Shown here one piece after another: positions 1 to 64,000 of a stretch of 64,000 bases of DNA. The DNA comes from Escherichia phage AV126. A program made the position numbers and the translations under genes. The number at the start of each line of letters is the position of its first letter. The stretch's first letter is position 1. The stretch lies in the sequence record OR352956.1. One strand, given 5' to 3'. Under the pieces are notes generated by a model, which had not been told where the DNA came from, made no database searches, and saw nothing but the letters and a program-made list of their open reading frames with translations.

Positions 1-414
1 ACTAAGACCTTTATCAATGTGCGCACACGTTTGACCTCCATACTGACTGGAGGCAACAGCTTGAATGATTTGAGTTAGCACTGTAGTAGCTACCCCAATA
101 GATTTTGGTTTTTCTATCTGTGCGGCTCCGATCTTAAAACCATTCTCTAACATATCTTGATAATTAACAAGACAACAGTTTGTAAGAGGAGAGAGCAGAT
201 AATCCAAGTCGTGAATATGCCCAAAACCTTCTGTATGCCATTCTGACAAGTTTTTTGGCAGTATCTGTGTCATTGCCATATGTTTGCTTAAAATCCCCGC
301 CAAGAGATCCCTATGCGTGTTAACGAGGTGGGAAGGTTTGTTTGCATTCTCTCTAGTGTATGTTTCTGAAGTGCGATCTAAAAAAGAAAAAACATCTTGG
401 TACAAATCTTTCAT
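1..414 (-). CDS. nrdD: anaerobic ribonucleoside-triphosphate reductase NrdD, N-terminal fragment (gene continues beyond window start)
   Basis: Minus-strand translation from ATG at 414 gives MKDLYQD..ENANK..RDLLAGILSKH..GHIHDLDY..LTNCCLVN..MLENGFKIGAAQIEKPKSIGVATT..QYGG, colinear with the T4 NrdD N-terminus; AAGGA SD upstream. The ORF-track ORF 284..511(+) is antisense to it. Confidence 0.85.
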   Translation of the reverse strand, partial: MKDLYQDVFSFLDRTSETYTRENANKPSHLVNTHRDLLAGILSKHMAMTQILPKNLSEWHTEGFGHIHDLDYLLSPLTNCCLVNYQDMLENGFKIGAAQIEKPKSIGVATTVLTQIIQAVASSQYGGQTCAHIDKGLS

Positions 415-514
415 TATTAATCCTTATTTTGTGAGTAGAACTATTATTCTACCTCTTCCAACCGAAAAAAGCTTTGAGGAAAATCAAAAAAGGCGCAAAG
501 TGCGCCTTTAAGTT

Positions 515-1864
515 TTATCGTTTGGAGAGGAATTGTCTTCCCATGATCTTACCGTTCTTTACAGCGGTCCCATCATGTCCATTATAATCCCAAGTTCCAT
601 CGATATTACGCAAGAAGCTATCACGAACAGTGTAGGCTTTACCGTTCTCTACTTTACTTTCTTCCACAATGATCGCCATAACAAGCTTATTTTCAATTTC
701 GGTAGTAACCGATTCTTTGATACCTTCTGTAACTTCACGATCATATTGGATATAAACTCGCTCCTCAGTCACTTGCACGTCTACCACATTTTTAAATGTG
801 TAGGTCTGTTGTGTAGTGTAGAGGACACGAACGACACTCTTCTTACCTACTGGCGGCTTCTGACGACGCTTGCGGTAACGTGGAGACGGGTTAAGTTTAA
901 TATAGCCTACAATATCTGATCCATCCCCAGAGTGGCTCCAATAAAGTGTCTCTGCCAACAAACCTTTTCCTTGGTCCCCATTTCGAAAAAGAACATCAAC
1001 AGGACCATCACAAGGGCGTTTACCTCCAATGTGGGCTTGGTATTTTGCTGTTCTTGGGAGAACAAAATATTCTTCAATCTGCCATTCACTATCGTATTTC
1101 TCCCATTCAAAGTGGTTGGCTTTGCATACTTCTAAAACACCATTTTTGTAACGGACTTGAACAAAGTCCTCACAAGGTTGAATACCTGTATTAGGAATAT
1201 AGGTAGGCTCTGTGTCTTCTGGTTCAAAAGTCTCTTTTTGTTGTTCCACATCTTCCACTTTTCTTACATGTTTAGTATAAAACATATCTTTAAACTCCTG
1301 TGCTTCAACCTCGACTGCAAATTCATGTTCTCTGACAGCCGGAGGCACAAGGCTTCCACACTCAAGATGTAGAGCATCCAGACCTGCCATTTTATCGTAA
1401 AAGATAACTTTTCGATACTTCTTACCGTCTTCTGGAATAGCAGGGTCTACTCGTTTAAGACGGGAAGCATCGCTTTTAGTCCAAAAACTCTTCCCTGTTG
1501 TATTATTGAAAGTAGTAATCATTTCTCCAATTTCTTCTTCAGAAAGGTTACTAGTGTCTGTGTAAACATCTTCAATTTTTAGCATTTTAGTTTTCTTAAA
1601 AATTAAATCTAGCATTGCATCTCCTGTAAAACGTAGTTCATTATCTCCTACTGTCGGCTCTCCAGTAAATTCATCGGTCCCGACTGTGTGACAGACGTAT
1701 GGAAAATTTGTGCAACCGTGTAAAAGAGCATATTGTCCTGTAAGTTTAGGATCTGTCTCTTTAGTCCAACCATATGCAATCTCAATAGCTTTGCAAAGCT
1801 TATCGAACAAGCCCCGATTGTTTGCCGCTGTTACCAAATCTTGCTTATGTGCATATACATTCAT
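515..1864 (-). CDS. hypothetical protein (449 aa)
   Basis: Long ORF, GAGGAGG SD, ATGA start/stop overlap with upstream gene; no motif recognised. Confidence 0.6.
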   Translation of the reverse strand: MNVYAHKQDLVTAANNRGLFDKLCKAIEIAYGWTKETDPKLTGQYALLHGCTNFPYVCHTVGTDEFTGEPTVGDNELRFTGDAMLDLIFKKTKMLKIEDVYTDTSNLSEEEIGEMITTFNNTTGKSFWTKSDASRLKRVDPAIPEDGKKYRKVIFYDKMAGLDALHLECGSLVPPAVREHEFAVEVEAQEFKDMFYTKHVRKVEDVEQQKETFEPEDTEPTYIPNTGIQPCEDFVQVRYKNGVLEVCKANHFEWEKYDSEWQIEEYFVLPRTAKYQAHIGGKRPCDGPVDVLFRNGDQGKGLLAETLYWSHSGDGSDIVGYIKLNPSPRYRKRRQKPPVGKKSVVRVLYTTQQTYTFKNVVDVQVTEERVYIQYDREVTEGIKESVTTEIENKLVMAIIVEESKVENGKAYTVRDSFLRNIDGTWDYNGHDGTAVKNGKIMGRQFLSKR

Positions 1865-2415
1865 AATAACCCTCCTCGTTTTATTGCAATAGATGCCCTA
1901 GGCTCTGCGATACCAGTGGCGTATAAATATGGATGACCTTGTGGAGAAGTTCTCATCCCAAACGAACCTAATTCTAACCCATACATATCCTCCACGTCAA
2001 GACCAATATCTGTCTCTATGATTTGAGTTTGAACTTTGTAATACGTCCAAAAGAAATAGCGCATAGTTTCGGCATATTCTTTGACGGACGCTCCTGGATA
2101 AAACTCAATAATTTCCAACTTTAAGAAAATGTTAAAGTGAGCATCATCCAACTCTTCTTCTGTTCGGTAGCAAGGTGTTAGAGCCATATAAGGATGATCT
2201 GTTGAAAATTCAAACCCATCTTTCTCCATCTGGAGGAAAGACTGCTCTGCACTGGCTACGTAGAACTTACCATTAGGATGCCCCAAGGGGCGATCCTCTT
2301 TACCTTCTGGTAATGTATATGCAAGGATATCCGCATCTACAAGATAAGGGACTTCCAACATCTCCGCAAATCGCCCGTAGTAATCAATAGCTTGAGCAAT
2401 AACAGCTACGTTCAT
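1861..2415 (-). CDS. hypothetical protein (184 aa)
   Basis: ORF with AGGAGG SD, translationally coupled to neighbours. Confidence 0.6.
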   Translation of the reverse strand: MNVAVIAQAIDYYGRFAEMLEVPYLVDADILAYTLPEGKEDRPLGHPNGKFYVASAEQSFLQMEKDGFEFSTDHPYMALTPCYRTEEELDDAHFNIFLKLEIIEFYPGASVKEYAETMRYFFWTYYKVQTQIIETDIGLDVEDMYGLELGSFGMRTSPQGHPYLYATGIAEPRASIAIKRGGLL

Positions 2416-2663
2416 GATCTTCCTCCTGTGCGGAAAGCGCGTTTAGTAATGTTGGACATAATGATTAAATCTTGTAAAGTCATATCTGGGAACTGTTGTT
2501 CTAAAACTCCCTCAACAGCCCCTATAATATCTGATAATTCCACAAGTTGCATTATTTTGCAATCCTGTTCAACAGCATCAAAAAGTTCTTCTACTTCCTC
2601 TTTAATCTTTTCTATGCTGCCATAAGGTTGTTTCTTAATGTCTGTTATGTGATACCCCGCCAT
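2412..2663 (-). CDS. hypothetical protein (83 aa)
   Basis: ORF overlapping neighbours by 4 nt (ATGA coupling). Confidence 0.5.
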   Translation of the reverse strand: MAGYHITDIKKQPYGSIEKIKEEVEELFDAVEQDCKIMQLVELSDIIGAVEGVLEQQFPDMTLQDLIIMSNITKRAFRTGGRS

Positions 2664-4256
2664 TTAACGATCCTCTCTGATTTGATTAATCTTACGAGCA
2701 AGGGCAGCTATAAGCTTATCTTCTTCAGATACAGGAGCCGTGCTCTTACCTAAACGATGCATGTCTAAAATCTCTTGAACAGTCCGGTTCCATTGCAGAC
2801 ATTTAATACAACGTGTATGTGCAACATACAGAAGATTTCGTTCTGATTCTTCAAGACCTACCCACTCACCCTTCTTATCATAATTAGAAGGGAAGTCATT
2901 TGCAACAATAACCTGATCCCATTCCAAACCTTTTGATTTGTGGGCTGTAGTTAAAGTAACTTTAGCCGTTGGAGAGTTACGGTGCATACGTAAAGTGTAT
3001 GCAATATTATTAGCTTTACCAGAAACAACGATGTTTAAAAGTCGTTTTGCATCAGGATCTGATTCTGCACACTCTACAAATTCTTCCCAAGAAGTGTAAG
3101 GGAGAACTGTCTCATGCTTAACTTTGTCCAAATCACCTCTACGTAAAGCATTAACACTATCAACCATAGAAATGAAATCTTTGGTATCTACGTTAATAAT
3201 AATCTCTTCTCCGTTAGCGATTCGGTCCATAGCTTCGAGCAACAAAGTCAAATTCTTACGGAAAATAATAGTGTAAGGTTTACTATAATCTACCACATCA
3301 GAATGAAAACTTCCAGTGACAGTATCATAACCTTTGCCTACCAACGGATGCTTCAGAGGTGAGCGATCAGAAAGGATCGCATTAGCAATGTCCGCAACTT
3401 TAGGACCAAAGCGAAAACAAGCTGTCAGAGGCAACTCAACCCCATATGTAGCTGTTTGCTTCATCATGTTCTGGCTTCCACGGAACTGATAAATACTCTG
3501 AAATTCATCACCCACAACAACAATACGTTTAGCCGATTTAGCATTGCGAAGGATAGACAGGAATGCAGGGTTAACATCCTGGAATTCATCTCCAAAAATA
3601 ATATCGTATCCTAAGTCTTCTTTGCTCAATTCAAAGAGTTTCACATAGGTGTCATGAGTCATAATGGTTTCTGATTTAGGATCAATACGCTCACGCCAAA
3701 GTTGCTTCGCATATTTAACAACTTCATTAATAAGTTTTTGTTCGTTGATGTTTTTACGTTTTAAGTCTGACATGTGCACTTTAGGAAAATGTTTATGTCC
3801 GATATGTTCATCGTCAGAAAACTCATATTTAGCTAAAGTTTGTTTTACCATTAACCCGATCATTGCACGAGTCAGTAGCACTTTACCATTCTTATCGATC
3901 AAGTTCTGAATCTTGAATTTCTTGGCAATCTCACTACCAGTGCCAGCTACGTTAACATATTGACCTTCTGGACGAGATAATTTGTGTCGAAGGTTTTGTG
4001 GAAGACGCTGGTAACAGATAGAATGTAGCGTTCGGCACATAACATTGGGCGGCATTTTACGTCGAGCTTCCTCTGCCATACTTTTGTTAAATGCTAAGTA
4101 TAGAATACTATCATTTGTGCCATTAGCCAACATATACAGCGTTGACGTTTTACCTGATCCAGATTTAGCTTGAATTGTAACGAAACGATTTTCTTGATAC
4201 CCACTTTCAATAGCGTATTGTTCATCGGTAGGTGTAAAACTCAATTGTGTAGACAC
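2664..4256 (-). CDS. UvrD/Rep-like superfamily-1 DNA helicase (530 aa)
   Basis: SF1 motifs in order: AKSGSGKT (Walker A), GDEFQD (motif II), VVGDEFQSIYQFRG (III), TAHKSKGLEWD (V), YVAHTR (VI). Confidence 0.75.
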   Translation of the reverse strand: MSTQLSFTPTDEQYAIESGYQENRFVTIQAKSGSGKTSTLYMLANGTNDSILYLAFNKSMAEEARRKMPPNVMCRTLHSICYQRLPQNLRHKLSRPEGQYVNVAGTGSEIAKKFKIQNLIDKNGKVLLTRAMIGLMVKQTLAKYEFSDDEHIGHKHFPKVHMSDLKRKNINEQKLINEVVKYAKQLWRERIDPKSETIMTHDTYVKLFELSKEDLGYDIIFGDEFQDVNPAFLSILRNAKSAKRIVVVGDEFQSIYQFRGSQNMMKQTATYGVELPLTACFRFGPKVADIANAILSDRSPLKHPLVGKGYDTVTGSFHSDVVDYSKPYTIIFRKNLTLLLEAMDRIANGEEIIINVDTKDFISMVDSVNALRRGDLDKVKHETVLPYTSWEEFVECAESDPDAKRLLNIVVSGKANNIAYTLRMHRNSPTAKVTLTTAHKSKGLEWDQVIVANDFPSNYDKKGEWVGLEESERNLLYVAHTRCIKCLQWNRTVQEILDMHRLGKSTAPVSEEDKLIAALARKINQIREDR

Positions 4257-4270
4257 GTATTTCTCCTCTC

Positions 4271-4786
4271 TTAATAAAAACTCTTGACAATCCTCATCAT
4301 TTCCTTAGCTCTGCTGGCGTAAGGTTCTTTTAGATTAGGTGGCAAATGTGCATTAATGTATCCCATTTGTTTTTCCCATGTCCACTTATCTTTAAATCTT
4401 GGCATGGTGTCTCCTGCTAAACTGTTTTCTTTTCGTGTTTGAATAATCCAATTACATGGAAAATGCACACCACCTTTACGGAAGGGAATATAATGTCCCA
4501 ATGTGAATGCCTTATTGTTCTTTAAACGTCCAGCTAAATTAAGATTAACAATAAGACTACGAAACACGTAGTATTGATAAAGATTGTCAACAGTATATAC
4601 AGAGTAGTATGCTCTAAGTGCATTATCTCTACTAAGATTACCAACATCCAAACTGCACCAGTTTAAATTACTTGGATCGTAGTTGTGATTATCAATCCAT
4701 TCTTCTCTTTCCTCAAATTCTGCATTAACAGCAGACTGCCCTGCTGTAGATACAAAAAGAGAATTTGCATCAAAGAACATACTCAC
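4271..4786 (-). CDS. hypothetical protein (171 aa)
   Basis: ORF co-oriented and tightly packed. Confidence 0.55.
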   Translation of the reverse strand: MSMFFDANSLFVSTAGQSAVNAEFEEREEWIDNHNYDPSNLNWCSLDVGNLSRDNALRAYYSVYTVDNLYQYYVFRSLIVNLNLAGRLKNNKAFTLGHYIPFRKGGVHFPCNWIIQTRKENSLAGDTMPRFKDKWTWEKQMGYINAHLPPNLKEPYASRAKEMMRIVKSFY

Positions 4787-4793
4787 TCCCCCT

Positions 4794-5147
4794 TTAGTTT
4801 ACATCGTTTAGAGCATTACCAATCTTTAAGATAATAACATCGTTAAGAGCTTCTTCTCCATTAAGGCCAGAGAAAGCAGGAGTAACGAAAGTTACCATAT
4901 AATAATGGTCTTCTTGTAGGATTGCGATAACGCCGTCTAGTTTAACATCTCCTGTGAAACGAAAAACTTTCAACTTTTGTTCTAAAGGAAGATCTCCTTC
5001 AACATTTAAAACCATATCTCCGACACCAAACTTTTCTGCCCCGATGTAGATGTAAGCTTGGTCCTCTTTTTTATGATAATACAATGTTGCTTGTTTGTCT
5101 TGTAGTGTTGTGATACCAAACACATCTACATCAATAATATTTTTCAA
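4794..5147 (-). CDS. hypothetical protein (117 aa)
   Basis: ORF co-oriented and tightly packed. Confidence 0.55.
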   Translation of the reverse strand: MKNIIDVDVFGITTLQDKQATLYYHKKEDQAYIYIGAEKFGVGDMVLNVEGDLPLEQKLKVFRFTGDVKLDGVIAILQEDHYYMVTFVTPAFSGLNGEEALNDVIILKIGNALNDVN

Positions 5148-5260
5148 AAAATTCTCCTCTTATTTTGTGTTGACCTTATTTCACATTAACCTGTGGGATA
5201 CAGAGTTGCGAGATCTGTTTAGAACCTTACCAATCCCTGCATGACTACACCCTTCACTAT

Positions 5261-5623
5261 TTAACCTAAACACATACGTGCGATCAGACCCTGGATGAGT
5301 TTATCTGCTTCTTCACGATCATAGTCGGTATCTTCTATACCACCATCTTCGTCACGATAAACTTTACCTTCCAGGTACCCAGCATCGATCAAACCAATAA
5401 TCAAATCAAACTGCCAGCAAGAGTTACCGAAAGGGCGTTTTCCACTGAAACTGTCTTCTTCTTCCCAAAGTGTAGAGAGCAGTCGTCTGAAATATTCACG
5501 CACAGTAACAGTTCCAAGATCATCGTCTTCAAAAACAACATCTAAAGCATCTGGTTCAGCTTTCTCTACAACAGGCACATAACGTTGACCATTAATAACA
5601 ACATCTACAATCGTTTCTCTCAT
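5261..5623 (-). CDS. hypothetical protein (120 aa)
   Basis: ORF; 4-nt overlap with downstream gene. Confidence 0.55.
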   Translation of the reverse strand: MRETIVDVVINGQRYVPVVEKAEPDALDVVFEDDDLGTVTVREYFRRLLSTLWEEEDSFSGKRPFGNSCWQFDLIIGLIDAGYLEGKVYRDEDGGIEDTDYDREEADKLIQGLIARMCLG

Positions 5624-5982
5624 TTTTCCTCCTTCTTGTATTCTAAGAACATGTCAACTTCATAAGCTGTCCGTTCATCAAATTTGCTAGGATCTACTAA
5701 AATAAAAAGTTGTTTATTTATATCTTGAAACTCTTTTACTACAATGTAAAGGTGTTTCTTACAAGAGAAGCCTGTTGCTTGATAAGCATCACCCCAATCA
5801 TCCACACCTTTTAATGTTTCTACATACTTACATTTTATTTTATCTTTACCGTCTTGGTAAAGTGCTTCACCTCCGAACCATGTGAAGAATTTAGTGCGAT
5901 CTGCCCCAACCTTAAAGCCGTCACGAGCAAAAACACCAGCAGAGGCTAATAACAGCAAGGCAAACAGCACTTTTCTCATCAC
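5620..5982 (-). CDS. hypothetical secreted protein (120 aa)
   Basis: N-terminal signal-peptide-like MMRKVLFALLLLASAGVFA. Confidence 0.55.
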   Translation of the reverse strand: MMRKVLFALLLLASAGVFARDGFKVGADRTKFFTWFGGEALYQDGKDKIKCKYVETLKGVDDWGDAYQATGFSCKKHLYIVVKEFQDINKQLFILVDPSKFDERTAYEVDMFLEYKKEEK

Positions 5983-6287
5983 ATCTCCTCGTCGGACTTC
6001 AAGGCTTTAGAGAATACTACATTAAACATTTCACCGCAACCATTATTAACATAATACATGATGTAATTATCATCTTCGTCTACAGGCGCACGATACTCCA
6101 GTTCATAACTATACAAATTAGAATTACTTGTGCAACCTTGTGGATACCAAAAGTAAAGTTCACCACAAGATTCTACCCATTTAAGACCAGTCCGATCTTC
6201 AAATACTAATGTAGATGGATTTTCTGAATCTTTTACAGCTTCTTCGTAATACTGGTGCACCGTAACTGCTAATGATAATGTACTCAT
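5979..6287 (-). CDS. hypothetical protein (about 102 aa)
   Basis: ORF; ATG at 6287 preceded by GGAGG (ORF track starts at in-frame GTG 6290). Confidence 0.5.
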   Translation of the reverse strand: MSTLSLAVTVHQYYEEAVKDSENPSTLVFEDRTGLKWVESCGELYFWYPQGCTSNSNLYSYELEYRAPVDEDDNYIMYYVNNGCGEMFNVVFSKALKSDEEM

Positions 6288-6460
6288 CACGCCTCCAAAT
6301 AGTGTTTACAAATGACAAAACGCCATGTTTGTTTGTAGTAGTCTCTTTTTTCAAGAGCCTCTTTGTAAGAGGGTATACGTTGCGACAGAAGCGTCCATTC
6401 ACAATCTGCACCCATTCTTCCATAAAGCGCGTAACGGATGTTACTTTGTTTATCTCCCAT
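6287..6460 (-). CDS. hypothetical small protein (57 aa)
   Basis: ATG at 6460 with AAGGAGG SD 5 nt upstream; TGA overlaps next start; in a gap the ORF track leaves to an overlapping out-of-frame ORF. Confidence 0.35.
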   Translation of the reverse strand: MGDKQSNIRYALYGRMGADCEWTLLSQRIPSYKEALEKRDYYKQTWRFVICKHYLEA

Positions 6461-6503
6461 AAATGCCTCCTTAATCTTGTTTACAAGTATACCCTCTAAT
6501 TAG

Positions 6504-6701
6504 TTACACTTTTTCCCAAGTACCAAAAGCACAGGAAGGGTAGATTCCAACTTGAGGGTTTCCGTTATCATCTTTGAAAGTAAAACTGTTGTTGTCTTTA
6601 TCAAGAACTGTAGAATAAATCTTACCAACAGTAACGCAGTTGGAAGCTTGACCCAGTTCAGTGAGAGTAAGACATTTCATTTTCTGTTTCTTTGTAGCCA
6701 T
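6504..6701 (-). CDS. hypothetical protein (65 aa)
   Basis: ORF in gene-dense minus block. Confidence 0.45.
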   Translation of the reverse strand: MATKKQKMKCLTLTELGQASNCVTVGKIYSTVLDKDNNSFTFKDDNGNPQVGIYPSCAFGTWEKV

Positions 6702-6783
6702 TTATAAAATCTCCTTAGTAAGTGAATCTTTATTCTACACAAAGAGCTTTGCACATGTCAAGTAACTCTTTGTCAGATTAGTC

Positions 6784-7053
6784 TTAATGATTAGTGATGT
6801 TGATGACAATCTTAGTTTCAACCTTAGCCCAACAGTAGTCTGCTTCATTAAAACGACTAGTCACAATGTATTCTCCTGCACGAGAACCTGTTAAGCACAC
6901 TGCACCTGTATCTGTAGCTAAGTAGTAGTCCCGTTCTTGTTCACTTACTTCTGAATCGTAGTAGTAGAAAACAGACATAGGTTCAATTTCATCTAAACGA
7001 TATAATTTTGGAACAGGGGATTTCTCGATAAACTCGATAGAAGTCTTACTCAT
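6784..7053 (-). CDS. hypothetical protein (89 aa)
   Basis: ORF; 4-nt overlap with upstream gene. Confidence 0.5.
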   Translation of the reverse strand: MSKTSIEFIEKSPVPKLYRLDEIEPMSVFYYYDSEVSEQERDYYLATDTGAVCLTGSRAGEYIVTSRFNEADYCWAKVETKIVINITNH

Positions 7054-7286
7054 TTGTTTTCTCCTAGATCTAAACTAATTAAGAAGTCACGAAGGATGAT
7101 CATTTGTTCTGTAGATAATGATAATACACCTTCTCCATAAATATCACCAGACCATTCAGCAGTTAGATCTAGTGTACCAGTACCAGGAAACCAATCAACA
7201 GTGATCTGATTACCATTAGAGTCAGGTAGTATTTCACTGACTAACATAACACACTCTCCTATTATTGTTCTTGATCTTACGATCAT
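7050..7286 (-). CDS. hypothetical protein (78 aa)
   Basis: ORF preceded (minus sense) by repeat element at 7364-7422. Confidence 0.5.
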   Translation of the reverse strand: MIVRSRTIIGECVMLVSEILPDSNGNQITVDWFPGTGTLDLTAEWSGDIYGEGVLSLSTEQMIILRDFLISLDLGENK

Positions 7287-7363
7287 CTACCGATAAGAAC
7301 AAGTACTTAAATCTCTGTTCTTCGAACATCTAACGATAGAGATTAATCTATTACATAATCTAT

Positions 7364-7422
7364 ACTCGCTATCGCTCGACCCTTCGGGGTTAGGGTAGCA
7401 TATTTTTTGAAAAAAAGTCAAC
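7364..7422. repeat. ~58-bp repeated intergenic element, copy 1
   Basis: ACTCGCTATCGCTCG + UUCG-loop hairpin + TTAGGGTAGCATATTTTTTGAAAAAAAGTCAAC; second copy at 41294-41351 in same orientation; minus sense reads TTGACT-N18-TACCCT. Confidence 0.6.
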
Positions 7423-7741
7423 ACTTATTTTTGGTAAGTAGAGAAATCAATTGTTCACCTGCTTCTGGTGCATATAGTGCTTTAGTATCGAAGTCAAAGA
7501 AGTGAGTGACCCCTGTTACTTTGGATGCCTGAATAGATAATCGTGCAAGCTTAAGCAGATTATCCATTTCCGCAATCTTTGCACGAAATACTGCACGTGT
7601 AGCGTCAAAAGCTGCATGTGGCATGTATTTACGATTTAGACTACTACGTTTAAATTTACGATAATCTGCAATGATCTTGTTACGTTCTTTGTTCAAGTGC
7701 TTTACCAGTGCAGTGTATACATGTGGTTCTTTGTTAGCCAT
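7418..7741 (-). CDS. hypothetical protein (107 aa)
   Basis: ATG at 7741 with GAGGAG SD chosen over ORF-track start at 7774. Confidence 0.5.
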   Translation of the reverse strand: MANKEPHVYTALVKHLNKERNKIIADYRKFKRSSLNRKYMPHAAFDATRAVFRAKIAEMDNLLKLARLSIQASKVTGVTHFFDFDTKALYAPEAGEQLISLLTKNKC

Positions 7742-7946
7742 TGTTAATCTCCTCTTCATATGTTGGTAGTGCATGGTATGCGATCACAGGTGCCAAGTCA
7801 AAATAAAAATGACCATTGATAACAGCTATCGTGCCATTGCGTGTTTTGTTAACTTCACAGAATCCTTTCTTGCCGTTTGCCATGATTACAAGCCACTCTC
7901 CGATAGGAACATCCTCGGTACCAGATACTTTAATCCATCCACTCAC
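7734..7946 (-). CDS. hypothetical protein (70 aa)
   Basis: ORF, coupled to neighbours. Confidence 0.5.
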   Translation of the reverse strand: MSGWIKVSGTEDVPIGEWLVIMANGKKGFCEVNKTRNGTIAVINGHFYFDLAPVIAYHALPTYEEEINNG

Positions 7947-8200
7947 TTTACTTCCCCTTTGTAATCGGACACTATACCAGGTCTTACTTTTGCCTTAAGA
8001 TGTTTCAACTCTGCCATAGGAGTTGCCACTTGTATAGGGTTAACTTCAACCTCGTAGATAGTATACTCATAACCCGCATACTTCCCGATGGAATGCAGGT
8101 ATTTGATAGCATGTTCAGGTGAATCTGCTTCAACATACCCCAAATCTTTTGTAGTGCGGCCTTCACAGTCGCCTTCTGTAGTTACGTGATAAAGTGTCAT
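7943..8200 (-). CDS. hypothetical protein (85 aa)
   Basis: ORF, coupled to neighbours. Confidence 0.5.
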   Translation of the reverse strand: MTLYHVTTEGDCEGRTTKDLGYVEADSPEHAIKYLHSIGKYAGYEYTIYEVEVNPIQVATPMAELKHLKAKVRPGIVSDYKGEVK

Positions 8201-8520
8201 AAAACCTCCTTCTTGTTGGCTGCTTCAATCATAGCGTTAAGAGTCTCCATACCGCTTTCAACTGCTTGAGCAATCTCTTGGAACACAGACTTCTTAAAGA
8301 TGTATAAAGACCCTGCCTGTAAGCGTTGCACACAACATAAGATCGCTTGGTGATCCATCAGGAAGTCGCCGTAGGCTGAATCAATCTTACCTGTAATTGG
8401 GTTGTCTCGTGAGCGAGGATCGTATTCTAATGTGATATGCGTTACACCAGGTAAAGTAACAAACTGACAACGGATGTTGACACGTGGTGTAATTGACACG
8501 CTAAACAGGCTGTTTGACAT
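8197..8520 (-). CDS. hypothetical protein (107 aa)
   Basis: ATG at 8520 with GAGGAGG SD. Confidence 0.55.
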   Translation of the reverse strand: MSNSLFSVSITPRVNIRCQFVTLPGVTHITLEYDPRSRDNPITGKIDSAYGDFLMDHQAILCCVQRLQAGSLYIFKKSVFQEIAQAVESGMETLNAMIEAANKKEVL

Positions 8521-8667
8521 TTAAACCTCCTCGTAGTAAGGTAAAGCTTTAATCAATTGTTCTGAAGCGCCATTCTCTATCCATGTAGCCCCGTTGTCAA
8601 GAGAAACATACCCTTTCTTATCGATAAATTTACGGAGACAACCAGTGAACTTGTTTTTGTAGATCAT
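8521..8667 (-). CDS. hypothetical small protein (48 aa)
   Basis: ATG at 8667 overlaps TGA of upstream gene (ATGA); AAGGA SD; fills gap between annotated ORFs. Confidence 0.35.
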   Translation of the reverse strand: MIYKNKFTGCLRKFIDKKGYVSLDNGATWIENGASEQLIKALPYYEEV

Positions 8668-9107
8668 TTCTTCTTTCCTTTCTTTAATTTGTTGTGACCT
8701 TTACCCTTATAAAGCTTGTGATTACGAGCAGACGGGTTATTTTGGTTATCCAGTCGGCTAATAGGTGTCTTCCAAAGATTCCCTGCTACAAAAGAGGCTG
8801 CCACAAGTTCTTCCAGGTATACAAAATCCAAAGCAGGTATCTTTGTTTCCCTTATCTCGCGTTCTACATTAGACAACACGCCTTCTTCCTTACTGTCTTC
8901 TTTTTCAATTACAGACCAACCCTCTTCCTGCCAAGCTTCCCCTCTGAACCAAGTTTCCATGTTATAACCTTGTTCGTCGAGAATAACACCATCTCGCATC
9001 TCAAACCATTCGCCACCACAAAAATGGCGGTGCTCAACACGTCTACCTTCCTTCATTGCTTCTTTAGCTTCGGGCCAAGTCAGTTTGATGTTTTGGATGT
9101 TTTGCAT
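8664..9107 (-). CDS. hypothetical protein (147 aa), lysine-rich C-terminus
   Basis: First gene of leftward block; N-terminus LTWPEAKEAMKEGRRVEHRHF faintly resembles DUF2829-type proteins (see rejected notes). Confidence 0.5.
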   Translation of the reverse strand: MQNIQNIKLTWPEAKEAMKEGRRVEHRHFCGGEWFEMRDGVILDEQGYNMETWFRGEAWQEEGWSVIEKEDSKEEGVLSNVEREIRETKIPALDFVYLEELVAASFVAGNLWKTPISRLDNQNNPSARNHKLYKGKGHNKLKKGKKK

Positions 9108-9221
9108 TTGTTTTCTCCTTTTGTTTGGTAGGAGTTGATCTTAACAAGATTAAAAAGTATGTCAATACTTGATCTGAAATTATTTTCAGGTATCATGTAT
9201 GAACATTAACAAGAGAGGTAG

Positions 9222-9515
9222 ATGATGAACATTACTTTAGCAACTAAGAATATTTCTGAAACAATTAACGGTTTTGGTGTTATTGTAGCCTTGCACGGTA
9301 ACAACGAGAAATGGTTGGCTTCTTTTGAAGAGGATCGTCAACACAACATCATTTTAGACGCTCCTATAAAAGTTATGCATATACTTGGTGAAAACAAAGT
9401 GCTCACTTCCTCCCGTTCAAAGGAACAAATTACAAACGAATTAGTAAAACTGCTTGACAATGTTCTTAACATGTTTGATAATGCACCCATCGATACAAAA
9501 CGTGTCTTAATGTGA
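9222..9515 (+). CDS. hypothetical protein (97 aa)
   Basis: First gene of rightward block after divergent intergenic region. Confidence 0.5.
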   Translation: MMNITLATKNISETINGFGVIVALHGNNEKWLASFEEDRQHNIILDAPIKVMHILGENKVLTSSRSKEQITNELVKLLDNVLNMFDNAPIDTKRVLM

Positions 9516-9527
9516 GAGGAGAACAAA

Positions 9528-9815
9528 ATGTACTATTCACAAGACGAAGCAGCAAACATTAAACTGGCAGTGGGCGATCTTATTGTGTCACCTAACTACC
9601 ATTGGGATAACACAGACTTGGTTGAAGTAGTAACCCATGTTGGAGTTGAAGGTATTGTGCTCTACACACTAGGTGGAGGTGTTGTTGGGGAAATGGAACG
9701 TTATACAACGACCAAGAAACTGGTAAGCTCTTATCGCATGTTTTTACACCAAGGTTCTGAAGAGTATACAGCTTTCTTGTCGAAATTAGATGCAGATCGG
9801 GAGAATGCACGATGA
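9528..9815 (+). CDS. hypothetical protein (95 aa)
   Basis: ATG preceded by GAGAGGA. Confidence 0.5.
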   Translation: MYYSQDEAANIKLAVGDLIVSPNYHWDNTDLVEVVTHVGVEGIVLYTLGGGVVGEMERYTTTKKLVSSYRMFLHQGSEEYTAFLSKLDADRENAR

Positions 9816-10168
9816 AAATTGTACACGATGAAATTCAAATAGAAGAAAGTGACCTGATGGATTTGGATGCAGCTTTGGGGAAGGTAATCTATGCAGGAAT
9901 TAAAGCCTTCCGTGAGAAGGCAAACAATAGCACGTTTGTCATGATCCCCACTAAACTGATGCGTGTTTTGTATCCAAATAGAAGTGCGCCGTATACAGAT
10001 GAAGAAGAGGAGACAGGTAGAAGAGAGTGGTTAAATATTTTAGAAAAGATGGAGAATGCTTTTATTGATAGTGGTAATCCAGAAATCGTGTATGCTGAAG
10101 ATCAAAGGAAGGCACGGTTAGAGGGCCGTCTTTTATTCGCTAGTTATTTTGATAATCTTTGGAGCTAA
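9812..10168 (+). CDS. hypothetical protein (118 aa)
   Basis: ORF, 4-nt overlap with upstream. Confidence 0.5.
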   Translation: MKIVHDEIQIEESDLMDLDAALGKVIYAGIKAFREKANNSTFVMIPTKLMRVLYPNRSAPYTDEEEETGRREWLNILEKMENAFIDSGNPEIVYAEDQRKARLEGRLLFASYFDNLWS

Positions 10169-10170
10169 AT

Positions 10171-10347
10171 ATGTCTGAATTCTTCACAATGGCTTTCTTA
10201 GGGATCTATCTGATTATTAGTGCTGTTGGCTTAATCATGTCTCTAATAGAGGAAATGGGAATTAAGTGGAATTGTGCATTCGGTATAGCTCTTATGCTCA
10301 CTCCAGTTTGGATTTACATTTGCAAATCGGTTGAACTAATTGGTTAA
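10171..10347 (+). CDS. hypothetical small membrane protein (58 aa)
   Basis: ATG at 10171 after GGAGC; hydrophobic stretch FLGIYLIISAVGLIMSLI. Confidence 0.45.
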   Translation: MSEFFTMAFLGIYLIISAVGLIMSLIEEMGIKWNCAFGIALMLTPVWIYICKSVELIG

Positions 10348-10357
10348 TGGAGGTAAT

Positions 10358-10696
10358 ATGTTTAGTAAAGAAATGAGAGAGGTGATCGCTACTCTGGTAG
10401 TTGATCATGGTGTTGAAGTTGAGCGTCACGTTTGGAAAGATGAGCCTCCTTTCTTTGATTTGGCATCACGGGCTAAAAGTCACATGTATCTCCTTGAAGA
10501 TGATAAGGATTTTATTCTGCGTATGCGTTATGATCGAGAGTTTAGAATTCCTCTTGACACAGATCCTGATGATGTAGTATTGTGGTTGGCAGAGCATTTC
10601 GCATTTAACGCTCTACATGGAAGAAGTTTTGGTAATGAACGTTGGGATACCATTTGTCGTAAACATAATATTGAACCAGAATACGGGAGTATGTAA
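10358..10696 (+). CDS. hypothetical protein (112 aa)
   Basis: First ATG at 10358 after GGAGGT (ORF track starts at TTG 10340). Confidence 0.5.
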   Translation: MFSKEMREVIATLVVDHGVEVERHVWKDEPPFFDLASRAKSHMYLLEDDKDFILRMRYDREFRIPLDTDPDDVVLWLAEHFAFNALHGRSFGNERWDTICRKHNIEPEYGSM

Positions 10697-10947
10697 TGTT
10701 AAGCGTTAAGCCTAAGATGATCAGTGAAGACCAGAAAGATTTCATTTACAAGTGTGGACGAATCTGGAGAGAGTATACCAAGGGTAACGAGGTCGTGGTG
10801 GTTACTGAACACCAGATTGAAATCTCTGATCTTTTCGGTGATTATTTGCAAGTGATCAAATTAGGCATTGACAGAGGTTTGGTGCAGGTGTTAACATTAT
10901 CCCAAGTTGAAGCAGAACACTTAGACAAAATCATTGTCGAGTTCTAA
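10696..10947 (+). CDS. hypothetical protein (83 aa)
   Basis: ATG overlaps previous stop. Confidence 0.5.
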   Translation: MLSVKPKMISEDQKDFIYKCGRIWREYTKGNEVVVVTEHQIEISDLFGDYLQVIKLGIDRGLVQVLTLSQVEAEHLDKIIVEF

Positions 10948-10960
10948 GAGGAGAAAGAAT

Positions 10961-11125
10961 ATGATCTCTTTAGAATCAATAGCTTTTAAGAAGGGGTATA
11001 CCGCAGGGTTCAAGTTTGGTATGTTTAATAAAGTAAATCCATATTGTCCAATGACACACAAAAAGGAATTCGAAGAATGGGAAGATGGATTTTCTAAAGG
11101 CTATCAGGCAAAAGGTTGGTTGTAA
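10961..11125 (+). CDS. hypothetical protein (54 aa)
   Basis: ATG at 10961 after GAGGAGAAAG. Confidence 0.45.
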   Translation: MISLESIAFKKGYTAGFKFGMFNKVNPYCPMTHKKEFEEWEDGFSKGYQAKGWL

Positions 11126-11134
11126 GGAGAGAAT

Positions 11135-11299
11135 ATGATTTTAAACTTCATCATCAACTTGTGTTTGACATTGGGATTACTCTGTGCAATAGTATCCCCT
11201 CTGGTTGGTGAATATTGTTCTGAACTGGCGATGTTTATAGTTCTTGGTGCGGCTATTGCTAATATGTTTGTCGCTGCGATTTGTATGTTGTGGGAATAG
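11135..11299 (+). CDS. hypothetical small membrane protein (54 aa)
   Basis: ATG at 11135 after AAGGAGAG; hydrophobic throughout; below ORF-track length cut-off. Confidence 0.4.
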   Translation: MILNFIINLCLTLGLLCAIVSPLVGEYCSELAMFIVLGAAIANMFVAAICMLWE

Positions 11300-11310
11300 G
11301 AGGGAAGTTT

Positions 11311-11667
11311 ATGAAAAAATTAATCTTAGCCACATTGCTGGCTACCGTAAGCTTCACCACTTACGCTCAAAAATTTGTAGCAGTTAAAACGGATATTGGT
11401 AAAGATGTTGTGATCACAGGCAACAAGTTTTACTATACACCTGGGAATGGTGTTCTAGAAGAGTGCAAAGATGTTGAGGCATATACAGGAAAAGAAGATA
11501 ACACGGAACGTCCTTTTTATTCGATTATAGCTACTTGCAAAAATGAAATAGTAGCTATTAAACAATACAAAGATGCCCCTGGAGGAGAATACTTATTAGT
11601 CAAGAATATTAAGAGTGAAAAAACTGCAAAGTTTACAGTAATTATTTTAAAAGGAGAAACGTTCTAA
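11311..11667 (+). CDS. hypothetical secreted protein (118 aa)
   Basis: ATG at 11311 after GGAGGGAAG; signal-peptide-like MKKLILATLLATVSFTTYA. Confidence 0.55.
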   Translation: MKKLILATLLATVSFTTYAQKFVAVKTDIGKDVVITGNKFYYTPGNGVLEECKDVEAYTGKEDNTERPFYSIIATCKNEIVAIKQYKDAPGGEYLLVKNIKSEKTAKFTVIILKGETF

Positions 11668-12806
11668 TGAAATACACTATTTTTGGAGATGTAGCGGTTG
11701 TAAATAAGGAATATGGCGTTGAAGCTAATAAACTTCCTGCTGGAGTTTGGGTTGTCAACTGCGATCCGCACGGTAACTACTCTTTAGTGCGTGGCGAAAG
11801 TTTCTCTCTTCCGAACACTCTTTATGGGGAAACTAAAGACCGCGCCGCACATGTTATTAAAACATTTGCTCGTCGTAGTAAAGAAGGTAAAAATACTGGG
11901 GTGTTACTGACAGGGACAAAAGGCAGTGGTAAGACGATGTTAGCTAAACTGATTAGCATGTCTCTAATGTCCACAGAAGGTTTAGGTATTCCAACCATTT
12001 TGGTTACACAGCCTTACACAGATGCTGGCTTCTTAGAATTTATGAGTAAAATTACAGATCGTGCTGTTGTTTTATTTGACGAATTTGATAAAGTGTACGC
12101 TAAGAAAGAAGATCAGGAAGCACTGTTGACCTTGTTGGATGGAACAGGAAGTGGGAATAAACTTTACATCCTCACTAAAAATAGTGGTTATATCTCGGAA
12201 TATTTTGTAAACCGTCCTAGTCGTATCTACTACAGTTTCAATTACGATAAACTGTCTAGTGAAACTATGTTAGATTACTTGGATAAGAACTTGGTAAATA
12301 AAAAGCACGTAGATAACTTCCAACGTTTATGGGATGTTAGCACAGAGTTGTCTTTCGATGTTATTCAAGGCATTGTAGAAGAATTGAATTTCTATCCAAA
12401 AATGACTTTTAAAGAATGTCTTGAAATGATGGGTATTTCTTTAGGGAACGATGCTAAATGGAATGTGGCTTCTATCGTAGCTAATGGCAAAACCTTGAAG
12501 GTGAATTGGATCAATAACTGGCACGACTTCACCCCTACTAAGTTTTTGTCGGGTGCTTGTTCCCTGAACATCTATCTACAAAGTTTGAAAGATGATGAAG
12601 TGGAAGCAATGGAAACCAACAGTTATGTTATCCTGGATGAAGATGGTGATCCACATATTGATCTATGTGCAACGGCTGATGGTCTAACTTGTGATCTGAT
12701 TGAAGGTGGTAAGATTCTGGTTATGAGCACTACACCAGGAAACACTTTGCGAGTGGTGCTGGAGCCTGTAACACAACGTTCCACTACACTTGGTAGCGTG
12801 TTCTAA
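11667..12806 (+). CDS. P-loop NTPase (AAA-like ATPase, 379 aa)
   Basis: Walker A GTKGSGKTMLAK and Walker B-like VVLFDEFDK. Confidence 0.6.
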   Translation: MKYTIFGDVAVVNKEYGVEANKLPAGVWVVNCDPHGNYSLVRGESFSLPNTLYGETKDRAAHVIKTFARRSKEGKNTGVLLTGTKGSGKTMLAKLISMSLMSTEGLGIPTILVTQPYTDAGFLEFMSKITDRAVVLFDEFDKVYAKKEDQEALLTLLDGTGSGNKLYILTKNSGYISEYFVNRPSRIYYSFNYDKLSSETMLDYLDKNLVNKKHVDNFQRLWDVSTELSFDVIQGIVEELNFYPKMTFKECLEMMGISLGNDAKWNVASIVANGKTLKVNWINNWHDFTPTKFLSGACSLNIYLQSLKDDEVEAMETNSYVILDEDGDPHIDLCATADGLTCDLIEGGKILVMSTTPGNTLRVVLEPVTQRSTTLGSVF

Positions 12807-12812
12807 TAAAGA

Positions 12813-12835
12813 TGCCCCGCAAGGGGCATTTGTTA
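12813..12835 (+). terminator. terminator-like hairpin
   Basis: GATGCCCCGCAAGGGGCATTTGTT after stop of ATPase gene; weak T-tract. Confidence 0.45.
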
Positions 12836-12894
12836 TGGAGGGATTTTAGTTATTCTTTTGTTGTAGGCTCGCACTAATAGCTAAAGGGGGAGGT

Positions 12895-14355
12895 GTGCCA
12901 AAAATAGTCACTTGGGAACAATATAAAACAGATATAAAACAAGCTTATCAAGGTAAGTCTTGGACTGTTGTAGATTATATTGAGCCGTGGAACGGCAATA
13001 AAACTAAACTTAGATGCATCTGTGCTCTGCATGGAGAATGGAAAACAACAAGCATAAATACCGCTAAACTAGGGAGGGGTTGTCCAGAATGCGGTAGGGA
13101 GATTATAAGTAAAGCAGTATCTATAAACAAATCAAAAACCTGGGAGCAATATAAAGAAGAAGTGCAAACCGCTTACAATCAGGCAGGTAAGTTTTGGACT
13201 GTTACAGGATGGCACGGAGAATGGAAAGGATGGAATACTAAACTGGTTTGTTGTTGTGCTTTACATGGGGAGTGGAGGTCTACTTCTATATCTTCTGCGA
13301 AAAACGGGAGTGGATGCAGGAAGTGTATGGGAGAAGCAAACAGAGAAAGAACATCGATTGCATGGGAGAAACATAAAGAAGAAGTAGAAGAAGCTTATAA
13401 AGAAAAACCCTGGATTGTTAGAGGCTATGTGGAACCGTGGAACGGTTCCCGCACTAAGTTGATTTGTGAGTGTAAGGTTCATGGTCAATGGTGCACTACC
13501 ACTGTAAACAGTGCTAAACAAGGGACTGGATGCTACAGTTGTCAAAGAGAAATGACGAAACAAAGGAATACAATGGAGGATAAACAACATGTTGAAGATT
13601 TTATAAAAGCTTGTCCTGATAATGTAGAGCGTAAATATTATCGTAGCGATAGAGTAGATAGATTAGGTCGTCAGGTTTACTGGATTGTAGAATGTCCTAT
13701 ATGTGCAGAGGATGATTATTGTAAAGAAGGCTTATGCGATAATAAATTTGAGATGAAGATGAGTCATTTGAAAAGGGGTGGCCTTCCTTGCCGTTGTTCT
13801 AAATATTATCATTACACTCCTGAACAATGGGCCTACCGTATGACCAAAGCTTGCCAGGAACGAGGGGATCAATTTATAGGATTCATTGATAAGGTAAGCA
13901 ATAACAGCAAGTTTAAATATCTATGTAGGGAGCATGGAGAGCAAACGATCACACCTACCGATTATCTCAATGGGAAAGGTTGTCCAGGCTGTAAGAACAG
14001 AAATATGCAAGAATTTTACATCAATATTATTCTTGATGAGTACGGAGAAGACACGGGAGCTTACAAGTTGGGGATTGCAAAGGACAGTGATATCAGGATC
14101 AAAGGGCAGAATGCAAACAACAATTACTTTATGCGCCGTATAGCATTGTTCGATCTGCCGTCCTACCAAGCTTGCAGGGCGTTAGAGAGTAAGCTAAAGT
14201 CTAAGACTGATCAGATTCTACCGTCTATTGGCTGTGTAGAACGCTTGCACATGAAAGATGGTCATAGTGAAACCTTCCTGCGCGAGGATTTGGCTATCGT
14301 CTTAAGTGCTATCAACCAAGCAGGTGGAATAATGAGAGAGGAGGAAACATGTTAG
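12895..14355 (+). CDS. protein with tandem Cys/His zinc-ribbon-like repeats (486 aa)
   Basis: GTG start after AAAGGGGGAGG; three or more repeats of a ~70-aa module W..YK..AY....W.V..Y.EPWNG..TKL.C.C..HGEW.TTS.N.AK.G.GC..C. Confidence 0.55.
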   Translation: MPKIVTWEQYKTDIKQAYQGKSWTVVDYIEPWNGNKTKLRCICALHGEWKTTSINTAKLGRGCPECGREIISKAVSINKSKTWEQYKEEVQTAYNQAGKFWTVTGWHGEWKGWNTKLVCCCALHGEWRSTSISSAKNGSGCRKCMGEANRERTSIAWEKHKEEVEEAYKEKPWIVRGYVEPWNGSRTKLICECKVHGQWCTTTVNSAKQGTGCYSCQREMTKQRNTMEDKQHVEDFIKACPDNVERKYYRSDRVDRLGRQVYWIVECPICAEDDYCKEGLCDNKFEMKMSHLKRGGLPCRCSKYYHYTPEQWAYRMTKACQERGDQFIGFIDKVSNNSKFKYLCREHGEQTITPTDYLNGKGCPGCKNRNMQEFYINIILDEYGEDTGAYKLGIAKDSDIRIKGQNANNNYFMRRIALFDLPSYQACRALESKLKSKTDQILPSIGCVERLHMKDGHSETFLREDLAIVLSAINQAGGIMREEETC

Positions 14356-14714
14356 TTGACGTTCAAATTATGCGCAACGAAAGAATGGACTTCTTTGAAG
14401 CAGTAGAGAAACATCTGATCCGATGGGACTATGAATTTGTTCCTGCTGGATGTGGACCAGTAGAGCATTTAGCGGAAGACGACGATGTATACATGATCAT
14501 TCGTCAAGTGTACCAGACAGACCAGTGTGAAGAAACTCCCGAACTGATTTTGTTTGAGTGTAAAGATCTTGCAAAATATTTTGACTATGGCGGAAAAGAG
14601 GGTCATAATCTCTCCAGATACAATAAACGTCTACTTATCTTAGACTACATGCGGAACAACAAACACAAACTCATCGACGCAGACGCAGTTTATGGCTACT
14701 GGTGGATGGACTAA
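14349..14714 (+). CDS. hypothetical protein (121 aa)
   Basis: ORF with GAGGAGG SD. Confidence 0.5.
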   Translation: MLVDVQIMRNERMDFFEAVEKHLIRWDYEFVPAGCGPVEHLAEDDDVYMIIRQVYQTDQCEETPELILFECKDLAKYFDYGGKEGHNLSRYNKRLLILDYMRNNKHKLIDADAVYGYWWMD

Positions 14715-14727
14715 CAAAGGAGAAACT

Positions 14728-14907
14728 ATGGCACGTTTAGCAGATCATGAAATCTTTAAACCTATTCTGAACCACTATGATGAACTTAAAGCAGTGTTGG
14801 ATTGTTATAGAGAGGATGAAGAACGTTTGGAAGTCAATCTTAAGATAGTTCTGATGAAAGCTTTTCAAGACGGGCAAGCTAAAGTTTTAGAAGGCATGAA
14901 AAAATGA
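14728..14907 (+). CDS. hypothetical protein (59 aa)
   Basis: ATG at 14728 after AAGGAGAAA. Confidence 0.45.
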   Translation: MARLADHEIFKPILNHYDELKAVLDCYREDEERLEVNLKIVLMKAFQDGQAKVLEGMKK

Positions 14908-15446
14908 GAATAACTGATGAATATGTATTCTTCTTTTCACATAAAGATGTGTTTAGTAATTGGTATATTGCACCCTTTACAGAAACTGAACTAGGTTACA
15001 ATGAGACTTTCTGTTGTGTTGAGCAATATATGATGTGGCGTAAGGCTTTGCTGTTCAAGGATCATGCGATTGCAGCAGCTATCCTTGATCACTCAACTAT
15101 ACGTGACAACGAGAGGAAACAAGCATACTACAAACGTATGGGTCGAGCGGTATCTGGTTTTAATAATGATATGTGGGAAGAGAACCGTGAGCGTATTGTT
15201 ATGCGAGGCTTATGCTTGAAATATGTACAGAATCCAGATTTGTATGCAGACTTACACCTTTACCAATACAAAACGTTTGTTGAAGCAAGCCCCTACGATA
15301 AGGTTTACGGAATTGGAATGGGGATGTATGAACCAGGGGTGCTAAACCCTGCTACCTGGAAAGGGCAGAATCTTTTAGGCAAATATCATAATAAACTGAT
15401 CGAAATACTTTTCCCAGACAAAATACCGCAAAGACGATATTTGTGA
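14904..15446 (+). CDS. NADAR-domain protein (YbiA/DUF1768-like, 180 aa)
   Basis: FFFSHKDVFSNWY..., CVEQYMMWRKALLF, RMGRAV and C-terminal EASPYDKVYGIGMG match the NADAR pattern. Confidence 0.7.
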   Translation: MRITDEYVFFFSHKDVFSNWYIAPFTETELGYNETFCCVEQYMMWRKALLFKDHAIAAAILDHSTIRDNERKQAYYKRMGRAVSGFNNDMWEENRERIVMRGLCLKYVQNPDLYADLHLYQYKTFVEASPYDKVYGIGMGMYEPGVLNPATWKGQNLLGKYHNKLIEILFPDKIPQRRYL

Positions 15447-15501
15447 TATTTTAACTTTTTTCATTTTTAGAACAAAGGTGTCACTTTGTAGCACAGAAAT
15501 A

Positions 15502-15537
15502 AGGCTCCTACAGCACCGTAGAGAGCCTGTTATTTTG
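15502..15537 (+). terminator. rho-independent terminator candidate
   Basis: AGGCTCCTACAGCACCGTAGAGAGCCT hairpin followed by GTTATTTTG, downstream of NADAR gene. Confidence 0.55.
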
Positions 15538-15670
15538 TCCTATACAAACCCTTGTCTTTTTCAGTTTGCATCACTAGGATTCGATCTGAGTGGGTTCCTG
15601 AAGGTCTGCCAATAAGATTAAAGGTTATCTCAAATTCCCACTACCTATTATCTCAAAAATCCCTCAAATT

Positions 15671-15737
15671 ATTTAAACTTTTTAAGAATTTACAAAAGTG
15701 AAAGTTGAAAACCAAAATTTAAAGTTTAGGAAAAATT
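15671..15737. repeat. ~67-bp AT-rich direct repeat, copy 1
   Basis: ATTTAAACTTTTTAAGAATTTACAAAAGTGAAAGTTGAAAACCAAAATTTAAAGTTTAGGAAAAATT; about 80% identical to copy at 15809-15875. Confidence 0.7.
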
Positions 15738-15808
15738 ATCTTAGAATGTTAGATACAAACAAAACTCAAAAGTCAAGGAAAATTTTAAAAATTTTGCGCG
15801 CCCACAGT

Positions 15809-15875
15809 ATTTAAAGTTTTTTTGCTTTTACAAAAATGAAAGTACAAAAGCAAAATTTAAAGTTTACAAAAATTT
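15809..15875. repeat. ~67-bp AT-rich direct repeat, copy 2
   Basis: ATTTAAAGTTTTTTTGCTTTTACAAAAATGAAAGTACAAAAGCAAAATTTAAAGTTTACAAAAATTT. Confidence 0.7.
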
Positions 15876-15908
15876 ATGCAGGTGGGAATGAGAAGAGTTC
15901 TCATGTGG

Positions 15909-15935
15909 AAATGCAAATGATAATGATTCGCATTT
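15909..15935. promoter_or_regulatory. Fur-box-like palindromic operator
   Basis: AAATGCAAATGATAATGATTCGCATTT; core TGATAATgATTcgCA matches the 7-1-7 Fur consensus TGATAATnATTATCA at 12/14. Confidence 0.45.
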
Positions 15936-15951
15936 AAGTTTATAAACGAGA

Positions 15952-15993
15952 TTGATTCTTATTCAATAAGGTAAATGATAATCATTCTCATTT
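15952..15993 (+). promoter_or_regulatory. sigma70-like promoter overlapped by Fur-box-like operator
   Basis: TTGATT -35, 17-nt spacer, ATGATA/GATAAT -10 region; operator AAATGATAATCATTCTCATTT (13/14 to 7-1-7 Fur consensus) overlaps the -10. Confidence 0.5.
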
Positions 15994-16221
15994 AGAGAAT
16001 GACGCGCAGGGGCGGTGTTTGTCTCGCGCTCCCGTGTCCCCTCGCCATGTAATAAGAATAACAGATCCAACCAGGAAAGCAAGCGATTATTTTATCTTTA
16101 CATTTCTTTACAAATATATAGCGCCCAGCCTACCGGCGATCAACCTTCCAACCAGCGCCCCTGGTATGTTAGCCCCGCCTTTACGCCGTGGGGTGGCGCT
16201 TCCTCTTCTGTATGTAAAACA

Positions 16222-16262
16222 GTATAAGCCCGATCCCTGGGCTTGTCAAGATTATTTTTTGT
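16222..16262. terminator. hairpin plus T-run (possible bidirectional terminator)
   Basis: AAGCCCGATCCCTGGGCTT then GTCAAGATTATTTTTTGTTTTC; just beyond stop of minus ORF 16252..16518; minus sense also reads TTGACA-17-TATACT. Confidence 0.4.
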
Positions 16263-16518
16263 TTTCTTGCCAGGATAGGACACCTAACCAAAAATGCATA
16301 TCGCCCCGCGCCGCTGGCGGGATCTTGCTTTCCCCGCCGCCACTGCAAGCCCATAAATAACCATCAGCAAACGGATCAAAATGTTCTATCTCTTCCACTT
16401 TATGATCGCCCAGGTTGAGAACGGTTTCAACCTTTAAGCCCGTTGCGCTTGCTACCTGGTGCACCGTGCCGCCTTGCCAGCCCAATGAGTGCATAAGGTG
16501 TAATGTAGTATTTGTCAT
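16252..16518 (-). CDS. hypothetical protein (88 aa) in GC-rich island
   Basis: Only minus-strand ORF in the plus-oriented region; GC-rich codon usage unlike flanks; GGCGATACC upstream of ATG. Confidence 0.45.
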   Translation of the reverse strand: MTNTTLHLMHSLGWQGGTVHQVASATGLKVETVLNLGDHKVEEIEHFDPFADGYLWACSGGGESKIPPAARGDMHFWLGVLSWQENKK

Positions 16519-16626
16519 GGTATCGCCCTTTCTTTGATGTGCGCCCTGGTTGGCGCGGTAGAAAGATAATAGCCCTTTTCTTTATATATAGCAAGCAAAA
16601 AGAAAATAAAAAAGATTGAAAAATGG

Positions 16627-16686
16627 TTGACGTTAACCAGGCGGCGGCGTAGTATTCATCTTATAGGGCGGCAATGGTGCCGCTCA
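16627..16686 (+). promoter_or_regulatory. PeSL-like cassette 1
   Basis: TTGACG / TAGTAT / hairpin GGGCGGCAATGGTGCCGCTC; ORF at 16705. Confidence 0.55.
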
Positions 16687-16704
16687 CTATTTGGAGTTAA
16701 GATC

Positions 16705-16902
16705 ATGGCAACATTGCACATTGTGGCGAAAGCTGGACAAATCAACGTAGTGGTAAACGGTTTTACTGAGTTCAGTCACCCCCAGGATGATCATGAAACG
16801 GTTTTATCTTTCATTGATTCCCTGTTAGAAATGGGAGTCATTACAGAAGACCAGCACGCTACAAAATGCAAGCGCGTTAATCAAATTGCAGGAATAGAAT
16901 AA
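16705..16902 (+). CDS. hypothetical small protein (65 aa)
   Basis: ATG at 16705 after GGAG, directly downstream of PeSL-like cassette. Confidence 0.5.
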   Translation: MATLHIVAKAGQINVVVNGFTEFSHPQDDHETVLSFIDSLLEMGVITEDQHATKCKRVNQIAGIE

Positions 16903-16908
16903 AAACTA

Positions 16909-16968
16909 TTGACAACAAACAACAACCTGATAAGATGTATCACATAGGGCGGGAAGTGGTTTCCCGCT
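16909..16968 (+). promoter_or_regulatory. PeSL-like cassette 2
   Basis: TTGACA / TGaTAAGAT / hairpin GGGCGGGAAGTGGTTTCCCGC; ORF at 16993. Confidence 0.65.
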
Positions 16969-16992
16969 CGTAACAGAAGAGAGATTATCATC

Positions 16993-17265
16993 ATGGCATC
17001 ATATAGCGCAACAATGATCGTAGCTGGCACAACTGGTAAACCTATGAGCGGTGGCGGATCTTTCGCTAATATCAATATTGACGGGCGTTTATCCCTGGAC
17101 GCAGCGATCGCTATTGCACGGGAAACATTTAAGAAAGAATGTAATTTCAACAAGCAAGATTATCTCGGTTTCGCTATTGAAAAAACCGCGCGCTTTGTTG
17201 ATTATAAAAGCCCGAAAATGGTTGATACTACACTAAAAGCGCAAGATGTAGCGTTTTTGCTTTAA
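16993..17265 (+). CDS. hypothetical protein (90 aa)
   Basis: Downstream of PeSL-like cassette. Confidence 0.55.
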   Translation: MASYSATMIVAGTTGKPMSGGGSFANINIDGRLSLDAAIAIARETFKKECNFNKQDYLGFAIEKTARFVDYKSPKMVDTTLKAQDVAFLL

Positions 17266-17268
17266 GGC

Positions 17269-17325
17269 TTGACATTAACGAATAATTTGTTAATATGTTA
17301 CATAAAGCGGGAATAGTTCCCGCTA
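17269..17325 (+). promoter_or_regulatory. PeSL-like cassette 3
   Basis: TTGACA / TAATAT / hairpin AGCGGGAATAGTTCCCGCT; ORF at 17342. Confidence 0.65.
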
Positions 17326-17341
17326 TTTGTAAGGTGGTAGA

Positions 17342-17599
17342 ATGTTTTACATCAAATTAAAAGGTCACGTGATCGCGTTCAAAGATAACGCTTTTTACAG
17401 ATTAGCAAAATATGCGTTAATACATCCCCACTATGTTTATATAAGGGGGCGTGATGAAATAAATATCTTTGATCAAACAACATGCGAGAACATCGAGATC
17501 CGCAAGGTTGGCGTACGTGATTATCGTACATCTTTCTACCCTTGCAAGGATTCAGCAAGTCTTTTTAAAGTATGCCAATTGTTGAAAAAAGGTGGTTAA
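17342..17599 (+). CDS. hypothetical protein (85 aa)
   Basis: Downstream of PeSL-like cassette. Confidence 0.55.
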   Translation: MFYIKLKGHVIAFKDNAFYRLAKYALIHPHYVYIRGRDEINIFDQTTCENIEIRKVGVRDYRTSFYPCKDSASLFKVCQLLKKGG

Positions 17600-17600
17600 T

Positions 17601-18158
17601 ATGGGCCGCGAATATGTGATCCAGTCTTGGGTAAAACATGAAGCAGATGATCCGCGCATCATTCCCGATCATCTTATCGATGAATCCACGGGATATAGCG
17701 GTGAGCAAATAGGTAACAGATTAGCACGTAGTAACGGCAACGTAAAAGCGCGTTATGTGCGCCCTGGCTGGCTGGCAAATGGTAACGCTGATTTATCCAG
17801 TGCGGAAGATGCAAGCGACGGCGCGAAAGATAATCCTTTGTACAAAATTGATCCGGCTTTTCGTGTCCTGGATGAATACCCCAGCAAGATAGCGGCGCTT
17901 GATGAAGCATTGGAAAGTAAGCGCATCACCTGGACCGCTTACAACATGGCAAAAAACGTACTTGATGGTAAATTGATTCAAGCTGAAAGAAAATTAGCCA
18001 AAATTGCAGCCATAGCCCAGGAGGAAGACGAGGAGACAACGGAAGAGGAAGAGTACGAAGAGATCCCGCCGTTGTTGTGTATTGATGCTTTTCCTGATTA
18101 TCAGCCGACAGAGGAAGAAAAAAGGATCGCACTAGAAAACTTTGAAAATAGTCTTTGA
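17601..18158 (+). CDS. hypothetical acidic protein (185 aa)
   Basis: ATG at 17601 after AAGGTGG; its TGA stop lies inside the next TTGACA -35. Confidence 0.55.
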   Translation: MGREYVIQSWVKHEADDPRIIPDHLIDESTGYSGEQIGNRLARSNGNVKARYVRPGWLANGNADLSSAEDASDGAKDNPLYKIDPAFRVLDEYPSKIAALDEALESKRITWTAYNMAKNVLDGKLIQAERKLAKIAAIAQEEDEETTEEEEYEEIPPLLCIDAFPDYQPTEEEKRIALENFENSL

Positions 18159-18212
18159 CATATCGCCGCCACTGGCATAATATTTACCACGTAGGGCGGC
18201 AATGGTGCCGCT
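18155..18212 (+). promoter_or_regulatory. PeSL-like cassette 4
   Basis: TTGACA (contains TGA stop of upstream ORF) / TAATAT / GGGCGGCAATGGTGCCGCTC; peptide ORF at 18241. Confidence 0.65.
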
Positions 18213-18240
18213 CATAGTGAAATTATACAGGAGGTTTACA

Positions 18241-18336
18241 ATGATTAATAAAGAAAATAGCTTGACGGTTGGAACGATTAACGCTATCATTTTCGCCGTT
18301 CCATTTTGGGTTGTAGTAGCGGCTATTATTTTCTAA
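18241..18336 (+). CDS. hypothetical hydrophobic peptide (31 aa)
   Basis: ATG after AGGAGG, downstream of PeSL-like cassette; predicted single transmembrane segment. Confidence 0.35.
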   Translation: MINKENSLTVGTINAIIFAVPFWVVVAAIIF

Positions 18337-18344
18337 AAAATATT

Positions 18345-18406
18345 CTTGACAACGTTTTTTAATCTGATAAGATGTATCACATAGGGCGGCGGAATACTTC
18401 CCCGCC
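18345..18406 (+). promoter_or_regulatory. PeSL-like cassette 5
   Basis: TTGACA / TGaTAAGAT / hairpin; ORF at 18428. Confidence 0.65.
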
Positions 18407-18427
18407 AAAACAAAAAAGGGTAACACA

Positions 18428-18790
18428 ATGAGCAAGCAAATCAATACTATCATGTTTAATCTGGTATCTTTCCGCGATGATATGAAAAATTTACCACGTG
18501 AAACGGTTGATATTCATGTTTCAGCTTATCGCGCCCTTATTGATATGTTACCGCTAAAACGTGATCAACATGCCGCTAATATGATGCTTAATGCTATGCT
18601 TAAAAAGATGATTCAAACGGATCTTACTCTGGCATATGAGTATCAAGGGCGCTTATATGCTACTTACAACAAAGCGGTACCTGGTCTGGGAAGTACCGAA
18701 GAGTTGCACGGCTTAAACCTGGATCAGAACACTTGGGATAGTATGCGCCGCGTTATGGTATGGGCCGAAAGCGGTAAAATTTACGAATAA
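18428..18790 (+). CDS. hypothetical protein (120 aa)
   Basis: Downstream of PeSL-like cassette. Confidence 0.55.
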   Translation: MSKQINTIMFNLVSFRDDMKNLPRETVDIHVSAYRALIDMLPLKRDQHAANMMLNAMLKKMIQTDLTLAYEYQGRLYATYNKAVPGLGSTEELHGLNLDQNTWDSMRRVMVWAESGKIYE

Positions 18791-18796
18791 AAACGG

Positions 18797-18856
18797 TTGA
18801 CACTGTTTAAAATGCTGGTATAGTTTATCACATAGGGCGGGAAGTGGTTTCCCGCC
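18797..18856 (+). promoter_or_regulatory. PeSL-like cassette 6
   Basis: TTGACA / TATAGT / GGGCGGGAAGTGGTTTCCCGCC; ORF at 18879. Confidence 0.65.
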
Positions 18857-18878
18857 AACAATGAAAAAGGTTATCATC

Positions 18879-19244
18879 ATGGCTATTAATATTAATGTTT
18901 CCGCTTATGCTACCCTGGCTAACACGGCTAAAATTGAATTATCCAGCATTGAGGCGGTGCATATTAGCGCCCGTCGCTGGTTTCAACAGTCCTACGGTAA
19001 CACGTATTTTTCTTTAATGGTTGACGTTGAGATCGGCGGTAAACTGATCGAGGTGGTTAACGTTCCGTTTCAATATGGCTATGGTGATCATTTTGATACC
19101 GTCGCCCTGGAAGAATTTAGCAAGGTTATCAACCTTGAGGGCAAGGAATTTTCACGCGGCGCGTATCTTTCCCGTTTTTGCCGTGACAATGGGATCACTG
19201 TATACAGTCATGCAAGCGATGTTAAACGTAAAAAAGATCTATAA
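18879..19244 (+). CDS. hypothetical protein (about 121 aa)
   Basis: Downstream of PeSL-like cassette; ATG 18879 preferred over 18861. Confidence 0.5.
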   Translation: MAININVSAYATLANTAKIELSSIEAVHISARRWFQQSYGNTYFSLMVDVEIGGKLIEVVNVPFQYGYGDHFDTVALEEFSKVINLEGKEFSRGAYLSRFCRDNGITVYSHASDVKRKKDL

Positions 19245-19250
19245 AAAGCA

Positions 19251-19310
19251 TTGACAGCACGAATAAAAAGAGTAAACTGTATTACATAGAGAGCGGGAAC
19301 ACTTCCCGCC
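19251..19310 (+). promoter_or_regulatory. PeSL-like cassette 7
   Basis: TTGACA / TAAACT / GAGCGGGAACACTTCCCGCC; ORF at 19334. Confidence 0.65.
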
Positions 19311-19333
19311 TCACTGAAAAAGAGAGAAAAATC

Positions 19334-19573
19334 ATGGCTAAATCTAAAATGTACAACGGTCACAAAAACAAAACTCATTGGAATGTAAGCCTGTGGATTA
19401 ATAACGATGAGGGATTGTATCGGTTTGCATTGGGATTGATCAATGAGTGCGGTAATAAAGATCAGGCGGCTGATTTAATGTGCTACCGTTTGAAACAGGA
19501 TGGAATCACTACAACGCCAGACGGCTTTAAGTATAGTAAAACTGCAATCCGCGCCGCTATGGTTGGAATGTAA
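19334..19573 (+). CDS. hypothetical protein (79 aa)
   Basis: Downstream of PeSL-like cassette. Confidence 0.55.
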   Translation: MAKSKMYNGHKNKTHWNVSLWINNDEGLYRFALGLINECGNKDQAADLMCYRLKQDGITTTPDGFKYSKTAIRAAMVGM

Positions 19574-19582
19574 TAAAAACAG

Positions 19583-19642
19583 TTGACAACGTTTAAAATT
19601 AGTGTAAGATGTATCACATAGGGCGGGAAGTGGTTTCCCGCC
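19583..19642 (+). promoter_or_regulatory. PeSL-like cassette 8
   Basis: TTGACA / TGTAAGAT / GGGCGGGAAGTGGTTTCCCGCC; ORF at 19665. Confidence 0.65.
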
Positions 19643-19664
19643 AACAACAGAGAGATTAAAGATT

Positions 19665-19892
19665 ATGGCTATCAATATTGTTCGTGTATCCGGCACCGTT
19701 GGCAGTTCCCAGGTTGTAGCAGTTGTAACAAACAAAAAGATTAATGATGTATGTGAGATCTTGAATAAGTGGGCTATTGCTAATTTTGGGGAATATGCAA
19801 GCGTTGAGTACATCGAATCCTACCAGGTGCCGACCATCAGCCTAACCGATCTCAACGTTGATCGCCTGTTATGCCTGGATGAATTAATCTGA
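19665..19892 (+). CDS. hypothetical protein (75 aa)
   Basis: Downstream of PeSL-like cassette. Confidence 0.55.
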   Translation: MAINIVRVSGTVGSSQVVAVVTNKKINDVCEILNKWAIANFGEYASVEYIESYQVPTISLTDLNVDRLLCLDELI

Positions 19893-19901
19893 AAAAGATT
19901 G

Positions 19902-19959
19902 TTGACACGGGAAAGAAAAAGAGTAAACTGTATTACGTAGGGCGGCAATAGTGCCGCTC
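19902..19959 (+). promoter_or_regulatory. PeSL-like cassette 9
   Basis: TTGACA / TAAACT / GGGCGGCAATAGTGCCGCTC; ORF at 19983. Confidence 0.65.
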
Positions 19960-19982
19960 ACAACAGAAGAGAGATTATCACG

Positions 19983-20198
19983 ATGGCTAATATCCGTACA
20001 CTGTTAAAAAATGCAAGTCAAGTTTTATTTTCAGATGACGAGTATTTCAACAAAGACATTACAGGCGTGAAAAATTTAAAAGACGTGAAGGATGTTATCG
20101 GTATCCGTGGATCTTTACGTAAAGGTGATATATACGGTAACAAGGTGCAATATAAACTGTCAAAAGATTATGATTTTACTTTGACAATTATTTCATAA
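19983..20198 (+). CDS. hypothetical protein (71 aa)
   Basis: Downstream of PeSL-like cassette. Confidence 0.55.
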   Translation: MANIRTLLKNASQVLFSDDEYFNKDITGVKNLKDVKDVIGIRGSLRKGDIYGNKVQYKLSKDYDFTLTIIS

Positions 20199-20204
20199 AA
20201 CCGC

Positions 20205-20266
20205 TTGCAATCTTAATAAAATAAAGTAAACTGTATTACATCAAGGCGGCGGAATGGTCCACCGCC
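20205..20266 (+). promoter_or_regulatory. PeSL-like cassette 10
   Basis: TTGCAA / TAAACT / AGGCGGCGGAATGGTCCACCGCCT; ORF at 20291. Confidence 0.55.
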
Positions 20267-20290
20267 TAACAAAGAGAAGAGGAAAATATT

Positions 20291-20458
20291 ATGATCACTT
20301 TCGCTACCCGTGAAGCCGCTCGCAACGTTGCCCGTAAAGTTAACGCCGCCAACCTGGGCGCTACACTTAAAGCCCCGGTAAAAGATGCATCAGGCGCGTG
20401 GATCTTCCCTGGTCTGCGTCACGCTGATAAGCTAGGCACTTTAAGCCTTAAAAAATAA
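20291..20458 (+). CDS. hypothetical small basic protein (55 aa)
   Basis: ATG after GAGGAAAA downstream of PeSL-like cassette; shares MITFA start with next ORF. Confidence 0.4.
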   Translation: MITFATREAARNVARKVNAANLGATLKAPVKDASGAWIFPGLRHADKLGTLSLKK

Positions 20459-20461
20459 TCG

Positions 20462-20500
20462 TTGACTTTTCGTTATAGCGCCTTATAATGGGCGCTATAG
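20462..20500 (+). promoter_or_regulatory. promoter cassette 11 (variant; hairpin overlaps -10)
   Basis: TTGACT / TATAAT flanked by inverted repeat ATAGCGCC...GGCGCTAT; ORF at 20533. Confidence 0.55.
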
Positions 20501-20532
20501 AGAAGAGAAACCACTACTAACAAGGAAACATC

Positions 20533-20754
20533 ATGATCACTTTCGCTATTGTCGCCGTTGTCGCTGGTCAGGTTTACGTAAACGAGACATTTACTACAGA
20601 AGACAAGGCCGCAGGAGATATAACCGCCGTTTACAACGAGTGCAAGGCAGTAGAAAGGATGTTAGCGCCTTGTATGCTAATGAGTGAACGCCAGGACGGG
20701 ATAACAGTATTTACTAACATTGAAACAGGGTACCAAATGGTAGTAACAAAATAA
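20533..20754 (+). CDS. hypothetical protein (73 aa)
   Basis: Downstream of variant promoter cassette. Confidence 0.5.
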   Translation: MITFAIVAVVAGQVYVNETFTTEDKAAGDITAVYNECKAVERMLAPCMLMSERQDGITVFTNIETGYQMVVTK

Positions 20755-20757
20755 AGC

Positions 20758-20814
20758 TTGACACGGATTTAATTTTCAGTAAACTGTTACACGTAGGGCG
20801 GGAATAGTTCCCGC
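20758..20814 (+). promoter_or_regulatory. PeSL-like cassette 12
   Basis: TTGACA / TAAACT / GGGCGGGAATAGTTCCCGCTC; ORF at 20834. Confidence 0.65.
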
Positions 20815-20833
20815 TCAAAAAGAGAGAAAGACT

Positions 20834-21187
20834 ATGAAAGCACAAAATGCAATTAAAGAGTACATCCTTGCCGCTATCGATTTTAATGATTACGGTATTA
20901 CAACCGAAAAAGAGAAGATCGCGGAATTGATGCGCCGTTTTAATTCCGAGTACTGGTACCCTGATAACCAATCACGTTTTAATTATAGTATTGTTAAAGC
21001 ACTTGCATCATGGTTACAAGGTTTGCCATCAGATATCAATATCGCTTTCGAATATTGGGAAATTGATCGCCTGTTAACATCCTGGGGATACATTAAAGAG
21101 AATAGCCGCGATGATAAAATCCAACGAGAAAGGGAAAATTATTGGCTTTATATTGCAGGCGTGATCCTTGCTTGCTCTTATGAATGA
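20834..21187 (+). CDS. hypothetical protein (117 aa)
   Basis: Downstream of PeSL-like cassette. Confidence 0.55.
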   Translation: MKAQNAIKEYILAAIDFNDYGITTEKEKIAELMRRFNSEYWYPDNQSRFNYSIVKALASWLQGLPSDINIAFEYWEIDRLLTSWGYIKENSRDDKIQRERENYWLYIAGVILACSYE

Positions 21188-21193
21188 TAAACC

Positions 21194-21249
21194 TTGACAA
21201 TTTTACAAAACAGTTTAAATTAACAATATAGCGGCAATGGTGCCGCTCA
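21194..21249 (+). promoter_or_regulatory. PeSL-like cassette 13
   Basis: TTGACA / TTTAAAT / AGCGGCAATGGTGCCGCTC; ORF at 21267. Confidence 0.55.
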
Positions 21250-21266
21250 TATGAAGAGGAAACAAA

Positions 21267-21413
21267 ATGAATACATCTAATCGCGCAGAAAAAATTCAAT
21301 CTTCCAAGATCCGCAAGGCCTGGAACGAGGAAGTGATCCGCAAAGGCGACAAGCGTAATAAAACAAAGCGCGGGAAGAGTGACAAATATAATTGGATGGA
21401 TTTAGAGGATTAA
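21267..21413 (+). CDS. hypothetical small basic protein (48 aa)
   Basis: ATG after GAGGAAAC downstream of PeSL-like cassette; followed by terminator at 21421. Confidence 0.4.
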   Translation: MNTSNRAEKIQSSKIRKAWNEEVIRKGDKRNKTKRGKSDKYNWMDLED

Positions 21414-21420
21414 CATAACA

Positions 21421-21448
21421 AGGGCGCACCAAGCGCCCTTTCTTTTTA
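21421..21448 (+). terminator. rho-independent terminator
   Basis: AGGGCGCACCAAGCGCCCT + TTCTTTTT. Confidence 0.8.
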
Positions 21449-21468
21449 CATGTAGAGGATAAACAAAA

Positions 21469-21654
21469 ATGACTTTAAACGAGCTTAAAACAGCGTACAG
21501 CGCAACATTAAAAATAGCCGTGCGTTACCGTGACGAATACGGTTTTATTGCGCAGGGCGTGATCCTGGGCTTTTCTGACGATGGTTTGATCTATGTTGAT
21601 GCACATTATAACAAGGTTAAACCGGAAAACGTTATTAGCATAAAATATCTTTAA
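21469..21654 (+). CDS. hypothetical protein (61 aa)
   Basis: ORF after terminator; GAGGATAAACA upstream. Confidence 0.45.
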   Translation: MTLNELKTAYSATLKIAVRYRDEYGFIAQGVILGFSDDGLIYVDAHYNKVKPENVISIKYL

Positions 21655-21660
21655 AAACGG

Positions 21661-21720
21661 TTGACACCATAACCGGACCTGTTAAACTGTATTACATCAG
21701 GCGGGGAATAGTTCCCCACC
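21661..21720 (+). promoter_or_regulatory. PeSL-like cassette 14
   Basis: TTGACA / TAAACT / GGCGGGGAATAGTTCCCCACC; ORF at 21740. Confidence 0.65.
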
Positions 21721-21739
21721 ATACAAAAAGGTAAATATT

Positions 21740-21946
21740 ATGATCACCGCAAAACAAGAAAAAATCATTATCGACGTTGCAGCCGTTGCCGCTATCGCTA
21801 TTATTGGATCTTATTATGATACCCGTTTCCCGTCGGCTATGCATGAGGTCGCCGCCGTTGCATCAGTTGGCGTACTGTTTTACGTTGGTAAACGCTATTT
21901 ATCACCAATGATTAACAAGCTGACACCGTGGAAAAATAAAGGTTGA
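21740..21946 (+). CDS. hypothetical membrane protein (68 aa)
   Basis: Downstream of PeSL-like cassette; hydrophobic AAVAAIAIIGSYY. Confidence 0.5.
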   Translation: MITAKQEKIIIDVAAVAAIAIIGSYYDTRFPSAMHEVAAVASVGVLFYVGKRYLSPMINKLTPWKNKG

Positions 21947-21998
21947 TCCTGTTTTACATTGTGTTATAGTTATCGTGTAGGGCGGCAATGGTGCCGCG
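21943..21998 (+). promoter_or_regulatory. PeSL-like cassette 15
   Basis: TTGATC / TGtTATAGT / GGGCGGCAATGGTGCCGC; ORF at 22018. Confidence 0.55.
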
Positions 21999-22017
21999 CC
22001 CCTTTGAGGATGCAATC

Positions 22018-22302
22018 ATGAGTAAAGCTAACACCGTGCTAATGTTTTCCCTGATTAATGATCTCGCTTACTTGTCCAACATGACGCAGGAGGGTAACAC
22101 ATTAACGGCAACATTCACCAATAAGCTTGACCGAGTGATCATCGTCTCACTGAAAACAGTTAGTAAAGGCTTTTACTCGTTAGCTTATCATTGTATCACT
22201 GACACCGACGAGACAAGCCAGGACTATAGCGCCCCTTTCCCTGAATCAATGGCACGGGAGATCATCGCCGCCGTTGTAAATGATGGTTTGTTTACTGCAT
22301 AA
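22018..22302 (+). CDS. hypothetical protein (94 aa)
   Basis: ATG at 22018 after GAGGATG; ORF-track start at 21988 lies inside the cassette hairpin. Confidence 0.5.
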   Translation: MSKANTVLMFSLINDLAYLSNMTQEGNTLTATFTNKLDRVIIVSLKTVSKGFYSLAYHCITDTDETSQDYSAPFPESMAREIIAAVVNDGLFTA

Positions 22303-22319
22303 ATAATTTAGAAAAAGGC

Positions 22320-22376
22320 TTGCAATCATTTTGAGATAGTGTATATTTAATTCATAGGGCGGCGGGAATAGTTCCC
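22320..22376 (+). promoter_or_regulatory. PeSL-like cassette 16
   Basis: TTGCAA / TATATT / GGGCGGCGGGAATAGTTCCC; peptide ORF at 22400. Confidence 0.5.
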
Positions 22377-22399
22377 AAAGCAAACGAGAGGATTACACG

Positions 22400-22519
22400 A
22401 TGAGCAAGTACACAGTAGAATACACGGTAGAGAATCCGGCAGTATCCGAAGGTAAAAAGATGACATTTGCCATCAGTATAATCGCTTTCGTTGTCACTAT
22501 CTTATCAATCATCTTATAA
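22400..22519 (+). CDS. hypothetical hydrophobic peptide (39 aa)
   Basis: Downstream of PeSL-like cassette; C-terminal TM-like segment. Confidence 0.35.
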   Translation: MSKYTVEYTVENPAVSEGKKMTFAISIIAFVVTILSIIL

Positions 22520-22529
22520 GGTACACACC

Positions 22530-22691
22530 ATGAAAATAGCAGACATTATCAAAGAGATCGCCCTTGCCACTGGTATCGAGATCGAGGAAGTGATCGCGCT
22601 CAATCTTACAGAAAACGATTTGCGCAACTATGAAGCGGAAAGCGTGAAAGCAAGTGGCGCGGTCCTGGCATATAATCCGGCTAACAAATAG
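22530..22691 (+). CDS. hypothetical small protein (53 aa)
   Basis: First ATG of ORF-track ORF 22491..22691. Confidence 0.4.
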   Translation: MKIADIIKEIALATGIEIEEVIALNLTENDLRNYEAESVKASGAVLAYNPANK

Positions 22692-22692
22692 T

Positions 22693-22750
22693 TTGACAAG
22701 CTGAATCAACCTGATAAGATGTATGACATAGGGGCGACAAGCGCCCCGCC
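22693..22750 (+). promoter_or_regulatory. PeSL-like cassette 17
   Basis: TTGACA / TGaTAAGAT / GGGGCGACAAGCGCCCCGCC; ORF at 22772. Confidence 0.65.
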
Positions 22751-22771
22751 TAACAGAAGAGAGAAAAAATC

Positions 22772-23050
22772 ATGACCATCACCAAATTATCTACCGAAGA
22801 GATCACCAACATTCTGACTACTAATCTGCAAGATTGGAAGCGTGAAGCCGATTTGCAAGCGGTTTGCAAGCTGAATGTAGAGTTAACAGAAAGCGACATT
22901 GACGCCATTATTAACCCTGATTTCTATGATGCTATTCATGATGATTCTATTATCCTTGAAACACTATTAGATAATACTTGGATCAATCCCGATTTGGCAG
23001 CTTATGACCGTAGCGCCTTTATCACTATCCACAATATCTATAACCGTTAA
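22772..23050 (+). CDS. hypothetical protein (92 aa)
   Basis: Downstream of PeSL-like cassette. Confidence 0.55.
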   Translation: MTITKLSTEEITNILTTNLQDWKREADLQAVCKLNVELTESDIDAIINPDFYDAIHDDSIILETLLDNTWINPDLAAYDRSAFITIHNIYNR

Positions 23051-23172
23051 GGGGCGTAGCATGAATCCGAGAGATATGCAATCATGGAAAGGGTGCGACG
23101 ATCTAAGCGCCTTGCGCAATAAGTCAAGCCGTAACCTTAGACGGTTGGAAGCAAAGAAAAAGAAAAAATAGT

Positions 23173-23230
23173 TTGACAAGTCGGCTTAGTCTGGTAATAT
23201 GTATCTTGTAGGGCGGCAATGGTGCCGCTC
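23173..23230 (+). promoter_or_regulatory. PeSL-like cassette 18
   Basis: TTGACA / TGgTAATAT / GGGCGGCAATGGTGCCGCTC; ORF at 23250. Confidence 0.65.
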
Positions 23231-23249
23231 ACAAGAAGAGAGAAAAATC

Positions 23250-23534
23250 ATGGAAATCACAAAAAGCCTAACTAATTATGCAGCACGTCGCGGATTATGT
23301 TTAACCGTTGAAAACTTAGGGAAAGAAGACTTTTTGTGTTTTTGGGAGCTTGAAAATGATTGCGAGTGGATGTTTTCCTATTCTATCTGCGAAGATCAAA
23401 ACGGTTGTTTGTTAACCTGGCGCGGTAATATCTATTTACCGGAAGAAATTAAAGAAGAGTTACCAGGTACAATCATGACAGAGAGACAGCTTAAGGAAGT
23501 GATCAATTTTGTAGGGCAAAACATTAAAAAATAA
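23250..23534 (+). CDS. hypothetical protein (94 aa)
   Basis: ATG at 23250 after GAGAGAAAAA downstream of cassette. Confidence 0.5.
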   Translation: MEITKSLTNYAARRGLCLTVENLGKEDFLCFWELENDCEWMFSYSICEDQNGCLLTWRGNIYLPEEIKEELPGTIMTERQLKEVINFVGQNIKK

Positions 23535-23535
23535 T

Positions 23536-23597
23536 TTGACAGCACGCAAACAACGTAGTAAAGTTTACCACATAGGGCGGCGGAATGGTCCACCGCT
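23536..23597 (+). promoter_or_regulatory. PeSL-like cassette 19
   Basis: TTGACA / TAAAGT / GGGCGGCGGAATGGTCCACCGCTC; ORF at 23620. Confidence 0.65.
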
Positions 23598-23619
23598 CAC
23601 AACAGAAGAGAAACAAATC

Positions 23620-23790
23620 ATGATCCCGACTATGTTTTATGTATCGCGCAAAGGTCACAATATTTTTTGGTCTGAAGATTTAAATGAAGCCATGACGTTT
23701 GCCCGTGATCGTGTTGCTATCGGTGGCGTTAACATCACCGTAACCGATGAAAATGGCATTGAATACTATAACGGCGACGATGAAGAGTAA
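23620..23790 (+). CDS. hypothetical small protein (56 aa)
   Basis: ATG at 23620 downstream of cassette. Confidence 0.45.
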   Translation: MIPTMFYVSRKGHNIFWSEDLNEAMTFARDRVAIGGVNITVTDENGIEYYNGDDEE

Positions 23791-23856
23791 TTAATAAGGC
23801 GGGGAATACTTCCCGCCACGCAGTGAATTTTCCGTTTGGGAAGTAAAAAATAAATC

Positions 23857-23917
23857 TTGACGATAATTTGTTATCTGATAGAATGTATTTCGTAGGGCGG
23901 GGCAATAAGGCAACGCC
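23857..23917 (+). promoter_or_regulatory. PeSL-like cassette 20
   Basis: TTGACG / TGaTAGAAT / GGGCGGGGCAATAAGGCAACGCCC; peptide ORF at 23937. Confidence 0.55.
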
Positions 23918-23936
23918 CATTAATGAGGGTAGAATC

Positions 23937-24041
23937 ATGTTAGAGAAAATTTTCACGGTTGCAGTAGTTGGCCTGGCGTTATCGGTTGGAGTGGTTGCAA
24001 CTATGGCTAATATGATCCTATCTTCCCACGGTATCGGCTAA
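23937..24041 (+). CDS. hypothetical hydrophobic peptide (34 aa)
   Basis: Downstream of PeSL-like cassette; TM-like AVVGLALSVGVVATMANMIL. Confidence 0.35.
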   Translation: MLEKIFTVAVVGLALSVGVVATMANMILSSHGIG

Positions 24042-24051
24042 GGTGAAACAA

Positions 24052-24267
24052 ATGATCACGAATAAGACAGGTAAAACGGAATTTTTACGCGGCTTGCAAG
24101 TTGGTAAACCTGAGATCTGGCATTGTACTAAATCCGCGCATAATGAAATGAAAGATTTTACCGCTACTTTACAACGTGTTAAAATATCTATCACACAGAA
24201 AAAAGCCTTGTTAGTAGTAGAAAACGAGATCCCGCAAACTATTATTATTGTCGAGCGTACAGCATGA
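24052..24267 (+). CDS. hypothetical protein (71 aa)
   Basis: ATG 24052 after AAGGTG (ORF track starts at GTG 24043). Confidence 0.5.
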   Translation: MITNKTGKTEFLRGLQVGKPEIWHCTKSAHNEMKDFTATLQRVKISITQKKALLVVENEIPQTIIIVERTA

Positions 24268-24650
24268 AAACAGAAATCATTATTGAAATCATCAACGGTT
24301 ATAAAGAAGCCTTTATTTTTGCTGAATCAGCAAGGGATCATGAAGGTAATTTTATTGAAAACTTAGACGATTATGATTTTTCTCCTAGCGCGGACGAACG
24401 GATCGCCCAGGATGTAACAGCCTTTATTAATGCTAATCTTGCCGCTATCTCTGAGGCAATGAGCGACGGCGCAACAGCCAACCAGATCGGGAATGATTTA
24501 CATTTTACCCGTAACGGTCACGGCGTAGGCTTTTGGGATCGCCCTGAAATATACACCACTAACACGGCGAACCGCCTAACCAATGCAGCTAAGTTTATGC
24601 CGAACGTGTCGGCTTACATTGGTGAAGATAATTTGATTTATATTGAATAA
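24264..24650 (+). CDS. hypothetical protein (128 aa)
   Basis: ORF overlapping previous stop by 4 nt. Confidence 0.55.
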   Translation: MKTEIIIEIINGYKEAFIFAESARDHEGNFIENLDDYDFSPSADERIAQDVTAFINANLAAISEAMSDGATANQIGNDLHFTRNGHGVGFWDRPEIYTTNTANRLTNAAKFMPNVSAYIGEDNLIYIE

Positions 24651-24656
24651 AAAGTA

Positions 24657-24712
24657 TTGACACAGATCGCCAGTGTGCTAATATTTACCACGTAGGGCGG
24701 CAATGGTGCCGC
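24657..24712 (+). promoter_or_regulatory. PeSL-like cassette 21
   Basis: TTGACA / TGcTAATAT / GGGCGGCAATGGTGCCGCC; ORF at 24732. Confidence 0.65.
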
Positions 24713-24731
24713 CGATAATGAGGAAAGTAAA

Positions 24732-25031
24732 ATGGAAACTATCGCTATTGTTACCGTAGAAAAACTGGTTGTTGGTGATGTATTCGCGTTAATGGTGCCT
24801 AACAGCAGCAAGCTGGGCGCTTATGAAGTAATGGATCATAAAAATGAATCATTTGGCGACGGTTGCACAATGGCGGTAAAATCTTTAAAGGATGGAATCA
24901 TCCGCCAGGCTAACTGGCACAAAGGGAATCAAGTCGGTTTAATATCAGCTAATTTCTTGCCAGAAGAGCAAACGTTAGACCAACTATCAGGCGGTAAGAC
25001 GTTAGCCGAACTACTGGAAACAGCGATCTAA
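24732..25031 (+). CDS. hypothetical protein (99 aa)
   Basis: Downstream of PeSL-like cassette. Confidence 0.55.
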   Translation: METIAIVTVEKLVVGDVFALMVPNSSKLGAYEVMDHKNESFGDGCTMAVKSLKDGIIRQANWHKGNQVGLISANFLPEEQTLDQLSGGKTLAELLETAI

Positions 25032-25075
25032 TCAACAAAGGGGCGGCAACGCCCCACATCAGAAAGGAAAAGATT

Positions 25076-25312
25076 ATGAGTATTGCAACAGTATTAAACG
25101 CCGTTAAAACCGCTGAATCATCCGGCTTGCATGTTGAGCTTATAGATCAACCAGGTGGCGATCTCCTTGTCCAGGTTTACCCGCCGAAAGTAGGGGATGA
25201 TTATTATTGGGCTTATTCTGATACGTTCGAACAAGTAGACACGAAAGCGATCACGGCTTTTATTTTAAAAGCTATTGAAGAAAATAACTTTCATCATAAC
25301 ATCAATCAATAA
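25076..25312 (+). CDS. hypothetical protein (78 aa)
   Basis: ORF preceded by GC hairpin and AGGAAAAG. Confidence 0.5.
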   Translation: MSIATVLNAVKTAESSGLHVELIDQPGGDLLVQVYPPKVGDDYYWAYSDTFEQVDTKAITAFILKAIEENNFHHNINQ

Positions 25313-25366
25313 ACCATAAGCGGGGCGGTAACGCCCCATTAAACGCAATAGGAAGAGGATAGACGC

Positions 25367-25657
25367 ATGAAAAAGATGATCGCAGTAGTTGCCCTGGTTG
25401 TTGGTATTAACGCGCCTGTACTGGCTAATGAGTTGCCAGAATCCATCACGCTAACCGATATCAACGCAATAAACCGGATCGGCGTTAATTATCGCCTATG
25501 CCTTGCCGCTAAAACTTTCCAGGACGGCACGACAGAATACCACGGATTCGAGGGTATCCGCTGCGGTGAGCTTGCACGCGACCTTAAGGAAGATCCAGAC
25601 CTTGAGGCCATACCGATGACCGTAAACGGTAAAGCTTACGTAAACCGCCAACAATGA
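25367..25657 (+). CDS. hypothetical secreted protein (96 aa)
   Basis: Signal-peptide-like MKKMIAVVALVVGINAPVLA. Confidence 0.5.
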   Translation: MKKMIAVVALVVGINAPVLANELPESITLTDINAINRIGVNYRLCLAAKTFQDGTTEYHGFEGIRCGELARDLKEDPDLEAIPMTVNGKAYVNRQQ

Positions 25658-25788
25658 GAAAGATAATCATCACAATGGGGATCGTAGTAGCAACGCTGGC
25701 GCTTATCCCCTTCATGGTTGAACATGTGCTGATCAGTGTTGTCCTTGTAGTCAGTGACCTATTGGAAACGGTTGGCAACTGGTTTTAA
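25654..25788 (+). CDS. hypothetical hydrophobic peptide (44 aa)
   Basis: ATG overlapping previous stop; two TM-like segments. Confidence 0.35.
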   Translation: MRKIIITMGIVVATLALIPFMVEHVLISVVLVVSDLLETVGNWF

Positions 25789-25963
25789 GATAAATAAACA
25801 GGGCTTGTTTTTGTCCTGTTTTTTGTTATACTTATTGAACGGGCGGCACTTGGGAGCAGGTGAAGATAATCACCGGAAGATCCCGCTATATATCGATAGC
25901 TAATACCTATCAAACAACAAAACATCAAAGAGATAAACTATCAAATCTTTACAATCCTACCTA

Positions 25964-26020
25964 TTGACACCGGATCACGCTTACATTATTATTTATCACG
26001 TAGGGCGAGCAATACAGCAA
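25964..26020 (+). promoter_or_regulatory. promoter cassette 22 (degenerate hairpin)
   Basis: TTGACA / TACATT-TATTAT / GGGCGAGCAATACAGCAAGCCC; ORF at 26042. Confidence 0.5.
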
Positions 26021-26041
26021 GCCCACAAAGAGGAAAAGAAG

Positions 26042-26410
26042 ATGAGCAAATCAGCAATTAAAGCAGTTGAAAAAGCGCAAGAAGTGATCGCAACGTCAAC
26101 CACTGGCGCAAAGGTTAATCTCGTTGGTTATCTGACAGATGAAGCTATCCGTAAAAATTGGCGTAATGCTGATTTACTGGCTTGCTTATTGATTAATAGT
26201 GTCGCTAATGCTTTCCAGTGTGAAACAGCCGAGAGCCTGGAGGAAAACTTGTTTGATAATATGGATCAAGCCATTGAAACCTATATACAATCAAACCTGG
26301 ATAGCTGGAACAGTAAGACATGGCCTGACAGCTTACGCGATACAACTGATCAACTGATCCGCCTTGCCCTGATGGTTGAACGCGATAACGTTCACAACCG
26401 CACAAAGTAA
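26042..26410 (+). CDS. hypothetical protein (about 123 aa)
   Basis: First ATG after AGAGGAAAAGAAG; ORF-track TTG start at 25964 is the -35 hexamer. Confidence 0.5.
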   Translation: MSKSAIKAVEKAQEVIATSTTGAKVNLVGYLTDEAIRKNWRNADLLACLLINSVANAFQCETAESLEENLFDNMDQAIETYIQSNLDSWNSKTWPDSLRDTTDQLIRLALMVERDNVHNRTK

Positions 26411-26476
26411 GATTATACAAGGGGCGCACTAAGCGCCCTTTAACGTAAAGAAATGTAAATAATGCGCTATCCCCTA

Positions 26477-26510
26477 TTGACAGGGGATCGGCGTTATATT
26501 ATATTTAACT
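26477..26510 (+). promoter_or_regulatory. sigma70-like promoter
   Basis: TTGACA (inside palindrome CCCCTATTGACAGGGG) / TATATT; ORF at 26551. Confidence 0.5.
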
Positions 26511-26550
26511 CACTGGCAGCAAACAACGAAACGAAACAAAGGACAACACC

Positions 26551-26970
26551 ATGAACATTAAATCAAATAATCCAGCTTACTCCTTCGATAACGCTTTTTG
26601 TCACGGTAGCGCCGCCAAAGGCTTCGAAATCGATGGTAAATTGGTTATCGTGAACGTTGACGGGGAAGAGGTTGCAGTGTATCCGGTAAACGATGTTAAA
26701 AGCCGTTTACAATGCCGCATGGATGTTACCGCATATCAGCTTGATCCGGTCCGTGTAGTTGCCCTGGTATTAGAGGAAGAGATCAAAGCAATGCATCACA
26801 GTAATAAGTTTATTGGTGACGCGCAGGATAATATGAACGTTTGCCGCCATAAAGTTAATGAAGCATTGAAAGAATATGGTTTTAAGGATCTGATGATCAA
26901 ACGTGATGAAAAATTCCGCTTTCGTAATGACCTGGCAAACCGGATCTACTCAATCTATGAAGCGTTATAA
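26551..26970 (+). CDS. hypothetical protein (139 aa)
   Basis: ORF with own TTGACA promoter, followed by strong terminator. Confidence 0.55.
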   Translation: MNIKSNNPAYSFDNAFCHGSAAKGFEIDGKLVIVNVDGEEVAVYPVNDVKSRLQCRMDVTAYQLDPVRVVALVLEEEIKAMHHSNKFIGDAQDNMNVCRHKVNEALKEYGFKDLMIKRDEKFRFRNDLANRIYSIYEAL

Positions 26971-26983
26971 TCGACAACAAAAC

Positions 26984-27012
26984 AAGGGGCGCACCAAGCG
27001 CCCTTTCTTTTT
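26984..27012 (+). terminator. rho-independent terminator
   Basis: AAGGGGCGCACCAAGCGCCCTTT + CTTTTTG; ends the PeSL island. Confidence 0.8.
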
Positions 27013-27218
27013 GCCTGAACAATGTTGATAGCTTTCGCCTATGAAAAACCGACACAGAACAAAACTGAATAAATCGCGGTATCGAGCTAATCAACCATCA
27101 AACGAATAACCATACATCCCAGGGCAACAGGCTGTTAGAGAGCTATTTAGAGCGGTTAAAATCGATCTACAACCAACAACAAACCATCAAAAACACCCTT
27201 TTACCTCCTTTCTAGTGC

Positions 27219-27237
27219 AATGATAACCATTATCATC
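27219..27237. promoter_or_regulatory. Fur-box-like palindrome
   Basis: AATGATAACCATTATCATC; 13/14 match to TGATAATnATTATCA. Confidence 0.5.
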
Positions 27238-27580
27238 TACCCATGATTATCTATGCAATATAAGCGCATAATTATAATGTTGATAATAGTTCGCAACAAC
27301 TAACCAACAAACAACATAAAACAATAAGCAAACTAATCATAATCAAAGGAATAATAGCAAGATGATTGATAACGACAAACAATCAAACCATGATGAATAC
27401 TAAGCAAGATAACGATAACACGACAAAACAACCAACTAACGAACAATAACAAACGAAACCATTAAAAGATCAACTATTAGCAAAATAGTGTCTATTGCCA
27501 TAATAGTGACTGAATGAAATCATTACAAAACGAATCATTCCAAGGATCATCATTAGCACGCTACGCCGGACACGTAGCGA

Positions 27581-27708
27581 GCTAATAATAAGCCAACTAC
27601 ACCCCAACAATCATAACCATCGGTGACGGTTATTTCTTGTTACTGCGTAGCTTGCAATAATTGCAAGCGTAATGACGCTTACACTTATTGCGCTGGCTTA
27701 TTATTAGC
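27581..27708. repeat. 14-bp perfect inverted repeat pair flanking ~100 bp rich in palindromes
   Basis: GCTAATAATAAGCC at 27581-27594 and its reverse complement GGCTTATTATTAGC at 27695-27708; internal palindrome CTTGCAATAATTGCAAG (27651-27668); adjacent hairpin GCTACGCCGGACACGTAGC. Confidence 0.55.
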
Positions 27709-27990
27709 ATTATATGTAATTACCAAGATCATAACATTAGCGCAATAACAATAATCATTACAATAATTACATAAGGAAACAATTAGCATAGCAATAATTA
27801 TGGGGGCAATGGGAGGATGATTATCATCATTCCGATACATTGCACACTATGCACATAATAAGATAAAAAGCAATAATCTTGGGGGCGAAATGTTACCGCC
27901 ACAGGCGGGAATGTTGAGCATCTTCTCTTAAACGTAAATAAAATCAGAAAATTCTTGATTTATTTTAGTTTTTATGTTAATAAACGTTTA

Positions 27991-28008
27991 AATAATAATC
28001 ATTCTCAT
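27991..28008. promoter_or_regulatory. Fur-box-like site
   Basis: AATAATAATCATTCTCAT; shares the 14-mer ATAATCATTCTCAT with the site at 15973-15993. Confidence 0.45.
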
Positions 28009-28148
28009 ATAAATAATAGTCTGCTTGTCATGAGCGGGATTAGTTGACATTGTTCCGTCATATGATGAAGTTGCCAAGCCATTGATAAATAAGTGTTTGT
28101 GTGATTTATAATCAAGTGGCCCACCTTGTCGCTACGTTGGCATGAGCC

Positions 28149-28190
28149 TTGCATAAGTCATTGAATACGAATGATAATTATTCTCATTCG
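28149..28190 (+). promoter_or_regulatory. sigma70-like promoter overlapped by Fur-box-like palindrome
   Basis: TTGCAT -35, ~18-nt spacer, GATAAT -10; 21-bp near-palindrome GAATGATAATTATTCTCATTC (13/14 to 7-1-7 Fur consensus) over the -10. Confidence 0.5.
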
Positions 28191-28529
28191 CATGATATTT
28201 GGGAATTGTCGCTGCGTGGACCTGACGGCCCGAAAATTCGCGTTAAGCACTTCTTACGTATGCGCCATGATTTTTGCCATATCATATTGATTCTATTAGA
28301 TATTCTTGCCATGATTGCCATGAAACAGGGTGTCCCGAAATAATCTCTCCCCGTAGATATTTTGGGTTACTTTTTATACAAGAGTGGGGTGTCAAAAATA
28401 ATCGGTATATATGGGATAATTGATAGGAATCCCCTATGATAATTCGATTGTAATTCCCTAAGATTGATCGTATGATGTTGGTGATTGATGATTGCCATGA
28501 AAGATGGCTAACGATGAGAGGAGATTATC

Positions 28530-28898
28530 ATGCAAGAGAGTAAAAATATTCCGTTGAGCAGTGCAGCATTGATTCAATTCTACAAAGCATGGATGGCTGA
28601 TCACTACAGCATGGATCGCACGGAGAATGGACTGTGTTTATGTATTCATCATTTTGTGCGATCTCATCTTATGAAAGATGTGGAGAATCCCCGATGGTAT
28701 GCCGACATAATAGATAGCTTGTTGTTTGAGATGCGTGCTCAGTTCAAAGACGCTGGCATTGATACGTGCGCACCCTTCAACACTGGATATGCGGATTACT
28801 TGATTGAAGTGGAAGATAAAATGTGTCACCTGAATCCACTTCGCATTCAGTGGGTGAAAGATCGCATTGAAGATGCAAATAATGCTTGCATTGAATAA
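28530..28898 (+). CDS. paralogous family A protein, copy 1 (122 aa)
   Basis: GAGAGGAG SD; shares FY..W..GLC..PF..H.N..R..WVKDR pattern with ORFs at 31968, 35294, 38592, 39897. Confidence 0.6.
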   Translation: MQESKNIPLSSAALIQFYKAWMADHYSMDRTENGLCLCIHHFVRSHLMKDVENPRWYADIIDSLLFEMRAQFKDAGIDTCAPFNTGYADYLIEVEDKMCHLNPLRIQWVKDRIEDANNACIE

Positions 28899-28968
28899 AA
28901 ATGTCTGTATGATGTTTGTATAAGATATGCAATACCGCGCATAACAAACAGCTAATGAGGAGATTGGA

Positions 28969-29199
28969 ATGCATAGCATGAAACGCATGAAAATTCGTAT
29001 TGAGAATGATGGTGGTTATAAAGGATTGGCACATGCAAAATTTCCACTTGTGCTGGAAGCTACGGTGGAATACAGTGGGCTTGCTCATGTGCGATTCTCG
29101 AAGATGATGGAAGTGCAGGAATGGTTTTGGGACGAGATAGATGCACGAGAAGGAGAAGATTATGTTTTCTTTCCTCACGAATATGAAATTATCTATTAA
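28969..29199 (+). CDS. paralogous family B protein, copy 1 (76 aa)
   Basis: Shares E.W.W.E....EG.DYVFF motif with ORF 32678..32899. Confidence 0.5.
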   Translation: MHSMKRMKIRIENDGGYKGLAHAKFPLVLEATVEYSGLAHVRFSKMMEVQEWFWDEIDAREGEDYVFFPHEYEIIY

Positions 29200-29211
29200 G
29201 GGTTGTGTGCA

Positions 29212-29451
29212 ATGATCACACCACAACAGAATGAAGCAGCAATGGATCTTCTTGATAGTTTGTATTTCGATAATTGGTACTCTGAATGTGAATGGATGAA
29301 TGTGCAAACTCTGAAAGAGAAGACAAAAGCGTTGATTACAGTAGATCAATTTCTTGCAGAGACGGAAAGAATGAATTATGATATGGCATCTCGCGCACGA
29401 CGCGTTTCCATTTTCAATAAAATGTTAGCATTATGGGGAGGTAGAAAATGA
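29212..29451 (+). CDS. hypothetical protein (79 aa)
   Basis: First ATG of ORF-track ORF 29203 (TTG). Confidence 0.45.
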   Translation: MITPQQNEAAMDLLDSLYFDNWYSECEWMNVQTLKEKTKALITVDQFLAETERMNYDMASRARRVSIFNKMLALWGGRK

Positions 29452-29909
29452 GACAACCATCTATACTGGAAGCGCATGTGCAGTGTGTTGTAGATTATGT
29501 CAAAGAACACTCAAGTTTATTAAATGTAACCTGTGCAGTGCAAAATGATGTAGGTATTGTCTGTGTGCAACATATCTTATCTGAAACTCGTTATGAAGTG
29601 TTTCGTGCCACGTTGTTTGGATGTGATCGGGTGCATGTAAACTTCCTGGACTCCAATTATCGTTATGCTTTAGAAAATATTGATGACTATCTTCCTTGCT
29701 CTCCGACAGGATATGTAATGGTAACAGCAAACGAAGTAACACCGAGCAACAGTGAACGGGAAGCTTTGTTACGGAAGAAAATACGCCAACTGCAAGTGTT
29801 GAATGAAATGCAAGAAGAGATTGAAAAAGAACTAAAAGAAGATTTTGGTATACTTCCAAAAGACGCTTTGAAATGGTATGATGAACTAGGAGGAGAAAGT
29901 TATGAATAA
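29448..29909 (+). CDS. hypothetical protein (153 aa)
   Basis: GGGAGG SD. Confidence 0.55.
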   Translation: MRQPSILEAHVQCVVDYVKEHSSLLNVTCAVQNDVGIVCVQHILSETRYEVFRATLFGCDRVHVNFLDSNYRYALENIDDYLPCSPTGYVMVTANEVTPSNSEREALLRKKIRQLQVLNEMQEEIEKELKEDFGILPKDALKWYDELGGESYE

Positions 29910-30096
29910 AGGAACCACTGTATATTTAGTGACTAAGAACACCCCATGTTGGAATCAGTGCACAACGACTCCATATAAAATCTGTGCAACACTGGAACTA
30001 GCACAACGTGCAGAAGCAGAAGTTGACGCTATGCATTACAGTTATGGGGAGATCATTCCTTTCACTCTGGAACAAGAAGGAGCATACAATGTTTAA
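29902..30096 (+). CDS. hypothetical protein (64 aa)
   Basis: AGGAGGAGAAAG SD. Confidence 0.5.
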   Translation: MNKGTTVYLVTKNTPCWNQCTTTPYKICATLELAQRAEAEVDAMHYSYGEIIPFTLEQEGAYNV

Positions 30097-30547
30097 AGAA
30101 GGCCATGTCTACCGTTTCCAGGATGAGGATTATATGCGACTGTATTCTACCTTTGATAAAGGTATTGCGACTATCATTGGAGAGAATTTTTTCGAGGTGT
30201 TGAGCACTGATACGAATGGTAATATCTTGTCAATGGTTGTAATAGGTATGAGAGATGGTATTATCACTGCTGGTGATGGGGATCGTTACATAATCAATTC
30301 TGCTCATATAGATTATTTTGTTGACGGTGGTGTTCGTGGTGGTCGTGGAAAACCCCAAGAAGAACCTGTTGATACAACAAAAGAAGAGTGGTATGTTGTA
30401 ATGACTGATGACACATGTATTTCTGGATTTGAAAGTTATGAAGAAGCTTTGAAAGAAGCAGCAGAGCATAAAATGGCTAATCCTACAGAAGAGGTTGAAG
30501 TTTATAAACGTTTGGTTGTTGCTACCATCGGCGTATCTTTTGTTTAA
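30089..30547 (+). CDS. hypothetical protein (152 aa)
   Basis: ATG 30089 after GAAGGAG, overlapping previous stop. Confidence 0.5.
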   Translation: MFKEGHVYRFQDEDYMRLYSTFDKGIATIIGENFFEVLSTDTNGNILSMVVIGMRDGIITAGDGDRYIINSAHIDYFVDGGVRGGRGKPQEEPVDTTKEEWYVVMTDDTCISGFESYEEALKEAAEHKMANPTEEVEVYKRLVVATIGVSFV

Positions 30548-30559
30548 AAGGAGAATGTT

Positions 30560-30997
30560 ATGTTTAAAGTTAATGCTGTTTACTGTTTCAAAAGTAAAGC
30601 TGCATGTGAAGCTTTCTCTATGATCTCTGATGAAAATTTCAAAATGGCAGCTTTGATTGAAGGGTCTTGTTTCCGCGTCGAAGATGTTAGTGAATCAGGG
30701 TCTGTTTGCTCATTGACTTTATTGGACAGCGGGGATATTATTGAAGCTGGACAGTATCCGTTCAGAAGTTGGGAGATATTGTTAGCTCGCGGAGAGCGTA
30801 ACTTTTTTATGTGCGTGTCTGCGGGGGAAGTTGTGAAAGAAACTAAGGATGTTTCTGTTTACAATTCTGAATTTATAAGTTATAGTGAGTATCAACATCT
30901 GGAAGGCATTGTTGGTCACTTGTTATCTCTGATTGACATTGAATGTGACTTGCCTGAATCATTGAAAGAAGAGTTGAAAGCATTAGATCTGTTATAA
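30560..30997 (+). CDS. hypothetical protein (145 aa)
   Basis: AAAGGAGAA SD. Confidence 0.55.
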   Translation: MFKVNAVYCFKSKAACEAFSMISDENFKMAALIEGSCFRVEDVSESGSVCSLTLLDSGDIIEAGQYPFRSWEILLARGERNFFMCVSAGEVVKETKDVSVYNSEFISYSEYQHLEGIVGHLLSLIDIECDLPESLKEELKALDLL

Positions 30998-31024
30998 TGT
31001 TTCGCACAACGAAAGGAGAATAAG

Positions 31025-31324
31025 ATGAATCTGACCGAACAGTTACGCCGTATTGCAAAAGAAGCTTCCTTCAACTTCCCTGTTGAAGAAGTGATCGAGA
31101 CATGTTTTGCTGAAGCACGAGCGGGAAACTCTTCAAGAAATTTCACGCCATCTGATTTTGGTCTGGATAACTCCCCTACCCACCCAGGGGAGATCTACAA
31201 TCAGGTGAAGTGGATGGATGAAGCAGTAGCAATTCTTCGTGAGCGTGGGCTTATTGTTTATAAAGAAATGGATCTGAACGGGGCATACGAGTGGATCACT
31301 ATTGATTGGTCGGAGGTGAAATAA
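31025..31324 (+). CDS. hypothetical protein (99 aa)
   Basis: AAAGGAGAA SD. Confidence 0.55.
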   Translation: MNLTEQLRRIAKEASFNFPVEEVIETCFAEARAGNSSRNFTPSDFGLDNSPTHPGEIYNQVKWMDEAVAILRERGLIVYKEMDLNGAYEWITIDWSEVK

Positions 31325-31533
31325 TGGTTACTATCACATTGACAGTTACACAAGAGCAAGCAGAAGAATTACGTGATGCACTGGCATATATGGGACGCGC
31401 TTATTATATGCCTCATAAATCTCAAGATGTTTTTGCTACAGCCGTTGAGAAAGCTTTAAACAAATACCGAGAAACTCATGCCGTTCCTAAAGTATCAGCA
31501 GAAGAGTTTGGCACTTGGCACGAAGTTCACTGA
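31324..31533 (+). CDS. hypothetical protein (69 aa)
   Basis: ATG 31324 after GGAGGTG. Confidence 0.45.
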   Translation: MVTITLTVTQEQAEELRDALAYMGRAYYMPHKSQDVFATAVEKALNKYRETHAVPKVSAEEFGTWHEVH

Positions 31534-31543
31534 GGAGGTTTCG

Positions 31544-31777
31544 ATGAAAGGTAACAAGATGAAAGTTAGTCAAGTGCCGAGCGCATACACTTTGTGGCTT
31601 GCGCGAGCGTTACACCAGACGATCAAAAACCCTAAGAAGCCAATGAAGAGCGGGAAGAAGTTTATGTCTAAGGGCAAAACAACCTTTGGCTTCACTCGTA
31701 TGTCTGTTAAGATGAAAAGACTGGGATACAAGCCAAACTACGCTCGTTACCCTTCCGAATACAACTGGTTTGACTAA
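31544..31777 (+). CDS. hypothetical basic protein (77 aa)
   Basis: ATG 31544 after GAGGAGG; Lys/Arg-rich. Confidence 0.45.
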   Translation: MKGNKMKVSQVPSAYTLWLARALHQTIKNPKKPMKSGKKFMSKGKTTFGFTRMSVKMKRLGYKPNYARYPSEYNWFD

Positions 31778-31790
31778 AAGGAGAAAGATT

Positions 31791-31967
31791 ATGGCTACTT
31801 TTCAACAATTGAAAGATGTTTCACGTTTAGTAAGAAAAATCCGAGAAGCAGACGCTGCTGTGCGGAATGCACTAACACCAGCAGAGCGTGAAGATCTTGA
31901 AGAGGAGGTGAAAACAGCCGAGAATGCTTTTGCTGCGTATCTTTCAACACTGTACACAGGAGGTTAA
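31791..31967 (+). CDS. hypothetical protein (58 aa)
   Basis: ATG after AAAGGAGAAAG. Confidence 0.45.
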   Translation: MATFQQLKDVSRLVRKIREADAAVRNALTPAEREDLEEEVKTAENAFAAYLSTLYTGG

Positions 31968-32282
31968 ATGTCAGAAGAACTTAAAGAATTTTATCAGGCA
32001 TATCATAACTGGCTGTTAGCTGGTGCTCCAGATAATAATCCTTTCTGGCATGATAAAGGGTTATGTAGTTGCCTCTATCTTTGGTCTGGTGGTTATGATG
32101 ACCTAAATTATGAAATGCAAATGCAATTCCGCGAAGCAGGTTTGTCTGAAGAATACCCGTTTGATGATGGGGATTGGTTTAAATATGATTTTGCACAAAG
32201 AAACGGGCTGCTACATTTAAATGCTGCCCGTATAAAATGGGTAAAAGATCATGCTACACAGGAGGATGTGCAATGCCTATAG
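31968..32282 (+). CDS. paralogous family A protein, copy 2 (104 aa)
   Basis: AGGAGG SD; family A motif. Confidence 0.6.
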   Translation: MSEELKEFYQAYHNWLLAGAPDNNPFWHDKGLCSCLYLWSGGYDDLNYEMQMQFREAGLSEEYPFDDGDWFKYDFAQRNGLLHLNAARIKWVKDHATQEDVQCL

Positions 32283-32473
32283 TGTTTGTTTTCTTGGCAA
32301 TTGTTATGGTTGTTCTTTTCGCCGCATGGCTTTGGGATTTTGACCCAGGAGCCGCGCAGCAAAGAGCTACAGACTTGAAAGAACAATGTATTGTGCTCAA
32401 ACATGAACGAAATGCGGAGAAATTTCTTGACCTGGAGTGTGATCGCCTTGTAAGATACAAGCAAGATAAATAA
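32273..32473 (+). CDS. hypothetical membrane-anchored protein (66 aa)
   Basis: ATG 32273 after AGGAGG; N-terminal TM-like IVFVFLAIVMVVLFAAWLW. Confidence 0.45.
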   Translation: MPIVFVFLAIVMVVLFAAWLWDFDPGAAQQRATDLKEQCIVLKHERNAEKFLDLECDRLVRYKQDK

Positions 32474-32487
32474 CTTTTAGGTGCAAA

Positions 32488-32676
32488 ATGGTAATTGAGA
32501 TTAAACTTGAATATGCTGGGGCTGTTGCCTTGATCGCACAAATGCTTGGAGCAAAGATTGAAGAAGTGTATATCAACGCCTGGAGCGTAGAGATTGATGT
32601 TCCTATGGACAACATTGCTAATCGCTTGCTGGTGGCAGAGTGTGAACGCACCAACATAATCTACAAAGGAGCATAA
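32488..32676 (+). CDS. hypothetical protein (62 aa)
   Basis: ORF in co-oriented block. Confidence 0.45.
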   Translation: MVIEIKLEYAGAVALIAQMLGAKIEEVYINAWSVEIDVPMDNIANRLLVAECERTNIIYKGA

Positions 32677-32677
32677 T

Positions 32678-32899
32678 ATGAAAATTAGAGTTTGTGATGT
32701 ATTGGGTTATGTTGGTTTTGAGAATGTTCAGATTCCTTTTGTTGTTGAAGCACATCTTGTTAGTGAGGATATGACAACATTCTTTGTTACGATAGAAGAA
32801 ATGTCCAAAGTTGAGGGATGGGAGTGGTTTGAAGAAGATGTTTGGGAAGGTTGTGATTACGTATTCTTCTCTGACGAAGTGAATGTTCTTGCGGAGTAG
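32678..32899 (+). CDS. paralogous family B protein, copy 2 (73 aa)
   Basis: Family B motif. Confidence 0.5.
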   Translation: MKIRVCDVLGYVGFENVQIPFVVEAHLVSEDMTTFFVTIEEMSKVEGWEWFEEDVWEGCDYVFFSDEVNVLAE

Positions 32900-32901
32900 G
32901 T

Positions 32902-33108
32902 ATGTCTTGTTTTACAAAAGCAGTGTCCATATGTAAGAAACAGTATGAAAGTGATTACGGAATATTTAATATTCCAGTAGATCATACAGTGTATTGTTCA
33001 TGTGGTGGCAGAATGAAGAAAACAGTGATTTATGCGGATAATGGAGATGAACTTGTTCCAGTTATGGTTTGCAAAGCTTGTCATTCTGTTAAAACATTAA
33101 AAGCGTAA
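32902..33108 (+). CDS. hypothetical Cys-rich protein (68 aa)
   Basis: CxC...CxxC arrangement (CSCGG...CKAC). Confidence 0.45.
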   Translation: MSCFTKAVSICKKQYESDYGIFNIPVDHTVYCSCGGRMKKTVIYADNGDELVPVMVCKACHSVKTLKA

Positions 33109-33204
33109 GGAGTCGGGACACCCGACGATTGGAGCTAAAAATTTTGCGTACAACCCTTTCCGCCCAACAGGGGGCGCATCGGGTAAACAAAGAGGAGAGT
33201 TTAT

Positions 33205-33603
33205 ATGAAAAAGATTATCGTAGGTTTATTGTTACTCATTGCATCTCTTGGAACAGCAAATGCATCTCAAGTTTATGAGTGTGTATCAGACGTAGTTGTT
33301 AAAAATCTGAAAGGTGAAGTGATTTCTGGCCCTAAGAAAATGGCTTCTGTTGTCATTAATAAAGACAACTCCTTTATCCTTAAAAATTCGGGTGGTGCTT
33401 TGATGAGCGGTATTCTTCAAAACACAGGAGGAAAGAGTAAAGATGGAAGTTCTATGTACGGTTCACAGCAGTTTATTGGCACTACCGAAGTTGTGATGAT
33501 GCGCACAGAGTATCGAGATACTTTAGCTTGGTTTGCATTTCTAAAAAATGATAAAACAATAACGAATGTTCTTACTCTAGAAGCTGATTGTACGCAACGA
33601 TAA
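33205..33603 (+). CDS. hypothetical secreted protein (132 aa)
   Basis: Signal-peptide-like MKKIIVGLLLLIASLGTANA; GAGGAGAG SD. Confidence 0.55.
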   Translation: MKKIIVGLLLLIASLGTANASQVYECVSDVVVKNLKGEVISGPKKMASVVINKDNSFILKNSGGALMSGILQNTGGKSKDGSSMYGSQQFIGTTEVVMMRTEYRDTLAWFAFLKNDKTITNVLTLEADCTQR

Positions 33604-33612
33604 GGGGGATTT

Positions 33613-34059
33613 ATGACTAAAGTGAGGCATTACGCTGTAAACTGCAACGATGCTTGGCGTTTGTGTCCTGATGATCCTACAGAAGGGACATTTGTAAGAT
33701 ATGAGGATTATAAAGAGTTATCGGATGCTGTGATCGCATTGTTAACTGATATCCGTTCACGTTATCCAGGACAAGATTTCACTTGCCCTCACATCAAACT
33801 TCTTGCTTGTCTGGTAGAAGGTGAGAAAGAAGTGGAAGATGGCTTCAAGCGTGTAGAGTATCAAGGTGAAACTTTAGATGTTCCTGAGTTTGTTAATTAT
33901 ATTGCAACAGATTCGAGTGGCGAGCGTTATGGCTACAGCCATAAGCCAGAGATTCCTGATTGGATTCCCGCTTGGAGATATTCCGTTAGTACCGGAGACT
34001 ATATCTTCCTTGGTGTAGGTAGTAGTAAGGATTGGCGTTTCTCTTTGACAGAGGTTTAA
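33613..34059 (+). CDS. hypothetical protein (148 aa)
   Basis: AAGGGGG SD. Confidence 0.55.
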   Translation: MTKVRHYAVNCNDAWRLCPDDPTEGTFVRYEDYKELSDAVIALLTDIRSRYPGQDFTCPHIKLLACLVEGEKEVEDGFKRVEYQGETLDVPEFVNYIATDSSGERYGYSHKPEIPDWIPAWRYSVSTGDYIFLGVGSSKDWRFSLTEV

Positions 34060-34063
34060 TAAT

Positions 34064-34327
34064 ATGGAAGAAACATTACCAGCAGCATATCGTTTGAATG
34101 ATGAGCGTATTTGGGAGTGGACCGACGTTTCTTGTTTTTACCCTGAAATAGTTCAGTATTGGCGAGCGAAAGGGTGTATTGTGGTTATCAACCCTTGTGG
34201 ACCAGTGGATGAAGATTGCTTGTATCTCGATGGAAAGTGGCACAGTTATTGTCGCTGGCCTTTTGAGTGGATGTGTAAAGAAGATCTCCCAGAGGGTTGG
34301 GAGTATCCAAAAGCAAATAGGAGATAA
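34064..34327 (+). CDS. hypothetical protein (87 aa)
   Basis: ORF in co-oriented block. Confidence 0.5.
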   Translation: MEETLPAAYRLNDERIWEWTDVSCFYPEIVQYWRAKGCIVVINPCGPVDEDCLYLDGKWHSYCRWPFEWMCKEDLPEGWEYPKANRR

Positions 34328-34328
34328 T

Positions 34329-34691
34329 ATGTCTAAAGATTTTGTTGAAGTGTTTGTCAAAGATGAAGAAACTGGTTTAGGCACGGGTTTCATTTGTGAA
34401 GAAACTTTTAAACGTGAACAAGAAAAAGCTATCCTTATGCGAAACTATGATCATGCATTAGAACAATGGAAAAATGCAGAACAAAAATGCAAAAACCTTT
34501 ATGCAGAAAATAGAAAACTACAAGATCAAATGGAGTTGTTAGCTATCAGTTTACGATCTCTCATTTTGGCTGTAGAAGACGGTTTTAAAAATCCAGATGG
34601 TTTTCCTGTGAGCGATATTGAACATGATTTGTATCTTGCTCGTGGTGCTTACTTTTATGTTAAACAGAAGTCTGTAGAAGGAGAGAAGTGA
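34329..34691 (+). CDS. hypothetical protein (120 aa), coiled-coil-like
   Basis: ATG 34329 after AGGAGA (ORF-track start 34179 overlaps previous gene). Confidence 0.5.
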   Translation: MSKDFVEVFVKDEETGLGTGFICEETFKREQEKAILMRNYDHALEQWKNAEQKCKNLYAENRKLQDQMELLAISLRSLILAVEDGFKNPDGFPVSDIEHDLYLARGAYFYVKQKSVEGEK

Positions 34692-34888
34692 TGGAAGAAA
34701 AACTGGAACGTATTATCGAGTTAGCCATGTCTATTGGCTACGACGATTGTTTTCTCCAAACTATTGGAGAAACACAGAACGATTACGACTCTTGGGTGAA
34801 AGAGTTGGAAGAACTCAAAACTTCCTTGATTGCTGACTTTGCTGAAGCAGAGGATAGAGCGGATCGTTACAACTATCTGTGTCGATAA
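34691..34888 (+). CDS. hypothetical protein (65 aa)
   Basis: ATG 34691 after GGAGAGAAG. Confidence 0.45.
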   Translation: MEEKLERIIELAMSIGYDDCFLQTIGETQNDYDSWVKELEELKTSLIADFAEAEDRADRYNYLCR

Positions 34889-34949
34889 ACCTTGACATTT
34901 CTTTTATGTATGGTATACATACATTATCAACACAGATAAGGAGAGAAAA

Positions 34950-35294
34950 ATGATTAAACTTTTATGTGCAGAGTCTTCTGTCGAGTTCCTTAAAGAGGGT
35001 AAGCAGTATCTAGCTTCCCAAGTTATAGATAATCCAGGTTTGTTTTATATTACAGACGAAGAAGGGGATACCCTGTGTATCTCTTTGATTATGGATTGTG
35101 GTCGGTTTCATGTAATTGAGGATGACACTATTCGTCTCTTTGAGGTTTCCTACACAAAAGACAATGGTCCTGTCCGTAAATATCAAATTCCCGCAAAATC
35201 CGCCTTTAACGCATGTGTACGATTAGGTCAAATCTACGGGGACGATAAAGATTGTCGTGAAGACGTGTTTATCAATGTGATCGAGGTAAAATAA
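34950..35294 (+). CDS. hypothetical protein (114 aa)
   Basis: AAGGAGAGAAAA SD. Confidence 0.55.
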   Translation: MIKLLCAESSVEFLKEGKQYLASQVIDNPGLFYITDEEGDTLCISLIMDCGRFHVIEDDTIRLFEVSYTKDNGPVRKYQIPAKSAFNACVRLGQIYGDDKDCREDVFINVIEVK

Positions 35295-35620
35295 TGAAAA
35301 CAAGTAAAGATTTGATGGAGTTTTATAAAATTTATCTAGCATGGATTGATGTTGGTGCTCCTGATGGTAAACCTTTTCGGCGGGATTGTGGTTTGTGTGC
35401 CAACTTGTTCGATTATGTGCACAGAGGTAATTACAACCCCATTATAACAACCTTATCAGATGAAATGCACGCACAGTTTTACCATAAAAGGTTGAATCAA
35501 GGACTCCCTTTCAATGAGAACTACGATGCATATGTCTTAGAGTCAGATGCAGATGCCTGTCACCTGAACGTGGACAGAATTAATTGGGTAAGAGATCGTA
35601 TTGCAGAGGAGGATGAATAA
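35294..35620 (+). CDS. paralogous family A protein, copy 3 (108 aa)
   Basis: Family A motif. Confidence 0.6.
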   Translation: MKTSKDLMEFYKIYLAWIDVGAPDGKPFRRDCGLCANLFDYVHRGNYNPIITTLSDEMHAQFYHKRLNQGLPFNENYDAYVLESDADACHLNVDRINWVRDRIAEEDE

Positions 35621-35847
35621 TGTCGGATTATAACTGGTATGAACTTGAAGCTGTTTGTCAGTTTTATGATTCAATAGTTCTGCGTGATCCAATCTGTCAA
35701 GAATTGAGTCGCCGTGCAAGTGCATTGGCAATCCGTGTTAAAATAAATGGTTGGAACCCAGACTTGGAAAAAGAGTTGGAATTTCTCTTAGAAACAACAC
35801 GTGTCTTCCACAAAGTGTTCCCTGAATGGTTCGAGATGGAAGAATGA
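35620..35847 (+). CDS. hypothetical protein (75 aa)
   Basis: GAGGAGG SD. Confidence 0.5.
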   Translation: MSDYNWYELEAVCQFYDSIVLRDPICQELSRRASALAIRVKINGWNPDLEKELEFLLETTRVFHKVFPEWFEMEE

Positions 35848-36065
35848 TCATGTGGATTGTACGTCTTAAATATGATGGCCCTGATCCTTGGGTGCATAAC
35901 GTTTGCGGTTGTGATTCCGAACAAGCAGCACATAAAGCAGGAAGAGCAGTAAGTGCCTTCTATAATGACAAACCTCTTTGTTTAGAAATGGCAGGTGTGG
36001 TTTGTATGAGTATGTTCGAATACTACTCTTATGAAATCAAAGAACACCAAGGGGAATGGAAATAA
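35844..36065 (+). CDS. hypothetical protein (about 73 aa)
   Basis: ORF; start 35826/35844/35850 ambiguous. Confidence 0.45.
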   Translation: MIMWIVRLKYDGPDPWVHNVCGCDSEQAAHKAGRAVSAFYNDKPLCLEMAGVVCMSMFEYYSYEIKEHQGEWK

Positions 36066-36127
36066 ATCGTTGACAGAAGGATCTGTCTTTGTCATAATCA
36101 TCTCATCGAAACAAAGAGGAGAAAATC

Positions 36128-36541
36128 ATGAAAAAGTTTATTTGCACCCGTTCCACTAACAGTGATATCCTTGTAGGTAAGGTTATCAAAGGAGAACTCT
36201 TCCATGCAAATGGTAAGAAATATATCCTGCTGAAAGATTCTTTCAACGGGGAATATCCGCGCTGCACTTTCTTCAATTACAACACTCCATTTGCTTTAGA
36301 AGGAGATGCTTGGGAATGGGCTGAACTCAATCCTTGTTGTGAGGAAGAAGAATCTATGTTCTTAGGTTTAAACGTTTACCGTGTAGATTACACCATGTGC
36401 GGAGCGGAACATTCTGTTCGCGTAGAAGCCGAATCCAAACTACAAGCACCTTTCAAGGCGGGGTTGACTTTGGGTCATTGTTTGGCAAACATTGAAGATG
36501 TTGTGATCCAAAGAGTTGTTTTAGAGAAAGAGGCTATTTGA
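36128..36541 (+). CDS. hypothetical protein (137 aa)
   Basis: AGAGGAGAAAA SD. Confidence 0.55.
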   Translation: MKKFICTRSTNSDILVGKVIKGELFHANGKKYILLKDSFNGEYPRCTFFNYNTPFALEGDAWEWAELNPCCEEEESMFLGLNVYRVDYTMCGAEHSVRVEAESKLQAPFKAGLTLGHCLANIEDVVIQRVVLEKEAI

Positions 36542-36594
36542 TAGAAGACGGTGCAATATTTAAAATATAAAAATTAACCACAAAGGAGATAGAT

Positions 36595-36894
36595 ATGCAA
36601 GTTGAAGACCTGATCAACATTCTGAATAAAGCCAAAGAGAAAGGGGCTATTAAGGACTGGAAACGTGAAACAAGTGAAGACCTATCTCACTGTTGCCGAG
36701 AATTTTACATCGAAGGTATTGCTGACGATCATTATATTATCGAATGGTATATCAACTTAATGACTCTTAAGCACGGTTCGTTTGAGGTTTGGTTTGATGA
36801 CATTGATGTAAATGGTTTTCATCCTGGCTATAAAATTGCTATGCAGTTATCTTATCGTAGAGAAGTTGTAGCACATTTGGGTTTACATAACTAA
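36595..36894 (+). CDS. hypothetical protein (99 aa)
   Basis: AAAGGAGATAG SD. Confidence 0.55.
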   Translation: MQVEDLINILNKAKEKGAIKDWKRETSEDLSHCCREFYIEGIADDHYIIEWYINLMTLKHGSFEVWFDDIDVNGFHPGYKIAMQLSYRREVVAHLGLHN

Positions 36895-36904
36895 GGAGAA
36901 AAGA

Positions 36905-37228
36905 ATGCAAGCAGTTGTTAACGAAGCTATTATGAACTTATCCTTCTTGTTAGCTGGTTTAGGAGGTGTTCTCATAGGTTTGGCTCTTATCTGGTGTATT
37001 CGTCGATTAATCGGGTACCGACAAAAAGGTGTTTCATGTTTTGTATCTTACAATTTTACAACTGCTTACAGCAATGAGGTTGGATCTGGTAATGCTCAAG
37101 CATTTTTACCAACATATCCTCCTACAGTAGAAGATATTCGAAACTTGGAAGTAGAACTTATGGGACTAGGTGATAACTATACATCTCTAGTTATTCAAAA
37201 TATTTTTCGACTAAAACAGGAGGCGTGA
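36905..37228 (+). CDS. hypothetical membrane protein (107 aa)
   Basis: TM-like LSFLLAGLGGVLIGLALIWCI. Confidence 0.5.
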   Translation: MQAVVNEAIMNLSFLLAGLGGVLIGLALIWCIRRLIGYRQKGVSCFVSYNFTTAYSNEVGSGNAQAFLPTYPPTVEDIRNLEVELMGLGDNYTSLVIQNIFRLKQEA

Positions 37229-37441
37229 ATGAAGGTACATTACCCTCATCCCTTTGATCCTAAAAACAAAGCCGTAATTCTTCGTCAGTGGCAACGGGTT
37301 TGCCGTACTAAATGTCCAATCAATAGCCCACACAATGTAGACAAGGACTATCTTGGGACATTTATTGAATACACTTACATAGACAAAAACAAGCGTAAAC
37401 AACATGTCGAGGAATACTGCTTAAGAGTAGAATGGCTGTAA
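37229..37441 (+). CDS. hypothetical protein (70 aa)
   Basis: AGGAGG SD. Confidence 0.5.
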   Translation: MKVHYPHPFDPKNKAVILRQWQRVCRTKCPINSPHNVDKDYLGTFIEYTYIDKNKRKQHVEEYCLRVEWL

Positions 37442-37454
37442 ATAATAAATACCT

Positions 37455-37482
37455 TGACAAGTGTTTATTCGTTTTGTAAAGT
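37455..37482 (+). promoter_or_regulatory. sigma70-like promoter for serine recombinase
   Basis: TTGACA - 16 nt - TAAAGT, ~30 nt upstream of ATG 37512. Confidence 0.55.
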
Positions 37483-37511
37483 GAGAATACAGCAATGGTT
37501 TAGGAGTGGTT

Positions 37512-38183
37512 ATGAAAAAGTTTGTTGTTTACAGTCGTCTTTCTAAACAGAAAAAAGGTGAGGCACAATATGGTATGGAGAGCCAAGAGAATGATATCCG
37601 TTACTTCTTAGACTCTGTGCCTGATGCGGAAGTTATTGGTCAATTTTCTGAATACTATTCGGGTAAGGGTGATTGGAAGCAACGTAAGGAACTGGTTAAA
37701 GCGGTTGAAATGTGTAAAGCTACCGGAGCAACTTTATTGGTAGCTAAAGTTGACCGCTTGGGTCGTAACAACGCCTCCGTAGCAACTCTTCTAGAAATGA
37801 TCGATGTTAAGATAGCCATCATGCCAGACGCAGATAAAATGGTTATACAGCTTCTGTCTGTTCTGGCTGAACAAGAAGTTAGAGGTATTGCTGATCGTAT
37901 TAAAAAGGGTCTTGCTGTAGCAAAAAGCAAAGGTGTTTTATTAGGCAGTGCTAATCCTAAAACTGCCGCTGCACGTAGAAAAGGAAAAATGGAATACAAC
38001 TCTGTTAAAGCAGACGCTTTTGCAGAGACATTCCGTGAACGCTTGGAGATCCTTAGAGATTTAAATACACCTTACAAAACTATTGCTGAAAAATTCAATA
38101 GTAAGAAAATAGCAACAGCACGTGGTGGTAAATGGGATGCTAAAACTGTTTCTCGTTTGTGTGCCAGACTGAACATTAAATAG
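37512..38183 (+). CDS. serine recombinase (resolvase/invertase family, 223 aa)
   Basis: N-terminal VYSRLSKQ (YxRVS catalytic-Ser motif), VAKVDRLGRN (DRLGR motif), C-terminal HTH-like; own promoter at 37455-37482. Confidence 0.7.
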   Translation: MKKFVVYSRLSKQKKGEAQYGMESQENDIRYFLDSVPDAEVIGQFSEYYSGKGDWKQRKELVKAVEMCKATGATLLVAKVDRLGRNNASVATLLEMIDVKIAIMPDADKMVIQLLSVLAEQEVRGIADRIKKGLAVAKSKGVLLGSANPKTAAARRKGKMEYNSVKADAFAETFRERLEILRDLNTPYKTIAEKFNSKKIATARGGKWDAKTVSRLCARLNIK

Positions 38184-38191
38184 GAGAGGAT

Positions 38192-38614
38192 ATGAAACAA
38201 GAAAATGAATCTGTAGATCACTTAATCATGCTGTCAGCCCTTTTTGCCGGATGGAACGTATTTTTTGAAAATTTGTTCAATTCTGCTACAGATGGTTCCG
38301 ATTTTATGCGCCAGTTTAAACGACGAACTGTTGAGGACTATGCTTTCTATTCAGGTCGGATTGAAAAAGGTTACGAAGATACAAATACAACACTCACCAT
38401 TAAAGTTTTAGATGTGATGTTTAGTGTTATAGATGCTATCGACGAAAGTCTTCCGATCCTAGACAATTGTAATACGAAAGCCTATGTTTACAAAATAGCT
38501 CGTGCTTATGTGTCTGCAAACAGTTGTCTTCTTTCCGCCCAGATTGCCGTGAACAATCTTGCCAACTTGTTCGATGAAGGAGAAACTTTTTATGACAATC
38601 GATTTGAAGTGTAA
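38192..38614 (+). CDS. hypothetical protein (140 aa)
   Basis: AGGAGAGGA SD. Confidence 0.5.
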   Translation: MKQENESVDHLIMLSALFAGWNVFFENLFNSATDGSDFMRQFKRRTVEDYAFYSGRIEKGYEDTNTTLTIKVLDVMFSVIDAIDESLPILDNCNTKAYVYKIARAYVSANSCLLSAQIAVNNLANLFDEGETFYDNRFEV

Positions 38615-38957
38615 GAGGATTCTTTTAGATTTCTATAATAATTGGTTAGAACACCTCCGTCTCTTTCCAAGAGAAAGTGGTTACGCTGATGTTGGCTTAT
38701 GCCGAGGTCTACGTATGTATATAAGTGATGAATTTCGGGCCGAGCATTCTTTAGCATATTCTGTTTATGGTATGCAATTAGCCAGTTTTGAAAACGCTGG
38801 CTTAGATACAACTTTCCCATTTAACACAGCAAAATCTTTTGAGCAAGAGTGTAAGGAAAAACGTTGCATGTTTAATGAAAAACGTGTACAGTGGGTTAAG
38901 GATCGAGTTAAACAACTGGAACAAGAGTTGGATTTCTTCTATGATGAGGCAGAATAA
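38592..38957 (+). CDS. paralogous family A protein, copy 4 (121 aa)
   Basis: ATG 38592 after GAAGGAG; family A motif. Confidence 0.55.
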   Translation: MTIDLKCKRILLDFYNNWLEHLRLFPRESGYADVGLCRGLRMYISDEFRAEHSLAYSVYGMQLASFENAGLDTTFPFNTAKSFEQECKEKRCMFNEKRVQWVKDRVKQLEQELDFFYDEAE

Positions 38958-39229
38958 TGGATAGACAAACCTTAAAAACAATGGCAGATGCCACTAATTC
39001 CCCGTACTTTGAAAAAGTAAGTAAATTGGTAGCTCAAGCCGCAGAGGAAGGATATTATAACATAAACATCCACAACCCAAGTCTTATACTAGAAATGCCA
39101 AGTGATAAGAAGATACAAGAGAGTATCTGTGAAGGTATTGTTAGTTACTGGCGCGAGCGTGGGTGTGGTGCAAACATGGCTTTAGACAGTGCAAACATTG
39201 TAAGATATATAAATATTTCTTGGGGGTGA
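38957..39229 (+). CDS. hypothetical protein (90 aa)
   Basis: ORF, overlapping start/stop. Confidence 0.5.
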   Translation: MDRQTLKTMADATNSPYFEKVSKLVAQAAEEGYYNINIHNPSLILEMPSDKKIQESICEGIVSYWRERGCGANMALDSANIVRYINISWG

Positions 39230-39233
39230 TTTT

Positions 39234-39845
39234 ATGATTCAATGCACTCATATCCAAATTACTTGGAGAGATGAACTTTACCATTTGGGACAATTTACTG
39301 TAGGGGAAACATACCCTATCATTAAACATAATCCTAACATCGCAAACTTTGACAGGATGGTTCTTGTTGAGGACGATCTAGGTCAAACTTATTCTTTAGA
39401 TCTAAAATATCCGTTTTCTTACGGCTACGATTGGATCGTTACTTTTGAAGACGTGGAGGAAAATAAAACAATGAACGAAAAAAATTCTTGGTATTATCGT
39501 TGTGAACTGCCACCAGTAGGTGAAAAGGTTATCTTTGTCCCTGATTTGGAAAGATATTCTTGGGACAGTTCTTATTCTGTTCCTAAAGAAGGCACCGAAG
39601 TTGAAGTTATTGCACATCGCACAACTTCGCATGGTAACGATGTAGCAGTTGTTTTCTGGGATGATGAAGGCGCTGCTTGTGCAGGTGGCTTTGTTGCAGG
39701 TAATTTTGAACCCCTGCCAGATCCTTTGAAGGAGGCAATTTTAGGCGTAGCTTCTTTTGGACTCTCTTACACATCTGCACAAGAGATCGTAGAAGGTATT
39801 TTAAACGGTACCGTTCCAAACGAAATTTTTAAACAGATTAAATAA
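39234..39845 (+). CDS. hypothetical protein (203 aa)
   Basis: ORF followed by terminator-like hairpin at 39851. Confidence 0.55.
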   Translation: MIQCTHIQITWRDELYHLGQFTVGETYPIIKHNPNIANFDRMVLVEDDLGQTYSLDLKYPFSYGYDWIVTFEDVEENKTMNEKNSWYYRCELPPVGEKVIFVPDLERYSWDSSYSVPKEGTEVEVIAHRTTSHGNDVAVVFWDDEGAACAGGFVAGNFEPLPDPLKEAILGVASFGLSYTSAQEIVEGILNGTVPNEIFKQIK

Positions 39846-39850
39846 TAGTT

Positions 39851-39880
39851 GCACCCCGTTCTGCGGGGTGTTATTGTATA
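39851..39880 (+). terminator. terminator-like hairpin
   Basis: CACCCCGTTCTGCGGGGTG + TTATTGTAT. Confidence 0.55.
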
Positions 39881-39896
39881 TGTAAAGGAGGCGCTA

Positions 39897-40235
39897 ATGT
39901 ATTACACTGAAGACTACATATTGTATAACTTTTTTAAAGGTTGGTTGAAATGGGCGGAACAAGCTCCTGTCGGAGATTGTGTTTTTCCTTGGGATTCTCG
40001 TCAAGGCTTGTGTCGTTGTTTGGAAGATTGGCTTATAACCACAAACTACAATTCAGAAACTAAGAAATCTACATCAAACAGATTAAAAATGTTATTTGAA
40101 GAAGATGGTTTAGATCCAATTTATCCTTTCGGTGCTGAAAGCTTCCACAATGGTCTTTTTCTTGGCACTCAACATTATGACAAAGATCGCGTAGATTGGG
40201 TAAAAGAAAAGGTAGCACAGTATGAATGGGGCTAA
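39897..40235 (+). CDS. paralogous family A protein, copy 5 (112 aa)
   Basis: ATG 39897 after AAGGAGG; family A motif. Confidence 0.55.
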   Translation: MYYTEDYILYNFFKGWLKWAEQAPVGDCVFPWDSRQGLCRCLEDWLITTNYNSETKKSTSNRLKMLFEEDGLDPIYPFGAESFHNGLFLGTQHYDKDRVDWVKEKVAQYEWG

Positions 40236-40425
40236 GACTTATCATCGTTGGTTAGAAAGTTATATTAAGAAATGTGAACTTGGTGTTCCAGGTTATACTT
40301 ACGACACGGACGAGATTCTTGATGAGATGGAAGTTTGGTTTAAAGAGCCTCGTGAACTATTGTCAAATATTCTAATGGCTTGGGATGGTACAGCACAAAG
40401 CATCGGAGGAGGTAGAAATGAGTAA
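40222..40425 (+). CDS. hypothetical protein (67 aa)
   Basis: ORF in co-oriented block. Confidence 0.45.
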   Translation: MNGAKTYHRWLESYIKKCELGVPGYTYDTDEILDEMEVWFKEPRELLSNILMAWDGTAQSIGGGRNE

Positions 40426-40569
40426 GAAATTGTTTAATATTCGTGAGAACCGTGATGGATCGTTCTCTGTAGTTAATGAGTTTAACGTTTCGGTTGGGAC
40501 TTTTATTACTAAACGTCAAGCAGAACAAGTAAGAGATACTTTAAACAAGTAAGTTTTTAAGGGGGACTT

Positions 40570-40989
40570 ATGTTAGGTAAGATCAAAGCTTTTTTCAAAC
40601 GTATTATTGAAGGAAGTCCAACAGAAGGTGCATTAGGAAGATCTCTAACAGGAGAACCACTTTCCATAATTTCTATCAGTCGGTATGGTGGATATTCAAT
40701 TCGACAAACACCTTTAGGTATAGAAGGTAGTATGCTTTCTTGGACAATATCTCAAGTTGGTGATAACAGACTTGCAGCTATAGCGTTACTTCGTGGGGAG
40801 TATGACCACTGTTTATCAGCATCTTGTAAAAAGCACCTCATAGAGCACATTAGAGACAGAGTAGAAAGAGAAGGCGGATACTTCTTCGAAACTAAGAGAA
40901 ACGAACAAGGAACTCTTGACTTCACTAAGGTTTACTGGGACAATCATACTCGTCAAACTGTTGAACAACTTCTGGAGGAAAGATGTTAA
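40570..40989 (+). CDS. hypothetical protein (139 aa)
   Basis: AAGGGGGA SD. Confidence 0.5.
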   Translation: MLGKIKAFFKRIIEGSPTEGALGRSLTGEPLSIISISRYGGYSIRQTPLGIEGSMLSWTISQVGDNRLAAIALLRGEYDHCLSASCKKHLIEHIRDRVEREGGYFFETKRNEQGTLDFTKVYWDNHTRQTVEQLLEERC

Positions 40990-41192
40990 AAGCTTTTGCT
41001 ATATACTCTACTGTAGGATTCTTTTATTGGATTATAGTTATTGTCGGATGTTGGTTAGGTTCTTGTGTTGTGATGGGAGAATGGTTAACATACAATGTAT
41101 TCGAATGGGATGTAGTTTGTAGATCATTACTTGTTATATGGACTGCTATTGTTTGTTGGATAACTGTTAGTCTAACATTAGATCTATATTGA
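40983..41192 (+). CDS. hypothetical membrane protein (69 aa)
   Basis: Two TM-like segments. Confidence 0.45.
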   Translation: MLKAFAIYSTVGFFYWIIVIVGCWLGSCVVMGEWLTYNVFEWDVVCRSLLVIWTAIVCWITVSLTLDLY

Positions 41193-41293
41193 TTAATAGA
41201 TGGTAGATAGATGATCATAGTTTATCTACCTTCACTTACGTTTCATACCTCACTATCGTGAGTAACATGAAACATTATTATATAGAAATCTAC

Positions 41294-41351
41294 TACTCGC
41301 TATCGCTCGTAAACATATGTTTAGGGTACCATACTTTTTTGAAAAAGTCAA
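41294..41351. repeat. ~58-bp repeated intergenic element, copy 2
   Basis: ACTCGCTATCGCTCG + palindrome TAAACATATGTTTA + TTAGGGTACCATACTTTTTTGAAAAAGTCAA. Confidence 0.6.
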
Positions 41352-41485
41352 TGGTGACTCACCTATCAATTATCTGTTTAAGATAAGTCTTACCTATCAA
41401 TCTAACTCTTAACTAGTATTGCACCTATAGTAAGACTATTCCTATAGTTATTAACCCTCTTCTTCTGTAGAATGTAATTAGATCC

Positions 41486-41514
41486 TTGACAAACTCACAA
41501 AACTTGTGTTACAT
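41486..41514 (+). promoter_or_regulatory. sigma70-like promoter
   Basis: TTGACA - 17 nt - TTACAT, upstream of ORF 41553. Confidence 0.55.
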
Positions 41515-41552
41515 TGTGTCTCACAGGTGAATAATACCGAACAGGAGGAAGA

Positions 41553-41768
41553 ATGAGTTCCAATTTTCTATACAAAGCAAAAGATTCACGAGATGGAGAG
41601 AACCATTGGTGGTTGATCACAGAAGATGGTGTTATCATCCTACCGTGGGACGGAGAGACGAAAGTTCAAATATTAGAGAAAGTAAAAGGTGTTAGTTTTA
41701 ATGTTAGTCATGATATAACAACTTTCAAAGCTTTTGCTATGAATCCTAATCTTGTTGCTGAATGGTAA
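41553..41768 (+). CDS. hypothetical protein (71 aa)
   Basis: AGGAGGAAG SD; promoter at 41486-41514. Confidence 0.55.
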   Translation: MSSNFLYKAKDSRDGENHWWLITEDGVIILPWDGETKVQILEKVKGVSFNVSHDITTFKAFAMNPNLVAEW

Positions 41769-41781
41769 TCCAGGAGAAAAT

Positions 41782-42000
41782 ATGACTAAAATGTATGCAG
41801 CCGTTGATAAGCTGGATGGGTCTGATTCTGTTTTTATTTTGAATAAAATGGGTGTCTTAGTTTATGCCCGAACTTCTCAAAACATAGAACACCAAGTGGA
41901 AGCAGCACAAATTTTAGAGCAAATAACCCCTCCATACCTATACTCAAATGTTGAGCGTTTTAACGATGCACTTGGTTTGACGTTAATAGCGGAATGGTAG
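41782..42000 (+). CDS. hypothetical protein (72 aa)
   Basis: ATG 41782 after AGGAGAAAA. Confidence 0.5.
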   Translation: MTKMYAAVDKLDGSDSVFILNKMGVLVYARTSQNIEHQVEAAQILEQITPPYLYSNVERFNDALGLTLIAEW

Positions 42001-42002
42001 TA

Positions 42003-42200
42003 ATGGCGAAAATGTTGGAAATTGATAATGTCGTAACAATCACTACGTCCATACCTTGTCCTCCTATGCCTTGCCCCTATTGTGGTGGTGCAGGATATGT
42101 TATGGCGGACGTAGGTCAAATTTACGAGTGCAACCCGTGCAAAACCACAGGTTATATCCAAATAGAATCAGAGGAGAAACACTATGAGCCAAAACGCTAA
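42003..42200 (+). CDS. hypothetical Cys-rich protein (about 65 aa)
   Basis: CPPMPCPYCGG...CNPC zinc-ribbon-like. Confidence 0.45.
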   Translation: MAKMLEIDNVVTITTSIPCPPMPCPYCGGAGYVMADVGQIYECNPCKTTGYIQIESEEKHYEPKR

Positions 42201-42633
42201 AGAAAAAGAAGTAATCACGGTAATCCGTCAGATGGAAGGTGCCGAAAACAATGCTTTTGTTACTAAGATTCTTCTTAATATCTTTGAAGATGTTATTTTA
42301 AACAACCCTGGTCATAAAGATTATCAGTATGATGTTATGATGGGTGCTTTGCTTGAGATTAACAAAAACACTTTTGCTGAATATGAGCAACACATGCTTT
42401 TACCAGAGGAAGATCAGGATTATTTGTTATCTGGTGCTTTAAGTGCACAAGAAAATTTCTACCACGTTCTTAATATGGCTTATGCAGATGAACTTGCTGT
42501 TTCCCTTGAAGAGCGTATTCAAATGGTTCGTGATGTGATGAATGAACAAATCCAAGAAGTTGAAGACTTGGTAGCAGAACCTTTAGCAGAAATTCGTGCA
42601 GCTATTGAAAAACAAAAAGGAACTCAATCATGA
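42184..42633 (+). CDS. hypothetical protein (149 aa)
   Basis: ORF in co-oriented block. Confidence 0.5.
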   Translation: MSQNAKEKEVITVIRQMEGAENNAFVTKILLNIFEDVILNNPGHKDYQYDVMMGALLEINKNTFAEYEQHMLLPEEDQDYLLSGALSAQENFYHVLNMAYADELAVSLEERIQMVRDVMNEQIQEVEDLVAEPLAEIRAAIEKQKGTQS

Positions 42634-42797
42634 TGCAAGTAGGTGATGTGGTTTGCCTTAAAGGTGCAAACAAACAAATGACAGTAATAGAAAGTTATGG
42701 TGAATCTTGTAAAGTAACTTGGTTCGATGAAAACGGGGAATTGCAACACGCCATATTCGATCAAAAAGCTTTGAGGAAGGTTGAAGAAAAAGAATGA
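42630..42797 (+). CDS. hypothetical small protein (55 aa)
   Basis: ATGA overlap with both neighbours; below ORF-track cut-off. Confidence 0.4.
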   Translation: MMQVGDVVCLKGANKQMTVIESYGESCKVTWFDENGELQHAIFDQKALRKVEEKE

Positions 42798-43057
42798 GCC
42801 ATCCGTCAATATTTTTCTGTTTTGTAGATCTTGAAAACGAGTCTTTAATCGTTGATAGTGAGGGTTACTTCACTTATTGGGAATCCGAGCACGAAACTAT
42901 AAGTGTAGTGAAAGAAATTATGCAAACCAATCCAAGCCTACCAGCGCATAAGTACGGTATTGCAAAAGTGTTTGTTACTAAAACAGAGTACACAAAAGAG
43001 CGAAGCACTTTGTACCATAATATTGAAGTGATTCACTATTTCAAAGATGTTATTTAG
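42794..43057 (+). CDS. hypothetical protein (87 aa)
   Basis: ORF in co-oriented block. Confidence 0.5.
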   Translation: MSHPSIFFCFVDLENESLIVDSEGYFTYWESEHETISVVKEIMQTNPSLPAHKYGIAKVFVTKTEYTKERSTLYHNIEVIHYFKDVI

Positions 43058-43065
43058 GAGGTTAT

Positions 43066-43674
43066 ATGGAAGAGAAGATTTGGGATGGTAAAGATCCTTT
43101 AGAAGTTGGACACGTAGCGCGTGTCAAAAAATCTACTACAGGTCCTGGTTTTTCTGGTTTGTATCATATACCAGAAGAAGGTCAGCACGTTACAATTTTG
43201 GCTCGTGACAAACAAAACGGAGCAACGCCTGTGTGGATTGTTCGTTGGTATGACAAAGATCTTAACATTTGCTTGTCACCTATTATGGCTCATTTGCTGG
43301 AAGCCCCTTGCTCTGAAGAAGCTCTAATTTTTGTTTCGGCTTTTCAGAAAGCCACAGGTTTAACATTAGATGCAAAAGATGTGCAAAAAGCATTTGACAT
43401 TATTCAGGAAGACAACGATACTACATCTAACGACGAACTGGTTGAAGTTACAATCTTATCTTCAGCAGATATCCGAGAGATTGATAATTGTGATTTTCCA
43501 ATCACATTTAAAATGTCGCAGAAAGACATGCAGTCATCTGGAAGTTGTTTTGGTATACCTCGTTGGTTTTTTGATTCTATCAAAAATTCTACTACAGAGG
43601 GATCAGACTATGATCAAGATGACGTGCTTTGGTTCTTAAAAAACCGAGAGATTGTTCTCTCACCACTTAAATAA
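43066..43674 (+). CDS. hypothetical protein (202 aa)
   Basis: AGGAGG SD. Confidence 0.55.
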   Translation: MEEKIWDGKDPLEVGHVARVKKSTTGPGFSGLYHIPEEGQHVTILARDKQNGATPVWIVRWYDKDLNICLSPIMAHLLEAPCSEEALIFVSAFQKATGLTLDAKDVQKAFDIIQEDNDTTSNDELVEVTILSSADIREIDNCDFPITFKMSQKDMQSSGSCFGIPRWFFDSIKNSTTEGSDYDQDDVLWFLKNREIVLSPLK

Positions 43675-43837
43675 GGAGAAATAATGGTTTCATTTATCGT
43701 AGGTGTAGTTGTAGGCTATCTTATTAACAAATATCAAGACGTTATCACGGCAAAAGTAAAAGACATTTTAGACTCATCTAAATAATCTATCAAAGCTGCA
43801 TCTTCAATAGGTGCAGCCTTTTAAAAGGAGATATGGC

Positions 43838-44011
43838 ATGACTAAACGCACTGATTTTAAATGTATGCATTGTGGGAAATCTTTTGGGGATCATCAAGCT
43901 CGCACATTCAACTGTCCACGTAAAGGTCGCGGAAATTTTAAAGGTTTTAATCCCGCACATGTTTATTCTCCAGATTACGATAAGCCAGAAGAAGAAAAAT
44001 TTGTTATTTAA
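43838..44011 (+). CDS. hypothetical basic Cys-containing protein (57 aa)
   Basis: ATG 43838 after AAAGGAG; CMHCG....CPRKG. Confidence 0.4.
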   Translation: MTKRTDFKCMHCGKSFGDHQARTFNCPRKGRGNFKGFNPAHVYSPDYDKPEEEKFVI

Positions 44012-44023
44012 TAAGGAGGTCAT

Positions 44024-44305
44024 ATGGAACTCGTTCAAGAATTGTATAATGCTTTAGGAGCAAAAGGAAAGGATTGGCCCGAACATGCGCTTATCGCTAT
44101 AAGAGACTCCGATGGTGAGATTAAGTTCTCTAGTGTAAGTAAAGAACACATCGTAGAAAATGAGTTTGGTATTTACATGCGTGGAACTTATTGCTTATTC
44201 AACACCAGAATGGTAGAAGCCCCTGTTATTGAGTGTGGAACAAAAGATTGCCCCACAATCGTAACAAAATCTGAATATGAGAAGTTTTTCTACGCTAAAG
44301 CTTGA
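44024..44305 (+). CDS. hypothetical protein (93 aa)
   Basis: AAGGAGG SD; followed by terminator at 44350. Confidence 0.55.
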   Translation: MELVQELYNALGAKGKDWPEHALIAIRDSDGEIKFSSVSKEHIVENEFGIYMRGTYCLFNTRMVEAPVIECGTKDCPTIVTKSEYEKFFYAKA

Positions 44306-44349
44306 CACAGAAACAATACTATAGGATAGTGATTCTATCGTAGCAATAG

Positions 44350-44372
44350 AACCCGCTTCGGCGGGTTTTTTC
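44350..44372 (+). terminator. rho-independent terminator
   Basis: AACCCGCTTCGGCGGGTT + TTTTT. Confidence 0.85.
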
Positions 44373-44396
44373 ATATCTGTAGCAATAGGAGGTCGT

Positions 44397-44627
44397 GTGT
44401 TAAATAAAATCGAAGAAGGTTGTATGGCATTTTTGGTAGATAACCCGTTTCCGTTTATGGTTAAGATCCATGTAGGAGAGTATTTAGGTAATGACGAATG
44501 GGATTGTAGTATCAATAGCGAAATGCACTACTACCAACCAACAATACTTAAGACGGATCAAATGGCGCGTATCACAGTAGAGGATGAATTGATCATTGAG
44601 TTATACGAGAGAGCACTGCACAAGTAA
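44397..44627 (+). CDS. hypothetical protein (76 aa)
   Basis: GTG start after AGGAGG (or ATG 44424); last plus-strand gene before convergent terminator. Confidence 0.45.
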   Translation: MLNKIEEGCMAFLVDNPFPFMVKIHVGEYLGNDEWDCSINSEMHYYQPTILKTDQMARITVEDELIIELYERALHK

Positions 44628-44670
44628 GCTAGAACCCACCTAAATCGAACAGAGACGCTCTAAAATAGAA

Positions 44671-44698
44671 AAGGCACCCACTTGGGTGCCTTTGTTTT
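44671..44698. terminator. bidirectional rho-independent terminator at convergence point
   Basis: AAGGCACCCACTTGGGTGCCTT flanked by A-run upstream and T-run downstream; between last plus gene and last minus gene. Confidence 0.75.
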
Positions 44699-44969
44699 AT
44701 TCTTCGTTAGATTGCGTTTCAGATGCGTTAAATTCGGTTTCAGTACAACTTGCTAGGTAACTTATATTTTGCATCACTACAACTACAGGTGTTTGAAGTT
44801 TATCTTCTAGCCCCGCAGCCACTTGAGCCAAGGCATTATCAATATTTGATTTCCTAACACCTGTTCCATGTCCTGTTGCCAAGTAAAGATTACCTTCCCC
44901 TTTTTGTGTAGCATTAGCAAAGTAGTAAACGTAATGTGCAAGGTAGTAATCACGGATTTCTTCAGTCAT
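44697..44969 (-). CDS. hypothetical protein (90 aa)
   Basis: Last gene of leftward block; AGGAGAA SD. Confidence 0.5.
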   Translation of the reverse strand: MTEEIRDYYLAHYVYYFANATQKGEGNLYLATGHGTGVRKSNIDNALAQVAAGLEDKLQTPVVVVMQNISYLASCTETEFNASETQSNEE

Positions 44970-44986
44970 TTTATTCTCCTGATAAG

Positions 44987-45006
44987 AAAGGGGCCGAAGC
45001 CCCTTG
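44987..45006 (-). terminator. intercistronic GC hairpin with UUCG loop (minus strand)
   Basis: Minus sense AAGGGGCUUCGGCCCCUUU after Sir2 stop, then SD and ATG of next gene. Confidence 0.45.
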
Positions 45007-45012
45007 AGTGGT

Positions 45013-45813
45013 TTATTTGTTTAAATGGTCTTCAACCATTTTGATAAAGCCTTCATCACTGAAGACTGTTCCTGCTTTCTCTCGGTAGACAAGCACTCCA
45101 CGTTCTTCGTAGAGAGTTTGTTCTACAAAATTCAAACCTGGGTTAACTACTACCATCTTAACCCCAATATTCAGGGCAGGGAAGAGTTCCCAGTTGAAGT
45201 TGATTACTTGGTTAGAGCAGCCTACAACGATAACCATATCTTGTGATGTTAGTTGATCCAGTTTGTGATACATGTCTGTGTAGAGTGGTGCATTCTCACC
45301 AAAAAACACCACATTAGGCTTCACATATTTGTAATCGTCTACATCAATAGCTGCGTAACCCACATCTTTGATAATTTTGTTATCAACAACAACTTCTGGC
45401 AAGAAGCCATGAACGTGCAATATTTCTTCTCTATCGATTCCAGCGCGTTCTAATAGATCGTCAACGTTAGTAGTAATGTTAATAATCCTTTCTGCACCGT
45501 ATTTTTCGAACCATTCTCCAATCTGAAGATGTGCTGGATTCGGGTCAACTTTCTCTAATTCCACGCGACGTTTATTGTAGAAGTCGTGAGTTTTACGGTA
45601 GAGGTTATATCCTTCCACATCTAAGCCACCCATAGCATCAGGAATACCCTGTTCTTGCTGATAACCGTCACGGAAGTTGAAAATGTCACAGACTTCTGTT
45701 AAATCGTATTCATCCCATAATGCCTTTCCAGAATCTGTTTCTGTGCGAAATGTTTGGATTCCGCTGTCAGCACTTAGTCCCGCACCACTAATAAAATATA
45801 CACGTCTTGGCAT
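45013..45813 (-). CDS. Sir2-family NAD-dependent protein (sirtuin-like, 266 aa)
   Basis: GAGLSADSGIQTFR (Rossmann NAD motif), TTNVDDLLERAG...HVHG (catalytic His), PNVVFFGE, IVVGCSNQV; no CxxC zinc-ribbon pairs. Confidence 0.75.
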   Translation of the reverse strand: MPRRVYFISGAGLSADSGIQTFRTETDSGKALWDEYDLTEVCDIFNFRDGYQQEQGIPDAMGGLDVEGYNLYRKTHDFYNKRRVELEKVDPNPAHLQIGEWFEKYGAERIINITTNVDDLLERAGIDREEILHVHGFLPEVVVDNKIIKDVGYAAIDVDDYKYVKPNVVFFGENAPLYTDMYHKLDQLTSQDMVIVVGCSNQVINFNWELFPALNIGVKMVVVNPGLNFVEQTLYEERGVLVYREKAGTVFSDEGFIKMVEDHLNK

Positions 45814-46286
45814 TATTCGTCCTCCTCAAATGGATCATAAGAATCATATTCGTAAGTATCATCTTCTGAAAATTCTACTTCGAAATAAATATCAAACTCT
45901 GCAAACAGACGTAGGATGTTAGACATGCTATAATAATTATCGTAGGCAGATTCAGCTTCATAGTAAACATAAAGCAAATGGTTAGCCTTATCATCTTCCA
46001 AATATTTCCCGTCTGCATACGCATAGTCTGCATATGCTTTACCTGCATCTTCTACAAGAGAACGATCAAGCAGAGTAGGAAATGGTTTCTCTTTTTCTTT
46101 TAGTTTGCTCACCAACCAATGTGCAATATCATTCCATTCTGCATCCATACCACTAAAGCAACTTGCTTCTTCTCCAAAAGAAGCTTCTCCTAAATCGCCA
46201 CTAATACGAACAACATTAGATGAATTATAGCCACACGTTTCACAATCAGAGTAACTATTATGCACATTGACATTTACTTGAAACAT
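45813..46286 (-). CDS. hypothetical acidic protein (157 aa)
   Basis: ORF; start overlaps Sir2 stop. Confidence 0.5.
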   Translation of the reverse strand: MFQVNVNVHNSYSDCETCGYNSSNVVRISGDLGEASFGEEASCFSGMDAEWNDIAHWLVSKLKEKEKPFPTLLDRSLVEDAGKAYADYAYADGKYLEDDKANHLLYVYYEAESAYDNYYSMSNILRLFAEFDIYFEVEFSEDDTYEYDSYDPFEEDE

Positions 46287-46344
46287 ATTCCCTCCTATAA
46301 AAGAAAAGCCCCCTGAAACAGGAGGCTTTGTTCAGATGTTGGCA

Positions 46345-46998
46345 CTATACCAGACTTTGTAGGTATTTGTCAAGGGCTTCTTGATCACCTTGGCAAACAT
46401 AGCAACGGAAGTCTTGAGCCGAAGGTTGTTTATTTTCATCCCAATCCCAATAAACGTTACCTTTATAACGTGAACCAGGGAACTCAAAAGAGGCTGTATG
46501 TGTAATGTACCCTGGGCCACCAGTGAAATCACAGAATGAAAATTGAGGGTATGCCGCCTTTACTGCCTCAATAAACCAAGCTTTACGATCTAAGGCTTCA
46601 TTGATGCTATATGCATGTCTCTCCATTTCTTCCCAAGTTTTCCAGACGCTTCTCTCATCAGGAGAGAAGACAAGCCATTCTGGAAGGTAGAGAGTGTCAT
46701 AGTAATCATCATATTCGATCTCGGATGCGCACGAAGCTGACTCCTCCAACTTTGAGTAGTCAAAAGCGGAATATACCCACCAACCATCTTCCAGCAAGGC
46801 TTTGATAGGGACAAAACCTTTATCTGCATATTGATCAAATTGTTTGACACGGTGGCTTGTGCAGTCTTCAAACTCACATTCTAAACGATATGCACCTTTT
46901 CGACGAGCCTCAAGACCGTGTGTACTGAAAATAACAACACTTCCTTCACCATCATTACGATCTACTTGATAAGCAACTACTGGTTTTGAATTTGACAT
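46345..46998 (-). CDS. hypothetical protein (217 aa)
   Basis: ORF in co-oriented block. Confidence 0.5.
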   Translation of the reverse strand: MSNSKPVVAYQVDRNDGEGSVVIFSTHGLEARRKGAYRLECEFEDCTSHRVKQFDQYADKGFVPIKALLEDGWWVYSAFDYSKLEESASCASEIEYDDYYDTLYLPEWLVFSPDERSVWKTWEEMERHAYSINEALDRKAWFIEAVKAAYPQFSFCDFTGGPGYITHTASFEFPGSRYKGNVYWDWDENKQPSAQDFRCYVCQGDQEALDKYLQSLV

Positions 46999-47681
46999 TA
47001 TTTCTCCTTATCTAGAAGATTGTTAGACAAAAACACTGCACGAGCAAAACCACGTGCGGTTAGTGATCTAAGTTGTTTTGTTTTTGCACTGGCTCCGCCT
47101 AAGCTTTTCCAACCCCAGAAGCAGCCTATATGATCTACTGGTTTCTTCACTGGTTGAACAAAACCATTGCCGTGCCAAATACAAGTTTTCTTTGTATACC
47201 CATCACGGGTAGGCATTTTAGGATGAAAGCTTCCTTCCTCTTCAAACAAATACCCACCATACTCATAAGGATCAAAGTAAAAATCGGGTTTACGCCATAA
47301 GGTTGAAAGTTTACCTACTGGGTTTTCAATCATCCAAGGAACATTATATTTGTTACCCAAAGCTTCCACTACACGAATATTAGCTAAAGCTTCGTCTAAT
47401 TCCTCTGTGCTGCGTTCGTGTTTGCTACCACTACCTGCTAACATAGTGCAAGGTGGAAATCCAAAAATAATATCGGGTTTAGGTATTCCATGATCTTCAG
47501 GGTTGAATGTAGAATCTATCCAAGCATTCACATAGGTTATGTTTGGGTGTTCCATCCTAACCTCGTATTTACCGTGGTCCCCTTCATCAGCGTTTACACA
47601 AAAACACTTGTGACCTGCTTCGGCATAACGTAACACCATGATCCCAGATCCGTCAAACATAGACAAAACTGTTTTACTCAT
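46998..47681 (-). CDS. C5-methyltransferase-fold protein (about 227 aa)
   Basis: ATG 47681 after GGAGGGG; FDGSG (motif I-like), GFPPCT (motif IV-like Pro-Cys), ENPVGK (ENV-like); no obvious target-recognition domain. Confidence 0.45.
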   Translation of the reverse strand: MSKTVLSMFDGSGIMVLRYAEAGHKCFCVNADEGDHGKYEVRMEHPNITYVNAWIDSTFNPEDHGIPKPDIIFGFPPCTMLAGSGSKHERSTEELDEALANIRVVEALGNKYNVPWMIENPVGKLSTLWRKPDFYFDPYEYGGYLFEEEGSFHPKMPTRDGYTKKTCIWHGNGFVQPVKKPVDHIGCFWGWKSLGGASAKTKQLRSLTARGFARAVFLSNNLLDKEK

Positions 47682-48087
47682 TACCCCTCCATTCAAGACA
47701 AGCCATAACTTTACGCCAATCACTTTCTGTAAGAAAAATCTCGTTTGCTTTCTTCCACAAATCTAGATCGTGAAGGGTTGGAATACGATATGTTAGTTCA
47801 CAGAATCTATGTTCTTCTTCTGTAATATAACCAAAATGCAAAGCCACATCGTGAAACCAACACCAACCATGCATCTCTCGAACAACATGATCATGTTGAG
47901 ACATTGTTTTATGACGTAAACCTAACCAACAAGGAACAGATACTTTAGTAGTCTTTAATCTGTGATCAACAGTATTAGAGTATTCAATAATAGCTATCAA
48001 TTTCAATCGTGCTTTTTCTAAATCCTCATGCGGCACTTTGAAATAACTTTCTGAAAGATATCCACACATATTAATAACCTCCTTCAA
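47674..48087 (-). CDS. hypothetical protein (137 aa)
   Basis: ORF overlapping neighbours. Confidence 0.5.
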   Translation of the reverse strand: MKEVINMCGYLSESYFKVPHEDLEKARLKLIAIIEYSNTVDHRLKTTKVSVPCWLGLRHKTMSQHDHVVREMHGWCWFHDVALHFGYITEEEHRFCELTYRIPTLHDLDLWKKANEIFLTESDWRKVMACLEWRGNE

Positions 48088-49012
48088 AAGGCTTAACTAC
48101 ATGTTGATTAGCTTTAAAACGTTCAACATAGTCGTTTTCACCCATGTTTTCATATAGCTTAGTAACAACATAAAAGTTCTCCCAAGCATATTCCCTAAAC
48201 CAACCACTAGTGATAGATGTGCAAACTTTAGATAAAGCCATCATAAAACTTTGCTTAGGGGTTGGACCTCCGATCTCTTCACCGAAAGGAATTTGTGAAC
48301 GTTCCAAAGCCAAAACACACGCTTCTTCATAAACACCTAACAGGCGCACATGTTTTGGTTGAGCAAAAAACTTTTCTTTGCTGGTCATAACTTCACTTCC
48401 ATCTTTCATATAAGATTTATATGCTGGAGCATCCATTACTGCGATTGCTTCATGAATAGAGTCATGATCATAAACATACGGAACCTCATCACCTTTAAAG
48501 AAGTCTTTACTTCTCACGTTTAAGTTTGGATGAGAGTAAGTATATGTTTCTTTCTCACGCAACTCATAAATACTCTTAAGATTTTCTGGGATCTTTGCGC
48601 CTAGTGATCGCATGAAATGAATATCTTTCATAGTTTTAAAGAAGTAAGGACTATCCTTTTTAAAACGATGACTCATTTTAAGAAGGTAGAGCACATCTAA
48701 AGGAGCAACAACGTGTCCAGCGTAAGTTCGACGAATATCATCACAGTCTTCACAATAACTAATCAAAGCTTCTGTGCTATTTCCTTGAGAAGCAATATCG
48801 TATTCCAAATGTGCACCCGCTATCATTTTGACATGGCCCTTGTTCCCTTTACGCTCTACAAGTTCAACAAACTCATCTTGAGAGAACATTTTTGATAATT
48901 CTTCCCACTCTTGTTCTGTACAGAGATAATCTAAATCTACACAAGGGCGATACAAGTCTTTTCCCATGTCCATAGCATGAATTTGTAATGCACGGCTACC
49001 AATTAACACCAT
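48071..49012 (-). CDS. hypothetical protein (313 aa)
   Basis: ORF with upstream promoter (TTGACA-17-TAAACT) at 49043-49071; weak nucleotidyltransferase-like GS...DLD pattern. Confidence 0.5.
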   Translation of the reverse strand: MVLIGSRALQIHAMDMGKDLYRPCVDLDYLCTEQEWEELSKMFSQDEFVELVERKGNKGHVKMIAGAHLEYDIASQGNSTEALISYCEDCDDIRRTYAGHVVAPLDVLYLLKMSHRFKKDSPYFFKTMKDIHFMRSLGAKIPENLKSIYELREKETYTYSHPNLNVRSKDFFKGDEVPYVYDHDSIHEAIAVMDAPAYKSYMKDGSEVMTSKEKFFAQPKHVRLLGVYEEACVLALERSQIPFGEEIGGPTPKQSFMMALSKVCTSITSGWFREYAWENFYVVTKLYENMGENDYVERFKANQHVVKPFEGGY

Positions 49013-49042
49013 AATATTTCTCCTCTATTGGTTGATAGGTTA

Positions 49043-49071
49043 AGTTTATCAAGCTTCCAGATTTCTGTCAA
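49043..49071 (-). promoter_or_regulatory. sigma70-like promoter (minus strand)
   Basis: Minus sense TTGACA - 17 nt - TAAACT, directly after terminator 49072-49095 and upstream of ORF 48071..49012. Confidence 0.55.
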
Positions 49072-49095
49072 TAAAAAACCCGCCGAAGCGGGTTA
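49072..49095 (-). terminator. rho-independent terminator (minus strand)
   Basis: Minus sense AACCCGCTTCGGCGGGTT + TTTTTT immediately after stop of ORF 49103..49375. Confidence 0.85.
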
Positions 49096-49102
49096 TTATT
49101 TA

Positions 49103-49375
49103 CTAACACATTGAGGAAGAAGAGATCCAAACACCTCTTGTGGTTAAACCATTTTCATCCAACTCTACACCATAATCTTCACAAATGAAATCAATATAGT
49201 GATCTGCGGCTGGCGTTCCTGTAGGGTAATAAGTTTCTCCGTTGCCGTAGTCACCTATCCAAGCTTGTTCCTGAAACTGTTCACAAAGTTCTTCGATTTC
49301 CTTACGAAACTTTCTTTGTGCTTGTTCCATCTCTTTAACTTTCTTTTTTATCAGCAGTTCGCCTTCAGACTCCAC
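49103..49375 (-). CDS. small acidic protein, W-x-SSS-C family copy 1 (90 aa)
   Basis: C-terminal ...GVWISSSSMC; followed by strong terminator. Confidence 0.5.
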   Translation of the reverse strand: MESEGELLIKKKVKEMEQAQRKFRKEIEELCEQFQEQAWIGDYGNGETYYPTGTPAADHYIDFICEDYGVELDENGLTTRGVWISSSSMC

Positions 49376-49384
49376 AATCTCTCC

Positions 49385-49603
49385 TTAACAGCTACTACTG
49401 TGCCAAACGCCTTGAGAATTAACGACGAAACCATCATCACCTTCACCATAACAAGAAGAGGATTGCCAATCTTCAAAACAGATTGCGTTATCTTCTAAAC
49501 TAAGACCAAAACCAGCATCTTCAGCTTCTTTTGTAAGTTCGTCCACTAAAGCCATAATAGCTTGGGCTTTTTCAGTTAATTCTTCAACATTACGATCACT
49601 CAT
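49385..49603 (-). CDS. small acidic protein, W-x-SSS-C family copy 2 (about 72 aa)
   Basis: ATG 49603 after GGAGG; internal EDWQSSSC and C-terminal GVWHSSSC. Confidence 0.5.
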   Translation of the reverse strand: MSDRNVEELTEKAQAIMALVDELTKEAEDAGFGLSLEDNAICFEDWQSSSCYGEGDDGFVVNSQGVWHSSSC

Positions 49604-49917
49604 TAGTATTTCTCCTCCGGTTGGAAAACTGAACGACAAGCCCACATACTAGCTTCTTTTAAATGTTTAATAGCACAACGGATTTGATCAATACGCTCGT
49701 ATGCAACATCTAATTCTTTTTCTGTGCCGTCAAAAGACCCATGATATGCTTCACAATACTCTTCCTCTAAAGCTTTGAAGATTAAACCTAAACGCTCTTC
49801 TGCATCTTTAATAGCGTTAACCTTGCCAATCTTATCGTCGGTATGCGCCTTATAACCTTTGATATCTTCGATTCCCACTTTACCTCCTATTAACAACTTA
49901 AAGAAGATGGATGCCAA
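49603..49917 (-). CDS. hypothetical protein (104 aa)
   Basis: ORF; TAATG overlap with downstream. Confidence 0.5.
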   Translation of the reverse strand: MASIFFKLLIGGKVGIEDIKGYKAHTDDKIGKVNAIKDAEERLGLIFKALEEEYCEAYHGSFDGTEKELDVAYERIDQIRCAIKHLKEASMWACRSVFQPEEKY

Positions 49918-50087
49918 TTTGTCCCAGTATTCTCATTTTCATCTTCTGGATCATAATAACCACCCATCCCATATTCAGGGGAGAAATGGAAACCTTCTCC
50001 AGTCTCGTCTGCTAACTGCTCTGCTTCCGCTAAAGCATCATAAGCTGCTTTTACGGCTTCTTCTACTGTTTTAAACTTGGTCGTCAT
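49890..50087 (-). CDS. small acidic protein, W-x-SS-C family copy 3 (65 aa)
   Basis: C-terminal ...TNWHPSSLSC. Confidence 0.45.
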   Translation of the reverse strand: MTTKFKTVEEAVKAAYDALAEAEQLADETGEGFHFSPEYGMGGYYDPEDENENTGTNWHPSSLSC

Positions 50088-50361
50088 AAAATTTCTCCTC
50101 TCCTAAAGACATGGTGACATGAAATGCACGATATGTAAATTCGTTGTCCGTTGTATTTGAATAAAACTCAAATTGAACAACACCGTCTTGAGAAGACAAA
50201 TACATGCCAATTTGAACTGTACCTTCTGGTACTAGGTAAGCATACTCTGGGCGTAGTGTTACATTGTAAAAATAAAGTTCACCAACACCCATTTCATCCC
50301 AAGCTTCCCAAGCGGTAACGAAGTTACTTTCAAAACTTGTTACTGATCCGAACTCTGCCAT
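50071..50361 (-). CDS. hypothetical protein (96 aa)
   Basis: ORF in co-oriented block. Confidence 0.5.
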   Translation of the reverse strand: MAEFGSVTSFESNFVTAWEAWDEMGVGELYFYNVTLRPEYAYLVPEGTVQIGMYLSSQDGVVQFEFYSNTTDNEFTYRAFHVTMSLGEEKFYDDQV

Positions 50362-50852
50362 AAAACCTCCTCAATTTTGTAGTTTGACTCCATCTCCAAC
50401 ACATTTCCACGAACGTCTCTCCGAAGAAAGGCATAAGCTTTATTAGGTATTGTAGACTCATATTTAACCATATCTGGCACAGCAAAAGATACTACTACTC
50501 CTTCTGGGCTTCTGTCAAGAGCCTTATTAATATTTCTAAGGATATCGTTAGCCAAGATTTCTGCCAATTCTCCAAGAACAGTTTCGGTTATATCTTTATA
50601 CCCCATTAAATATTTGTTAATATCTTTCATCTCTGCATTGTTCAGAGTATAGTCTAAAGGATAGAAATTCAAAGCGGAGTCACTTTTATGTGTCCACATG
50701 AAATGTACCCGATCCGAGCAGAATCGTAACCCTCTACGAAGAATGTCTTCTACAACAGGGAGAATTTCTTTTGTCACATCATTAACCATGTTGTAATCTA
50801 AGATTTCTGCCAAGTTTGTTCTTTGTTCACCACGTTTACGTTTAGGAATCAC
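50340..50852 (-). CDS. hypothetical protein (170 aa)
   Basis: ORF in co-oriented block. Confidence 0.5.
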   Translation of the reverse strand: MIPKRKRGEQRTNLAEILDYNMVNDVTKEILPVVEDILRRGLRFCSDRVHFMWTHKSDSALNFYPLDYTLNNAEMKDINKYLMGYKDITETVLGELAEILANDILRNINKALDRSPEGVVVSFAVPDMVKYESTIPNKAYAFLRRDVRGNVLEMESNYKIEEVLWQSSDQ

Positions 50853-51423
50853 TTGTTATTGCCCTCATTACCAAAGGTCGTAGAAAATCATAAATCTCTT
50901 GTTTTGTTTTCCCACGAATGTTTAAACAAGGAACATTATTTGCTTTAGCTATCTTCCAAGCCGTAGCTGTTCCGCCTTTTGCATCTCCGTGTTTATCAGT
51001 ATCGGCACAAGCCAACAAGAAACATGATGGAGCAGGATTCTCCAAATCTTTACCTAACACCTGATGCACATTACGTTGGTGCAATTTTCTAGCGCCCTGC
51101 TTAAGCTTTTCATAAGCTGGGTGAACATCTTTGATCCATTGCACAGAGATAGCATAGTTCATTGTATCTGGTTTTGCAAGAACAATAACATCACCTGGAA
51201 TCTGATTACCTTTGAAATTTTCCCAAGGTACATAAATCTCCTTGTTAGTAGGATTTTCAGACTCTTGGACACCTGTTTCAAAAGCAGAATCACTACCCTC
51301 TGCCTTCCCAGACCTTAATTTAAACCCAAGGTTTGAAAGCCATTTCCCTATGCCTACCATCAAAGCCCACTCTTCTTCAGATATGTCTCTACTTCCAACT
51401 CCCGTATAGAACAGTTCTGCCAT
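50842..51423 (-). CDS. SLOG/DprA-like Rossmann-fold protein (about 193 aa)
   Basis: ATG 51423 after GAGGTGAT; TGVGSRDIS...RSGKAEGSDSAFETG resembles GxGSR / SGGAxGxD motifs of DprA/LOG-like folds. Confidence 0.45.
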   Translation of the reverse strand: MAELFYTGVGSRDISEEEWALMVGIGKWLSNLGFKLRSGKAEGSDSAFETGVQESENPTNKEIYVPWENFKGNQIPGDVIVLAKPDTMNYAISVQWIKDVHPAYEKLKQGARKLHQRNVHQVLGKDLENPAPSCFLLACADTDKHGDAKGGTATAWKIAKANNVPCLNIRGKTKQEIYDFLRPLVMRAITSDS

Positions 51424-51430
51424 AATCACC

Positions 51431-51739
51431 TCAACAAGTAATTTCAAAAGGTGTATAGGGTTCCGTATTTCTCATGATCCAAGGACTGCTAGGATTGCTC
51501 GGATCATAAGGACCAAAAGGTTTTATGGTAGGTTGTGTCTCTTTCTTCTGAATCTCTTCAAAAATACGACGAAGTTCAGAATATTCTTGATCCACCATAA
51601 GATTCGGTGCATCTGATTCTACAGCTTGCAGGTTATCTTCCTTAAAAATAATCTCTCGAACAAGATTAACATCTTCTGTTTCTAAGATAACTTCTTTACG
51701 GATATTACCTACACTTTGAATAATTGTAATCTTATACAT
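51431..51739 (-). CDS. hypothetical protein (102 aa)
   Basis: ORF; ATGA-type coupling. Confidence 0.5.
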   Translation of the reverse strand: MYKITIIQSVGNIRKEVILETEDVNLVREIIFKEDNLQAVESDAPNLMVDQEYSELRRIFEEIQKKETQPTIKPFGPYDPSNPSSPWIMRNTEPYTPFEITC

Positions 51740-52482
51740 TAATCCTCCTCAAGAGTTGAATAAAATTGAAGACCACCGTCCATATCGAAATAAGCAAATG
51801 TTAAGTTATTATTGAACACAGATCCAGTATCCATATAAACACGATTCGCATTGATAATAGGTGTTTTTACATAAGAGTGTCCATGAAACACATAGTCCAC
51901 ACCCATCACAACAGGAAGTTTCATTCCCTCTTTAGCACAGTCCACCATATCTCTGTCCCACATAAGTGCTTCAGCAAAACGGTTTTCCTGTGTTTTTGTC
52001 ATCTTCAAAGTGTATTCTGGAATATCTGTTACAGGGAGATATTCCAAAGAAGATGGATACCCACCATGAATAAACGCAAGTTTCATGCCTCTGTAGTTAA
52101 CAATGAGAACAACAGGTAAATCTTCTGTCATCATTGCTAAGGCTGTAGCTCCTTCTTCACCACATTCTTCAAGGACTGTATATCCTCCATTTTGATACCA
52201 ACACTCGAAGTAGCTACGATCTCCTTCCAGCATACCTTTAATCATCATGTCTTCATGATTTCCACGAATAGCATAGCGGTTGTGTTTACGAGTAAATTCT
52301 AAAACACAACGAAAGTTTTGCTTTCCACGGTCAGTAAGATCTCCTAAAGATACAACTACATCTGTATCTCGGATACCTAACTTTGCCTTTCCTTTTTCAT
52401 ACAAATTATAACAACCGTGTAGATCTCCAATTATAAAAAGATCTTGATCGCTTTTAACAGTAATTTCTCTATGTATGATCAC
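51739..52482 (-). CDS. Ser/Thr protein phosphatase (calcineurin-like metallophosphoesterase, 247 aa)
   Basis: IIGDLHGC, GDLTDRG, RGNHE metallophosphatase motifs. Confidence 0.8.
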   Translation of the reverse strand: MIIHREITVKSDQDLFIIGDLHGCYNLYEKGKAKLGIRDTDVVVSLGDLTDRGKQNFRCVLEFTRKHNRYAIRGNHEDMMIKGMLEGDRSYFECWYQNGGYTVLEECGEEGATALAMMTEDLPVVLIVNYRGMKLAFIHGGYPSSLEYLPVTDIPEYTLKMTKTQENRFAEALMWDRDMVDCAKEGMKLPVVMGVDYVFHGHSYVKTPIINANRVYMDTGSVFNNNLTFAYFDMDGGLQFYSTLEED

Positions 52483-52808
52483 TTATCCTCCTCAAAATCT
52501 AAGAAAATAAAAATATTCACCTTTCCTTCAATCTCTTGTTCTAAAACAAGATCGGCAAATTCTGCATAAGCTTTCTCTTCAACTTTTTCAATATGCTCTG
52601 CGGCATCTTTAAAAGGTGTATCCCCATCCACCTTTACTAATAAGAAAAGAGATCGCATTTCGACGCTTTTACTGTTACGAGGAAGGAAATCTACAGCTTC
52701 AACAATTCTCCAACCCAAATAGCCAGGAGTTTTATGAATCTCCCCTAAATGCTTTTCTAAGATTTTACGACCCTCGTCGATAAGGGCTTGTTCTGTAGTA
52801 ATTTCCAT
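52479..52808 (-). CDS. hypothetical protein (109 aa)
   Basis: ORF; GAGGAGG SD. Confidence 0.5.
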   Translation of the reverse strand: MEITTEQALIDEGRKILEKHLGEIHKTPGYLGWRIVEAVDFLPRNSKSVEMRSLFLLVKVDGDTPFKDAAEHIEKVEEKAYAEFADLVLEQEIEGKVNIFIFLDFEEDK

Positions 52809-52818
52809 TCCTTCCTCC

Positions 52819-53409
52819 TCAAATTATTAACGAAACCGCATGACTAAATTTTGGTTCAGATATAACCTCTGCTACAGTCACATATGTATCGTGCAGCCAA
52901 AAAGATTCTACTCTACAAACACAAATACCGTTGATAATGAAATCTACACAGGCTTTATTATTTTCGCACACTTGTTGACTATAAACAACCCCTAAAGAGT
53001 CATAAAGTGATCTAACTGTTGCTACCATTTCATCTGTTTCATCTTCGTGCGAAACAAAGAAAACGAATACAGACAAGTTGTTAGCGAAAGTACTGCTATT
53101 CTCTACTTCAACCGACTTACAAGGTAAAAAGGAGTAATATTTACCGTTAGGTATCAATTTCGCCTCAACCTGGTTAAGTATGCTTTGAGATGGTTTTGTT
53201 ACATAAAAAAGATTTTCTGTTGGGTTTTCAACATTACTCCTTACTATGCAACGAGTGGGGTTCGAAGGATCAAAAACATGATCAAAATCGACACACACAG
53301 GTAGGTTAACAACTTTAAACTTTTTGCTAAGAATGCTTACTGCTGTAAAAATCAAACCAGCATTTATTTTGCCAGTGAAAGTTGAACGCATAACTACTCC
53401 TCGGATCAT
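52819..53409 (-). CDS. hypothetical protein (196 aa)
   Basis: ORF in co-oriented block. Confidence 0.5.
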   Translation of the reverse strand: MIRGVVMRSTFTGKINAGLIFTAVSILSKKFKVVNLPVCVDFDHVFDPSNPTRCIVRSNVENPTENLFYVTKPSQSILNQVEAKLIPNGKYYSFLPCKSVEVENSSTFANNLSVFVFFVSHEDETDEMVATVRSLYDSLGVVYSQQVCENNKACVDFIINGICVCRVESFWLHDTYVTVAEVISEPKFSHAVSLII

Positions 53410-53600
53410 TCTACCAAAGAGAATTCCGCCTCTTCCAGGTAGATTACAGACCTTGTTGCATGATATTTAACGCTCCAGAAATTACCTTCGCGCCGTAAAA
53501 GTATCTCATTCACATCAAGATTGCTTAGAAAAACCATATAACTTAAAGCTTGTTGACGCGTTGAGAATTGTTTCTCTAAAAGTTCTTCTCCGCTCTGCAT
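53406..53600 (-). CDS. hypothetical protein (64 aa)
   Basis: ORF; AGGAGGGA SD. Confidence 0.45.
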   Translation of the reverse strand: MQSGEELLEKQFSTRQQALSYMVFLSNLDVNEILLRREGNFWSVKYHATRSVIYLEEAEFSLVE

Positions 53601-53646
53601 AATCCCTCCTTAAAAATACTCCCTCCGAGAAGGGAGTATAAGTATA

Positions 53647-53850
53647 TCACGTAGTTGTTATGTTGCCTTCTTGGATACTAGAATCCACTTCTGCAAACAT
53701 ATCTTCTGCACTGTAATTATTTCCAGTCCAGCGTGATAAAAGGATAGCACCAATCTCTTTTGCATGAGATTCAGACTCCGCATAAACGTTAGTCCCAGTG
53801 TCACCTTTCTTCTTTTCATGTGCATAAATGCAGTAATAATTGTAAGCCAT
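53647..53850 (-). CDS. hypothetical protein (67 aa)
   Basis: ORF in co-oriented block. Confidence 0.45.
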   Translation of the reverse strand: MAYNYYCIYAHEKKKGDTGTNVYAESESHAKEIGAILLSRWTGNNYSAEDMFAEVDSSIQEGNITTT

Positions 53851-54086
53851 TAGTCTTCCCAGTCATTGTCCTCGGTAGAGTGAACCAAAGCTCGCACGAT
53901 ACCACCGTAATCTACTGCCTGATTTGCAGCATGTTCGGCATAAACTTCAATGGCTTTTTTGAAGAAAAGAGCAGTAGCTGCTTCAATATTATCCATTTCG
54001 CCGTCTACATCAGTAGAAAGTGAAAGGTTGAGGCTTTCATCTACTTCATCAAAATCAATAGCCACTGTCATAATTAGTTTACCCAT
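53850..54086 (-). CDS. hypothetical acidic protein (78 aa)
   Basis: ORF; AAGGAGTG SD. Confidence 0.5.
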   Translation of the reverse strand: MGKLIMTVAIDFDEVDESLNLSLSTDVDGEMDNIEAATALFFKKAIEVYAEHAANQAVDYGGIVRALVHSTEDNDWED

Positions 54087-54098
54087 AGTTCACACTCC

Positions 54099-54608
54099 TT
54101 AAACAAAATAAAATGGTTGAGAGAGGCCCAAACGATTCTTTGGGTCGTATACATACCAAGCGTATGCTGTCTTATCTGTTCCACCTGCAACAAACGAAGG
54201 CCGTTCTGAAAGAACTATAAGGTTTGTCGGTGGATTCTTTTGATGGAACTCTCGTCGTTTCTTTGACTCCAAGAAGCCCAACCGAAGAAGATAAATACAA
54301 ACATCCGCCTCTTTTAAGCTCTTTTCCAAGAACTCCATTGCTAACTTAAATGGAGGGTTTGTGATTATAATGTCGGGACGATTTTCCCACTCGTGACTAA
54401 AATAATCCTTACCTTCTTCAAGTTCACAATATTCTGAACCTTCAGGAAAATGGCGATAAATCGCTTCAGCTTCACCTCTGCAAGGTTCTGCAAAAACCCA
54501 ACCTTCTTCCTTTAGATTTTTGAAATCTATAACACTAAACAAACTGTTGATTGCTTTTTGCGGTGTCGGATAATAATCGCTCGTTGGGCGATCATAATCT
54601 AATGCCAT
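54099..54608 (-). CDS. small methyltransferase-like protein with NPPF motif (169 aa)
   Basis: DIIITNPPF matches motif IV (N/D-PP-F/Y) of amino-methyltransferases; short. Confidence 0.45.
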   Translation of the reverse strand: MALDYDRPTSDYYPTPQKAINSLFSVIDFKNLKEEGWVFAEPCRGEAEAIYRHFPEGSEYCELEEGKDYFSHEWENRPDIIITNPPFKLAMEFLEKSLKEADVCIYLLRLGFLESKKRREFHQKNPPTNLIVLSERPSFVAGGTDKTAYAWYVYDPKNRLGLSQPFYFV

Positions 54609-55026
54609 CTAAAATCTCCTCTTTTGTAATATTATCCAACTCTTTAAAGGATGAAATCTCGTTTAATAATCCTATTTGATCAGCCTCTAGAGGATAAGTG
54701 TTTTTATCTGTTTTTCTAGACAGAATATCTTCAACAAACTTATCAATAGCCAAAGAAGAATCATAAAATTTTAAAAGTTGGTAATCCATAGGAGATATTT
54801 TGTCATCTCTTAGAAATATTTCTAACATGTTTTCAGGAGTATCGTGGTTTAGTTTATGTTCACCAAAAATATTAACTTCGTAAACATCTTTGCCAAACCA
54901 ACGTTTTTTCTTTTCAACAGTATAGGTTTTTGCCACCAGACCATCTAAACAGTTTCTTGCCCTCTTACATGTTTGACGGTAAGAGTGGATAGCGCCTTCA
55001 ACAAACTTAGCAGGAACTTGTAACAT
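54592..55026 (-). CDS. hypothetical protein (144 aa)
   Basis: ORF preceded by hairpin and AGGAGA SD. Confidence 0.5.
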   Translation of the reverse strand: MLQVPAKFVEGAIHSYRQTCKRARNCLDGLVAKTYTVEKKKRWFGKDVYEVNIFGEHKLNHDTPENMLEIFLRDDKISPMDYQLLKFYDSSLAIDKFVEDILSRKTDKNTYPLEADQIGLLNEISSFKELDNITKEEILDGIRL

Positions 55027-55046
55027 TATTAATCTCCTATGTTTAA

Positions 55047-55068
55047 GAAATGCCCCCGAAGGGGCAGT
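55047..55068 (-). terminator. intercistronic GC hairpin with UUCG loop (minus strand)
   Basis: Minus sense CUGCCCCUUCGGGGGCAUUUCUU between HslV-like gene and next ORF. Confidence 0.4.
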
Positions 55069-55071
55069 TTG

Positions 55072-55764
55072 TTAAATAGCGGTTCCTTCGAAATCCGCCA
55101 CATTTACGAGATTAATATTTTCAGATTTAGAAGTCAAGTTGTTTTCTGCAACAGATTTTTCTTCAGTATCCGCCTCGTTACCTGCCACGTTACGAGGTTC
55201 TTCTTCACCGTAGGGATTACCGAATTTCAAAAGATTGATCAATTCTTCTTTGGAGAAGTTTTCTAAATCATCGTCTGTTAATTCAATAATCTCATCTTGT
55301 TCTTCAACAAATGTTTCACCACCAGAAAAAGCATCTCGCTTTTTAGCTACTTCCATAGCCTGTTCTGGTGTTGCCCCTGCATCAAGAGCAGCTAAAGCAA
55401 AGTCTGACCCGCTTCCTACCGCATAATATTCTTCATCAATCGGATATGCACGTGTTGGGTTGTTACCTTCGTGCAGGAAAATACGTCCGTCAGGATGAAC
55501 AACAAGTGCAATAAACTCTTCATCTTCTTTATCTGGATCAGAGTGAATCATCAAACCAGGGACAGCATCACGTGCTGCTTCGCACTGTAGGTTTTGTTCA
55601 AACCATTGAAAGAAAGAAAGCACGGAGGTCAGACGACCAGCACCACCTACAAGGTAATCTCCAATTTTTCGGACCTTTTTGAAATTAATAGAATCTACAC
55701 GTCCGCCAAAAGTTACCTTACCATCACTCAAAATCTTATTCTTGGTTGCAATAATTGTCGTCAC
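55072..55764 (-). CDS. HslV-like Ntn-hydrolase peptidase with acidic C-terminal extension (230 aa)
   Basis: MTTIIATKN (Thr after Met as in HslV TTIVSV), KKVRKIGDYLVGGAG, YYAVGSGSDFALAAL align with E. coli HslV blocks; ~60-aa Glu/Asp-rich tail. Confidence 0.65.
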   Translation of the reverse strand: MTTIIATKNKILSDGKVTFGGRVDSINFKKVRKIGDYLVGGAGRLTSVLSFFQWFEQNLQCEAARDAVPGLMIHSDPDKEDEEFIALVVHPDGRIFLHEGNNPTRAYPIDEEYYAVGSGSDFALAALDAGATPEQAMEVAKKRDAFSGGETFVEEQDEIIELTDDDLENFSKEELINLLKFGNPYGEEEPRNVAGNEADTEEKSVAENNLTSKSENINLVNVADFEGTAI

Positions 55765-56267
55765 TATTCTTCCTCCTCTGTTAATGTTTTAAGAACCGCT
55801 TTCCCGCCATTCACATATTTGCAGATGTATTCTATCGCACGTAGTGTCTCTTTGTCAACAAAAATTTGATCAGACGTTGCGAGCGGGTTATTAAGAAGAT
55901 CACTGCAATCACGAACAAGCAGTGCTTTCTTATTAAACAAATTACTTAAGAACAGTAACTTCGCCTCTTCTTCTGTTATGTGCAGAAGGCTAGGATCGGA
56001 GCCAGCTATTCCTATTATACAATCAAACAAGCTTTCTTTACTATCAGAAAGTTCTTGAAAATGGTTTAAAAGCCAATCTTCTCCTAGACACCAACATTTA
56101 AACATTTCCAGTTTATCTCGGAGGGTCATATTCTCTAAAGTAAGAGCAATCTCTTTTTCAATATGGTTTACACAAATTTGACGAAATTCGTTAGGTTTTA
56201 CGAGTCCCGTTTGATAGCACTCATCTATACCGCTTCTTCCGATAGCTATTGTTGCTACACCCATCAA
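55764..56267 (-). CDS. hypothetical protein (167 aa)
   Basis: ORF; AGGAGGATTG SD. Confidence 0.5.
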   Translation of the reverse strand: MMGVATIAIGRSGIDECYQTGLVKPNEFRQICVNHIEKEIALTLENMTLRDKLEMFKCWCLGEDWLLNHFQELSDSKESLFDCIIGIAGSDPSLLHITEEEAKLLFLSNLFNKKALLVRDCSDLLNNPLATSDQIFVDKETLRAIEYICKYVNGGKAVLKTLTEEEE

Positions 56268-56299
56268 TCCTCCTTATAAATGGCTTCCCTGCCACGTTA

Positions 56300-57058
56300 T
56301 TAAATAAACACTTCAGTAATCAGTTTAGACAAACGTCCACGTTTATTATCGTCCGTTGTCAGTTCAACATATCCAATAAAATCTACAATTGGCTCACGAA
56401 CACCTTCTTCATTTTCTGGATATAAAAGTTCCAAAATTTGATGCAGACCATTGCTACGTTTTTTAATTGCATATGTCTGGCGAACATCACCTAATACAAT
56501 AACATGCGTATTAATACCTGCACGTTCAATAAGAAGTTTAAGTGTTTCTGTTGACATAAGTTGTGCTTCGTCAATAATGACAATTGTATTATCCAGGGTA
56601 GCTCCCAACAAATAGTTAGGAATATTCAATTCGATCTTACCTGATCCAATATCGTTTTCCAATTTGTTGGCTGTCATGAATTGCTGGAAAATACGTTTTG
56701 TAGATTCATAGTGTGCTGCTAGTTTATCTGTTTTATCCCCAGACAAGAAACCAATCTGGTCATCTCCGACTTCAGTAGGGTTTTTGATAAAAAGTAGTTT
56801 ACGGAAGTCTCCTGAACGAAGCATCTGCAAAGCTTTCCATAAAGCAACAGAGGTTTTACCAGTCCCTGCCGGAGCATTTACAACAGTCAGATCATTCCAA
56901 ATCATGCTTTGAACAATCTTATTTTGGTCCCCTTCAGGCATAAATTCATCTAAACGGTAATCGTCATTACCTACCGCTTTTGCTGCATAACGGCTTTCAA
57001 TCTTTGCTGAATTAGCCAGTTTCTGCCGTTGTGTTTTAGCTGCGGTTTTATTTCCCAT
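56300..57058 (-). CDS. phoH: PhoH-like ATPase (about 252 aa)
   Basis: ATG 57058 after AAGGAG; VNAPAGTGKTSVAL (Walker A), VIIDEAQLMS (Walker B). Confidence 0.8.
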   Translation of the reverse strand: MGNKTAAKTQRQKLANSAKIESRYAAKAVGNDDYRLDEFMPEGDQNKIVQSMIWNDLTVVNAPAGTGKTSVALWKALQMLRSGDFRKLLFIKNPTEVGDDQIGFLSGDKTDKLAAHYESTKRIFQQFMTANKLENDIGSGKIELNIPNYLLGATLDNTIVIIDEAQLMSTETLKLLIERAGINTHVIVLGDVRQTYAIKKRSNGLHQILELLYPENEEGVREPIVDFIGYVELTTDDNKRGRLSKLITEVFI

Positions 57059-57065
57059 AGTAGCA

Positions 57066-57090
57066 CTCCTTTTAGAAGGGGCCGAAGCCC
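57066..57090 (-). terminator. intercistronic GC hairpin with UUCG loop (minus strand)
   Basis: Minus sense AAAGGGGCUUCGGCCCCUUCU between lysozyme stop and phoH SD. Confidence 0.4.
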
Positions 57091-57095
57091 CTTTA

Positions 57096-57596
57096 TTAGT
57101 TGTAAGCATCTAAAGTTCCAGAAGTCAGAACTTTAATTACTCGTTCAGCACGGTTTGGCGTCTGGCTATACCATCGGCTTTTACGCATGTTTTTACCTGC
57201 TTGAGTATAATATGCATTGCTGATTAAAGTCAAGCTATTTTGAAACCCTTCAGCACCTTTTAACCCCAACTGGAAAACCATGTTGATTATTCCCAATTTA
57301 CGAGTATCACTCACCTTATCATAGATTGGTGATAAGATAGCACTGTTTTTTATGTCTCTCTTCACTTTTGCAACATCGTCAGCAAAGATTTGACGGGCTT
57401 CTTTTTCTGTGATAACTCCATTGGTCTTACGACCAAGGAGATTATCTAAGATTTGAATAGCCTTTGCTTTATCTTTTATTTTAGTCAGAAGGTGTCCTAT
57501 GCCGACTGTCCAATAACCAAGATGGTCTTGATAAACAGTAAGCTTCAGTCCTTCATCGACTCGTAGCATATCAAACTCATCTACTACTTTAGCCAT
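57096..57596 (-). CDS. e: T4-type lysozyme (endolysin, 166 aa)
   Basis: Colinear with T4 lysozyme: ...RVDEGLKLTVYQDHLGYWTVGIGHLLTK...GVITEKEA...INMVFQLG...SRWYSQTPNRAERVIKVL..GTLDAYN. Confidence 0.9.
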   Translation of the reverse strand: MAKVVDEFDMLRVDEGLKLTVYQDHLGYWTVGIGHLLTKIKDKAKAIQILDNLLGRKTNGVITEKEARQIFADDVAKVKRDIKNSAILSPIYDKVSDTRKLGIINMVFQLGLKGAEGFQNSLTLISNAYYTQAGKNMRKSRWYSQTPNRAERVIKVLTSGTLDAYN

Positions 57597-57603
57597 TTAC
57601 TTC

Positions 57604-57753
57604 CTATTCGTCGTCTCCTACTCCGTGATCCAACTCGTTAAACAATAGATGTTCTGGAGAAGTTTCACGTTTTGGTTTCGTTTTCTTTATGTTGGACTTC
57701 AGCTCATTTGCCAAAGCACGAGAAAAGATCTTACGTTTCTGTTTACTTTTCAT
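57604..57753 (-). CDS. hypothetical small basic protein (49 aa)
   Basis: ATG 57753 after GGAG; fills gap between glutaredoxin and lysozyme; below ORF-track cut-off. Confidence 0.35.
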   Translation of the reverse strand: MKSKQKRKIFSRALANELKSNIKKTKPKRETSPEHLLFNELDHGVGDDE

Positions 57754-57758
57754 AATTG

Positions 57759-58019
57759 TTACTCCGCAATTTGAGCCATGAGATCACGCAGTTCGGTAAA
57801 ACCGCCTACGTATGTTACCTCCCCGTTCACTTCAGACAGAATTTGTGGAAATGTGCGTGGAGGAACTCCGGTAAGATCAACAACTGTTTTAGTCATTGAT
57901 TCTAAATCGTAGTCTTGGTCAAGACTTAAATATTCAAACTGTTTATTGCGCATGGTTAATAGTTGTTTTGACATTTCACAAAATTGACAGTTAGGTTTAC
58001 CAAAAATTACAAATTCCAT
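57759..58019 (-). CDS. glutaredoxin-like thioredoxin (NrdC/NrdH-like, 86 aa)
   Basis: N-terminal active site GKPNCQFC (CxxC) in glutaredoxin-fold-sized protein; GGAG SD. Confidence 0.7.
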   Translation of the reverse strand: MEFVIFGKPNCQFCEMSKQLLTMRNKQFEYLSLDQDYDLESMTKTVVDLTGVPPRTFPQILSEVNGEVTYVGGFTELRDLMAQIAE

Positions 58020-58861
58020 TACCTCTCCTTATTAAGTAATACTGCTAAAGACTGTTCAATACCTTTATTTAAATCTGATTTTGTAAGATAGTGACTGGTT
58101 ACTAGTTGTGACTTCACCGGACGTGCTGCTGGAGCATTATAGGTTGAAGCTGATACCGCCGATATCTTAACAGGTTCTGGCATCTGTGTCAAGATCTTTT
58201 CCGCAAACTCCGCCCAAGAAATAAGATGGCTTCCTGCAAAATGGTAAGTCTTAACAGATCTTGACCAACCTGTTTTTAATACTTCAAAAATAGCTTCTGC
58301 TAAATCTGGGGCATATGTTGGACAAGAGAACTGATCAGCAACAATAATAAAATCACGTTGTCCATCATTATAGCGAGACAACATGGTTTTTAGAAAGTTA
58401 TTTCCAAATTCGCTATATACCGAGGCTGTTCGAATAATATATGCATTTGGGTTAACTCCTCGCACCATTTTTTCACCAAGTTCTTTCGTATACCCATAAT
58501 TGTTTATTGGGTTAGGTGTAGTATCTTCAAAAATAGGATGAGAATAATTAAAAATATAGTCTGTAGAAATATGCACAAAATCAATTTTAAGTTTGCTGCA
58601 CACTGCCGCAATATTTGCAGGTCCATACGCATTAACAGCCAAAGCAGTAGCAAATTCATGTTCTGCTTTATCTACCGCCGTATAAGCGGCGCAATTAATA
58701 ACACCATCTACATAATCTTCAACAATAGCGTTTCGCACAGCTTCAAAATTTGTAATATCTACACGTTCTTTAGGATAAATTAAAGATACATTTGCAGGGG
58801 CAACTTTACGTAAAGCTTGTCCCAGTTGTCCATTACCACCCAATACCAAATATGTTAGCAT
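58019..58861 (-). CDS. rmlD: dTDP-4-dehydrorhamnose reductase (RmlD, 280 aa)
   Basis: N-terminal Rossmann LVLGGNGQLGQAL; size and operon position after rmlC. Confidence 0.75.
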   Translation of the reverse strand: MLTYLVLGGNGQLGQALRKVAPANVSLIYPKERVDITNFEAVRNAIVEDYVDGVINCAAYTAVDKAEHEFATALAVNAYGPANIAAVCSKLKIDFVHISTDYIFNYSHPIFEDTTPNPINNYGYTKELGEKMVRGVNPNAYIIRTASVYSEFGNNFLKTMLSRYNDGQRDFIIVADQFSCPTYAPDLAEAIFEVLKTGWSRSVKTYHFAGSHLISWAEFAEKILTQMPEPVKISAVSASTYNAPAARPVKSQLVTSHYLTKSDLNKGIEQSLAVLLNKER

Positions 58862-59421
58862 ACACCCTCGCTACGTAACTGTTGAAAAGATTTAGCCATT
58901 GCATCTTTTGTTGATAGGATAGGTTTAAAACCTTCATCAAAAATCATATCGAAGCCCCAATCGATCCCTATATCAGGATCATCCCAACGTAAACTTTGTT
59001 CACTAGAAGAGTCGTATGGAGTTGTGCATTTGTATTCAAAGATAGCATCCATACTCAAAACTATAAAACCATGTGCCAAACCAGGTGGAAGCCAAAACTG
59101 CGTATGGTGTCGTGCACGAAGAACAACACCGTCCCAAGCACCGTAAGTAGGACTATCTTTACGTAAGTCTACAGCGAAATCCAATACTTCACCACTTACA
59201 CAACGAACAAGCTTACCTTGCGGATTATTTGTTTGAAAGTGCATTCCTCGCAAAACACCGAAGTTTGATTTAGACATGTTATCTTGAACGAAAGTTTGTC
59301 TACCAATAATATCTTCGTATTTTTGTTCATTATATGTTTCTAAAAAGAAACCACGGTCATCTTTATAAACGTCTGGTTTGATAATTACCGCACCTTCAAT
59401 TTTTGTCTTTTCTACTTTCAT
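58855..59421 (-). CDS. rmlC: dTDP-4-dehydrorhamnose 3,5-epimerase (RmlC, about 188 aa)
   Basis: ATG 59421 after GGAGAGAAA; cupin-type RmlC sequence (GVLRGMHFQ...); ORF-track 5' extension overlaps rmlA. Confidence 0.75.
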
Positions 59422-60296
59422 TTTCTCTCCGCTAATTTGAGTAGGTATTGCCCGTACTCTGTTTTCTTCAGTGAGTTTCCATGATATACCAAAGTCTCTA
59501 AAGAAATCCACCCTTTTTTGAAAGCAATTTCTTCCAGGCACGCAATCTTCAACCCTTGACGGTTCTCAATAGTCTGCACGAATTGACCAGCTTCCATCAG
59601 ACTGGCGTGTGTTCCTGTGTCAAGCCAAGTAAATCCTCGTCCGAGAACTTCCACTTGTAACTTCCTGTCTTCGAGGTAGCTGCGATTGATATCTGTGATC
59701 TCCAGTTCTCCCCGCGCGGAAGGGGTTACTTCTAATGCACGTTCAACAACAGAGTTATCATAGAAATACAAACCTGTGACAGCATAATCTGATTTAGGAT
59801 TTTCAGGTTTCTCTTCAATAGAAATAGCTTGACGATTACTCCCAAATTCAACCACACCGAATCGTTCAGGATCTTTCACCAAATACCCGAAGATACAAGC
59901 TCCGCCACAAACATCTACCATCTCACTGGCGTTAATCAGTAGTTTACCAAAGCTTTGTCCGAAGAATAGGTTGTCACCTAAAATAAGAGCAACAGAGTCT
60001 TCTCCGATAAAATCTTTACCGATGATGAAAGCGTCCGCAAGACCTCGTGGCTCGGATTGGATTGCGTAAGTGAGTTTTATCCCAAACATAGACCCATCTC
60101 CGAGAAGATACTCAAAGTCTTCCTGATCGCCTGGTGTGGTGATGATTAAGATATCCTTAATGTCAGCCAACATCAATACCGATAAAGGGTAGTAGATCAT
60201 GGGTTTGTCATACACAGGGAGCAATTGCTTGCTCACACTGCGTGTTACCGGATGAAGGCGGGTTCCACTTCCTCCCGCCAAAATAATACCTTTCAT
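59418..60296 (-). CDS. rmlA: glucose-1-phosphate thymidylyltransferase (RmlA, about 292 aa)
   Basis: ATG 60296 after GGAG; [18 protein letters not shown]...VEFGSN...VTGLYFYD typical of RmlA. Confidence 0.85.
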
Positions 60297-60304
60297 AGCC
60301 CTCC

Positions 60305-61297
60305 TTAAATCTTCCCACTCCACCATTGAGGGTTGTTTAAGTACCATTCAATCGTTGAGTAGAGATCTTGTTCAAATGTAGAGTTTGCACTCCAACCCAG
60401 TTCAGACTCTATTTTAGAAGGATTGATTTCATAACGCAAGTCATGTCCTTTACGATCTTCAACAAAAGTTATCAAGTTGGAAGAAGGGTAGGTTCCTGCT
60501 TCTGGATGTACAGCATCCATGTAGTCACAAACCATATAGATGATCTCCATATTGGTTTTGGGATTACGTGTTCCAACATTATACGTTTGACCTGGTTCTC
60601 CACCTGTTGCCACTTGAAGAATAGCTCGCGCATGATCCTCAACAAAAAGCCAGTCTCGCACCTGATCGCCTTTACCATACACCGGAATCTCTTTATTCGT
60701 CAAGATACTTGTGATGATTTTTGGGATCAGCTTTTCTGGATGTTGATAAGGTCCAAAGTTATTGGAGCAGTTGGTTATCACAACAGGTAAACCGTAGGTA
60801 CGGTACCAAGCTTTCACAAGATGGTCAGATGCTGCCTTAGACGCACTGTACGGGCTTGAAGGGGCATAAGCTGTCTCTTCGGTAAAGGGAACGCCAGAGT
60901 CTGCCATATCGCCGTACACTTCGTCTGTGGAGACGTGTACGAACATCTTCAGTTTATTTTTTGGGAGGAGCCTTGCAGCTTCCAATAAATTGTATGTGCC
61001 AATAATATTGGAGTCGATGAAAACTCGTGGATTCTTGATAGAATTATCCACATGACTCTCTGCCGCTAAGTGAATGATGAAATCGGGATTGCACTCTACT
61101 ACTAAACTTTTGACCTGGGTTTCGTTTGCCAAATCTGTTATGCTTAGTTTAACGTGAGTGATATCGCCTACATTCTCAATATCTGCTGCATAGCCCATCT
61201 TATCAACGACAAAAACTTCGTTATTGGGATCTTGACAAAGAGAGCGCACCACGGCACTCCCAATAAAACCAAGACCACCTGTTACCAGATAGCGCAT
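60305..61297 (-). CDS. rmlB: dTDP-glucose 4,6-dehydratase (RmlB, 330 aa)
   Basis: [16 protein letters not shown], ...HLAAESHVD..., YSASKAA (YxxxK) SDR motifs. Confidence 0.85.
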
Positions 61298-61306
61298 CAG
61301 TTCTCC

Positions 61307-61633
61307 TTACCAGACATGTTGAGAAATAATAGTTTCCGTTTTAATGTTATATTTTTCAAGTAGCTTTGCATAGGCTTCTTTTGCATTCTCATTCAATTGC
61401 TCAAGATCTACAGCTATGCTTCCTTCTCCGCCTTCTAAATCAAGGCCATATATGCAATAAGACTCATCCGCATCGTAGAAAGGAGAGATGCGGCTTAAGT
61501 CAAGACCTTCTTGTAAGAACCAGTTAAAATCTCCGTCAAATTCTTCTTCAATTCTAGGATCTTCTCCTACAGCCTCTTCCCACTTATTAAAAGGTGCACC
61601 CTGTAACATACGCCATTCGATATCAATACCCAT
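61307..61633 (-). CDS. hypothetical acidic protein (108 aa)
   Basis: ORF in co-oriented block. Confidence 0.5.
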   Translation of the reverse strand: MGIDIEWRMLQGAPFNKWEEAVGEDPRIEEEFDGDFNWFLQEGLDLSRISPFYDADESYCIYGLDLEGGEGSIAVDLEQLNENAKEAYAKLLEKYNIKTETIISQHVW

Positions 61634-61928
61634 TTTTCATCTCCTCCTCTTCTTGAGCAGCTTTAATAATTGCTTCATAAATATCGTAAGCAATGCCTCC
61701 ACAACATCTAGCTTCGAAAGCTATTGCTTCTGCAATGTGATCTGTTAATTCTCGTGGAATGCGAACATACTCTTTTTCACTCTCCATCTTCTACCTCCAA
61801 CCCTTCTTTTTCAAAGACTACTACTCGTCCCTCACCATGACAATTCAGGCAAGGAAATGTTACCATAATTTCCACTTCCATCTGTCCCGTCCCACCGCAC
61901 ACAGGACAAAAAATAAGTTTTTCAGCCA

Positions 61929-62138
61929 CTATTCCTCCTTAATTATTTCAAATTTGGCAACACCATTTACAATAATATGACCACAAGACATAACTCCTAG
62001 CCAAGGATCGCCGTTTTTCTTCAGGCGTTTACCGAATACATCACAAAAACCATTCTTCATTTCAGAGGCTTCATAAGAAGCCCCTTTATCAAAAACGTCT
62101 TTGAATGTGTCGATTATACCAACACATTTCAAAATCAT
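61929..62138 (-). CDS. hypothetical protein (69 aa)
   Basis: ORF; start overlaps nrdB stop. Confidence 0.45.
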   Translation of the reverse strand: MILKCVGIIDTFKDVFDKGASYEASEMKNGFCDVFGKRLKKNGDPWLGVMSCGHIIVNGVAKFEIIKEE

Positions 62139-63223
62139 TCGAAGTCAAGCTCCTCATCATCAGAGAGATCTTTGTTAGCTGAATTCAATTTGTAATTAGT
62201 TAACTGAATCTCTTGGGCTGCTGACTGAATCAAATCAGGATTCAACCATTTTTCCATCCAAGCTAAAGGACTGTGTTTAGGTGCTTTAAACTTGGCTTTC
62301 ATTTTCAATCGACGATAAATAGGAGCAGCATTGAAATAAACCCACTGTTTAGACAATTCGGCGTTAAGACCTACAATAAAACGACCTTCACTAAACAGGT
62401 AGTCACACCACTGTTCCTCTTGTTCAACAACAGTGTCGAGGATCAAAGTCAACTCTTCAATATTGTCTTCGTAAATTTTACGCCAAATTGGGTCATGCAT
62501 CAATGCATCAATTACAGCATAATCCATCTTAACATGCAAGATTTCATCTAGCATAATTTTCTGGATCAGTTTACAAGCTCCAACAAACAGTTGTTGTTCT
62601 GCCATAGCAAAAGTAGCAGAGAAGGAAGATATAAACTGGATACCTTCTAACCCAATCAGGGCTACCATCCCTTTAAGAATCAGCAATCGAAGTTCATCGT
62701 TAGCTTCAATCAATCCTAGAGCATACTTATGACCAGCTTCTTCCAACTGACCCATGATATCAGCAATGATACCCATACGATTGAAAATTTTATCATTAAC
62801 CATAATCTGATTGATGACTTCAATTGGATCTGGAGTACATTGACGGATTATTTCAGAATACGTTAACGCATGGAGAACTTCCATTTCACTCTGCTTCATC
62901 ATCATAGCACAGGCTTCATTGTTACTCAAGAATGGAGAGAACAAAGTGATGATTGATTTTGCAAGAGAATCATTTTCCCATTGGAACGATAAGTTTTTAA
63001 TCATAACATCATAGTTGTTTTTAGAACAAGCTACGAAATCTTTACGTGTCTGATCTAGATTAACTTCGTTTTCATCCCAATCTTGTGCTTTTTGAAGTTT
63101 GTAGAGTTTGTGCATTTCTGGATAAGTTACGTTAACAGAATCAAAGATCCCTAATTGCTCCCCCAAAAATACTGGATATTTTCCTGTTTTGTAAACTTCA
63201 TTGTGTAAATTAATTGCTGCCAT
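62135..63223 (-). CDS. nrdB: ribonucleotide reductase small subunit (NrdB, 362 aa)
   Basis: Ferritin-like diiron protein; C-terminal ...WMEKWLNPDLIQSAAQEIQLTNY resembles T4 NrdB C-terminus; adjacent to nrdA. Confidence 0.85.
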   Translation of the reverse strand: MAAINLHNEVYKTGKYPVFLGEQLGIFDSVNVTYPEMHKLYKLQKAQDWDENEVNLDQTRKDFVACSKNNYDVMIKNLSFQWENDSLAKSIITLFSPFLSNNEACAMMMKQSEMEVLHALTYSEIIRQCTPDPIEVINQIMVNDKIFNRMGIIADIMGQLEEAGHKYALGLIEANDELRLLILKGMVALIGLEGIQFISSFSATFAMAEQQLFVGACKLIQKIMLDEILHVKMDYAVIDALMHDPIWRKIYEDNIEELTLILDTVVEQEEQWCDYLFSEGRFIVGLNAELSKQWVYFNAAPIYRRLKMKAKFKAPKHSPLAWMEKWLNPDLIQSAAQEIQLTNYKLNSANKDLSDDEELDFE

Positions 63224-63240
63224 TTAAAATTCTCCTCAAT

Positions 63241-63262
63241 AAAAGGGGGCCGAAGCCCCTTT
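63241..63262 (-). terminator. intercistronic GC hairpin with UUCG loop (minus strand)
   Basis: Minus sense AAAGGGGCUUCGGCCCCCUUUUAUU between homing-endonuclease-like ORF and nrdB SD. Confidence 0.45.
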
Positions 63263-63266
63263 ATAT

Positions 63267-63923
63267 TTAGCCTCGAAATACTGTTTTTGTTTCCGCCAGG
63301 TGCCAATAGAAATCAGCTTTGTTTACAAGAGTGTTGTACACCTCTGGATAAAAATGTTCTTCCTCTTTGTAACGATCTGCTGTTTCCCTGATTGACTTAG
63401 CTTTATCCTTTAGCCAAGCGAAGTGTGCCTCTTCCTCTGTAGAGAAGTAGCCTAAATGCTTTCCTTTACTCCCAGAAGCTTTGGCATAAATCTTACCATC
63501 TTTCCTAACATGTGCTCCTAGTAAGTATTTTCTTTCATACCTCTTAGCATAACTTAAGAGTGTATTTATATAAGGAGGAACAAACCTACAATATTCAGGA
63601 CAATAAACAGTATTTCCTTCAAGAACAAGATCTTTATCTAAAACAAAGCCTTCCACATTGTGTTCTTGATACTAGTTATCAAAGTTTGAAAAGGTGAACC
63701 AAGCATCACACACAGTAACATCTTTATAACCTGGTCTAATGTTTTCCATACGATATGCACGATTAAACATGCCTTTCCAAGCTGCATAGGAAGGGTCTAT
63801 GAATGTATTAACCCTTTTCCCATTGATAACACCACCTTCCCACAATCTACGTTCAACATCCACAATCAAGGGGATTTCTCCCCTCTCTGTGAGAACGGTA
63901 ACTTTACGTTTACCCTTCTTCAT
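63267..63923 (-). mobile_element. homing-endonuclease-like ORF (AP2-domain family) interrupted by an in-frame TAG at 63672-63674; possible pseudogene
   Basis: ORF-track ORFs 63672..63923 and 63267..63656 are in the same frame 5 codons apart; upstream part W.GMFNRAY...YKDVTVCDAWFTFSNF and downstream GKIYAKASGSKGKHLGYFSTEEEAHFAW (AP2-like); sits between nrdA and nrdB as T4 mobE does. Confidence 0.5.
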
Positions 63924-63934
63924 CTGTTCTCCTA

Positions 63935-64000
63935 CTACATTTTACAGGCACTACACCCTTCGTCTTCAGAATCTTCTTGTGCTAAAGAATCTGCTGATTT
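63935..64000 (-). CDS. nrdA: ribonucleotide reductase large subunit NrdA, C-terminal fragment (gene starts beyond window end)
   Basis: Minus-strand translation of the last ~65 nt ends ...EDSEDEGCSACKM-stop, the conserved Cys-pair tail of class Ia NrdA; coordinates uncertain by 1 nt. Confidence 0.7.
   Translation of the reverse strand, partial: KSADSLAQEDSEDEGCSACKM

Follow-up and report, generated by a model that had tools for sequence, protein, structure and literature searches.

The stretch of DNA analysed here (the window) covers 64,000 nucleotides of Escherichia phage AV126 (OR352956.1), and three open reading frames (ORFs) on its minus strand encode small proteins that end in a tryptophan, a run of serines and a cysteine. 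Paralogue A (49103..49375; 90 aa, GTG start; phrog_899 E 2.9e-12) consists of an N-terminal helix, a GDYGNGETYYP block and the tail GVWISSSSMC, with the tail codons at 49106-49129. Paralogue B (49385..49603; 72 aa; phrog_899 E 9.5e-6) has an N-terminal helix and an internal W-Q-S-S-S-C unit (49451-49468) directly followed by YGEG, and it closes with the short-form tail GVWHSSSC (49388-49405). Paralogue C (49890..50087; 65 aa; phrog_899 E 3.4e-13) carries a helix at residues 8-29, a FHFSPEYGMGGYYDP block and the tail TNWHPSSLSC (49893-49916). The tail has an eight-residue form in A and C and a six-residue form in B, and all three proteins contain a YG-x-G block (YGNG, YGEG and YGMG, respectively). 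These ends, together with the internal EDWQSSSC of B, read exactly as an earlier note on this DNA had described them, and the coordinates agree with the CDS calls of the RefSeq phage nieznany (98.8% identical). The region is ~97-98% identical to dozens of other Phapecoctavirus genomes (phAPEC8-like, Stephanstirmvirinae).

The earlier note had regarded the products as otherwise divergent acidic proteins. All three are acidic (pI 4.05-4.4), but they are not unrelated: despite a pairwise identity of 21-30%, each aligns to the C-terminal part of the profile of phrog_899, a family of unknown function (E 1e-5 to 3e-13), and we therefore treat A, B and C as paralogues. Searches of Pfam and NCBIfam with the three proteins returned no significant match. 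A six-frame scan of the whole 64-kb window with the expression W.{0,2}SS.{0,3}C gave six matches, four of them within A, B and C; the other two (~4.8-4.9 kb) fall in frame stretches broken by stops, so that A, B and C are the only uninterrupted reading frames with the motif in the window. For the motif serines, A, C and the internal copy of B use TCN codons, whereas the terminal copy of B uses AGT/AGC. This use of different serine codon families indicates constraint on the peptide sequence rather than on an RNA element or on composition, and an RNA-level element was rejected for this reason. An AlphaFold2 model of paralogue C, built from a 15-sequence alignment, showed a confident helix at residues 8-29 and pLDDT values below 50 for residues 39-65, which suggests that the tail of the isolated protein is probably flexible.

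The three ORFs had also been called neighbouring. They share strand and region, but B and C are kept apart by an ORF of 91 aa with an Acb2/Tad1 hairpin (T4 vs.4-like; 49603..49878, minus strand; PF24729 E 1.3e-16, 60.9 bits against a cut-off of 27), which is outside the conserved module described below and serves as context only. Immediately after paralogue A there is a hairpin and T-run resembling an intrinsic terminator (49077..49094, minus strand), followed by a sigma-70-like promoter (TTGACA-17-TAAACT, with TG; 49043..49071, minus strand). The promoter precedes a gene on the same strand (48071..49012), 91 nt downstream of A, for a 313-aa predicted nucleotidyltransferase. Because the terminator-like and promoter-like elements separate the two genes, coupling of A and the enzyme in the window would not necessarily be transcriptional, and co-transcription is not required for the relationship proposed here. 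The window contains no tRNA genes.

To characterise the small-protein family, we built a profile from 15 sequences and ran it exhaustively with HMMER against 1.84 billion representatives (E<=1e-3). The search returned 508 cluster representatives from distant phage groups, nearly all of them matched through to the last residue. Motif statistics were calculated on 172 sequences, consisting of the best 150 of the 508 representatives, minus two long spurious matches, plus homologues found earlier. The results showed that 166/172 members end in cysteine, and that among these 166 the tail is strongly position-specific, with W at -8 in 157, S, P or A at -6 in 158, Ser at -5 in 159 and Ser at -4 in 165. 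The tail consensus is G-W-x-[S/P/A]-S-S-x-x-C-COOH, with a short form W-x-S-S-x-C, and 34/172 members carry an extra internal W-x-[SAP]-S unit. YG.G was present in 162/172 members, usually as AYGMGGTYYP. The general layout is a variable amphipathic N-terminal helix, the block F-x-F-x(3-4)-YG-x-GG-x-Y-x-P, an acidic linker of variable length, and the tail; the linker, modelled with low confidence, is probably disordered. Protein length ranges from 65 to 200 aa, with medians of 86 aa and pI 4.4 (n=172), and in the longer members the added part is coiled-coil only. A word-indexed search recovered close relatives and also 105-118-aa homologues in T4-like phages (Edwardsiella PEi20, Enterobacter Entb_45) that end in GVWISSSEMC or similar. 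One subfamily alone occurred in 447 deposited phage records (tblastn). The family is phage-restricted, and its members are all named "hypothetical protein" in the databases. Coincidence or low-complexity composition as the source of the motif is refuted by the PHROG matches, by the 508 homologues with a position-specific tail and by the confinement of the motif to these uninterrupted ORFs in the window; only the brevity of the motif speaks in its favour, and we give it virtually no credence. The motif was thus found to be conserved in homologues, as the earlier note had required of a real signal.

The terminal cysteine is the sole cysteine in 91/172 members, that is, in more than half, and a zinc site or a disulfide within one monomer was rejected on this ground. 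The near-invariance of Ser at -4 and of the terminal Cys (165 and 166 of the 166 Cys-ending members), which is a property of the sequences only, would also suit precursors of RiPP type, in which serine and the C-terminal cysteine form a lanthionine or aminovinyl-cysteine ring, the helix acts as leader and the nucleotidyltransferase possibly activates serine for elimination. The S-x-x-C-COOH spacing matches that of epidermin, whose AviCys ring joins Ser19 and Cys22, and tandem arrays beside one enzyme would be in keeping with such a pathway. Against it, the neighbourhood of the module has no conserved LanB/C/M/KC/L, LanD/HFCD, YcaO or radical-SAM gene, and the annotation of phage nieznany shows none over the matching 50 kb; the sole match to a lanthipeptide model was NF038148, at 12.4 bits against a cut-off of 25 (E 0.11). 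In addition, the proteins are 65-200 aa long and cytoplasmic, and their conserved "core" and variable "leader" reverse the usual RiPP pattern. We consider this origin of the tail very improbable.

The product of 48071..49012 matches PHROG 2141, pVOG 2418 and the Pfam domains DUF7277 and DUF7275, and its gene was found in 734 deposited phage records (tblastn). An AlphaFold model (pLDDT 89) predicted a MenT1/ANT(2'')-like nucleotidyltransferase fold of the Pol-beta type. The best structural match was the MenT1 toxin (11.6; Foldseek E 5e-4), followed by TglT/MenT3 (10.1), ANT(2'')-Ia (9.8), Megavirus poly(A) polymerase (9.6), MenT4 (8.9) and LnuA (8.9); a search of PDB sequences with the enzyme profile returned noise only. 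Across 30 homologues, G5-S6, D26-x-D28, E70, K112 and D130 were invariant. K112 and D130 appear, from their order and spacing, to be the counterparts of MenT1 K137 and D152, two residues listed in PMC10435456. The invariance of GS, DxD and E70, together with K112 and D130, suggests that the enzyme is very probably catalytically active. The helical DUF7275 domain contains many further invariant residues, for example HD at 183-184, EE at 229-230 and CTSITSGWFR at 264-273, which suggests a putative specific acceptor-binding site in this domain. Giant eukaryotic viruses also encode DUF7275 proteins. No fusion of enzyme and tail was present among 120 enzyme homologues.

To assess the association of the two genes from the enzyme side, we used the 313-aa protein to retrieve 23 IMG/VR loci, whose enzymes are 43-77% identical to it and whose contigs measure 11-357 kb. 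ORFs ending in the W..SS..C motif were present in 23/23 of these viral loci, and except in L007-L009 one to five of them were immediately upstream of the enzyme gene and on its strand. These three loci form one enzyme group without an adjacent family gene; their sole motif ORF is on the opposite strand at a distance of 6 kb. After collapsing at 85% enzyme identity and inclusion of six distant GenBank phages, 28 non-redundant enzyme groups were obtained. A single BLAST-linked cluster of 46 tail-motif ORFs occurred in 23/28 groups and was located upstream of the enzyme gene in 46/46 cases; no other neighbouring gene cluster was found in more than seven of the 28. Two further groups carry variant tails outside the BLAST cluster (..SWMSSSANC and ..GWDSSSC), and overall the pairing was observed in 25/26 non-redundant full-length enzyme groups. 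Matches in bacterial genomes, among 185,579 species, were limited to four MAG contigs, with small genes just upstream in 4/4. In the short-form enzyme clade (KVP40, Streptomyces and Mycobacterium phages) the tail-motif gene is absent and a different ~100-aa neighbour is present instead. In a Brevibacillus (Gram-positive) phage, the enzyme homologue is preceded by an acidic protein ending in EEEYSSSYYEEEEYSSSYYEED; here the aromatic-SSS repeats are kept in the acidic tail and the cysteine is lost, showing that an aromatic residue and a serine run recur even without Cys.

The family side was sampled with two independent degenerate DNA patterns over IMG/VR, one covering YGMGG..W.SSS..C-stop and the other the tail alone, which recovered 9 and 23 true family genes, respectively. 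The enzyme gene was downstream on the same strand in 9/9 genes of the first scan and in all 16 genes of the second (of 23) that had enough downstream sequence, and hence in 25/25 evaluable loci. It was also downstream in each of five divergent representatives looked up singly, among which were arrays of four and nine paralogues. In the RB69-like phage APCEc01 (Mosigvirus), a 318-aa homologue of the window enzyme is encoded downstream of three tandem paralogues, which end in ...GAWVSSSALC, ...GGWVASSHTC and ...QGWVSSSYSC. In total, a single enzyme gene is accompanied by one to nine tandem copies, and in other loci the gap between small gene and enzyme gene is only 6-50 nt. The pairing spans Phapecoctavirus, several T4-like genera, Otagovirus, jumbo contigs of ~350 kb and unclassified metagenomic phages, while the other neighbours change. 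These results demonstrate that the small-protein family and one enzyme gene form a near-obligate pair in fixed order, in phage genomes that are otherwise unrelated.

One subfamily (P0040/P0071; ..[FW][YF]SSSM[SG]C) was seen directly after a nucleotidyltransferase of the RlaP family, on two short contigs that do not extend far enough to reveal a DUF7275 gene. When RlaP relatives were inspected, 26/28 had no tail-motif gene, and the two closest showed the order small genes, DUF7275 gene and, further along, RlaP. For these two reasons we treat the RlaP adjacency as regional and not as obligate pairing, and RlaP was rejected as a second obligate partner on the basis of the 26/28 relatives without a family gene.

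The surroundings of the genes in the window would allow a reading in which enzyme and small proteins are unconnected. The early accessory region also holds an Acb2 homologue, two DNA methyltransferases, Sir2, a NinI-like phosphatase and a DprA-like protein. The small proteins would then be early effectors that act without the enzyme, their tail being a short linear motif for binding a host protein in takeover or anti-defence, and synteny with the nucleotidyltransferase would reflect a shared early-gene neighbourhood only. Their small size, acidity and partial disorder are those of many anti-defence proteins, and their restriction to phages agrees with such a role. It is the pairing itself that speaks against this explanation: it is kept across phage lineages in which no other neighbour stays the same, the order and strand do not vary, all 46 clustered ORFs being upstream, and the enzyme gene follows in every evaluable locus of both DNA-pattern scans. 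We therefore judge independent effectors unlikely.

In our view the small proteins and the nucleotidyltransferase are probably functionally coupled in some way. The paralogous family with its constrained tail, the near-obligate pairing, the intact nucleotidyltransferase and the variable copy number together suggest that the small proteins work with the enzyme and that the tail is recognised. The earlier note had proposed a shared processing, modification or targeting signal on divergent proteins. The proteins proved to be paralogues of one family, and what stands of the proposal is a conserved functional motif genetically tied to a predicted nucleotidyltransferase. Gene context speaks most for a signal that these proteins share for recognition or modification, which is partly supported: their genes nearly always stand beside that of the predicted nucleotidyltransferase, and some members contain more than one W-x-S-S unit. 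Binding or inhibition would be an equally plausible role for the tail, in place of modification.

The explanation we favour, which we hold as quite possible and put forward tentatively, is that the tail serves as a docking or acceptor element of the enzyme, either as a substrate for serine nucleotidylation or as a pseudo-substrate variant. The small-protein family would then be the dedicated partner of the downstream DUF7277/DUF7275 nucleotidyltransferase. Its flexible tail would dock in the acceptor site of the enzyme, the invariant Ser hydroxyl at -5 or -4 would receive a nucleotidyl (or phospho-) group from an NTP, and the small proteins would act as protein substrates or carriers, the variable helices of the one to nine paralogues directing them to different downstream targets in early infection. 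Physical interaction, the direction of the relationship (substrate or regulator), its chemistry and its biological role are all parts that we infer. Several points favour substrates or carriers: conservation is concentrated in a flexible tail whose hydroxyl residues are invariant, the W-x-S-S unit may occur more than once, the Gram-positive phage variant keeps its aromatic-SSS repeats without Cys, and many paralogues per enzyme are typical of substrates. Enzymes with the Pol-beta nucleotidyltransferase fold are also known to nucleotidylate protein hydroxyls, as do GlnE, GlnD, DrrA and the MNT of HEPN-MNT systems. MenT1, for its part, is able to phosphorylate its own Thr39 (PMC11375011). Other points weigh against a docking or acceptor tail. 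The enzyme's nearest relatives in structure have tRNA 3' ends (MenT) or small molecules (ANT, Lnu) as their targets, not proteins; serine nucleotidylation leaves the invariant terminal Cys without explanation; the terminator and promoter lie between A and the enzyme gene in the window; and L007-L009 and the short-form enzyme clade lack an adjacent family gene, while P0040/P0071 stand beside RlaP. A more specific version would make the tail the dedicated acceptor peptide of a virus-specific nucleotidyltransferase that builds nucleotide-peptide conjugates on small carriers by Ser O-nucleotidylation, possibly followed by chemistry at the terminal Cys, for early host takeover or counter-defence; this version is speculative and we regard it as doubtful.

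The main rival to an acceptor tail follows from the structural match of the enzyme to MenT1. The small proteins might resemble the regulator MenA1 and inhibit a potentially toxic RNA- or tRNA-tailing nucleotidyltransferase, in an antitoxin-like manner or for timing, with the helix binding the enzyme and the acidic tail, unmodified, plugging or mimicking the acceptor. MenA1 has 68 aa, is encoded upstream of its toxin, and consists of one long helix with a disordered C-terminus (PMC10435456). The phage family is likewise encoded upstream, small and acidic (pI ~4.4), which fits nucleic-acid mimicry. Up to nine paralogues for a single enzyme gene would, however, be unexpected for an antitoxin, and conservation in the family is highest in the tail, a part that MenA1 can do without (PMC10435456). 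MenA1 induces autophosphorylation of T39 (PMC11375011), whereas the position that corresponds by motif order in the phage enzyme is the invariant Asp D26. Furthermore, a search of all PDB chain sequences with the family profile returned coiled-coil noise only (E >= 0.16), although the solved MenA1:MenT1 complex (PMC10435456) should be among them, and the setting of a lytic phage, with its own promoter and terminator between the genes in the window, also argues against such a regulator. We rate regulation of this kind as rather unlikely.

Our literature search on DUF7275/DUF7277, the PHROG identifiers, YGMGG, the tail motif, the pairing and phage DUF1814-like nucleotidyltransferases found no description of this module. 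Both families had previously existed only as unannotated clusters (PHROG 899 and 2141, DUF7275/7277, pVOGs). Carriers include widely used E. coli phages, namely phAPEC8-like phages, RB69/JS98-like T-even relatives and the BASEL phage Bas47, which has bas47_0236. Viewing the genes as one module gives hundreds of "hypothetical" early genes a common testable hypothesis, and the eight-residue C-terminal tag with its invariant W, S-S and C provides an experimental handle. The module suggests that viral MenT/ANT-like nucleotidyltransferases work with dedicated small protein partners. Were the tail nucleotidylated, it would represent a new kind of phage-encoded protein modification; were the small proteins inhibitory, the MenA1-MenT1 logic would extend from bacterial toxin-antitoxin systems to lytic phages.

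Several known systems resemble the module in part. In MNT (HEPN-MNT type VII toxin-antitoxin systems), GlnE, GlnD and DrrA, an enzyme of the nucleotidyltransferase fold likewise acts with a linked or dedicated protein substrate that offers a hydroxyl acceptor. The acceptors in those systems are tyrosines in folded proteins, whereas the candidate acceptor in the phage module is a serine in a disordered C-terminal tail, and the module has no HEPN or PII/GS-like partner. Precursors of AviCys or lanthionine peptides such as epidermin share with the phage proteins a Ser-rich end with C-terminal Cys, the S-x-x-C-COOH spacing, tandem genes and a helical N-terminus; the phage proteins are much longer, have no maturation enzymes and invert the conserved and variable parts. 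PHROG 899 and pVOG 2412 and 2415, which include the small proteins of the window by HMM match, are sequence clusters without an assigned function. The phage MNT-like nucleotidyltransferases that make competitor cyclic dinucleotides bear the signature GS-x-AY[GAN]T-x4-SDxD (Ho et al., bioRxiv 10.1101/2022.06.09.495361), and like the window enzyme they are phage-encoded members of the Pol-beta superfamily in anti-defence gene neighbourhoods. The N-terminus of the window enzyme, MVLIGSRALQIHAMDMGKDLYRPCVDLDYL, is without this signature: it reads GSRALQIHAMDMGKDLYRPCVDLD, with 18 residues between GS and VDLD, compared with nine between GS and SDxD in the enzymes of Ho et al., and the enzyme carries the DUF7275 domain, unlike those enzymes. 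By architecture, the closest known system is MenA1-MenT1 (Rv0078B/Rv0078A), a toxin-antitoxin pair of M. tuberculosis without sequence similarity to the phage module. A defining feature of MenT enzymes is the [S/T]xD phospho-acceptor (T39 in MenT1, S78 in MenT3), in place of which the phage enzyme has a canonical DxD, the equivalence of position being taken from motif order. MenA1-MenT1 resides on a bacterial chromosome, whereas the phage module belongs to lytic phages, where the enzyme carries DUF7275 as a large and highly conserved extra helical domain relative to MenT1, and where the small partner differs from MenA1 in its invariant, functional-looking tail and in its one to nine copies.

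The largest array of small tail-motif genes was found at L100, a locus fetched from outside the window, where nine tandem paralogues (2588-4970) were followed by one DUF7275 gene. The tails in this array became more and more degenerate: GWLASSNSC, GWQNSSRNC, GWNSSNC (two copies), GWLSSTHSCS, GWMSSTNSCR, WWMPSRFC, FWDTSEVCW, HWDSSSEQC....

In the window, a 96-aa phrog_4991 ORF (50071-50361, minus strand) overlapped the start of paralogue C and was seen again upstream of the module, the tail-motif small gene(s) plus the downstream DUF7275 enzyme gene, in 5 of the 28 non-redundant enzyme groups. The early region around the module (window 50842-51447, minus strand, together with the annotation of phage nieznany) encoded a DprA-like protein, a NinI-like Ser/Thr phosphatase, two DNA methyltransferases, a Sir2-family protein, an HslV-like peptidase and PhoH. 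These surroundings look like an accessory or counter-defence neighbourhood. Between paralogues B and C lay a 91-aa Acb2/Tad1-hairpin ORF (window 49603-49878, minus strand; PF24729, 60.9 bits against a cut-off of 27), whose phage nieznany counterpart was annotated as vs.4-like. Its product is likely a cyclic-nucleotide sponge against CBASS; other phages do not conserve this ORF next to the module. ARAGORN detected no tRNA genes in window 1-64000, and thus the MenT-like enzyme occurs here without adjoining phage tRNAs.

Short-form DUF7275 enzymes (~250 aa) were present in KVP40, Streptomyces phages and Mycobacterium phages, and the tail-motif family was absent beside them. These enzymes instead adjoined a different conserved protein of ~100 aa, upstream or downstream depending on the locus (KVP40.0036, L054 2543-2839; L053 3600-3938; L057 3615-3950), with the shared pattern ..YF.KTGYY.S...W.G.FVEV.P..KTI..Y and no match in Pfam. 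In Brevibacillus phage Sundance, the DUF7275 homologue was preceded by an ORF (gp088, L052 2675-2956) ending in EEEYSSSYYEEEEYSSSYYEED, an acidic tail that retained the aromatic-SSS repeats and was missing the terminal Cys. Sundance gp088 may represent the Gram-positive form of the partner.

A single tail-motif subfamily, with tails ..FWYSSSMSC and ..GWFSSSMGC, overlapped the stop codon of an RlaP-family (PF10127) nucleotidyltransferase gene (L101 94-1352; L105 1-965). At L106 and L107, the DUF7275 gene preceded the RlaP gene by ~0.9 kb. The tail-motif neighbour was missing from most RlaP relatives.

Beyond phages, Foldseek searches of BFVD revealed that giant eukaryotic viruses also carry DUF7275-domain proteins, with hits to A0A3G5AJ90 of Sylvanvirus (E = 4e-16) and A0A3G5AE53 of Satyrvirus (E = 1e-11). 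The catalytic subunits of NCLDV poly(A) polymerases showed a weaker likeness to the DUF7275 enzyme fold.

Follow-up and report, generated by a model that had tools for sequence, protein, structure and literature searches.

The gene at 55072-55764 of the DNA analysed here (64,000 nucleotides from Escherichia phage AV126, OR352956.1; hereafter the window) raises the question of what a phage does with a peptidase that resembles HslV when the cognate unfoldase HslU is not encoded with it. The preliminary description of this DNA, made from the letters of the sequence, had read the product as an HslV-like proteasome-type peptidase with an acidic tail and had proposed that it might hijack host unfoldases or act in virion maturation. 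We have examined whether the protein is an HslV in the proper sense, to which branch of the superfamily it belongs, and which partners and functions are consistent with its sequence, predicted structure, and distribution.

Neither the gene nor its family is new, and the preliminary description was unaware of both points. The 5 kb around the peptidase gene show 99% sequence identity to numerous Phapecoctavirus phages that infect Escherichia and Klebsiella. This genus comprises phAPEC8-like myoviruses of about 150 kb and belongs to the subfamily Stephanstirmvirinae. RefSeq and several GenBank records already carry the labels "peptidase HslV family" and "ATP-dependent protease subunit"; further records use "putative 20S proteasome" or "putative proteasome component", and some use "hypothetical". 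PHROG 1040 ("peptidase HslV family") is matched at E 1e-63. Phage-borne proteasome homologues have been catalogued (Fuchs, Alva & Lupas, 2021; PMC8665760), and HslV without HslU has been remarked upon for a Salmonella jumbo phage (PMC7823757). In the literature on phage HslV/PPH proteins we found annotation-level mentions only, and no experimental study of a phage member. Because gene and family have already been annotated and described, the novelty of the locus as such is low. What is added here is that the protein is not HslV proper as judged by curated models and predicted structure, that its pore is predicted to be acidic and its tail modular, that no partner ATPase was found for it, and that a natural knockout appears to exist.

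An open reading frame of 230 aa occupies exactly 55072..55764 on the minus strand, with a GTG start codon at 55764-55762, while the plus-strand frame of this interval contains many stops. The coordinates of the preliminary description are thus exact and the strand, which it had left unstated, is minus; the strings MTTIIATKN, LVGGAG, and AVGSGSDFALAAL that it had picked out are all found in this frame. The boundaries are identical to those of gp049 in RefSeq record NC_052659. The TAG stop codon of the upstream gene, here called up167, overlaps the peptidase start codon as TAGTG, which suggests translational coupling. Given a strong Shine-Dalgarno sequence, the stop/start overlap, and the RefSeq boundaries, the GTG start is well supported. 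Directly 3' of the peptidase stop codon lies a GC-rich hairpin with a UUCG loop. Record NC_052659 places a 44-bp "repeat_region" within the gene; this repeat was not reproduced in the window (seed 12, minimum length 25). The features of the locus are as follows.

55764..56267, minus strand: up167, an ORF of 167 aa (PHROG 14834), the stop codon of which overlaps the peptidase GTG
55772..55778, minus strand: Shine-Dalgarno sequence GAGGAGG, 7 nt upstream of the GTG
55072..55764, minus strand: coding sequence of the peptidase (230 aa; proteasome-like or PPH-like, "peptidase HslV family"), from the GTG start and including the stop codon (PHROG 1040 and Pfam PF00227)
55297..55764, minus strand: residues 1-156, predicted catalytic Ntn core (AF2 model, fold matches, invariant columns)
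55759-55761, minus strand: codon of Thr2, the predicted nucleophile after Met removal (alignment to HslV Thr1)
Within the core, minus strand: rest of the predicted active site, consisting of Asp14, Lys30, Gly41-Ala42-Gly43, and Gly117-Ser118-Gly119 (invariant columns)
55513..55563, minus strand: residues 68-84 (VPGLMIHSDPDKEDEEF), predicted coil in place of helix H2 and the pore loop (DSSP, alignment)
55210..55296, minus strand: residues 157-185, conserved first part of the tail (pLDDT about 90 for residues 161-180; column counts)
55075..55209, minus strand: residues 186-230, variable, acidic, and predicted-disordered end (pLDDT 45-56)
55051..55066, minus strand: terminator-like hairpin UGCCCC-UUCG-GGGGCA, followed by UUUCUU (z = -2.95 against shuffled sequences)

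Assignment to the proteasome superfamily comes from three kinds of comparison. The Pfam family Proteasome (PF00227) is matched with 25.6 bits, above its gathering threshold of 22.4. A phmmer search against the PDB sequences returned only HslV and 20S beta subunits, with Thermotoga maritima HslV as the best match (E 5e-9) and Escherichia coli HslV at about 3e-5. An AlphaFold2 (AF2) monomer model was built from a 59-sequence alignment of relatives; its mean pLDDT is 85, with values above 90 over most of residues 1-156. The model has the alpha-beta-beta-alpha sandwich fold of 20S beta subunits and HslV. When it was compared to the PDB with Foldseek, HslV, BPH, and 20S beta subunits were retrieved at E-values from 1e-10 to 1e-8, with HslV structures at the top and a TM-score of about 0.66 (normalised to the target). 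In addition, 47 viral predicted structures match at E ≤ 0.001. The similarity to HslV is thus beyond chance, as all three approaches agree, and the profile searches and the structure prediction returned a proteasome/Ntn fold.

Residues T2, T3, I4, D14, K30, and G117-S118-G119 are invariant in all 59 relatives, which extend down to 26% sequence identity, and the oxyanion loop G41-A42-G43 is kept in at least 90% of them. In the alignment to E. coli HslV, residues T2, D14, K30, and S118 correspond to T1, D17, K33, and S124. The catalytic Thr is therefore found where it had been expected, directly after a Met that is presumed to be removed. Nearly all of the 150 best cluster representatives begin with MTT[IV], which points to the lack of a propeptide and to a nucleophile that would be exposed by ordinary Met removal. 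Alignment and model together establish the predicted product of 55072-55764 as an Ntn peptidase of the proteasome-beta/HslV superfamily with a complete catalytic set.

Membership in this superfamily is a wider assignment than identity as HslV. The two NCBIfam equivalog models for HslV, NF003964 and TIGR03692, score the phage protein with 32.2 and 31.4 bits, far below their cutoffs of 137 and 157.75, whereas E. coli HslV, used as a control, reaches 303.8 and 288.2 bits. The AF2 model has one long helix (residues 45-67), followed by a 17-residue coil (residues 68-84) at the position where HslV has helix H2; DSSP assigns no helix to residues 68-84 of this single model, in which pLDDT is 78-90 over that segment. 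The H1/H2 face of HslV is the surface contacted by HslU in HslVU structures, and the combination of an H1/H2 helix pair and a pocket for the HslU C-tail is not recovered from model and alignment. The coil includes a conserved acidic pair, E82/E83, which aligns to R89/K90 of HslV and is Asp or Glu in 57 and 50 of the 59 family members, respectively. The basic cluster R86/R89/K90 of HslV is thereby aligned to K79/E82/E83 and is not retained, according to a residue mapping around H2 that comes from a sequence alignment of low identity, with the conserved strand that follows as its only anchor. The position of HslV K28, which forms a salt bridge with the C-terminus of HslU, is occupied by Ser in the phage protein and by Ser, Gln, Thr, or Asp across the family. 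The pore entrance of HslV carries Arg86, Arg89, and Lys90 as a basic cluster, whereas the pore loop of BPH, which works without an unfoldase, is acidic (PMC5777263). Phe54, Phe57, Lys80, and Gln114 of HslV have been reported to accommodate the C-terminus of HslU (PMC6429459); the aligned residues are L, F, I, and R, so that only F57 is kept of the four. The positions of HslV R35 and E61 are kept as R and E.

Considering scores more than 100 bits below the curated models, the predicted absence of H2, and the acidic residues aligned to the basic pore cluster, we conclude that the peptidase, as far as alignment and model describe it, is not HslV in the strict sense. The earlier description as HslV-like holds for the superfamily, the catalytic Thr, the acidic tail, and the lack of HslU; it does not extend to HslV proper, as the protein stays below the cutoffs of the curated models.

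This result bears on the proposal of host unfoldase hijacking, according to which HslV-like dodecamers of the phage protein dock on E. coli HslU or other host AAA+ proteins and redirect ATP-dependent degradation. Such a role would be in line with HslV structures being the best matches by sequence and fold, with a host, E. coli, that encodes HslU, and with the pocket positions that are kept (F57 = F, R35 = R, E61 = E). It is at variance with scores that fall more than 100 bits short of the HslV equivalog cutoffs, with the predicted loss of H2 and hence of part of the H1/H2 face, with the changes of K28/F54/K80/Q114 to S/L/I/R, and with a basic pore cluster that appears reversed to acidic. Moreover, the differences from HslV are kept throughout the family, in phages of many hosts. 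The altered predicted HslU-facing surface (no H2, pocket substitutions) weakens the case for HslU hijacking, and we consider it unlikely. The phage itself does not appear to supply the unfoldase: with E. coli HslU as tblastn query, neither the window nor the reference phage genome of 145 kb (three loci) yielded a homologue (best E 3.7), which extends the earlier remark that HslU is not encoded nearby to a complete phage genome.

The C-terminal tail also separates the protein from E. coli HslV, which ends at residue 176 without an acidic tail. Residues 157-230 (74 aa) have a net charge of -15 and consist of 27% Asp and Glu; of the C-termini encoded by the 76 window ORFs with 100 aa or more, only one is more acidic (mean -3.3, sd 5.3). 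The statement that HslV lacks such a tail is thus correct. The tail has two parts. Residues 157-185 are moderately conserved and form two short helices (164-169 and 172-181) in the AF2 model, with a [TS]xE cap in front of the motif [ST][KR]E[QE]L[LI][ND][LI][LIV]. This two-helix element sits at the position of helix H5 of the proteasome family, which stabilises ring-ring contacts in many of its proteins (Fuchs, Alva & Lupas, 2021; PMC8665760). Residues 186-230 show an identity of only 0.10-0.35 to the corresponding regions of relatives, the net charge of which is still negative (-8 to -24). More distant members keep the two-helix element and continue into other C-terminal domains, either ending in KWRLHNA or helical and Lys-rich, for which no Pfam match was found, while members of about 140 aa have no tail. 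Searches with PADLOC and Pfam yielded nothing further for the peptidase, for its neighbours, or for the isolated tail. Given the conservation pattern of the tail and the exchange of C-terminal domains among relatives, the protein consists of a catalytic core and a helical connector, both conserved, and of a fast-evolving module that would face outward.

We also considered whether the tail could be a built-in mimic of the HslU C-terminal peptide, based on the resemblance of "DDLENF" to "EDLSRFIL" of HslU. This was rejected: L167 is replaced by Ala in 18 of the 59 sequences and F170 by Leu or Met in 25 of them, and the motif lies within the chain and not at its C-terminus.

When 1.84 billion representatives were searched exhaustively with a profile, 10,910 of them matched at E ≤ 0.001. 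Only 61 of these reach 1e-30; they are mostly 183-350 aa long and so carry an extension. The tier of matches after these 61 is dominated by proteins of 137-155 aa, which form the closest outgroup; when compared to this tier by BLAST, the phage protein has a median score of 66 bits and E. coli HslV one of 20. Homologues of the peptidase are carried by 287 phage records, the close ones on contigs of about 140-156 kb, and the hosts of the phages include Escherichia, Vibrio, Caulobacter, Aeromonas, and Rhizobium. When 185,579 genomes, each representing a species, were scanned by a pattern-based method, no chromosomal copy of the tail-bearing subfamily was revealed. The same scan returned one contig of 425 bp at 99% identity, probably a phage contamination, and otherwise distant matches of at most 44% identity, with full-length ones not exceeding 30%. 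According to Fuchs, Alva & Lupas (2021; PMC8665760), PPH and RPC lack H2 and are, together with connectase, the sole departures from the H1-H4 helix pattern of proteasome homologues. PPH stands for Proteasome homologue of Phages and their Hosts. Based on the predicted absence of H2, the nearest tier of about 140 aa, and the phage-only distribution, and using the published descriptions of PPH and RPC, we place the peptidase on the PPH/RPC branch, as a putative phage-borne and tail-bearing form.

If HslU is not the partner, a neighbouring gene might be. The upstream gene up167 co-occurs with the peptidase gene down to 46-48% identity and has been deleted together with it in phage VEcB (see below), but it is missing beside more distant members with a tail, which occur in phages of Aeromonas, Vibrio, and Shewanella. 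AF2 predicts an all-helical protein (pLDDT 90.5), for which fold and sequence matches are uninformative. A functional link between up167 and the peptidase is possible. Such a link would suit not a bulk protease but a specific processing enzyme or a transpeptidase/ligase, possibly monomeric and with one or a few phage or host proteins as targets, for which up167 could be a substrate or cofactor. The superfamily has a monomeric and highly specific ligase, connectase (Fuchs, Alva & Lupas, 2021; PMC8665760), up167 is a translationally coupled candidate that co-occurs with the peptidase gene and is co-deleted in VEcB, and the variable C-terminal modules suggest specific targeting. However, the hallmark of connectase, two helices inserted at S3/S4 above the active site, is absent, and the first hairpin of the peptidase is even 4 residues shorter than that of HslV; up167 is absent near distant tail-bearing members and has an uninformative fold. 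We regard a processing or ligase function as doubtful.

Another candidate partner is the "P-loop ATPase at 11667" of the preliminary description. It is a Pfam-AAA-family ATPase, encoded at 11667-12806 on the plus strand, about 43 kb from the peptidase gene, and shares 99.7% identity with gp137 from the reference phage (PHROG 2376). With 29.9 bits it exceeds the Pfam AAA threshold of 21.2, and its best PDB matches are protein-remodelling D2 domains, those of Rix7, AFG2, and p97. Both genes are present throughout the Stephanstirmvirinae, and the two proteins could in principle constitute an ATP-dependent protease encoded by two unlinked genes. Besides the distance of 43 kb, several observations argue against this. 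The PDB matches of the gp137 homologue are weak (E about 1e-3), and it aligns ILVT to the KYVG of pore loop 1 of unfoldases instead of an aromatic-hydrophobic-Gly motif, in an alignment of low confidence. ATPases of the gp137 type occur in phages of Escherichia, Enterococcus, Bacillus, Staphylococcus, Lactobacillus, and Lactococcus; those of Enterococcus, Bacillus, Staphylococcus, and Lactobacillus phages are not accompanied by the peptidase, and the peptidase is found without this ATPase in Vibrio, Caulobacter, and Rhizobium phages. Because of these differing distributions, an obligate pair of peptidase and gp137 is unlikely, and we judge a joint protease of the two to be quite improbable.

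A comparison of 80 related loci from IMG/VR showed no neighbouring ATPase gene that goes along with the peptidase. A gene for a PhoH-like ATPase is located 1-5 genes from the peptidase gene in 27 of the 80 loci, down to about 37% identity. The larger block as a whole (RNR, thioredoxin, lysozyme, PhoH, small ORFs, peptidase, and ligase/invertase/DprA) is syntenic across Escherichia phages, Shewanella phage 1/40, and Vibrio VnaP phages, while the RNR-to-ligase block is absent in phiCbK. We thus attribute the proximity of PhoH, which we take to be an RNA/helicase-type P-loop protein and not an unfoldase, to inherited synteny rather than partnership. A 246-aa family encoded upstream in distant loci was considered as a divergent PhoH; upon sequence inspection, it looks like an endolysin with an amidase and a peptidoglycan-binding part.

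The genome context is that of an early/metabolic block. The peptidase gene is surrounded by genes for glutaredoxin, lysozyme, PhoH, methyltransferases, Sir2, a phosphatase, dTDP-rhamnose synthesis or use, RNR, and ThyX. In the reference genome, it is found at 25.0-25.7 kb, far from the module for head and tail (102-140 kb), in which the head genes lie at 132-140 kb. In phage VEcB (Justusliebigvirus), a single in-frame ORF of 267 aa consists of PhoH residues 1-112 followed by the C-terminal 155 residues of the peptidase. The fusion removes the C-terminus of PhoH, up167, and the region of the peptidase that contains the catalytic Thr, Asp, and Lys; the order of the flanking genes confirms the deletion. 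In a paper on phage BME3, the proteins given as different from those of VEcB include PhoH and the peptidase of the HslV family. With its catalytic N-terminus lost in VEcB, the peptidase looks dispensable under laboratory propagation, provided that the VEcB assembly is right and the deletion is not an assembly error. Under the same proviso, dispensability argues against a morphogenetic and for an accessory role. A second candidate for a natural knockout, the 159-aa "truncated" homologue P0023 of phage Ro121c4YLVW, was rejected as the full frame is intact; its annotation starts at the first ATG (Met72) instead of the GTG and thus describes an N-terminally shortened protein.

A role as prohead protease in virion maturation, the other function proposed earlier, is extremely improbable: sequence comparison identifies no such protease among the structural genes (gp246, encoded between the portal and capsid genes, was considered for this role and has no protease signature but the look of a coiled-coil scaffold), which would leave a vacancy, but the peptidase gene lies at a distance from the head genes, in the early/nucleotide-metabolism block, VEcB is devoid of the catalytic N-terminus, the gene adjoins endolysins or unrelated genes rather than head genes in distant relatives, and no prohead protease is known to have an Ntn/proteasome fold.

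As our main reading, to which we assign a probability of about 0.5, we propose an accessory, probably ATP-independent, ring-forming Thr peptidase of the PPH-like kind, in which an acidic pore and a modular tail may govern access and recruitment. This reading combines sequence comparison, the predicted structure, and analogy. By analogy with HslV and BPH, the protein would assemble into a ring-shaped, self-compartmentalising oligomer. It would act without a dedicated unfoldase and without ATP on peptides or on unfolded, probably basic proteins, presumably at early-to-middle times of infection. Substrate choice may be aided by the conserved acidic residues aligned to the pore, as has been proposed for BPH. 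The two conserved helices of the tail, being H5-like, might pack on the core or stabilise the oligomer, and the acidic disordered end could serve as an outward-facing module for recruiting or gating, which in relatives is replaced by other domains. The gene would then be a host-modulating accessory gene, neither essential nor morphogenetic. BPH forms tetradecamers and binds epoxomicin but has shown no activity on standard substrates (PMC5777263); this inertness counts against simply assuming an "ATP-independent protease" for the unfoldase-less class.

A more specific version, a "baited proteasome", is a long shot. Here, the tail-bearing phage homologues would be self-contained and ATP-independent, and the acidic pore and a crown of acidic, disordered, fast-evolving tails that mimic nucleic acid would capture basic DNA- or RNA-binding host proteins. 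If this were true, captured nucleoid proteins or defence nucleases would be fed to the Thr active sites, the swapped C-terminal domains would retarget the protease core to other host proteins, and the phage would encode a tool for host takeover or counter-defence.

The interest of a PPH-like accessory peptidase is not confined to one phage. Proteasome homologues are widespread in large phages, as illustrated by the 287 phage records and by about 11,000 metagenomic cluster representatives, and the bacterial BPH poses the same question of how an HslV-like peptidase works without an unfoldase. The phage grows on K-12, the gene is probably dispensable, the predicted active site is clear, and the tail is separable, all of which makes it a convenient model for identifying the substrates of phage proteasome homologues.

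Among the known systems, HslV (ClpQ; MEROPS T1B), a dodecamer built from two hexameric rings, is the best solved-structure match by sequence and fold. It has a core of similar size, and its Thr1, Asp17, Lys33, Ser124, and Gly-rich oxyanion loop have identical counterparts in the phage protein. The latter differs from HslV by scoring below the curated models, by having no hslU partner, a gene that normally shares the operon of hslV, and no predicted H2, by pore residues that are acidic instead of basic in the alignment, by several substitutions in the HslU pocket, and by the added tail.

The betaproteobacterial BPH (PDB 5ovs; PMC5777263) is likewise an HslV-derived Thr peptidase without a partner unfoldase; it is homo-oligomeric, has acidic residues at the pore-loop position, and is among the top fold matches of the phage protein. 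Its sequence similarity to the phage protein is only marginal (E about 1) and, in contrast to the latter, BPH keeps H2 and a long pore loop, is encoded on the chromosome, and has no tail.

PPH and RPC are the systems to which the peptidase compares best in the features that set it apart from HslV. It resembles them as a group I proteasome homologue of tailed phages with a Met-Thr N-terminus and without a propeptide, with the catalytic triad kept and H2 lacking, the latter in the AF2 model. With RPC it also shares the presence of a C-terminal extension, described for RPC as of unknown structure; its tail and the C-terminal domains of its relatives have no Pfam match. RPC has been described as exclusive to proteobacterial genomes, whereas the subfamily of the phage protein is found only on phage-sized contigs and in phage records. 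PPH is compact, with about 140 residues, whereas the phage protein combines a 156-aa core with a 74-aa tail; relatives of about 140 aa have a deletion at the H2 segment, the length of which is kept here. The nearest relatives outside its own subfamily nevertheless have just this length of about 140 aa, the size of PPH.

The gene for the proteasome/HslV-superfamily peptidase of phage AV126 is part of a gene series with an order common to E. coli Stephanstirmvirinae, Shewanella phage 1/40, and Vibrio phage VnaP (comparison loci L087 and L089).

Window ca. 53400-61300, minus strand: RNR, thioredoxin/glutaredoxin, lysozyme, PhoH, small ORFs, peptidase, further genes, and DNA ligase/invertase/DprA

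The fact that this order is kept across Escherichia, Shewanella, and Vibrio phages indicates a deep shared early-gene module. In VnaP, a ClpP-like gene is found about 5 kb downstream of the peptidase gene.

Directly upstream of the peptidase gene, and translationally coupled to it, is an ORF which itself contains a promoter-like sequence.

Window 55764-56267, minus strand: 167-aa ORF, PHROG 14834
Window 55829-55858, minus strand: sigma-70-like promoter match within this ORF (TTGACA-18-TAGAAT, 11/12)

The 167-aa protein has 28 invariant residues, including two cysteines, and is confidently predicted to be all-helical; neither its fold nor its sequence matched any characterised protein. The promoter match is located 65-95 nt 5' of the start codon of the peptidase gene. 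Overall, promoter-like sites show no enrichment over shuffles (17 found, 13.4 +/- 3.1 expected).

The peptidase entries of two related phages deviate from the full-length form.

L086 2501-3304: in-frame PhoH-peptidase fusion, gp055 of phage VEcB (NC_052663)
L090 2072-2764: full 230-codon peptidase frame with GTG start, phage vB_EcoM-Ro121c4YLVW

In VEcB, a natural deletion has fused PhoH residues 1-112 in frame to the peptidase's 155 C-terminal residues. It removed the C-terminal part of PhoH, the complete 167-aa ORF, and the catalytic N-terminus of the peptidase; despite this loss, RefSeq labels gp055 as "peptidase HslV family". The vB_EcoM-Ro121c4YLVW protein is annotated with 159 aa, starting at Met72, while the 230-codon frame is intact. 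This is a start codon misannotation, which hides the catalytic threonine.

Aeromonas phage contigs carry a pair of such genes.

L025 and L027, 5432-6885: two neighbouring proteasome-like genes

One codes for a 183-aa paralogue devoid of the tail (N-terminus MTCII..., GCG replacing the active-site GSG), the other for a 294-aa tail-bearing form which retains the tail motif LSKKELINMM. The two products might form a hetero-oligomer.

Two further genes from the window were analyzed.

Window 11667-12806, plus strand: AAA-family ATPase, 379 aa, above the Pfam AAA threshold, PHROG 2376
Window 45813-46286, minus strand: 157-aa ORF, net charge -26

The ATPase is also present in many phages from Gram-positive bacteria (Enterococcus, Bacillus, Staphylococcus, Lactobacillus), as well as in jumbo phages of Xanthomonas, Erwinia, Yersinia, and Agrobacterium. 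It is weakly similar to the D2 domains of Rix7/AFG2/p97, and lacks an aromatic pore loop at the position aligned to their D2 pore loop. The 157-aa protein, the most acidic one in the window, corresponds to a hypothetical gene adjoining a Sir2-like gene in the reference phage (NC_052659). Searches of Pfam and PADLOC returned no match; it could be a DNA-mimic-type protein.

A parallel to the start of the peptidase gene is found in the host's own hslV.

L003 1458-1988: hslV from E. coli K-12; annotated start codon GTG, next two residues Thr-Thr

The start arrangement of the phage peptidase gene is identical to that of E. coli K-12 hslV.

Follow-up and report, generated by a model that had tools for sequence, protein, structure and literature searches.

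In the 64-kb stretch of phage DNA analysed here (the window), four consecutive minus-strand open reading frames at 58019-61297 encode predicted enzymes of dTDP-L-rhamnose synthesis, in the order rmlB-rmlA-rmlC-rmlD. They lie in a nucleotide-metabolism block, with nrdA/nrdB on one side and a glutaredoxin-lysozyme-phoH cluster on the other, a layout proposed in an earlier, sequence-only reading and borne out by both the open reading frames and the annotation of related phages. From high to low coordinates, the features are as follows.

63246..63259, minus strand: terminator-like hairpin GGGGCTTCGGCCCC plus a T run, upstream of nrdB (consensus match only)
62135..63223, minus strand: nrdB, beta subunit of class Ia ribonucleotide reductase, on the upstream side (open reading frame; annotation in relatives)
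61307..62138, minus strand: four small open reading frames of 108, 54, 50 and 69 aa in the nrdB–rmlB interval (open reading frame list)
60305..61297, minus strand: rmlB, dTDP-glucose 4,6-dehydratase, 330 aa (TIGR01181; alignment to 1g1a)
59418..60296, minus strand: rmlA, glucose-1-phosphate thymidylyltransferase, 292 aa (TIGR01207; alignment to 4ho0)
58855..59421, minus strand: rmlC, dTDP-4-dehydrorhamnose 3,5-epimerase, 188 aa (TIGR01221; alignment to 1dzr)
58019..58861, minus strand: rmlD, dTDP-4-dehydrorhamnose reductase, 280 aa (TIGR01214; alignment to 3sc6)
57759..58019, minus strand: glutaredoxin-like flanking gene, in the same transcription unit as rmlD (CQFC motif; glutaredoxin 1 annotation in relatives)
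57096-57596: lysozyme, rmlD-side flank
56300-57109: phoH, rmlD-side flank
55051..55066, minus strand: terminator-like hairpin 3' of an HslV-like gene (consensus match only)

The window edge holds what appears to be the C-terminal end of nrdA. Counterparts of the four small open reading frames between nrdB and rmlB are annotated in TSP7_1, ESCO37 and PaulScherrer, and a Pfam search with the 108-aa product returned no match. A promoter and terminator scan of the region gave site counts not above those of shuffled sequence; the two hairpins are plausible as unit boundaries, possibly marking the upstream (63246..63259) and downstream (55051..55066) limits of the transcription unit. The best matches of the window genome are to Phapecoctavirus (Stephanstirmvirinae, phAPEC8-like phages), with 99.2% identity to phage TSP7_1. 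The earlier description of a T4-type phage therefore has to be replaced, as these are not Straboviridae/Tevenvirinae.

An AAGGAG ribosome-binding site precedes rmlB, and an 8-nt spacer with AAGGAGG inside it separates rmlB from rmlA. Downstream, the stop of rmlA and the start of rmlC overlap in ATGA, rmlC and rmlD overlap by 7 nt, and rmlD and the glutaredoxin-like gene overlap in TAATG. Translational coupling, which had been proposed for the genes as a group, thus fits the three overlapping junctions of the four but not rmlB/rmlA with its spacer.

Integrity of the rml enzymes

All four products pass the cut-offs of their NCBIfam equivalog models, with E-values of 1e-66 to 1e-141 that leave no room for chance: RmlB reaches 429 bits (cut-off 365), RmlA 469 (361), RmlC 222 (156) and RmlD, which passes narrowly, 238 (224). 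Pfam assignments concur, and the family motifs noted for all four in the earlier reading are visible in alignments to solved structures. RmlB aligns with Salmonella RmlB 1g1a (E 7e-111) and keeps the NAD-binding GxxGxxG, the T-D-E triad and YxxxK; RmlA aligns with 4ho0 (E 3e-126) and keeps GGSGTRL; and RmlC aligns with Salmonella RmlC 1dzr (E 6e-55), keeping the His, Lys, Tyr and Asp that we take to be the catalytic residues of that enzyme. The closest solved structures to RmlD are 3sc6 and 1vl0 (E 1e-44), whereas Salmonella RmlD 1kbz reaches merely 1e-29; GxxGxxG, Thr and YxxxK are kept relative to 3sc6.

In the mechanical list of open reading frames, rmlA and rmlC are given starts further upstream than the likely true ones. 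We place the start of rmlA at MKGIIL rather than at the upstream ATG and that of rmlC at MKVEKT; both choices agree with the HMM alignments and with how relatives are annotated, and the TIGR01207 alignment begins at residue 19 of the listed rmlA frame. None of the rml genes contains a frameshift or internal stop. Inactive or frameshifted rml reading frames, one of the cases that would have undone the original proposal, are excluded by the equivalog scores and the kept catalytic residues. As judged from these comparisons, the four-gene dTDP-L-rhamnose pathway is complete, as the sequence-only reading had it, and apparently functional. Because the RmlD score is barely above its cut-off, some doubt attaches to the end product, which could conceivably be another 6-deoxyhexose, such as 6-deoxy-L-talose, instead of rhamnose.

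Distribution and age of the operon

More than 100 phage records in GenBank carry an annotation of the rml operon. The locus has 98-99% nucleotide identity to many phapecoctaviruses, and in the sister genus Justusliebigvirus (PaulScherrer) the operon is syntenic, with amino-acid identities of 54-71%. Relatives of RmlD with at least 51% identity lie largely on contigs of ~150 kb; beyond them identity is no higher than 45% and those homologues that bear a name are bacterial, the nearest cellular enzymes (again at most 45% identical) being non-enterobacterial. Among 5,426 E. coli genomes, the best match covers 45% of the query at 64% nucleotide identity, and its annotated features give rfbD ahead of rfbA, which fits the B-D-A-C order of the rml genes in E. 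coli. On this distribution, we infer that the rml genes are an old module of the phage lineage, not one recently taken from the host. Recent capture from the host is ruled out by the nucleotide identity to E. coli of at most 64%, the different gene order and the phage-specific RmlD clade.

The first two pathway genes are retained less often than the last two. Records with RmlC at an identity of at least 95% number 64, and those with RmlA at an identity of at least 90% number 46; the full rml region is covered in 40 of the 64, whereas about 24 of these phapecoctavirus records have rmlC and rmlD only. In ESCO37, rmlB and rmlA have been cleanly deleted, and in phiWec179 identity breaks exactly at the rmlA/rmlC junction. 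This pattern points to rmlC and rmlD as the conserved core of the phage operon; rmlB and rmlA, being absent from so many records, are dispensable, presumably because host RffG and RffH carry out the same steps. Steps 1 and 2 of the pathway have host counterparts in RffH and RffG, which serve the synthesis of enterobacterial common antigen, and steps 3 and 4 are absent from many E. coli strains.

A glycosyltransferase cassette elsewhere in the genome

No glycosyltransferase had been noticed in the window, and Pfam agrees: among 20 of its larger unannotated open reading frames we found no glycosyltransferase and no base-modifying enzyme, including any that would create a hydroxyl on a base. The same scan recognized a UvrD-like helicase, an AAA ATPase, CapR repeats, DUF7275/7277 and a metallophosphatase; the window's putative methyltransferases have diverged too far for Pfam to pick them up. 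The closely related phage vB_Ec-G1 carries four consecutive glycosyltransferase genes, GT4-GT3-GT2-GT1, outside the region corresponding to the window and ~75 kb from its rml genes. This cassette adjoins primase, DNA polymerase and endolysin genes, with a methyltransferase gene also beside it, and its four products have no transmembrane segments, that is, they are soluble. Cassette and rml genes occur in about equal numbers of phage records (~126-129), those of TSP7_1 and ESCO37 included, and in more distant phages an RmlB-like dehydratase lies inside the cassette, which ties the cassette to nucleotide-sugar supply. Lambdoid and HK97-like temperate phages also have relatives of the cassette, adjacent to genes for lysis or terminase, and its core pair, a GT-A and a GT-B enzyme, has at least 562 relatives in IMG/VR, typically in that same setting.

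The best fold matches of GT1 include PglA, WlaC, PimA, WbnH and WaaG and those of GT3 include TarP, TarS and AvpGT. T4 AGT and BGT also appear in the fold search, at ranks 17 and 31 and below many other GT4-family enzymes, but such matches are generic, shaped by the content of the PDB, and do not identify the acceptor. In the GT3 family, 16 of 17 members weakly match Pfam TAGT (TET-associated glycosyltransferase; best E 1e-4), below the gathering score and only in the region around the DxD motif.

Possible uses of the activated rhamnose

In the pathway as predicted, RmlA would join glucose-1-phosphate and dTTP into dTDP-glucose, RmlB would convert this to dTDP-4-keto-6-deoxyglucose, RmlC would epimerise C3 and C5, and RmlD would reduce C4 to yield dTDP-L-rhamnose. 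Co-transcribed and expressed alongside the nucleotide-metabolism genes, the operon would supply the infected cell with dTDP-L-rhamnose independently of the host O-antigen genotype. The phage's own four soluble glycosyltransferases may then consume it, building a rhamnose-containing glycan on a cytoplasmic acceptor. On balance we lean towards an intact, co-transcribed operon that feeds the cassette, the acceptor being more likely a phage (virion) protein or some envelope or lipid-linked glycan than bulk phage DNA. The suggestions of virion proteins and host surface polysaccharide made before the cassette was found fit four glycosyltransferases better than does the idea of DNA. A more specific proposal, which we put forward tentatively and hold to be somewhat less probable, is a glycosylation system of the Stephanstirmvirinae in which the rml operon (core rmlCD) supplies a cassette that would place a rhamnose oligosaccharide on virion proteins or on sparse or sequence-specific DNA sites; as part of it, the core pair may be a widespread mobile phage module. 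Should this hold, it would be the first case of a coliphage component glycosylated from dTDP-rhamnose. In glycosylated mycobacteriophages, Ser/Thr-rich tails are the acceptor sites; we looked for such tails in the capsid, decoration, sheath and tube proteins and saw none.

Both the operon and the idea of DNA rhamnosylation are already known. Olsen et al. 2020 (Viruses 12:986) described the rml operon and proposed rhamnosylation of hydroxymethylated bases, an idea that the sequence-only reading also raised, and Maffei et al. 2021 (PLoS Biol 19:e3001424) likewise described this operon of the Stephanstirmvirinae. In such a scheme, phage glycosyltransferases would put rhamnose on a hydroxylated or hydroxymethylated pyrimidine and so block nucleases, comparable to glucose in T4 and arabinose in RB69. 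The neighbourhoods are suggestive: the rml genes have nrdAB, glutaredoxin and further nucleotide genes around them, the cassette lies beside DNA polymerase, methyltransferase and primase, and relatives encode a MazG-like pyrophosphohydrolase, a nucleotidase and a small kinase nearby. Clusters of sugar-nucleotide genes and several glycosyltransferases serve DNA modification elsewhere (PMC13326640), and the TAGT matches point the same way, although they are sub-threshold and confined to the DxD region, and many GT4-family enzymes stand above those of T4 in the fold search. However, the annotation of the part of vB_Ec-G1 outside the window lists neither a ThyA-family hydroxymethylase nor a 5-hydroxycytosine synthase nor a TET/JBP enzyme, and the single thymidylate-synthase-like protein of a close relative belongs to the ThyX type, its motif being near-canonical. 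The phi92-like phages, a sister genus with the same syntenic operon, are reported to be 'exceptionally susceptible' to restriction-modification systems and to be cleared by Druantia, and small temperate phages with cassette homologues show no nucleotide-modification genes in the stretches read. Together, the restriction-sensitive sister genus, the absence of a ThyA-type hydroxymethylase from the annotation of relatives and the cassette relatives beside lysis or terminase genes make bulk DNA rhamnosylation unlikely, and we give DNA hypermodification a small chance of being the use of this pathway.

Remodelling of the host envelope, taken on its own, is rather doubtful, if a little less so than DNA hypermodification. 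Here the rml enzymes and four peripheral glycosyltransferases would assemble an O-unit-like oligosaccharide on undecaprenyl-pyrophosphate or the LPS core, and host flippase and ligase would export it, masking receptors or diverting undecaprenyl phosphate. Masking could bring superinfection exclusion or spare progeny from adsorbing to debris. O-antigen clusters usually consist of rml genes with three or four soluble GT2/GT4-type transferases, a make-up that the phage genes resemble; the receptors of these phages are surface glycans and the LPS core; and cassette relatives occupy moron-like positions in temperate phages. The fold matches of GT1 and GT3 include enzymes acting on lipid-linked glycans, but they reflect PDB content and are unspecific. 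Further against envelope remodelling, these phages are strictly virulent with a short infection, and in the annotation of vB_Ec-G1 no wzx, wzy, ABC exporter or waaL-like membrane protein accompanies the rml and glycosyltransferase genes. The 'membrane protein' of its cassette region is apparently TerC-like, given a TerC gene at the matching position of a related contig (L009). Most improbable is a purely metabolic role with no phage-specific acceptor, in which the operon would boost or maintain host dTDP-sugar pools, for instance for enterobacterial common antigen or O-antigen, or tune dTTP/glucose-1-phosphate flux. Such a role would suit an operon set within nucleotide metabolism in which rmlB and rmlA duplicate host functions and are often lost, but the rhamnose-committing steps, rmlC and rmlD, are always retained, the operon is matched in record numbers by a dedicated cassette, and its long persistence in the phage lineage speaks for a specific purpose.

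Both phapecoctaviruses and phi92-like phages are considered for use in phage therapy. A virion glycan could alter antibody recognition, as reported for mycobacteriophages, and a host-surface glycan could alter superinfection and adsorption. With the link to the cassette and the natural rmlCD-only variants, the question of how the rhamnose is used can be tested with existing phage isolates.

Relation to known systems

The four enzyme families are those of bacterial RmlA/B/C/D (rfbBDAC of E. coli and Salmonella, with rffG/rffH paralogues), likewise contiguous and co-oriented, but the phage operon resides in a virulent phage, is ordered B-A-C-D instead of B-D-A-C and has no adjoining wzx, wzy or glycosyltransferase genes. 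The operon shares its genes and its locus with that of phAPEC8, phi92 and other Stephanstirmvirinae, and the window represents one more member with nothing essential different, whereas some relatives in the subfamily lack rmlB and rmlA. What is added here is the age of the rml module in the phage lineage, the rmlCD-only variants, the link to the cassette and its temperate-phage relatives, and the evidence against bulk DNA. A broad literature search returned rhamnosyltransferase papers from plants and bacteria only, and a 2026 paper on glycosylated 5-hydroxycytosine mentions neither rhamnose nor these phages.

Among phages with glycosylated DNA, T4 carries glucosyl-hydroxymethylcytosine, and RB69 and DLP3, which encode UDP-arabinose genes of their own, carry arabinosyl-5-hydroxycytosine (Lee et al. 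2026, NAR gkag646). The Stephanstirmvirinae resemble them in pairing a phage-supplied nucleotide-sugar pathway with several glycosyltransferases in DNA-metabolism regions, and differ in that no ThyA-homologue base hydroxylase or hydroxymethylase was found, relatives are restriction-sensitive and the donor is a dTDP- rather than a UDP-sugar. Virions of cluster F mycobacteriophages (Che8) are reported to be glycosylated (Freeman et al. 2023, cited in PMC11256854), and their glycosyltransferases, like those of the cassette, are soluble and phage-encoded rather than membrane-linked. GT3 matches the N-terminal GT-A domain of Cheoctovirus glycosyltransferases at 26-28% over ~130 aa (E ~1e-8), a weak likeness of fold only. 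Unlike the Che8 type, the capsid and tube proteins here have no Ser/Thr-rich tails, and a glycan on Stephanstirmvirinae virions is a prediction from genes. To our knowledge, cluster F mycobacteriophages have no rml genes. Mimivirus has its own rhamnose pathway for fibril glycans and so also combines a virus-encoded activated-rhamnose pathway with glycosyltransferases, although that pathway is UDP- rather than dTDP-linked and its host belongs to another domain.

Rhamnose operon and phage identity

Four consecutive minus-strand ORFs at 58019-61297 of the window are rmlB, rmlA, rmlC and rmlD, whose products make up the four-step pathway to dTDP-L-rhamnose. With the curated equivalog cut-offs of NCBIfam as the yardstick for gene identity, all four pass the threshold of the expected enzyme, the smallest score margin being that of rmlD, and Pfam agrees with each assignment.

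The rml genes and their NCBIfam scores
60305-61297, minus strand: rmlB (TIGR01181, 429 bits; cut-off 365)
59418-60296, minus strand: rmlA (TIGR01207, 469 bits; cut-off 361)
58855-59421, minus strand: rmlC (TIGR01221, 222 bits; cut-off 156)
58019-58861, minus strand: rmlD (TIGR01214, 238 bits; cut-off 224)

The starts of rmlA, MKGIIL (60296), and of rmlC, MKVEKT (59421), follow from HMM alignments and from how relatives are annotated; a mechanical ORF list had begun both too far upstream. Aligned to solved structures, RmlB keeps GxxGxxG, T-D-E and YxxxK, RmlA keeps GGSGTRL, and RmlD keeps GxxGxxG, Thr and YxxxK. In RmlC, the catalytic His, Lys, Tyr and Asp of the Salmonella enzyme are retained. 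The genes follow one another closely, with a Shine-Dalgarno sequence at every junction: an 8-nt spacer separates rmlB from rmlA, rmlA and rmlC share an ATGA overlap, rmlC and rmlD overlap by 7 nt, and a TAATG overlap joins rmlD to the glutaredoxin-like gene. Scores, signatures and junctions together show that the sequence-only reading described four contiguous rml genes correctly. It had raised inactivity through frameshifts or lost catalytic residues; we found neither in the four ORFs, and the intact catalytic signatures and equivalog scores rule out inactive or frameshifted genes. The flanks are also as first described, with nrdB upstream and glutaredoxin, lysozyme and phoH on the other side; four small ORFs lie between nrdB and rmlB, and the apparent C-terminal end of nrdA reaches the window edge.

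The label 'T4-type phage' was mistaken, because the relatives of AV126 belong to the genus Phapecoctavirus, subfamily Stephanstirmvirinae. Over the region, identity is 99.2% with Dompiswa phage TSP7_1 and 98-99% with phAPEC8, ESCO13, ESCO5 and dozens more Escherichia phages, and by these sequence matches the genome is a Phapecoctavirus. GenBank records named 'Campylobacter phage' B15, A145, A110a and C3 (MG065650.1, MG065645.1, MG065689.1 and MG065656.1) also match E. coli Phapecoctavirus or Justusliebigvirus, B15 with 98.8% identity over the rml region, and may be mislabelled or contaminant.

Most annotated relatives already carry rml product names in their records. Olsen et al. (2020, Viruses 12:986) described the operon and proposed, with T4 as the model, that rhamnose is attached to hydroxymethylated nucleotides, Maffei et al. 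(2021) noted a 'putative dTDP glycosylation machinery' in phi92-like phages, which they found 'exceptionally susceptible' to restriction-modification systems, and a 2023 study recorded that rmlA and rmlB are missing from ESCO37. Given these publications, both the observation and the leading hypothesis of the sequence-only reading, DNA rhamnosylation, were already known.

An old module with two parts

As judged from its pattern of identities, the rml operon is an old module of the phage lineage. RmlC occurs across the subfamily: 64 phapecoctavirus-level records have it at 95% identity or more, and phi92, PaulScherrer and other members of the sister genus Justusliebigvirus at ~62%. PaulScherrer has the operon at the same locus and in the same gene order, with amino-acid identities to the window of 64% (RmlB), 71% (RmlA), 62% (RmlC) and 54% (RmlD). 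In a search of 5.8 billion proteins, relatives of RmlD with at least 51% identity were largely on ~150-kb contigs; the next level fell to 45% or less, where the named homologues are bacterial (Bacteroidota, Halobacteriovorax and one Erwinia, at 41%). Among 5,426 complete E. coli genomes, the best match reached 64% nucleotide identity across 45% of the operon, and its annotated rfbD precedes rfbA, which fits the B-D-A-C order of these genes in E. coli. Recent capture from the host is ruled out by this low identity, by the E. coli gene order and by the RmlD identity pattern.

Within the operon, rmlB and rmlA behave as one unit and rmlC and rmlD as another. ESCO37 (L005 3991-4001, against window 59422-61297) has lost rmlB and rmlA through a clean deletion and keeps rmlC and rmlD, with rmlC directly after the small upstream ORF. 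Record counts suggest that ~24 of 64 phapecoctavirus records hold rmlC and rmlD only: RmlC at the 95% level is found in all 64, RmlA at 90% or more in 46 (~6 of which look like phiWec179), and the entire 4.3-kb query is covered in only 40. Compared with the window, phiWec179 (L093 1625-4900) is 94% identical in RmlB and 97% in RmlA, but only 64% in RmlC and 66% in RmlD; its operon is therefore a mosaic with a recombination breakpoint at the rmlA-rmlC junction. Third-position GC in the window is 0.40-0.42 for rmlB and rmlA versus 0.22-0.26 for rmlC and rmlD. All E. coli are known to produce dTDP-4-keto-6-deoxyglucose by way of RffH and RffG, for enterobacterial common antigen, and rmlC and rmlD are limited to strains with rhamnose-containing O-antigens. 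The phage probably requires dTDP-L-rhamnose, the final product, whatever its host, which would make rmlC and rmlD the part it cannot lose and leave rmlB and rmlA to increase the flux.

A glycosyltransferase cassette beyond the window

In line with the sequence-only reading, a scan of 20 of the larger unannotated window ORFs gave no glycosyltransferase. There is, however, an uninterrupted run of four glycosyltransferase genes in the close relative vB_Ec-G1: EcG1_130, 129, 128 and 127, here GT4, GT3, GT2 and GT1.

Location of the cassette
L004 26185-29329 (vB_Ec-G1 record 87984-91128), outside the window: GT4-GT3-GT2-GT1

An endolysin gene lies on one side of it and primase, methyltransferase and DNA polymerase on the other; mapped from vB_Ec-G1 coordinates, the cassette would lie ~14 kb beyond the window start. 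None of the four proteins has a transmembrane segment, and GT3 and GT4 have DxD-type motifs. Confident AlphaFold models of GT3 and GT1 (pLDDT 89.5 and 92.8) predict a GT-A/GT2-type fold and a GT-B/GT4-family fold, respectively. The cassette is present in ~126-129 phage records, about as many as the rml genes, including TSP7_1 and the rmlCD-only ESCO37; no band matching Vequintavirus records appears in the rml or cassette tallies. In phages of ~135-150 kb that are more distantly related, the cassette itself contains an inserted RmlB-like dehydratase, which supports a functional tie to nucleotide-sugar supply. We infer that the rml genes are linked to the cassette, whose enzymes, conserved across Stephanstirmvirinae, are the probable users of dTDP-rhamnose.

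Relatives of the cassette (L007 5589-7670, L011 9394-10969 and L013-L091) extend well beyond these phages, and those of GT2 are common (at least 562 in IMG/VR). In a lambdoid temperate phage, a GT3-GT2 pair has the Q antiterminator region on one side and the lysis genes on the other, and a Serratia HK97-like prophage has GT4-GT3-GT2 between the lysis cassette and terminase. In a group of small metagenomic phages, GT2 is accompanied by a GT-A enzyme and a hexapeptide acyltransferase, and the large terminase gene follows ~2.8 kb downstream. The core pair, a GT-A enzyme with GT2, is a widespread mobile phage cassette. The stretches read of these lambdoid, Serratia and small metagenomic phages contain no nucleotide-modification genes. 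GT3 also has distant homology to glycosyltransferases of Cheoctovirus mycobacteriophages, a group that, according to the citation of Freeman 2023 in PMC11256854, has been shown to glycosylate its own capsid. This homology hints at a shared acceptor, as a lead rather than proof.

What the rhamnose may be for

We lean, by a modest degree, towards an operon that would guarantee dTDP-L-rhamnose to the phage's own glycosyltransferases, which would act on a cytoplasmic acceptor, likelier a virion protein or envelope precursor than bulk DNA. No Ser/Thr-rich tails are seen on the capsid, decoration, sheath and tube proteins. Rhamnosylation of the DNA itself draws on the gene location, on weak sub-threshold matches to a TET-associated glycosyltransferase family and on the example set by RB69 and DLP3, whose ThyA-homolog 5-hydroxy-dCMP synthase belongs to a single system with UDP-arabinose genes and several glycosyltransferases (PMC13326640). 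Against this idea, no base-hydroxylating enzyme of the 5-hydroxy-dCMP synthase kind is annotated, the sole thymidylate-synthase-like protein is ThyX-type (motif THRxxSxxxxSSR), the restriction-sensitive sister genus has the same operon and ordinary temperate phages also have the cassette, all of which make it unlikely.

Remodelling of the host envelope would suit the O-antigen-like gene content and the predicted folds, whose neighbours include enzymes acting on lipid-linked glycans, although no flippase or polymerase is annotated, and we regard it as doubtful. That the genes serve metabolism alone is very improbable, as rmlC and rmlD are retained and the distribution of the cassette parallels that of the rml genes. 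The value that remains lies in which acceptor receives the rhamnose, a question made experimentally tractable by the cassette and the natural rmlCD-only variants.

Other features of the region

63267-63923, minus strand: HNH/AP2-like homing endonuclease gene between nrdB and nrdA
L003 4316-5314 (vB_Ec-G1), just past the window beyond nrdA: EcG1_041, ThyX-like thymidylate synthase, 332 aa
44697-49012, minus strand: cluster with a short Sir2-like ORF and a Sir2 deacetylase
9200-44650, plus strand: ~35 kb, mostly small ORFs without recognised function
13327-14355, within the plus-strand region: protein with three CapR homology domains
11667-12806, within the plus-strand region: AAA/STAND-like ATPase

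An in-frame stop codon breaks the homing endonuclease gene (83 aa, stop, 129 aa), which is a single 218-aa gene in vB_Ec-G1; of 69 related records only ~20 have the insertion, and TSP7_1 lacks it. EcG1_041 reaches only 33 bits against Pfam Thy1, has THR where the ThyX motif has its first RHR, and adjoins an NT5C-like deoxyribonucleotidase, a small 'nucleotide kinase' and a MazG-like pyrophosphohydrolase. The Sir2 cluster also encodes three proteins of unknown function (157, 217 and 131 aa), a putative DNA methyltransferase (227 aa) without a Pfam match and a DUF7277/DUF7275 protein (313 aa). The plus-strand region is probably an early region.
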